Shown here in pieces: positions 1 through 20,000 of a stretch of DNA of 20,000 nt. Position numbers and translations under genes: made by a program. This DNA is from an uncultured virus (IMG/VR IMGVR_UViG_3300022660_000083) (lineage: Duplodnaviria; Heunggongvirae; Uroviricota; Caudoviricetes): the IMG/VR virus record IMGVR_UViG_3300022660_000083. One strand, 5' to 3'. How positions within the stretch are numbered: the first letter of the stretch is position 1; every line of letters starts with the position of its first letter. The notes under the pieces are model-generated. The model did no database searches. It was not told the DNA's origin and saw only the letters and a list, made by a program, of their open reading frames with translations.

Positions 1-1
1 G

Positions 2-565
2 TTTGACCTTGAGTCTTACATTTCTAAGGAGTTTGCAAGACGAATTGGTAGCCGTGAGGAAGATGCGTTCTTCAATGGTGACGGTGTTGGTAAGCCTATC
101 GGTATCTTCAATGCAACGGGTGGTGCAGATGTGGGTGTAACTACTGCGAGTGCAACTGCTATCACTGCCGATGAACTTATCGACCTTTTCTATTCCCTTA
201 AAGCACCTTATAGAAAGAATGCCGTATGGGTTCTTAACGATGCAACCATTAAGGCAATCAGAAAACTTAAGGACAACAACGGTAACTACTTGTGGCAGCC
301 TGCACTTACTGCTAATACGCCCGATACCATTCTTGGTAAGCCTGTATTCACTTCGAGCTATGTTCCTACCATTGCGGCAGGTGCAAAGACTATCGCATTC
401 GGTGATTTCTCTTACTATTGGGTAGCTGATAGACAGTCTCGTAGTTTCAAGAAGCTTACTGAACTTTACGCTGCAACTGGTCAGGTCGGCTTTGTTGCTA
501 CTCAAAGAGTGGACGGTAAACTTATCCTTTCTGAGGCAATCAAGGTACTTGCACAGAAGGAGTAA
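2..565 (+). CDS. Phage major capsid protein, HK97 family (5'-truncated by window)
   Basis: Frame is open from base 2 (FDLESYISKEFARRIGSREEDAFFNGDGVGKPIG...). Contains KLKDNNGNYLWQP, ILGKPV, FGDFSYY and RVDGK motifs typical of HK97-type capsid C-termini. Confidence 0.95.
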   Translation, partial: FDLESYISKEFARRIGSREEDAFFNGDGVGKPIGIFNATGGADVGVTTASATAITADELIDLFYSLKAPYRKNAVWVLNDATIKAIRKLKDNNGNYLWQPALTANTPDTILGKPVFTSSYVPTIAAGAKTIAFGDFSYYWVADRQSRSFKKLTELYAATGQVGFVATQRVDGKLILSEAIKVLAQKE

Positions 566-585
566 TCAAATAGGAGGTGGCAGTT

Positions 586-903
586 ATGATGGCTAGAGAT
601 TTACTTGCAAGGGTGAAAGAAAATTTAATCATTACATTCAATGACGATGACAGTCTTATTCTCGGTTTCATAACTGCCGCCATATCCTATGCGGAAAGTT
701 ATCAACACTTAACCGAAGGCACATACAAGCACTTCCCAATGCCGCCTACCACACAACAAGCTGTCATTATGCTAGCATCCTACTTTTACGAATCTCGTGA
801 TGGTAGTACGGGTGGGTTCTTTGCTAACTCACCTCAAGCAGCAGACCAAGTGTGGAAGACGGTAAATATCTTATTGCGACTAGATAAGCGTTGGGAGGTG
901 TAG
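586..903 (+). CDS. Head-tail connector protein (HK97 gp6-like)
   Basis: VKENLIITFNDDDSLI...AAISYAESY...QAVIMLASYFYESR; directly after capsid. AGGAGG at 572-577 favours ATG 586 over GTG 577. Confidence 0.88.
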   Translation: MMARDLLARVKENLIITFNDDDSLILGFITAAISYAESYQHLTEGTYKHFPMPPTTQQAVIMLASYFYESRDGSTGGFFANSPQAADQVWKTVNILLRLDKRWEV

Positions 904-905
904 GT

Positions 906-1241
906 ATGGCTTTGGGACAAATGAATAAACCTGCATTGCTCTGCGAAAAGGTGTTTGTGACCGATTCTGAGGGCTTTTCTACGCCCAACGTTTGCATTTT
1001 AGCCAACCTTCGAGTGTTTGTTGAAGGACGTCACGGAAGCGAAAGGTGGGCGAATTTGGCGGCTTTTAGCGAGGCAACCGAACTGTTCCGTTTCAGGAAA
1101 ATACCTAACCTTAAAATCACAACTAAGCAATACATCATTTTTGAAGATGAAGAGTACAATATCCTTTCGGTTGAGGACATCAAAGGAAGGAATATGTATA
1201 TTGAAGTTTTGGCAAAAAAGGTGGTGGCATCGGGTGGCTAA
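906..1241 (+). CDS. Head-closure / head-tail adaptor protein (SPP1 gp16-like)
   Basis: TDSEGF...FRFRKIP...YNILSVEDIKGRNMYIEVLA; synteny; GGAGG upstream of ATG 906. Confidence 0.85.
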   Translation: MALGQMNKPALLCEKVFVTDSEGFSTPNVCILANLRVFVEGRHGSERWANLAAFSEATELFRFRKIPNLKITTKQYIIFEDEEYNILSVEDIKGRNMYIEVLAKKVVASGG

Positions 1242-1647
1242 ATGTATTTGCAAATTGCCTGAAGACTTACTTAAAAAGCTCTCAAAACTAGGCAGCAAAA
1301 TGGATGACGTTAGTGAAGTTGTGCTTGAGGCTGGCGGTGAGGTTGTTTTGGATAAAGTTAAAAGCAATCTTGAAAGCGTACTAAGTGGTGAATCTACAGG
1401 TGAACTTGTAGGTTCGCTTGGCTTAACCAAAGTTAGAGTTGGCAAGGATGGTAATCACAACATCAAGGTTGGTTTTGCCGAGCCAAGAAAAGATGGTAAG
1501 TCAAACGCTATGATAGCCAATATCCTTGAGTATGGCAAAAGCGGACAAGAGGCTCGACCTTTTCTTAAACCTGCAAAGAAGCAATCAAAGAAAGCGTGCA
1601 TAGATGTTATGACACGAAAACTTGAGGAGGAGCTAGATAAGATATGA
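1234..1647 (+). CDS. HK97 gp10-family neck/tail protein
   Basis: STGELVGSL...ANILEYGKSGQEARPFLKPA motif. Start taken as in-frame GTG 1234 overlapping the upstream stop, not 1018 as in the ORF track. Confidence 0.85.
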   Translation: MAKCICKLPEDLLKKLSKLGSKMDDVSEVVLEAGGEVVLDKVKSNLESVLSGESTGELVGSLGLTKVRVGKDGNHNIKVGFAEPRKDGKSNAMIANILEYGKSGQEARPFLKPAKKQSKKACIDVMTRKLEEELDKI

Positions 1648-1985
1648 GTATTTTAGCAGATGTGAAATTGCTGTTTGAACCACTAGACTTGCCTATTGAA
1701 ACGGGCGTGTATAAAGGTGATGCAGTGGACTCTTATATCGTTCTTGTTCCTATGTCGGACGGGTTCGTTCTTCATGCGGATAACGTGCCAAACGGTGAGG
1801 TGCAAGAGCTACGAATTTCACTTTATTCAAAGAGCAATTATAGGAAAATAACAAACCAAATCGTGAAACTTCTTTTAGAAGCAGATTTTACGATTACTGA
1901 CCGAAGATATATCGGTTACGAAACTGAAACAGGATACTACCACTATGTGGTAGACACCGAAAAAAATTACGAACTGGAGGATTAA
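1644..1985 (+). CDS. Putative tail terminator/completion protein
   Basis: 113 aa between the gp10-like and major tail genes; ATGA overlap; C-terminal YETETGYYHY motif. Confidence 0.7.
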   Translation: MSILADVKLLFEPLDLPIETGVYKGDAVDSYIVLVPMSDGFVLHADNVPNGEVQELRISLYSKSNYRKITNQIVKLLLEADFTITDRRYIGYETETGYYHYVVDTEKNYELED

Positions 1986-1990
1986 AAATT

Positions 1991-2593
1991 ATGGCAACAA
2001 TCGGTCTTGATAAACTGTATTATGCAAAAATTACCGAAGCTGAAAATGGTGATGAAACCTATGGTACTCCCATTCAGCTTGCTAAGGCTATCTCGGCAGA
2101 CCTTTCGGTAGAACTTGCTGAGGCTACTCTTTATGCTGACGATGGTACGGCAGAAGTGGCAAAGGAATTCAAATCAGGTACTCTTTCGCTTGGTATTGAT
2201 GATATCGGCAACGTGGCAGCATCCGACCTTACGGGAGCAACCATTGATAAAAACAATGTAGTGGTTTCCGCATCAGAGGATAACGGTTCACCTGTAGCCA
2301 TTGGTTTTAGAGCTAAGAAAGCAAACGGTAAGTATCGTTATTTTTGGCTTTATAGGGTTGTGTTCGGTATCCCTGCTACAAACCTTGCTACAAAGGGTGA
2401 CAGTATCACTTTCTCTACACCGACCATTGAAGGAACGGTTCTTCGTAGAAACAAAGCAGATACTCGTGGTAAACATCCTTGGAAGGCAGAGGTTACCGAA
2501 GGCGATACTACAAGCACAACTACAATTACCAATTGGTACAAAGAGGTTTACGAACCTACTTATTCAACTACGACTACAGGAGGTAGCAACTAA
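1991..2593 (+). CDS. Major tail protein (phi13-like family)
   Basis: MATIGLDKLYYAKI, LYADDG, VAIGFRAKKANGKYRYFWLY motifs; GGAGG RBS. Confidence 0.92.
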   Translation: MATIGLDKLYYAKITEAENGDETYGTPIQLAKAISADLSVELAEATLYADDGTAEVAKEFKSGTLSLGIDDIGNVAASDLTGATIDKNNVVVSASEDNGSPVAIGFRAKKANGKYRYFWLYRVVFGIPATNLATKGDSITFSTPTIEGTVLRRNKADTRGKHPWKAEVTEGDTTSTTTITNWYKEVYEPTYSTTTTGGSN

Positions 2594-2976
2594 TGAGTGC
2601 AGATAGAACAGCAACTATTACTATTGGCGGTGAGGAATATACGCTTATCCTTACTACGAAGGCAACAAAGGAAATCGCAGGAAGATACGGTGGTCTTGAA
2701 AATCTTGGTGATAAGCTCATGAAGAGTGAGAACTTTGAACTTGCGATTGGTGAAATCGTATGGCTTATTACCGTTCTTGCAAATCAGTCTATCCTTATTC
2801 ACAACCTTACAAACAAGGATAATCAGAAGGAACTTTTAACCGAGGATAAGGTGGAACTTTTGACAACGCCTTTCGACCTTGCTACCTATAAAGCAGCAAT
2901 TACCGAGGCTCTTTATAAAGGCACAAAACGAAATATTGCAAGTGAGACTAGCGAAAAAAACGCACAAGTCGGGTAA
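2593..2976 (+). CDS. Tail assembly chaperone (gpG-like)
   Basis: Between major tail and tape measure genes; ends in slippery heptamer A AAA AAC at 2955-2961. Confidence 0.85.
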   Translation: MSADRTATITIGGEEYTLILTTKATKEIAGRYGGLENLGDKLMKSENFELAIGEIVWLITVLANQSILIHNLTNKDNQKELLTEDKVELLTTPFDLATYKAAITEALYKGTKRNIASETSEKNAQVG

Positions 2977-3164
2977 GTGACGAAGAGTTATTTACTCGAC
3001 TTTTATATTACGGCTTAGCACATCTCCACCTTTCGCAGGATGAGGTGTGGTTTATGCCTTTCGGTCTACTCCTTGACCTTTGGGAATGCCATAAACAATT
3101 TAACGGAATGGCAAAGCCTAGAGTGGAAAGAGATATAGACGATATTATCCCGTATGGAATTTAA
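2955..3164 (+). CDS. Tail chaperone -1 frameshift extension (gpT part of gpGT)
   Basis: The -1 frame is open from the slippery site to TAA 3162-3164: RTSRVSDEELFTRLLYYGLAHLHLSQDEVWFMPFGLLLDLWECHKQFNGMAKPRVERDIDDIIPYGI. Not in the ORF track. Confidence 0.82.
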   Translation, partial: KKRTSRVSDEELFTRLLYYGLAHLHLSQDEVWFMPFGLLLDLWECHKQFNGMAKPRVERDIDDIIPYGI

Positions 3165-3183
3165 CAACAAGGAGGTGAGGTAA

Positions 3184-5925
3184 ATGGCAGACAATTTCGG
3201 ATTAAAAATCGGTCTTGAAGGCGAAAAAGAGTTCAAAGCGGCACTTGCTGAAATAAACCAACAGTTCAAAGTTCTAGGCTCGGAAATGCGACTTGTCGAG
3301 TCAGAGTTCGGTAAGAACAACACCTCCGTAGAAGGCTTGACTGCACGAAATCAAGTCTTAAGCAAGGAAATTGAAGCACAAAAGCAACGCATCGAGGTTT
3401 TAAGACAAGCGTTAGCCAATGCAACCGAGTCTTTTGGTGAAACGGATAAAAGAACACAAGCATGGCAGATCCAACTGAACAACGCTCAAGCTGAACTAAA
3501 CAATATGCAGCGTGAGCTAGACCAAAATAATGATGCTTTGGAACGAGCTGCGGATGGTCTTGATGATGCCGAAAAAGAAGCTGACGATTTTGGTGATGAG
3601 GTTGAAGATGCAGGAAAACAAAGTGAAGATGCAGGTGGCAAGTTCGATGGTCTTGGTACTACTTGTAAAGCAGTAGCAGCCACGCTTGCTGCCGCCTTCG
3701 CTGCCGTATCTGCCGCAGCTATTTCTGCAGGTAAAGCACTTGTAGATATGACAACTGAAGGTGCGGCTTATGCTGATACAGTCTTAACCGAGTCAACAGT
3801 TACAGGCATTGCAACCGACAAACTCCAAGAATATATGTACGCTGCCGAACTTGTGGATGTTTCTACTGAAACCTTAACCAAGTCAATGGCAAAGCAGATA
3901 AAGAGTATGAAAGCCGTTCAAGACGGAACAAAACTCTCTGCCGAGGCATACGAAAAACTTGGTGTTGAGGTCTTGAATGCAGACGGTAGTCTTCGTGATA
4001 GTGATACGGTCTATTGGGAGGTTATCGATGCATTAGGAAAGCTAGAAAATGAAACCGAGCGTGATGCTTTAGGTATGCAAATTCTAGGTAAATCGGCACA
4101 GGAACTTAATCCGCTTATTGAAGCAGGTGCAGAGAGAATGAAAGAACTCGGCAACCAAGCAAGAGAGGCAGGATATGTTGTCGGTGACGATATGCTTAAT
4201 GCTTACGGTGCTCTCGATGACCAAATTCAATATCTTAACGTTGGAACTACGGCAGCAAAGAATGCTCTAGGCACAGTACTTTTACCAATTCTTACTGACC
4301 TTGCAACAGACGGTGTTGACCTTCTTGGTGAGTTCACGAACGGAATTCTAGCAGCCAATGGTGACATAGGTGCGATGTCTGATGTCATCGGTGATATCTT
4401 ACCGAAAGCACTCGATATGGTTATGGCGTATGTGCCTGAACTGTTAGAAATGATAGGAGAGGTTGTTGGTTCGTTAGGTCAAGCAATAGTGGATAATTTA
4501 CCTATTATTGTTGATTCAGCAACGCAAATAATCTTCTCAATTCTAAATGGTCTGATAGCAGGTTTACCAAAAATAGCAGACGGTGCTTTGCAGCTCGTTT
4601 TAGGACTAGTTGACGGAATACTAGCACAGTTGCCGTTGCTAATTAAAGTGGCGGCAGAGGTCATTGTTACGCTTGCAAACGGCATCGCAAAGTCCATACC
4701 GAAACTTATACCAACGCTTGTCAAAGTGGTAGTGGAGGTATGCACAACTCTAGTTAAAAATTTGCCTTTAATTTTAGATGCGGCACTTCAACTTATTATG
4801 GGTCTTGCTCAAGGTATCCTTGATGCCATTCCTGTTTTAATTGAGGCTCTGCCTGAACTTATCCAAGCAATTCTTGATTTTATCATTGATGCAATACCTC
4901 AAATTATAGACGCAGGAATTCAGCTTTTGACATCCCTTGTCGATGCTTTGCCTGTTATTATTGCAGCCATTGTAGAGGTAATTCCACAGATTATTTCAAG
5001 CATTATAGAGGCGGTGCTTACTGCAATTCCAATGATTGTTGAAGCAGGTATCGAGCTTTTGACTTCGCTTATTGATGCTTTGCCGACCATTATTTTGACG
5101 ATAGTGGAGGCTATTCCTCAAATTATCGAAGGCATCATTACTGCGGTTATAGCAGCTATTCCTCAAATTATAGAGGCAGGTATTACGCTTCTTACATCTT
5201 TGGTAGGTGCATTGCCTGATATTATAATCGGCATTATTGAGGCAATACCTGAAATTATAAACGGAATTATAAATGCGTTACTCGACAACATCGGTCTTTT
5301 GATACAGGCAGGTGTTGAACTGTTTATGGCGTTGATTACAAATCTCCCAACCATAATCATTGAGCTTGTAAAAGCAGTACCTCAAATCTTATCTGCATTG
5401 ATAGAGGCTTTTGGTAAAGGAATCGGCTCTTTTGTAGATATCGGTGCGAATCTTGTAAAAGGCTTGTGGGAAGGTATACAAAGTCTTGCTACATGGCTTT
5501 GGGATAAGGTTTCAAGTTGGGCTAGTGACCTTTGGGATGGTATTTGTGATTTCTTTGGTATCCATTCACCGTCAAGAAAAATGGCGTGGATCGGTGACAT
5601 GATGATGGAAGGTTTGGCAGGTGGTATTGACGAGTCTGCAGGACTTGCAATTAAGTCTGCTACCGATATGACAGACGATTTGAACTCCGTGTTTAATGAT
5701 TTGTCGGCAGACCTTACGACTGCCTTACCCGAAGCAATAGATGTTAACGCAGTGAAATCAACAAGCCTTGATGGTGTGAAAAACGGAGGTGCTAGTGGCT
5801 TTGTGCTGCAACTTAGCATTGGTACTTTCAATAACTACACAAACGAGGATATTACTGAACTTACAAACGAAATAATGCAAACTGCAGGAGCATTTATGAA
5901 ACGCAAGGAGGTGTTGTTGGGATGA
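3184..5925 (+). CDS. Tape measure protein
   Basis: 913 aa; N-terminal GLKIGLEGEKEFK coiled coil, amphipathic repeats and FFGIHSPSR motif; canonical position. Confidence 0.95.
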   Translation: MADNFGLKIGLEGEKEFKAALAEINQQFKVLGSEMRLVESEFGKNNTSVEGLTARNQVLSKEIEAQKQRIEVLRQALANATESFGETDKRTQAWQIQLNNAQAELNNMQRELDQNNDALERAADGLDDAEKEADDFGDEVEDAGKQSEDAGGKFDGLGTTCKAVAATLAAAFAAVSAAAISAGKALVDMTTEGAAYADTVLTESTVTGIATDKLQEYMYAAELVDVSTETLTKSMAKQIKSMKAVQDGTKLSAEAYEKLGVEVLNADGSLRDSDTVYWEVIDALGKLENETERDALGMQILGKSAQELNPLIEAGAERMKELGNQAREAGYVVGDDMLNAYGALDDQIQYLNVGTTAAKNALGTVLLPILTDLATDGVDLLGEFTNGILAANGDIGAMSDVIGDILPKALDMVMAYVPELLEMIGEVVGSLGQAIVDNLPIIVDSATQIIFSILNGLIAGLPKIADGALQLVLGLVDGILAQLPLLIKVAAEVIVTLANGIAKSIPKLIPTLVKVVVEVCTTLVKNLPLILDAALQLIMGLAQGILDAIPVLIEALPELIQAILDFIIDAIPQIIDAGIQLLTSLVDALPVIIAAIVEVIPQIISSIIEAVLTAIPMIVEAGIELLTSLIDALPTIILTIVEAIPQIIEGIITAVIAAIPQIIEAGITLLTSLVGALPDIIIGIIEAIPEIINGIINALLDNIGLLIQAGVELFMALITNLPTIIIELVKAVPQILSALIEAFGKGIGSFVDIGANLVKGLWEGIQSLATWLWDKVSSWASDLWDGICDFFGIHSPSRKMAWIGDMMMEGLAGGIDESAGLAIKSATDMTDDLNSVFNDLSADLTTALPEAIDVNAVKSTSLDGVKNGGASGFVLQLSIGTFNNYTNEDITELTNEIMQTAGAFMKRKEVLLG
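4912..5400 (+). repeat. 132-bp (44-aa) degenerate tandem repeats in tape measure gene
   Basis: AGI(Q/E/T)LLTSL / AGVELFMAL units start at 4912, 5044, 5176 and 5308, exactly 132 bp apart. Confidence 0.9.
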
Positions 5926-6653
5926 ATTATTTTGTTTATAACGGTGTTCGTTCTACCGATATGGGAGTGCGAATTATGTCGAAAAATGTATTCTCTGCAC
6001 CCAAGTATGACTTGACCTTTCAAGCAATACCAGGAAGAAATGGTGACCTAATCAATCCGAATGGTCGCTTTCCTAATGTAACGGTGAGTTATACTTGTTT
6101 CCTTCCTGCAAAAAGCATAAGTGAGCTTGCAGAGAAAATAATGAGTTTGAAGGCTTGGCTTTATACCGAACCCGATAGATACCACATCTTGACGGATAGT
6201 TATGACACGTGCTTTCAACGCAAAGCAGTCTTTAATAACAAACTTGATATTGCTGATGAGATAAATAAAATCGGTACATTCACCGTGAATTTTTCTTGTC
6301 AGCCTTTTAGGTTTTCTATTGCAGGACAAAAGAAAAGTAGCCACACGGCTACGAGTTTTTCACTTACAAATCCTTATCCTTTCACTGCCAAACCATATCT
6401 AAAAATAAGTGGTAGTGGAAGCGGAAGAGTTATTGTTCAGTCGAGTTCGTATAACGCAATATGGTCATTCTTAGATATTGACGAGTATGTTGAATGCGAC
6501 TCTGAAATGATGAACTTTTATAAGGATACAATTCTTAAAAATGACACGGTTGAGGGTGACGGTTTTCCACTTTTACATCAAGGTAAGAACACCATTACTT
6601 TTGACGGTGGAATTACAAAAGTCGAAATTATACCGAGGTGGGTGAGCATATGA
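5922..6653 (+). CDS. Distal tail protein (Dit)
   Basis: MNYFVYNG...IPGRNGDL...FSCQPF...GFPLLHQGKNTI...IIPRW; follows tape measure gene with ATGA overlap. Confidence 0.88.
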   Translation: MNYFVYNGVRSTDMGVRIMSKNVFSAPKYDLTFQAIPGRNGDLINPNGRFPNVTVSYTCFLPAKSISELAEKIMSLKAWLYTEPDRYHILTDSYDTCFQRKAVFNNKLDIADEINKIGTFTVNFSCQPFRFSIAGQKKSSHTATSFSLTNPYPFTAKPYLKISGSGSGRVIVQSSSYNAIWSFLDIDEYVECDSEMMNFYKDTILKNDTVEGDGFPLLHQGKNTITFDGGITKVEIIPRWVSI

Positions 6654-9600
6654 TTCCAATTCTTTATAAAGAAGATACAACTAACTTTTCTACCTATGGT
6701 ATTGGCACTTTGACGGATACGATTTCTTGTGAAGTGACCGAAGAGCGAAACGGTGTATATGAGTGCGTGATTAAGTATCCTGTAACAGGTGTGCATTTTG
6801 GTGAGATTACAAAGGAAAGGCTTATAAAAGCAAAGCCCAATGACACATCGAATCCTCAAGCATTCCGCATTTACAGGATAACAACACCACTTAATGGCAT
6901 CGTGAAAATCCATGCACAACACATCTCGTATGACCTTATAGGAATTCCTGTGCCGATTTGTTCAACAGCACCTATGATGCCGCAGTTACTTGTGGATCAG
7001 TTATTTGCATCGGCACTTGTTCCTCACAACTTTACATTCAAAACCGAATATACGCTGCCTCAAAGGTGTGAAATCGCAAAACCTAAGAACTTAAGAGCAG
7101 TGCTTGGTGGTTCAGGTGGTTCTGTTCTTGATGTGTGGGGTGGTGAGTTTGAATGGGATAACTTTGAGGTTATTCATCACAAGGAACGTGGTGCAAATAA
7201 CGGTGTTGTCATCGAGTATGGAAAGAACCTAACCAAGCTAGAACAAGATAGCGATATTAGTGAAATCTACACCGACCTTTTGCCTTATGCAGTGTCTACG
7301 GATGAAGAAGGAGTGGAAACGGTAGTTACACTTGTTGAACAGACTCTACCGATTACCAAAACAACGCTAAAACAAAAGAAGATACTCATTAAGGACTTTA
7401 CCGACTCATTTGAAATGGGTGAAAGTATACATCACAACGAGCTAAGGTTAAAGGCGAAAGATTATATATCCAACAACCCACTTGGCGTGGAAACACCGTC
7501 ACTTACGATTTCCTTTGCAGCTCTTTGGAAACAACCTGAATATCCTGCGTTACTTGAGCGTGTTTCTCTTTGCGACACAGTAATGGTAAAGCATATTGAT
7601 TATGGCGTTTCGGTGAAACAAAAGGTCATTAAAACGGTCTATGATTCGTTGCTTGAAAGGTATATATCTATCACGCTTGGTGCAGTTAAGTCTAACTTTA
7701 TAAACGAGGTATCTAGCACCAAAGTGGCAATGCAAACTGTAACGCAAACAGTGGATAGAATGCCTACGCTAGTAAATGCTGCAATCAATAACGCAACAAA
7801 GCTCATTACAGGTCAAAAAGGCGGTTATGTCATTCTCAACGGTGATAGCGAAACAAGTATGCCTTATGAGTTGCTTGTTTTAGACCAACCGAATATTGCT
7901 GATGCAGTTAATGTATGGCGTTGGAACGTTGGTGGACTTGGCTTTTCATCTAATGGCTATAATGGTCCTTACGAAACGGCTATCACATCAGACGGTCAAA
8001 TTGTAGCGGACTTTATTACCACAGGCACACTTTTAGCAGACATCATAAAGGCAGGAATTATCTCTTCTAAAGACGGTTCTTCCTATTGGAATATCGATAC
8101 GGGTGAGGTGGTAATTAAAGCCTATGCAACAAGTGATGCTCTAAATAAAGCAGTAGAAGGGCTTGAAGGTAGCATTGAAAAGGTGGAAACAACCTTCACT
8201 CAAAGAGCAACGAGCATTGAGGCAAGAGTAACTACCAACGAAACAAACATCTCATCCTTAACCGTATCGGTTGGTAAGGTGGAAACGAGGGTAAGCACTG
8301 CCGAAGGTAATCTCTCTTCGCTTACAACCGATGTTAGTGGAATTAAAACCCGTGTATCTAGTGTGGAAGGTGACGTGTCAACCATCGAGCAAAATGTGTC
8401 TAGCATAACTACAAGAGTGGCAAATGCTGAAGGAGATATCTCTTCCCTTGAAACAAGCGTTAGTGGTATTTCCACAAGGGTATCTACGGCTGAAGGAAAC
8501 ATATCTAGCCTTACGCAAACGGTAAATGGCTTTAACACTAGAATTTCTACGACTGAGGGTAATATCTCAACCATTTCTCAAAGTGTATCAAGCCTTACAA
8601 CACGCATAGCTACTGCAGAGGGAGATATTTCAACTCTTGAGCAAACAACAAGTTCACTTTCTGCAACAGTAGCCACAAAAGTTGGTAGCGAAGGTGGTAG
8701 CACTTCGTCATTCGGTTGGAGTTTGACGAGTAGTGGTTTTTACCTTTATTCCAATAGCTCAACCGTTATGTCCGTCACAAGTTCAGGTCTTTCGGTGAGT
8801 GGTTCAATTACTGCGACATCAGGAACGATAGGTGGCTTTACCATTGGATCTACCAAACTATACAAGACCAAAACTGCTTATAACAACACAACTGCAGGTG
8901 TTTATCTTGGAACGGACGGTATTGGACTAGGTGCAGGAACTTTCTATGTAACCTCGGCAGGATATCTTTATGCGACAAGTGGCAAAATCGGTGGTATGAG
9001 CTTAAACGCAAGTCAGATGTATTCTGACAACTTTATTTTAGGTACTGTTTACGATGCAAACGACTCTTCAAAATCCTTTACCACGCTTTCTTTTGGTTCT
9101 ACGGACGGCACAACCTTTACGGCTACAACCGTTCTTACGAATAGTGGATGTTATATGTATTCCTTGTCTAGCGATTACATTTATTGTGGTGTTATTCGTG
9201 CAATGTCCATAAGAGCAGATGCAGGTGTAAGTTCAACCACAGGTTTCTATTTTGGTTATTCGGGTGGTTCTGTTACTTACAGTGCAAAGCTTTCATGGAG
9301 TGGACAGATGCTTTACTTGAAGATTTATAACGAGGACGGAGTTCAAACTGCTCTTACTGAGGCAAAGACATTCGTTGTTCATTATGCCTGTATTTGGGGT
9401 GGAGATACCACTTGGAATGCTACTGTATCAAAAGGTTCAAGCTCCACATCCATTGACACGAATGCCTTTTGGGGTATTGATTATGCAACCTTTAACTATT
9501 CAAGCTCAAACAAGTCGCAGCACACCTACTATTTCACGATATCGGGAACTAGTGCTGCTACAACGATTACTGCTAGAGGACATATTGTGCCGTGGAGTGA

Positions 9601-10018
9601 TAATACCTACGATTTAGGTTCTGCCGCTTATAAATGGCGTAATATTTACGGACAAGCAGGTGTGGTTAACACTTCTGATAGAAACGAGAAATTTGACATT
9701 CTTCCAATGGCAGAGGTGTACGGACAAATCTTTGATAGACTTCTTCCTGTTACCTTCAAGTATGTAGATAATTCCAATGAAAGAACGCATATAGGTCTTG
9801 TAGCCCAGGATGTAAAAGATGCAATCTTGGATGTGGGACTTACTACAAAAGAGTTCGCAGGATATTGCGAGTGGAAGAACGAGGACGAAACTATCGGTTG
9901 TGGTCTTAGATACAGTGAGTTTGTTGCTATCAACATTTACGAAATTCAAAAATTAAAAGCTCGTGTAAAAGAGCTAGAAGAAAAATTAAAAACGGAGGAA
10001 ACAAACAATGAAACTTAA
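6650..10018 (+). CDS. Tal / tail spike-fibre protein with C-terminal peptidase S74-type intramolecular chaperone
   Basis: N-terminal prophage tail domain (CEVTEERNG...QAFRIYRI...WGGEFEWDNF), 21-aa coiled-coil repeats, SGTIGG beta-repeats, then YDLGS..KWRNIY, TSDRNEK, HIGLVAQDV, LRYSEF and a terminal coiled coil. ATG 6650 overlaps the Dit stop. Confidence 0.9.
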   Translation: MIPILYKEDTTNFSTYGIGTLTDTISCEVTEERNGVYECVIKYPVTGVHFGEITKERLIKAKPNDTSNPQAFRIYRITTPLNGIVKIHAQHISYDLIGIPVPICSTAPMMPQLLVDQLFASALVPHNFTFKTEYTLPQRCEIAKPKNLRAVLGGSGGSVLDVWGGEFEWDNFEVIHHKERGANNGVVIEYGKNLTKLEQDSDISEIYTDLLPYAVSTDEEGVETVVTLVEQTLPITKTTLKQKKILIKDFTDSFEMGESIHHNELRLKAKDYISNNPLGVETPSLTISFAALWKQPEYPALLERVSLCDTVMVKHIDYGVSVKQKVIKTVYDSLLERYISITLGAVKSNFINEVSSTKVAMQTVTQTVDRMPTLVNAAINNATKLITGQKGGYVILNGDSETSMPYELLVLDQPNIADAVNVWRWNVGGLGFSSNGYNGPYETAITSDGQIVADFITTGTLLADIIKAGIISSKDGSSYWNIDTGEVVIKAYATSDALNKAVEGLEGSIEKVETTFTQRATSIEARVTTNETNISSLTVSVGKVETRVSTAEGNLSSLTTDVSGIKTRVSSVEGDVSTIEQNVSSITTRVANAEGDISSLETSVSGISTRVSTAEGNISSLTQTVNGFNTRISTTEGNISTISQSVSSLTTRIATAEGDISTLEQTTSSLSATVATKVGSEGGSTSSFGWSLTSSGFYLYSNSSTVMSVTSSGLSVSGSITATSGTIGGFTIGSTKLYKTKTAYNNTTAGVYLGTDGIGLGAGTFYVTSAGYLYATSGKIGGMSLNASQMYSDNFILGTVYDANDSSKSFTTLSFGSTDGTTFTATTVLTNSGCYMYSLSSDYIYCGVIRAMSIRADAGVSSTTGFYFGYSGGSVTYSAKLSWSGQMLYLKIYNEDGVQTALTEAKTFVVHYACIWGGDTTWNATVSKGSSSTSIDTNAFWGIDYATFNYSSSNKSQHTYYFTISGTSAATTITARGHIVPWSDNTYDLGSAAYKWRNIYGQAGVVNTSDRNEKFDILPMAEVYGQIFDRLLPVTFKYVDNSNERTHIGLVAQDVKDAILDVGLTTKEFAGYCEWKNEDETIGCGLRYSEFVAINIYEIQKLKARVKELEEKLKTEETNNET
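8222..8662 (+). repeat. Seven 63-bp (21-aa) degenerate tandem repeats in the tail spike stalk
   Basis: (A/T)R(V/I)xxxE(G/T)(N/D)(I/L/V)S(S/T) units start at 8222, 8285, 8348, 8411, 8474, 8537 and 8600. Confidence 0.92.
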
Positions 10019-10403
10019 AGACATTTTAGTGGCAAACGAGCCTTTGAAACGCTTATGCGATAAGAGGCTTGTAAACTACAAGAAGATGCGAGAACTTGCC
10101 AAATTATATAGGGCGGTTAAGCAAGAGGTGGAGTTCTACTCAGTAGAGGAAAAGAAAGCAGTTGATATCTATGCAGAATTAGATAAAAACGGCACACCTA
10201 TTTTTCTTGAAGATGGTAGGCTTCGCTTAAAGGATATGGAGTCCAAGATTGCTTTTGAAAAGGAAATCGAAAAGCTCCGTGATACCGAGGTTGACGGCAT
10301 TGAACCGATTATTCTTTGTGAGAAGGATTTTCGTTCAGAGGACGATTTGCCTACGGTAAATGAAATGCTAGCTCTTGAACCGCTTGTGGTATTCGAGGAC
10401 TAA
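10008..10403 (+). CDS. Phage hypothetical protein downstream of tail spike (possibly DUF1617-like)
   Basis: 131-aa charged helical ORF with GGAGG RBS, overlapping the tail spike stop; function not recognisable. Confidence 0.7.
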   Translation: MKLKDILVANEPLKRLCDKRLVNYKKMRELAKLYRAVKQEVEFYSVEEKKAVDIYAELDKNGTPIFLEDGRLRLKDMESKIAFEKEIEKLRDTEVDGIEPIILCEKDFRSEDDLPTVNEMLALEPLVVFED

Positions 10404-10416
10404 AGGAGGAAGAATT

Positions 10417-10677
10417 ATGGGTGAAACTATTGTAACCATCGCATCGATTATCACTGCCATAGGCGTAATTTTCGGTGTCATTTTTGCCATCTATAAATGG
10501 TACTTAAAGCAAGAAAAGCAGGATAAGGACATCAAGATAATCAAGGAGGAGCAGTTCCTTCTTACTCAAGGTGTCCTTGCTTGCCTTAAAGGTCTACAAG
10601 AGCAAGGCTGTGACGGACCTGTAACAATTGCAATAAAGCAACTAGAAAACCACATCAACAAACAAGCACATAAATAA
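10417..10677 (+). CDS. Small single-TM membrane protein, holin-like/lysis accessory
   Basis: AAAGGAGG RBS before ATG 10417; hydrophobic IVTIASIITAIGVIFGVIFAIY followed by a charged helix. Confidence 0.65.
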   Translation: MGETIVTIASIITAIGVIFGVIFAIYKWYLKQEKQDKDIKIIKEEQFLLTQGVLACLKGLQEQGCDGPVTIAIKQLENHINKQAHK

Positions 10678-10691
10678 TAGGAGGAATTATC

Positions 10692-11072
10692 ATGAACGAA
10701 ATTTTAATGAACATCATATCTGTTTTAGTAACTGCGGTTATTTTGCCGCTTATCTCTTTTGCAGGCTCGAAGCTGATTACTTGGCTTAACACCAAGATTA
10801 AAGACGAGAACGGTAAAATTCAGCTTACAGTAGCCACCACAATCGTCACGAATGCCGTTAGAAGCGTCTTTCAAACTTATGTGGACACTCTTAAGAAGAA
10901 CGGTACATTCGACCTAGAAAGCCAAAAAATCGCCCTTACAAAGGCAAAGGACGAGGCTCTTGCTCAAATGACTGATGATATCAAGGAATACATAACCAAG
11001 AACTATGGTGACCTTGAGGCTTGGCTTACTACGCAGATTGAGGCAACAATTAATATCTTAAAGAATAAGTAA
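10692..11072 (+). CDS. Putative holin (LL-H-like, one N-terminal TM helix)
   Basis: N-terminal TM, then AVRSVFQTYVDTLKK...WLTTQIEATI; last gene of the late operon. Confidence 0.7.
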   Translation: MNEILMNIISVLVTAVILPLISFAGSKLITWLNTKIKDENGKIQLTVATTIVTNAVRSVFQTYVDTLKKNGTFDLESQKIALTKAKDEALAQMTDDIKEYITKNYGDLEAWLTTQIEATINILKNK

Positions 11073-11078
11073 CGAACT

Positions 11079-11117
11079 ATCCCACTTAGTCAATACGGCT
11101 TGGTGGGATTTTTTTAT
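11079..11117 (+). terminator. Intrinsic terminator of late operon
   Basis: ATCCCACTTAGTC-AATAC-GGCTTGGTGGGAT hairpin followed by a T-run. Confidence 0.88.
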
Positions 11118-11149
11118 TGCAAAAATTCTCTGCATATATGGCTAATGGG

Positions 11150-11178
11150 TAGAAAAATTCATGTTTTTATGGTATAAT
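11150..11178 (+). promoter_or_regulatory. SigA-type promoter of accessory block
   Basis: TAGAAA (11150-11155), 17-bp spacer, extended -10 TGgTATAAT (11170-11178). Confidence 0.75.
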
Positions 11179-11208
11179 AGTTAAAACATCAAAGAAAAAG
11201 GATAAGTT

Positions 11209-11679
11209 ATGGATAATCTTGTATGTTCTTTTTTTGGTCACAGGGACGTTGAAATCACACCTGAATTGACTGAAAGAACCACAAAGGAAATAAAAAACGC
11301 CATTGTCGAAGGTTGTCGAATTTTCTACTTTGGTGGCTATAGTGATTTTGATAGCTTGTGCTATTCCATTGTTACACAAATCAAAGAGCAAAGACCTGAG
11401 TTAGAGCTGCAAAGAATATATTGTGTCTCTCAAGAAAGATACCTACGTAAAAAAGTGAGGTATTTCAACAGGAGCGATTATGATGATGTCATTTATCTAA
11501 TGCCTTCTTTCGAGGGTTGGTATAAAAGTATTTATTACCGAAACTGTGCCATGATAGACAACAGTGACTACATTATTTTCTATTGCGAAGAAAATCCAAA
11601 TTCAGGTGCTTATAAAGCTTATAAATACGCTCTAAAGCATAAGAAATCAATAGCAAATTTATTTAGAAAGTTAGATTAA
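11209..11679 (+). CDS. SLOG-superfamily protein (YspA/DUF1273-like)
   Basis: CSFFGHR, FYFGGYSDFD, RNCAMIDNSDYII and SGAYKAYKYA match the GHR...GG...RN..M.D...SG pattern of YspA-like SLOG proteins. Confidence 0.8.
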   Translation: MDNLVCSFFGHRDVEITPELTERTTKEIKNAIVEGCRIFYFGGYSDFDSLCYSIVTQIKEQRPELELQRIYCVSQERYLRKKVRYFNRSDYDDVIYLMPSFEGWYKSIYYRNCAMIDNSDYIIFYCEENPNSGAYKAYKYALKHKKSIANLFRKLD

Positions 11680-11696
11680 GCAGAGGAGGTGTTGCC

Positions 11697-12788
11697 ATGC
11701 CATTAAGAATAATTAGAAATGACTTGTTACAGATGGAGGTTGATGCCATTGTTAATCCTACCGATAGTAAATTATCGGGTTCGGGTAGTATTGATTTAAG
11801 AATCCATCAAGCAGGAAAAGAAGAATTAAAAAAAGAACTACTTAGCATTGGTAAATGTGACATAGGTGATGCCATATTAACTAACGCATACAATATGTCA
11901 TGCAGATATATCATTCACACAGTAGGTCCGATATGGAACGGTGATTCTAAAGCATTTAAAGTCCTTGAAAGTTGTTATAGGAATTGTTTGGAGTTGGCAA
12001 TATCACAAGACATAGAAAGCATTGCGTTCCCTTTGATAGCCACAGGTTCATTTGGGTTTCCTACAGACAAAGCTATTCAAATTGCTATCAATACCATTAA
12101 TTCGTTTTTACTTGACTACGATTTAGACGTATATTTAGTTGTTTATAACAGTGAGGCGTTTGGTATTTCCAAAAAGCTAGTAGAGGATGTTAAATCTTAC
12201 ATAGAAGACGATGTTGAAGAAGACGAAAGAATAAAGTTTATTCAAGAATTGTTATCTTACTATGAATTTAATGAAACTCCACTTGCTAAAAAAATAGTTG
12301 GAAAGATAAAAGTAAGTGATGCCATTGAAACTTCATTTAAGTGTTGTGCTCCAATGGCGGCGGATTTTTGCGAAAGTATAGAGGAAGGTAGCTTAGAGGA
12401 TCTAATTCCTGAGCTTGATAAAATTAAATGGACAAATGAGGACTCCTTTACATATAAGTTGTTCAAGATAATTGATGACAACAATCTTAAAGACTCAGAT
12501 GTATATAACGCAGCTGGTATTAGTAAAATGGTGTTCTCTAACATTAGAAAAGGCATAATTCCTAAAAAGAAAACCGTATTCCAACTTTGCTTGACTCTTC
12601 CAATAGGAATTACACAAGCTACCGATTTGTTGGCTAGTGCAGGATATACTTTCGTATTAAGCGATAAATTTGAGAAGACCATAAAGAAAATTATTGAGGC
12701 GAAAAACACGAAGAAACTTACCCGAATAGATGTCATTGATTTGATACTTTATGAGTTAGGATTACCCGTATTTAACAACGCTTATTAA
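11697..12788 (+). CDS. Macrodomain (Appr-1-p processing fold) fused to a C-terminal XRE-like HTH
   Basis: VDAIVNP, YIIHTVGPIW, LESCYRNCL and SIAFPLIATGSFGFP give the macro fold. DSDVYNAAGISKMVFSNIRKG...PKKKTVFQL...DLLASAGY is HTH-like. Confidence 0.88.
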   Translation: MPLRIIRNDLLQMEVDAIVNPTDSKLSGSGSIDLRIHQAGKEELKKELLSIGKCDIGDAILTNAYNMSCRYIIHTVGPIWNGDSKAFKVLESCYRNCLELAISQDIESIAFPLIATGSFGFPTDKAIQIAINTINSFLLDYDLDVYLVVYNSEAFGISKKLVEDVKSYIEDDVEEDERIKFIQELLSYYEFNETPLAKKIVGKIKVSDAIETSFKCCAPMAADFCESIEEGSLEDLIPELDKIKWTNEDSFTYKLFKIIDDNNLKDSDVYNAAGISKMVFSNIRKGIIPKKKTVFQLCLTLPIGITQATDLLASAGYTFVLSDKFEKTIKKIIEAKNTKKLTRIDVIDLILYELGLPVFNNAY

Positions 12789-12790
12789 AA

Positions 12791-12834
12791 GTAAATTTAG
12801 ACTTTACCATTTAATTGAAATAAAATGATATACT
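12791..12834 (+). promoter_or_regulatory. Palindromic operator-like site plus extended -10 promoter for the SIMPL-ARH operon
   Basis: GTAAA-N7-TTTAC at 12791-12807; TGaTATACT at 12826-12834; no good -35 at 17-bp spacing. Confidence 0.55.
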
Positions 12835-12867
12835 CTCCTTGTAAAACAAACGAGGAGGGTATTTTTT
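12830..12867 (+). terminator. Terminator-like hairpin that also sequesters the SIMPL RBS
   Basis: ATACTCTCCTTG (12830-12841) pairs with CGAGGAGGGTAT (12851-12862): 12 bp with two G-U pairs, followed by a T-run ending just before ATG 12868. Confidence 0.65.
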
Positions 12868-13533
12868 ATGACCAGAACAATTAAAGTAACAGGAAAAAGT
12901 AATGTCCAAGCAACCCCAGACTATACAAGAATTAGTCTTTCTATTTCAGACACGTTGGAAGAATACGATTCATGTTTGGCAAAATCCGTTGAGGATATGA
13001 ACATTATCGTAGAGTGCATCAAGGCATTTGGTTTTGAGAGAAAAGAACTAAAGACATCGGGTTTTGAAATAAATAGAAAGACCGAGGGCTACCGTGACAA
13101 AAACAATGATTGGAAATATCGTTTTATTGGGTATGAATACACGCAAAATCTCAATTTCACTTTCAAGAACGATAACCAAAGATTAGGACAAATTCTCTAT
13201 GCATTGGCTCACTTGTCTATCATCCCTGAAATCAATATCTCTTATTTTTGTAGTGATGTAGAAACAATCAAGAATCAACTGTTAGAACTTGCAATAAAAG
13301 ATGCCAAGAAAAAGGCAGAAATCTTAACAAATGCATCAGGAGTAAAGTTGTGTGAAATTATCGACATTGACTACTCTTGGATAAATGTTTCGTTTGAAAC
13401 TGATGACATGAAATTTTGCAAGCCAATGATGTTTGAAGAATGTTGTGATGCTGCTCCGTCATATAATGTTGATTTTGAACCCGATGATGTTTCGACAAGT
13501 GATAGTGTAAGAATAACATTTAGAATCGAGTAA
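12868..13533 (+). CDS. SIMPL domain protein (DUF541 / YggE-like), no signal peptide
   Basis: RTIKVTGKSNVQATPD...LELAIKDAKKKAEILTNASGVKLCEIIDI...VRITFRI pattern. Confidence 0.88.
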   Translation: MTRTIKVTGKSNVQATPDYTRISLSISDTLEEYDSCLAKSVEDMNIIVECIKAFGFERKELKTSGFEINRKTEGYRDKNNDWKYRFIGYEYTQNLNFTFKNDNQRLGQILYALAHLSIIPEINISYFCSDVETIKNQLLELAIKDAKKKAEILTNASGVKLCEIIDIDYSWINVSFETDDMKFCKPMMFEECCDAAPSYNVDFEPDDVSTSDSVRITFRIE

Positions 13534-13544
13534 AAGGTGTAAAA

Positions 13545-13808
13545 ATGGATAAAAAGAAAATCGAAGAAATAGTAACAAAAGTGGTAGCATATTTAGAAAC
13601 ATTGCCTCTAGGAACAGAAATTTCTACATGGCAAGCAACAAAAGAAGGTTATGGAATCAAAGATTTAGAAGATTGTGATTTCTTTGGAATAGATAAGCAA
13701 GTAAGAGTGGCTGCAAAAAAGGTTGGATTGAAATTGGACAGTTCAAAGTACAACAATTGTGAGGTCGGATTGCCTTTCAACATTCCGTTTGTAATAAGAA
13801 AGAAGTAG
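13545..13808 (+). CDS. Hypothetical protein (87 aa)
   Basis: AAAAGGTG RBS-like site and tight operon spacing; ends in VGLPFNIPFVIRKK; no recognisable family. Confidence 0.7.
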   Translation: MDKKKIEEIVTKVVAYLETLPLGTEISTWQATKEGYGIKDLEDCDFFGIDKQVRVAAKKVGLKLDSSKYNNCEVGLPFNIPFVIRKK

Positions 13809-13819
13809 GAGGTACACGA

Positions 13820-15403
13820 ATGATTGGTGCAATTATTGGTGATATCGTTGGCTCAAGATTTGAGTTTAACAATATAAAAACGAAGAAATTTTATTTATTT
13901 GATAAGAAATGCTCTGTGACGGATGATTCTGTTATGAGCGTGGCAGTGGCGGATATGTGTTTGAATGGTTATGTTCCAAACAATAAGAAAATGATTATTC
14001 AGACATTCAAAAAATGGGGACAAAAATATCCTTACGCAGGTTATGGTTCTCGTTTTTATCATTGGGTTTTATCGGATGAATCTATGCCATACAACTCTTG
14101 TGGTAATGGCAGTGCGATGAGGATTTCTGCCATTGGTTTCTTTGCAAACACTGCGGAGGAAGTAGAACTTTATTCAAAAGCAGTAACTGAAGTAACGCAC
14201 AACCATCCCGAAGGAATAAAAGGTGCTTATGTTACGTCTATGTGCATTTATCTTGCTAGAAAAGGTGCGTCGAAAAAAGAGATAAAAGAGTTTGTAGAAA
14301 AGTATTATGATATTGATTTTGACTATGAAACATTGAGAAGAACATATAAGCACGAGGCTGAAATTTGCCAAAATACTGTACCTCAAGCAATTTATTGTTT
14401 CTTGATTAGTAGCGGTTTTGAAGATTGTCTTAGAACTACGATTTCTATTGGTGGTGATTGCGATACTACGGCTGCTATTTCGTGTGCGATTGCAGAGGCA
14501 TATTACGGTATCCCTAGCGAAATAATCGAACAAGTTATGGAATACATACCTGATGACATGAAAGAAATCATACTGAAATTTGACCGTCAAATGCTAGAAT
14601 CCTCAATTAGTAGATATGGTAGAATTTTGAAATTTATTAAGCCATTGGAAGAGTATCCTGATAAACTTGCAAGATGGCAAGAGGGTGAAAGTAAAAAGGA
14701 TAAAGACGGTAAAATCGTTTTAACTTTGGGCTTTCCAATCTACGAGTCTGATGTTGTTGAATTTATGGAGGCAGTTCGTTCGTTCTTTGTGTATGACTAC
14801 GTCAAAGTAATTGAATCATATGGAATCAAATATGAAAATATTGATATTCACGCACTTGATTTAGCTAAGTATGATGACAAGTTGGTTTTGGCAATGCTTA
14901 CTGCAATTATTCGCTCTGATAGAGTTAACGAAGGCTTGATTATGGATATGATAAAAAATGGTTCTATCTTAAAGTTGCTTTTAAGATTGCAAGATTTTGA
15001 TGAACCATTGCTAAAAGAAGATATAATTACCAAAATTGATTATTCGTATAGTTGTTTTGGTGACTTTTCAAAGAATGAAGGTTTCGTAATCGATATTCTT
15101 TCAAAAGAAAAAGTTAGAATCGAATACAGTTCTCATAATATGGACGGTATAAAACCTGTTGTGGTTCTTGACGAGTCAGATTCCAAGACTTTGATAACCA
15201 AACTTTACAATTTGAACATTTTAGAGTGGCTAGAGGACTACGAACCAAAAGATATGATAGTTCTTGATGGCGAGTCTTGGCGAATGGAAATCGACACTTA
15301 TAATTTAGGACATATCCATAAAGGTGGAAATAACGCCTTCCCACATAATTGGCATTCGTTTAGAAACTTTAGAAGATGGATTTTAAGTAAAATGAGAGTT
15401 TGA
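13820..15403 (+). CDS. ADP-ribosylglycohydrolase (DraG/ARH family) with two additional C-terminal domains (first resembles DUF6508)
   Basis: GAIIGDIVGS, TDDS, GNGSAMR, THNHPEG and GGDCDT metal-binding motifs are intact. C-terminal LTAIIRSDRVNEGLI and WLEDY...LDGESW...GNNAFP segments. Confidence 0.92.
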   Translation: MIGAIIGDIVGSRFEFNNIKTKKFYLFDKKCSVTDDSVMSVAVADMCLNGYVPNNKKMIIQTFKKWGQKYPYAGYGSRFYHWVLSDESMPYNSCGNGSAMRISAIGFFANTAEEVELYSKAVTEVTHNHPEGIKGAYVTSMCIYLARKGASKKEIKEFVEKYYDIDFDYETLRRTYKHEAEICQNTVPQAIYCFLISSGFEDCLRTTISIGGDCDTTAAISCAIAEAYYGIPSEIIEQVMEYIPDDMKEIILKFDRQMLESSISRYGRILKFIKPLEEYPDKLARWQEGESKKDKDGKIVLTLGFPIYESDVVEFMEAVRSFFVYDYVKVIESYGIKYENIDIHALDLAKYDDKLVLAMLTAIIRSDRVNEGLIMDMIKNGSILKLLLRLQDFDEPLLKEDIITKIDYSYSCFGDFSKNEGFVIDILSKEKVRIEYSSHNMDGIKPVVVLDESDSKTLITKLYNLNILEWLEDYEPKDMIVLDGESWRMEIDTYNLGHIHKGGNNAFPHNWHSFRNFRRWILSKMRV

Positions 15404-15425
15404 TTAATAATGCAAGGAGACGAAA

Positions 15426-15575
15426 ATGAGTGATAAGAAAATTACAATAGTGTATTCAGAGCCGGCGGATTATTTTCCAAAGAGCACAAGGAAGAAATAT
15501 AAACTTGGGGAGTATGCAGAACAACCCACAAACGAACAGAAGAAACCTACGAAGAAAACACCAAAAAAGAAATAA
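15426..15575 (+). CDS. Small basic protein (49 aa), below ORF-track cutoff
   Basis: AAGGAG at 15414-15419; MSDKKITIVYSEPADYFPKSTRKKYKLGEYAEQPTNEQKKPTKKTPKKK; lies just before the operon terminator. Confidence 0.7.
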   Translation: MSDKKITIVYSEPADYFPKSTRKKYKLGEYAEQPTNEQKKPTKKTPKKK

Positions 15576-15593
15576 GAAAAAGTTTTATATTAC

Positions 15594-15625
15594 GAGCTGT
15601 AGCTTAACTGCTATGGCTCTTTTTT
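15594..15625 (+). terminator. Intrinsic terminator closing accessory block
   Basis: GAGCTGTAGC-TTAACT-GCTATGGCTC followed by TTTTTT. Confidence 0.88.
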
Positions 15626-15714
15626 ATGCCTTGAAAAAAATTTAAAAATTTCAAAACTTTTTCACCCGATTTGCTCTCGACTTCCCATTTGACTCTTGAA
15701 GGAGGCCGAGAGCT

Positions 15715-16110
15715 ATGACAACAGAACAAAGAAATAAAATTTATGAATTACGAGAAGGTGGACTAGGATATAAGGCCATTGCTAAAGAATTATCCTTGTC
15801 ACCAAGTGCGGTTAGATGTGTTTGCGATACCAAGAAAAAAGACGATGCCCCTGCAGGGGTTTGTAAGAATTGTGGAGTAAAAATAAGGTCTATCAAAGGC
15901 AAGAAAAAGCGATTGTTTTGCTCTGATAGATGCAGGATGATGTGGTGGAACAATCATAAAGACCAGGTCAACCGAAAAGCATATTATACCTTCATTTGCA
16001 AGGGTTGTGGCAAAGAGTTCAATTCTTACGGAAACAACCAAAGAACCTACTGTTCTATTGCGTGCTACTCCAAGTCAAGACGCAAGGAGGCGAATGGTAA
16101 TGAAAGATAA
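15715..16110 (+). CDS. HTH plus Cys-rich zinc-binding protein (putative regulator / recombination accessory)
   Basis: N-terminal HTH (GLGYKAIAKELSLSPSAVR); CKNCG...FCSDRC and CKGCG...YCSIAC; GAAGGAGG RBS. Confidence 0.8.
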   Translation: MTTEQRNKIYELREGGLGYKAIAKELSLSPSAVRCVCDTKKKDDAPAGVCKNCGVKIRSIKGKKKRLFCSDRCRMMWWNNHKDQVNRKAYYTFICKGCGKEFNSYGNNQRTYCSIACYSKSRRKEANGNER

Positions 16111-16369
16111 TATTATTCGTTTCTATATGGCACTTGCACCTCTTCAAGCAATGGAACGAAAAGGTATAATCACTCACGCTGAATTTCTCAAAGCGGAGGA
16201 CTTTTTGGCTAAAAAATATTATCTAAAAAAACACAATATTTATAGGCAAAATGACTTGATAAATAATTCAAAAAGAGTGATATATATACTACCGCAAGAG
16301 GAGGTGCAAAATGATACAAAAAACGATAACGACAATAGAACCGTTACCACAGTTAGAAAGGTTGATTAG
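16100..16369 (+). CDS. SHOCT-like small protein preceding recombinases
   Basis: AAGGAGG at 16084-16090; MERKGIITHAEFLKAEDFLAKKY is SHOCT-like; 3' end overlaps the recombinase by 59 nt. Confidence 0.65.
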   Translation: MKDNIIRFYMALAPLQAMERKGIITHAEFLKAEDFLAKKYYLKKHNIYRQNDLINNSKRVIYILPQEEVQNDTKNDNDNRTVTTVRKVD

Positions 16370-17624
16370 AGTTGCTGCTTATGCAAGAGTATCAAGCGGA
16401 AAAGATGCAATGCTACATTCCTTATCGGCTCAAATCACTTACTACCAAAACTACATCGTTTCACATCAAGGTTGGGAGTTTGCAGGGGTTTACGCAGATG
16501 AGGCTTTAACGGGAACAAAGGATAACCGAGAAGAGTTCCAAAGGCTTATTCAAGATTGCAAAGACGGAAAGATAGACCTAATCATTGTTAAGGCGATTTC
16601 AAGATTTGCAAGAAACACGGCAACATTGCTTGAAACGGTAAGGTTATTAAAAAGCCTTAAAGTGAACGTCTACTTTGAAGAACAAAACCTTTACACAATG
16701 AGTGCTGAAGGCGAGATGGTGCTTACATTCCTTGCTTCATTTGCTCAAGAAGAAAGCAGATCCGTAAGTGAGAATATGAAGTGGCGTATCAGAAAGGATT
16801 TTGAACAAGGGCTTATTTGGGGTTCAAAACCTCAACTTGGATATAGGGTTGTGGATAGACGCTTAGTTCTTGTTCCTGAAGAGGTTGACCTTGTGAAAAG
16901 GATATTCAGTCTTTACTTAGACGGTTATGGTTTCCAAGCAATAGCAAACATTCTTAACGCAGAAGGCTTAACAGGTATTCACGGAGTTAGGTGGTCGAAA
17001 ATGACTGTTGACCACATTCTTAAAAACTACAATTACACAGGTGACCTGATATTGCAAAAGACTTTTAGAATTGACCACTTAAGCAAAAAGAAAAAGAAGA
17101 ACAACGGTGAGGTAGACCAATTCCTAGTTGAAAATGCACACGAACCTATCATTTCCAAAGAAGACTTTATGCGTGTCCAAGAACTTATCGAACAACGAGC
17201 AAGGTACTTTAAGACCAAGAAGAAACCTAACACAATTCACCCTTTTACAGGAATAATAAAGTGTGGGATTTGCGGTAAGGGGTTCAGACGAAAAACGCAA
17301 AAGCCTCGCATATGGTGGGCTTGCAGCACATTCAACACACAAGGTAAAGACCATTGCAGTGGCAAGTCAATTCCTGAAGAAACGCTTATTGAAGAAACAA
17401 AAAAGGTTCTTGGCGTTGAGAGTGTAACGATAGACATTATAAAGAAAAAGCTAGACCACATCGAGGCATTTGACGGCAACAAGCTAGTGTTTTATTTGAA
17501 GAACGGCAAGGTTGTAGAAACCACATGGAAAGACCGTTCAAGAAGACAAAGTTGGACACCTGAAATGAAGGAAATTGCACGTCAAAGAGCTTTAGAACAA
17601 CATCGCAGAAAGGAAGGTAAATAA
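16311..17624 (+). CDS. Large serine recombinase 1 (resolvase + recombinase + Zn ribbon)
   Basis: AAYARVSS catalytic motif, ISRFARN, AQEESRSVSEN, LGY, HEPIIS, CGICG...C...C. Confidence 0.95.
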   Translation: MIQKTITTIEPLPQLERLIRVAAYARVSSGKDAMLHSLSAQITYYQNYIVSHQGWEFAGVYADEALTGTKDNREEFQRLIQDCKDGKIDLIIVKAISRFARNTATLLETVRLLKSLKVNVYFEEQNLYTMSAEGEMVLTFLASFAQEESRSVSENMKWRIRKDFEQGLIWGSKPQLGYRVVDRRLVLVPEEVDLVKRIFSLYLDGYGFQAIANILNAEGLTGIHGVRWSKMTVDHILKNYNYTGDLILQKTFRIDHLSKKKKKNNGEVDQFLVENAHEPIISKEDFMRVQELIEQRARYFKTKKKPNTIHPFTGIIKCGICGKGFRRKTQKPRIWWACSTFNTQGKDHCSGKSIPEETLIEETKKVLGVESVTIDIIKKKLDHIEAFDGNKLVFYLKNGKVVETTWKDRSRRQSWTPEMKEIARQRALEQHRRKEGK

Positions 17625-17625
17625 T

Positions 17626-19206
17626 ATGGCAAAGGTTACAGTTATACCGTCAAAAGTTAATCCTATAACGCTAACACCGATAGGACAAGTAGTAAAGAGA
17701 AAGGTTGCTGCTTATGCTCGTGTTTCCACCGATAGCGATGAACAGTATTCTAGTTACGAAGCTCAAGTTACCTATTACACCAATTTCATAAAAGGTAAGC
17801 CGAATTGGGAGTTTGTAAAGGTATACGCAGACGAAGGCATTTCAGGAACAACCACAAAAAGACGTGACGATTTCAATGAAATGATTGAAAAGGCATTAAA
17901 CGGTGAGATAGACCTTATCATTACAAAATCAATATCCCGTTTTGCAAGAAACACCCTAGACACAATAACCTATGTTAGAAAGTTAAAAGCGGCAGGGGTT
18001 GAGGTTTATTTTGAAAAGGAAAACTTGTGGTCGCTTGACGATAAAACTGAGTTCTTGCTTACCATAATGGCATCCATAGCACAAGAAGAAAGTCGCAGTA
18101 TTTCACAAAACGTCACACTTGGCAAGAGATGGAGTATGAAGGAAGGACGAGTTAGTTTCGCTTACAAGAATTTCTTAGGATACGACAAGGTGGATGGCAA
18201 GATAGTCATTAACGAAGAACAAGCGAAAATCGTAAGACTAATTTATATGATGTTTCTTAAGGAAGGTAAAACCTGCACAGGCATTGCAGAATACTTAAAA
18301 AGCGAAGGGATACCGACACCTTCGGGAAAGTCCTGCAATTGGACGAAGAACACAGTAACATCAATTCTTACCAACGAAAAATACAAGGGTGATGCACTTC
18401 TTCAAAAGACATATACCTTTGATTACCTTGAACACAAACTCGTACCAAACAAAGGTGAGTTGCCTCAATACTATGTTGAAAATAATCACCCTGCAATTAT
18501 AGACCGAGATGTTTGGGAAATGGTGCAAACGGAAATGATGCGTAGGTCAATGCTTGGTGCTGCTTATTCAGCAAGCTCGATATTCGTTTCCAAGTTGGTG
18601 TGCGGAGACTGCGGAAGACCTTATGGTAAAAAGAAATGGCACTCTACGGACAAGTACACAAAGGAAATCTACCGTTGCAATGACAAATACAACAAGAGCC
18701 ACGCACAATGCCAAACACCAACGCTTACCGAAGAAGAAATAAAGGAAAAGTTCATCAGAGCCTACAACCTTGTGATGTGCGATAAGCAGCAAGTAATAAA
18801 CGATACTTTGGCAGTCATTGAAATGCTTATGGGAACGAACGAGCTAGACCTTGAAATTGCGGAACGCCAAGCAAGGATAGACGAGATAAGCAAAGCCGTG
18901 TCTGTGATGGTAAAAGAAAACGCAAGAACGGTTCAAGACCAAATTGAGTTCGCTAGAAGATACGATGACCTTACCAAGCAGTATGAAGAACACAAAGCAG
19001 CACTTGATAAGGCAGTAAAAGAAAAAGCCTACAAGACAGGCAAAGCAACTCAAATGAGAGCAAGTCTTGAGACTATGAAAAAGGCTGATGATTACCTTGA
19101 AGAATGGTCGGATGAAATGTGGATATTGCTTGTTGAATCGGCAACGGTTAATCGAGATAATACCATCACATTTACCTTTATTAACGGACAAGAAGTCAGA
19201 GTCTAA
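17626..19206 (+). CDS. Large serine recombinase 2 (integrase, with long coiled coil)
   Basis: AAYARVST, YADEGISG, KSISRFARN, NEKYKG, HPAII, CGDCG...C...C and a C-terminal coiled coil. Confidence 0.95.
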   Translation: MAKVTVIPSKVNPITLTPIGQVVKRKVAAYARVSTDSDEQYSSYEAQVTYYTNFIKGKPNWEFVKVYADEGISGTTTKRRDDFNEMIEKALNGEIDLIITKSISRFARNTLDTITYVRKLKAAGVEVYFEKENLWSLDDKTEFLLTIMASIAQEESRSISQNVTLGKRWSMKEGRVSFAYKNFLGYDKVDGKIVINEEQAKIVRLIYMMFLKEGKTCTGIAEYLKSEGIPTPSGKSCNWTKNTVTSILTNEKYKGDALLQKTYTFDYLEHKLVPNKGELPQYYVENNHPAIIDRDVWEMVQTEMMRRSMLGAAYSASSIFVSKLVCGDCGRPYGKKKWHSTDKYTKEIYRCNDKYNKSHAQCQTPTLTEEEIKEKFIRAYNLVMCDKQQVINDTLAVIEMLMGTNELDLEIAERQARIDEISKAVSVMVKENARTVQDQIEFARRYDDLTKQYEEHKAALDKAVKEKAYKTGKATQMRASLETMKKADDYLEEWSDEMWILLVESATVNRDNTITFTFINGQEVRV

Positions 19207-19211
19207 AAAGG

Positions 19212-19240
19212 TGGACTTTTCGGGACTTTTGTGGTAAAAT
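19212..19240 (+). promoter_or_regulatory. Strong SigA-type promoter driving candidate ncRNA
   Basis: TGGACT (19212-19217), 17-bp spacer, extended -10 TGgTAAAAT (19232-19240); GGACTTTT directly repeated at 19213 and 19223. Confidence 0.78.
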
Positions 19241-19246
19241 AATGCC

Positions 19247-19402
19247 AAGCAGTCATGAATGCTTATAGTCAAAGACTATCATCCAATCGTGAGTTTGGAT
19301 CGTGGACAGCGATAGTGCCTAGGACCACGTTAAAAGGCTAGTGCACATTTCGGTAACGGAAGCAGTTACACACCTCCTGCAAAGTCGGGAGGTTTTTCTT
19401 TT
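19247..19402 (+). ncRNA. Candidate structured small RNA (~155 nt), family not identified
   Basis: Bounded by a promoter and a terminator; almost wholly tiled by short hairpins plus a possible pseudoknot; no RBS-led ORF. Confidence 0.65.
19372..19402 (+). terminator. Intrinsic terminator
   Basis: ACCTCCTG-CAAAGT-CGGGAGGT followed by TTTTCTTTT. Confidence 0.85.
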
Positions 19403-19432
19403 GCCAATTTTCAAAACACATAGCATTATAGG

Positions 19433-19461
19433 TGGAAATATTCATAATTTTGTGGTATAAT
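19433..19461 (+). promoter_or_regulatory. SigA-type promoter
   Basis: TGGAAA (19433-19438), 17-bp spacer, TGgTATAAT (19453-19461). Confidence 0.78.
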
Positions 19462-19503
19462 AGGTTGAACGATAAATAAGCATTTGACGGAGGGGGTATT
19501 TCT

Positions 19504-19776
19504 ATGAAATCTTTTGTTTGTAGTTTGTGTCATAATGGCATACTCGGGGGAGGTTTATACCTCGATAGTCAGTCGCTTACTTACAAGACAAACAAGCTTA
19601 CAGTTGACCAAAGATATAGGAATTTGGTTTTACCGTTGCAGGAAATAAAAGAAATTTCTTGGAAGTGGATAATATTTCCCGTTGCAACAGTTGAAATGAA
19701 AAACGGTGAACTATATAAATTCATTATATTCAATAAATCACGCTTTGAAAAATGGTTTCAAGAATATTCTCACTAA
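19504..19776 (+). CDS. Small hypothetical protein, possibly bacterial PH/GRAM-like fold
   Basis: Own promoter and GGAGGGGG RBS; GxLYLDxxxLTY...LPLQEIKEI...VEMKNGELYKF beta-strand pattern with a C-terminal helix. Confidence 0.75.
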   Translation: MKSFVCSLCHNGILGGGLYLDSQSLTYKTNKLTVDQRYRNLVLPLQEIKEISWKWIIFPVATVEMKNGELYKFIIFNKSRFEKWFQEYSH

Positions 19777-19804
19777 ATACAAAGTGACAACTTCCAATTT
19801 GTAG

Positions 19805-19877
19805 GGGTGCGTACACACCCTAGCAGGGGTGCGTAAAAATACGGACAAGGGTGCGTGAATTTCCTATAAGGGTGCGT
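19805..19877 (+). repeat. Four direct GGGTGCGT repeats at 22/22/21-bp spacing
   Basis: Exact 8-mers start at 19805, 19827, 19849 and 19870. Confidence 0.92.
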
Positions 19878-19879
19878 AA

Positions 19880-19931
19880 TTGTATCAAAATAGGTAATGG
19901 CACACATTTAAGAACGTTAGGTTTGATACAA
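19880..19931. other. Candidate serine-recombinase att junction (prophage right end)
   Basis: Perfect 10-bp inverted repeat TTGTATCAAA-N32-TTTGATACAA, 52 bp in total, downstream of the recombinases and the phased repeats. Confidence 0.5.
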
Positions 19932-19948
19932 TGTATCAAGCCTTTTTT
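19919..19948 (+). terminator. Terminator-like hairpin overlapping the att candidate
   Basis: AGGTTTGATAC-AAT-GTATCAAGCCT followed by TTTTT. Confidence 0.6.
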
Positions 19949-20000
19949 CATGCTTTAATAGGGGTTCGAGTCTCCTATGTATTGTGTATTAGATATGATT

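What the first reader, a model, noticed from the sequence alone, without database searches (positions are those of the whole stretch)
19212..19402. Stand-alone structured small RNA immediately downstream of the serine recombinases
Seen: a near-consensus promoter begins 6 bp after the recombinase stop, and ~155 nt follow before a terminator. Hairpins: AAGCA/TGCTT (19247-19264), ATAGTC/GACTAT (19265-19279), ATCCAA/TTGGAT (19281-19300), CGTGG/CCACG (19301-19329) and GTAAC/GTTAC (19353-19369). The CGTGG/CCACG loop GCCT (19317-19320) can pair with AGGC (19335-19338) after a TTAAA linker, forming an H-type pseudoknot. Alternative pairings ACTATC/GATAGT and GTGCCTAG/CTAGTGCAC suggest two conformers. 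Inference: a trans-acting RNA (antitoxin-like, anti-defence decoy, ribozyme or recombination regulator). I cannot assign it to a family.
Basis: partly seen in the sequence, partly recalled or inferred. Interest (0 to 1): 0.75.

Follow-up and report, generated by a model that had tools for sequence, protein, structure and literature searches.

The report
New pseudoknotted small RNA in prophages
The stretch after the two recombinase genes is a real, separately transcribed, roughly 150-base folded RNA gene of a temperate phage, kept in shape by evolution in about fifty related sequences and matching no catalogued RNA family, but what it does is still unknown.

Summary
Window 19247-19402 (+) is a small RNA gene with an extended -10 promoter (19212-19240) and an intrinsic terminator (19372-19402). 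It has a 5' hairpin, two lineage-specific hairpins, an H-type pseudoknot and a GGAAGCA-loop hairpin.

I found 52 homologues: the window, 6 viral contigs and 45 metagenome contigs. On their alignment, 99.0% of cells pair. 16 of 22 pairs carry changes on both sides, and 0 of 500 shuffles reach this.

The pseudoknot is real, but its second stem is GUGCCUAG:CUAG(U)GCAC. The 28-codon ORF is not conserved.

No Rfam family matches. The pistol and SAM-II models fail.

The gene lies in the cargo zone at the right end of a siphovirus-like prophage, about 500 nt from a 54-bp att site beside the host tmRNA terminator. A serine recombinase is the adjacent upstream gene in only 15 of 52 loci, so that link looks positional.

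Best reading (inferred): a stand-alone RNA, made in lysogens, that acts through its conserved fold by binding a protein or ligand, possibly as a dimer. The rivals are a cis leader for downstream cargo, a ribozyme and an antisense RNA.

It is a new RNA class of unknown function, of moderate interest.

The parts
19212..19240 (+). Promoter of the RNA: -35 TGGACT, 17-nt spacer, extended -10 (TG-n-TAAAAT)
   Evidence: One search gives 9 of 12 consensus matches, with TG. It is a 33-nt paralogue of the promoter at 19430-19462 (D3). A third copy lies at 11145-11180. A -10-like hexamer sits at the right distance in 25 of 38 distinct homologues with full flanks, and 19 of those have TG (strict regex).
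19247..19264 (+). P1: 5'-terminal hairpin AAGCA / loop GUCAUGAA / UGCUU. The loop holds the 6-nt palindrome UCAUGA.
   Evidence: On alignment A5, 100% of cells pair and 3 of 4 counted pairs change on both sides. The loop holds a perfect 6-nt palindrome (UCAUGA, UCUAGA or AUGCAU) in 29 of 34 distinct sequences.
19265..19279 (+). P2a hairpin ATAGTC-AAA-GACTAT, found in the window-type subgroup only
   Evidence: In 15 distinct window-type rows, 14-15 of 15 cells pair at each of the 6 pairs. The pair at columns 26/36 is seen as A-U, G-U and G-C.
19281..19300 (+). P2b hairpin ATCCA / loop / TGGAT (5 bp). Other subgroups carry a single P2 hairpin with loop UAAG..(U/C)CGU instead.
Evidence: 14-15 of 15 cells pair at 5 pairs. 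P2 of the other subgroups can be read.
19301..19346 (+). H-type pseudoknot core. S1 is CGUGG 19301-05 with CCACG 19325-29. L1 is 19306-14. S2 is GUGCCUAG 19315-22 with CUAG 19338-41 and GCAC 19343-46 (U19342 bulged). L2 is GA 19323-24. L3 is UUAAAAGG 19330-37.
   Evidence: In S1, 100% of cells pair and 3 of 5 pairs change on both sides. S1 was not part of the search model's structure. In S2, 98.1% of cells pair and 5 of 8 pairs change on both sides. L027, L153 and the L005/L061/L062 subgroup were found independently of the core pattern and also show compensatory changes.
19353..19369 (+). P3 hairpin GUAAC / loop GGAAGCA / GUUAC
   Evidence: 5 of 5 pairs change on both sides and 98.8% of cells pair.
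19372..19402 (+). Intrinsic terminator ACCUCCUG-CAAAGU-CGGGAGGU followed by a U-run
   Evidence: One search finds 8 pairs, 5 of them G-C. A hairpin plus T-run follows the RNA in 30 of 38 distinct homologues by a crude rule. By eye, homologues that the rule missed also have one, for example L016.
16311..19206 (+). Context: two tandem large serine recombinases (16311-17624 and 17626-19206)
   Evidence: Pfam finds Resolvase, Recombinase and Zn_ribbon_recom in both.
19430..19776 (+). Context: a second promoter (19433-19461) and a 90-aa ORF (19504-19776) of no known family
   Evidence: The ORF is covered by contigs of all four RNA libraries laid.
19805..19932 (.). Context: four GGGTGCGT iterons (19805, 19827, 19849, 19870), then a 54-bp att-like site at 19879-19932. 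The site has 11-nt perfect inverted ends and is centred on CA at 19905/19906. Host flank follows.
   Evidence: D4, I4. Related elements share sequence up to ...CACACA and diverge after it. In five other loci the flank is the spacer and terminator that follow the tmRNA gene.

Best explanation
Window 19247-19402 is a gene for a stand-alone structured small RNA of about 150 nt, carried as cargo by temperate siphovirus-like phages and their remnants in small-genome gut Bacillota. MAGs that hold related recombinases are mostly labelled Acholeplasmataceae or Mollicutes.

Shown:
- It has its own extended -10 promoter, with the 5' hairpin starting at the expected transcription start, and its own strong terminator.
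- Its fold is P1, variable P2, an H-type pseudoknot, P3 and the terminator. Compensatory changes maintain this fold.
- It does not code for a conserved peptide.
- It lies in the variable cargo zone between the lysis genes and the right attachment site, beside genes typical of lysogenic conversion and defence.

Inferred:
- It is made in the lysogen from the same type of promoter as the neighbouring cargo genes.
- It acts in trans through its three-dimensional fold. The pseudoknot loops and the P3 loop are nearly invariant while the stems vary freely. That is the pattern of an RNA that binds a protein or small ligand (decoy, sponge or antitoxin-like), not of an antisense RNA.
- The self-complementary P1 loop suggests that two copies pair loop to loop.
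- Leaky termination may also feed downstream cargo genes that have no promoter of their own.
For: Anatomy and statistics
- Searches give the anatomy and fold statistics.
- (D3) shows that the promoter is a paralogue of the next gene's promoter.

Homologues
- 7 of 45 sources hit with model R1, 3 of them training sequences.
- 45 of 46 metagenome loci found by a core pattern are true homologues.
- 52 hits at E <= 1e-3 were aligned as A5.

Covariation
- 99.0% of cells pair, against 82.7% in shuffles. 16 of 22 pairs change on both sides. The covariation score is 0.418 against 0.123, and 0 of 500 shuffles reach it. Slid controls pair 15-45%.
- G-U pairs in P1, S1 and P3 fit only the + strand.

No peptide
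- The ORF that starts in P1 runs 4-28 codons in different frames.

Stand-alone rather than leader
- The next gene is on the opposite strand in 6 of 52 loci, and downstream genes are heterogeneous.
- In the window the next gene has its own promoter.
- In window-type islands only iterons and the att site follow the RNA.

Fold-dependent action
- The 48-nt core is about 95% identical between phages whose recombinases are 53-59% identical.
- The P1, P2 and P3 stems differ between those phages.

Dimer hint
- Three different 6-nt palindromes occupy the P1 loop in 29 of 34 distinct sequences and in 3 of 3 of the distant subgroup.

Presence in RNA libraries
- Contigs over 19228-19397 in run X21 and 19313-19347 in run X20.
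Against: - No transcript ends were mapped. The RNA-library evidence is contigs only, and DNA carry-over is possible.
- No binding partner or ligand is identified.
- In the 20 loci of one subgroup an ASCH-like gene starts about 20-25 nt after the terminator with no promoter between. That fits a cis leader.
- Seven window-type copies in tmRNA-adjacent islands lack a -10 at a workable distance.
- A palindromic P1 at the transcription start could also be a DNA operator.
- The 46 metagenome loci were found with a pattern that fixes about 19 core bases, so core conservation is overstated in A5.
- A5 was fitted to a model containing P1, S2 and P3.
Confidence: 0.5

Rival explanations
1. It is a cis-acting 5' leader. 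The promoter, folded RNA and terminator form a gate that sets, or conditionally opens, transcription into the downstream cargo or defence genes. The mechanism would be attenuation by a bound protein or ligand, or processive antitermination.
For: - In 20 of 52 loci an ASCH-like gene follows directly, then GmrSD, DUF3800 or other cargo, all on the same strand.
- In L013 the start codon lies about 20 nt after the T-run, with an RBS but no promoter.
- In L153 the RNA precedes an XRE-HsdM pair.
- One RNA-library contig runs 87 nt past the terminator (record 8).
Against: - Downstream genes have no common function, and in 6 of 52 loci they are on the opposite strand.
- In window-type islands nothing but iterons and the att site follows.
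- In the window the next gene has its own promoter.
- I found no conserved alternative pairing between the terminator and the folded part by inspecting the sequences.
Confidence: 0.25
2. It is an antisense small RNA that pairs through a loop with a host or phage mRNA.
For: - It is a stand-alone unit with single-stranded conserved loops.
- The P1 3' side (19258-19266) has 9-nt perfect complementarity to the 5' UTR of the next gene at 19476-19484 (I10).
Against: - Duplex energies with 24 translation-start regions of the window reach -33.4 kcal/mol at best. The background over 315 windows is -26.0 +/- 5.3 with a minimum of -40.3.
- The 9-nt match is one of seven such 8-9-nt matches in 851 nt.
- That target gene is absent in the closest relatives L129 and L139.
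- Conservation is concentrated in a pseudoknot, not in an open seed.
Confidence: 0.1
3. It is a self-cleaving ribozyme on a pistol-like scaffold: a hairpin whose loop forms a pseudoknot with a downstream strand, followed by a second hairpin.
For: - S1, S2 and P3 have the same order as pistol's P1, pseudoknot and P3.
- Pistol ribozymes are reported mainly from Firmicutes and phage-related contexts (PMC4604425, passages read).
Against: - The Pistol model RF02679 finds nothing in the record at E <= 10.
- There is no counterpart of pistol P2, and so none of the 2-nt cleavage junction between P3 and P2.
- The pseudoknot is 8 bp with a 9-nt L1.
- It is an independent transcription unit, whereas ribozymes are usually embedded in longer transcripts.
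Confidence: 0.07
4. The conservation is at the DNA level (an operator, recombinase site or recombination hot spot) and the RNA has no function of its own.
For: - P1 is a near-perfect 18-bp DNA palindrome at the transcription start.
- The element sits near the att site and flanks variable cargo.
Against: - G-U pairs and strand-specific covariation appear in four helices.
- The real att-like site is 500 nt away.
- A pseudoknot topology has no meaning in duplex DNA.
Confidence: 0.03

Closest known systems
Orphan phage-associated structured RNA motifs found by comparative genomics (the class that includes skipping-rope, ROOL and GOLLD, and the unnamed candidates of PMC10690425 and PMC8040213)
   Same: It is covariation-supported, lies in prophage or phage DNA of Bacillota, and has no known function. 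The possible self-association through a palindromic loop recalls recent reports that ROOL and GOLLD form homo-oligomers (seen only in the search listing and abstracts of 10.1101/2024.12.08.627333 and PMC12990946, and in a passage of PMC12191101).
   Different: It is much smaller (about 150 nt) and has a different fold. No Rfam 15 model matches. I could not check the large alignment files of the two catalogues, so it may already be listed there without a name.
Pistol self-cleaving ribozyme (Rfam RF02679)
   Same: A hairpin whose loop pairs with a downstream strand to give an H-type pseudoknot with an A-rich linker, followed by another hairpin. Phage or Firmicutes context (PMC4604425).
   Different: The covariance model gives no match. 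There is no P2 and no P3-P2 junction. The pseudoknot stem is longer and L1 is long. Cleavage is untested.
Phage lambda-type short promoter-proximal transcripts that end at a strong terminator (recalled from general knowledge, not from a call)
   Same: A promoter, a short structured RNA and an intrinsic terminator, with genes beyond that can only be reached by read-through.
   Different: It is not placed before the late operon. No antiterminator gene was identified. The downstream genes are variable cargo.
Type III toxin-antitoxin RNA antitoxins (ToxI-like) and the abiF-motif RNA RCd22 (10.1101/2025.04.15.648962, abstract read)
   Same: A promoter, a pseudoknotted or structured RNA and a terminator, followed by a protein gene in a phage or defence context. 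The RNA neutralises a protein by direct binding.
   Different: There are no tandem repeats. There is no conserved downstream toxin: the neighbours are heterogeneous and the ASCH-like neighbour is not a known toxin family. No abiF-motif hit in Rfam.
H-type pseudoknot riboswitch aptamers (SAM-II long-loop, Rfam RF01726)
   Same: A compact H-type pseudoknot with an A-rich third loop. One homologue (L017) aligns weakly to it (14.9 bits, E about 1).
   Different: That score is far below the gathering score of 44. The window's RNA is not hit at all. In the records of L016, L027, L028 and L005 the weak hits lie elsewhere or are absent. There is no methionine/SAM gene context and no expression platform.

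Membership tests
Any Rfam 15 family | Covariance-model score at or above the family's gathering score | tested here: not met
   There are 0 matches in the whole window and 0 in 12 related loci totalling 73 kb. At E <= 10 the only hits are terminator look-alikes and chance matches.
Pistol ribozyme (RF02679) | Match to the family model | tested here: not met
   There are 0 matches at E <= 10 in the 20.5-kb record, with 1 candidate scored.
Pistol ribozyme (RF02679) | P1 hairpin whose loop forms a pseudoknot with a downstream strand (PMC4604425) | tested here: met
   S1 and S2 form such a pseudoknot and both covary. This is an architectural likeness only.
Pistol ribozyme (RF02679) | P2 helix that encloses the pseudoknot strand and P3, with a strictly 2-nt junction (usually GU) between P3 and P2 as the cleavage site (PMC4604425) | tested here: not met
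   No conserved pairing exists between L3 (19330-37) and the bases after P3 across subgroups (inspection), so no such junction exists.
Pistol ribozyme (RF02679) | Mg2+-dependent self-cleavage | not testable with these tools
   Needs an in vitro transcription and cleavage assay.
SAM-II long-loop riboswitch (RF01726) | Match to the family model in the members of this RNA class | tested here: not met
   L017 scores 14.9 bits against a cut-off of 44. The window's RNA is not hit. In 4 other records the hits are elsewhere or absent.
Riboswitch (generic) | A coherent set of regulated downstream genes, and an expression platform that competes with the aptamer | tested here: not met
   Downstream genes are heterogeneous and lie on the opposite strand in 6 of 52 loci. 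No conserved anti-terminator pairing was seen.
Type III toxin-antitoxin RNA antitoxin | Tandem direct repeats of the antitoxin unit | tested here: not met
   Tandem Repeats Finder finds 0 arrays in 19150-20000 at minimum score 30.
Type III toxin-antitoxin RNA antitoxin | A conserved endoribonuclease toxin gene directly downstream | tested here: not met
   Neighbours vary. The window's 90-aa ORF and the ASCH-like protein have no toxin-family hit.
Type I toxin-antitoxin (antisense RNA plus small hydrophobic peptide) | A conserved small ORF overlapping or opposite the RNA | tested here: not met
   The ORFs of 28-39 aa in 19207-19503 are not hydrophobic. The sense ORF is not conserved.
Stand-alone bacterial or phage small RNA gene | Own promoter, own intrinsic terminator and no conserved coding frame | tested here: met
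   The transcript itself was not mapped. There are only contigs in RNA libraries.

The most novel reading that the evidence does not exclude
It is a new class of phage-borne RNA that works as an RNA-only device. Two copies would join through the self-complementary loop of the 5' hairpin. The invariant pseudoknot faces would then capture a host or rival-phage protein, or a small signalling molecule. That would give the lysogen, or the phage, protection without any protein partner encoded next to it. The gene sits among defence and counter-defence cargo: macro domain, ADP-ribosylglycohydrolase and SLOG in the window, and GmrSD, Fic and type I R-M in relatives.
Probability: 0.15. Interest if true: 0.8.

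Novelty: new variant of a known kind. Interest (0 to 1): 0.5.

Why it matters
Phage and prophage cargo regions are known mainly for protein-coding defence and conversion genes. This would be a compact, strongly conserved RNA cargo with a defined pseudoknot fold, and it is small enough for direct structural and biochemical work. If it binds a host or phage factor, it adds an RNA player to phage-host conflict in uncultured small-genome gut Bacillota. If it gates downstream cargo, it is a new leader type for defence operons. In either case it is a ready candidate for a new Rfam family. The model can already be built from 34 distinct sequences plus a distant subgroup.

Tried and rejected
- **Phage and plasmid records.** blastn 'distant' of 19207-19500 gave no match in either collection.
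- **Exact 26-mer in viral contigs.** 0 hits.
- **First loose pattern in viral contigs.** 12 loci, of which only 2 were real.
- **P2-loop pattern in viral contigs.** It returned only the 5 contigs already known.
- **R1 on genome loci.** Model R1 on 47 genome loci with recombinase relatives found 0 convincing hits; two hits at E 1.2 and 5.4 were taken as noise.
- **Broader model R2.** It raised the L005/L006/L061/L062 subgroup only to E 0.18-0.8. I count that subgroup as related on architecture and compensatory changes, not on score.
- **SAM-II long-loop lead.** Rejected as chance.
- **Pistol lead.** Rejected as membership.
- **tmRNA mimicry.** No sequence likeness by eye to the tmRNA of L126.
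- **tRNA-like fragment near 19958-19978.** ARAGORN finds no gene.
- **Antisense target scan in the window.** Nothing above background.
- **Peptide reading.** Rejected.
- **RNA libraries.** No contig of the four runs covers 18900-19209, the recombinase 3' end.
- **Small shares of words in runs X16-X24**. Not used for habitat claims.
- **Literature.** No paper holds the core sequence strings. The searches turned up no description of this RNA.
- **Catalogue supplements.** The core strings do not occur in the searchable supplements of PMC10690425 (6 files searched; files 1, 2 and 4 not searched) or PMC8040213 (8 files searched; files 7 and 8 not searched).
- **Earlier findings of this scan.** Nothing to show.
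Full report
**Setting.**
- The window is bases 466-20465 of a 20,492-base IMG/VR virus record that CheckV rates about 40% complete.
- It encodes capsid, connector, tail, tape-measure-like and tail-fibre proteins and a holin-like protein.
- A cargo block follows: a SLOG/YpsA-like protein, a macro domain, SIMPL and an ADP-ribosylglycohydrolase-DUF6508 fusion.
- Next come an HTH protein, a SHOCT protein and two large serine recombinases at 16311-17624 and 17626-19206.
- The finding lies directly after the second recombinase.

**The observation.**
- The promoter scan finds TGGACT-17-TAAAAT at 19212-19240 (9 of 12 consensus matches, preceded by TG). It also finds a terminator at 19372-19393 followed by a T-run.
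- In 18900-20000 there are 4 terminator-like sites against 0.5 +/- 0.7 expected, and 9 promoter-like sites against 2.9 +/- 1.8 expected.
- The promoter region 19209-19241 is a 73% copy of 19430-19462, the promoter of the next ORF (D3). A third related copy precedes the cargo gene at 11209.
- As RNA, the + strand of 19241-19402 folds to -48 kcal/mol (z = -2.66; 2 of 200 shuffles fold as well). The - strand gives z = -1.41.

**Homologues.**
- The second recombinase found 44 related viral loci. blastn of the intergenic region against them found a 48-base core, 92-96% identical, in L017 and L028. Their recombinases are only 59% and 53% identical to the window's.
- A covariance model built from these three (R1) then found L027 and the L016/L020/L013 group. 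That makes 7 of 45 sources, 3 of them training sequences.
- A degenerate core pattern scanned over metagenome contigs gave 46 loci, of which 45 are true homologues and 1 (L131) is a chance match.
- R1 aligned 52 hits at E <= 1e-3, 34 of them distinct, as alignment A5.
- A more distant subgroup (L005/L006, L061, L062) has the same order of elements. It scores only 18-21 bits with the broader model R2.
- One further member (L153, 55 bits) turned up in 1 of 151 genomes sampled from the class of one host MAG.
- Some viral and metagenome loci are the same contig held in two collections (for example L017 and L117, both 28,431 bases). The loci are therefore not all independent.

**Structure.**
- On A5 I counted four helices: P1, S1, S2 and P3. 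99.0% of 727 cells form standard pairs, against 82.7% in shuffles.
- 16 of 22 pairs have changes on both sides. The covariation score is 0.418 against 0.123, and 0 of 500 shuffles reach any of the measures. With partners slid by 1-3 columns, pairing falls to 15-45%.
- S1 (CGUGG/CCACG) was not part of the model's structure, so its support does not come from fitting. It changes to CCUGG/CCAGG in L027 and to CGAGU/ACUCG in the L016 group.
- S2 (GUGCCUAG with CUAG-U-GCAC) changes to GUGCCUGG/CCAG-C-GCAC, GUGCCUU/AAG-U-GCAC, GUAUCC/GGAUAC (L027) and GUGCCAUU/AAUG-U-GCAC (L153).
- S1 and S2 interleave, so together they form one H-type pseudoknot. L1 is 9 nt, L2 is 2 nt, and L3 is the A-rich 8-nt UUAAAAGG.
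- In the distant subgroup, compensatory changes occur in P2 (2 pairs), S1 (1 pair) and P3 (1 pair). There is also one wobble and one mismatch (read by eye on three sequences).
- The two hairpins 19265-19279 and 19281-19300 are specific to the window-type subgroup and are kept there in 14-15 of 15 sequences per pair. Other subgroups have a single P2 hairpin with a conserved loop, UAAG..(U/C)CGU.
- G-U pairs in P1, S1 and P3 would be A-C mismatches on the other strand. That fixes the + strand as the RNA.

**Not a peptide.** The ORF that starts at the ATG in the P1 loop has 28 codons only in the window. In the other 33 distinct sequences it has 4-23 codons, in different frames and with unrelated peptides.

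**Known families.**
- Rfam 15 gives nothing at gathering scores in the window or in 12 related loci.
- At E <= 10 it gives only terminator look-alikes and chance hits.
- One homologue aligns weakly to the SAM-II long-loop model (14.9 bits against a cut-off of 44). That model does not hit the window's RNA. In the other four records it gives only scattered low hits elsewhere, or none. I treat this lead as chance.
- The order hairpin, pseudoknot, hairpin recalls the pistol ribozyme. Per PMC4604425 (passages read), pistol's defining features are P1, P2, P3, a pseudoknot from the P1 loop, and a strictly 2-nt P3-P2 junction that is cleaved.
- The Pistol model finds nothing at E <= 10, and I see no P2 counterpart. 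The RNA is therefore not a pistol ribozyme. Self-cleavage remains untested.
- There are no tandem repeats and no conserved small antisense ORF. Type III and type I antitoxin readings therefore fail their defining features.

**Where the gene sits.**
- Gene neighbourhoods of the 52 loci were built from ORFs clustered by blastp, with representatives scanned against Pfam.
- The RNA is always co-oriented with most of its neighbours. A serine recombinase is the adjacent upstream gene in 15 of 52 loci and lies within 4.5 kb in 22 of 52.
- In 4 loci (L027, L028, L111, L123) the RNA lies upstream of the HTH-SHOCT-recombinase block, directly after the holin-like gene in L028 and L111.
- In 13 or more window-type loci the upstream gene encodes Sel1/TPR repeats and no recombinase is in range.
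- Downstream, 20 of 52 loci have a roughly 120-aa ASCH-like protein (Pfam ASCH, E = 0.0016, below the cut-off). GmrSD, DUF3800 or other genes follow it.
- Other downstream neighbours include an aminoglycoside-nucleotidyltransferase-like gene, a Dam methylase region, and convergent genes. The next gene is on the opposite strand in 6 of 52 loci.
- In L153 the RNA precedes an XRE regulator and an HsdM gene.
- Of 91 loci chosen only for a related recombinase, 7 carry the RNA at E <= 3e-5, and 4 more carry the distant form.
- The link with recombinases therefore looks positional. Both lie in the variable zone near the prophage end.

**The prophage end.**
- After the RNA come a second promoter and a 90-aa ORF, then four GGGTGCGT iterons.
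- A 54-bp site at 19879-19932 follows, with 11-base ends that are perfect inverted repeats (D4 and I4).
- Related elements share sequence up to ...CACACA, the centre of that site, and diverge after it.
- In L128, L133 and L143 the flank is the spacer and terminator that follow the tmRNA gene in L126 and L119.
- I read 19879-19932 as the right attachment site of a prophage integrated just beyond the 3' end of ssrA, with crossover near 19905/19906. The RNA gene is then inside the element, about 500 nt from its end. In window-type islands it is the last gene before the iterons.

**Expression.**
- Of 24 public runs that hold part of 18900-19800, 6 are RNA libraries.
- Laid on the stretch, contigs of one library cover 19228-19336 and 19313-19397. 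A contig of another covers 19313-19347. All four libraries cover the 90-aa ORF.
- These are contigs at 90-99% likeness, so they show presence in RNA libraries, not transcript ends.

**How it most likely works.**
- Shown: a separate transcription unit, a conserved pseudoknotted fold, no coding capacity, and a location among lysogenic-conversion and defence cargo.
- Inferred: it is made in the lysogen from the same promoter type as the neighbouring cargo.
- Inferred: its stems drift while the pseudoknot loops, the linker after S2 and the P3 loop (GGAANCA) hardly change. It therefore probably acts as a folded binding surface for a protein or small ligand, not by antisense pairing.
- The P1 loop carries a perfect 6-nt palindrome in 29 of 34 distinct sequences. 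Three different palindromes occur: UCAUGA (11), UCUAGA (10) and AUGCAU (8). The remaining 5 are L143 and L116 (each one substitution away from UCUAGA), L107 and L145 (loop AAUACAUG, with only the 4-nt palindrome CAUG inside the loop), and L140, which lacks P1. The distant subgroup has AUGCAU in 3 of 3.
- That pattern fits loop-loop dimerisation. A DNA operator at the transcription start is an alternative.
- The strongest rival is a cis role. In the ASCH-linked subgroup the downstream gene has no promoter of its own and must be fed by read-through.
- I put about 0.5 on the stand-alone, fold-dependent RNA, 0.25 on a leader or gate, 0.1 on antisense, 0.07 on a ribozyme and 0.03 on a DNA-only element.

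**Caveats.**
- The metagenome members were found with a pattern that fixes about 19 core bases. Core conservation in A5 is therefore inflated, and variation in S1 and S2 is limited to what the pattern allows. L027, L153 and the distant subgroup were found by other routes and still covary.
- A5 was fitted to a model that holds P1, S2 and P3.
- The promoter and terminator counts come from a crude script. It found 25 of 38 with a -10, 19 of 38 with TG and 30 of 38 with a terminator. Seven window-type island copies lack a -10 at workable spacing.
- Host names come from the titles of MAG records with related recombinases, not from genomes that hold the RNA.

**Novelty.**
- I found no description of this RNA. 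There is no Rfam family. No paper in the held library contains its core strings, and the searches turned up nothing relevant.
- Two large catalogues of unnamed candidate structured RNAs, from phages (PMC10690425) and human microbiomes (PMC8040213), may contain it. Their searchable supplements do not hold the core strings, but their largest files could not be searched.
- I rate it a new class within the known kind 'orphan phage-borne structured RNAs'.

Noticed in passing
window 19805-19932: Four GGGTGCGT iterons, spaced 21-22 bp apart, abut a 54-bp att-like site with 11-nt perfect inverted ends (ATTGTATCAAA / TTTGATACAAT). The site is centred on CA at 19905/19906. Beyond it lies host flank that resembles the spacer and terminator after the tmRNA gene. 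Related elements carry other iteron words (GGTGTGCA, CTGTACGCA, AGTCTAAA) in the same place. These may be accessory sites for the HTH and SHOCT proteins encoded before the recombinases.
   Followed up: partly
L009:3870-4932 (also L004, L007, L010, L011, L021, L023, L029, L031): In other phages with related recombinases, the slot after the recombinase holds a different element. It is a conserved structured leader of about 250 nt (fold z = -2.26) with a promoter and terminator, followed by an RNase III gene (Pfam Ribonuclease_3 plus dsrm). The leader has no Rfam match. It may be an autoregulatory RNase III substrate.
   Followed up: partly
window 11209-15403: The cargo block between the holin-like gene and the recombinase module encodes a SLOG/YpsA-like protein, a macro-domain protein, SIMPL and an ADP-ribosylglycohydrolase fused to DUF6508. 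This set suggests handling of ADP-ribose or NAD-derived signals, possibly as counter-defence.
   Followed up: no
window 11145-11180, 19209-19241 and 19430-19462: Three copies of one promoter type (…TTTTnTGGTA(A/T)AAT…) stand before a cargo gene, the RNA and the 90-aa ORF. This suggests common regulation of the cargo.
   Followed up: partly
window 19504-19776: The 90-aa ORF of no known family (no Pfam or PHROG hit) is covered by contigs of all four metatranscriptome runs laid, at higher depth than the RNA region.
   Followed up: no
L119, L126, L128 (tmRNA-adjacent islands): A roughly 3.5-kb island lies directly after the tmRNA gene and its terminator. It holds Sel1/TPR genes, the RNA, iterons and an att-like end, and has no recombinase within range. 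It looks like a remnant or satellite that has kept the RNA. In L128 a second element end precedes the tmRNA terminator, which suggests tandem integration.
   Followed up: partly
L016:4790-4830 versus L013:4790-4830: At the start of the ASCH-like gene, L016 has an in-frame TGA where L013 has GGG (…ATGATGCATTGA… versus …ATGATGTATGGG…). Either the start lies further downstream in L016, or TGA is read as a residue in that host. I did not examine this.
   Followed up: no
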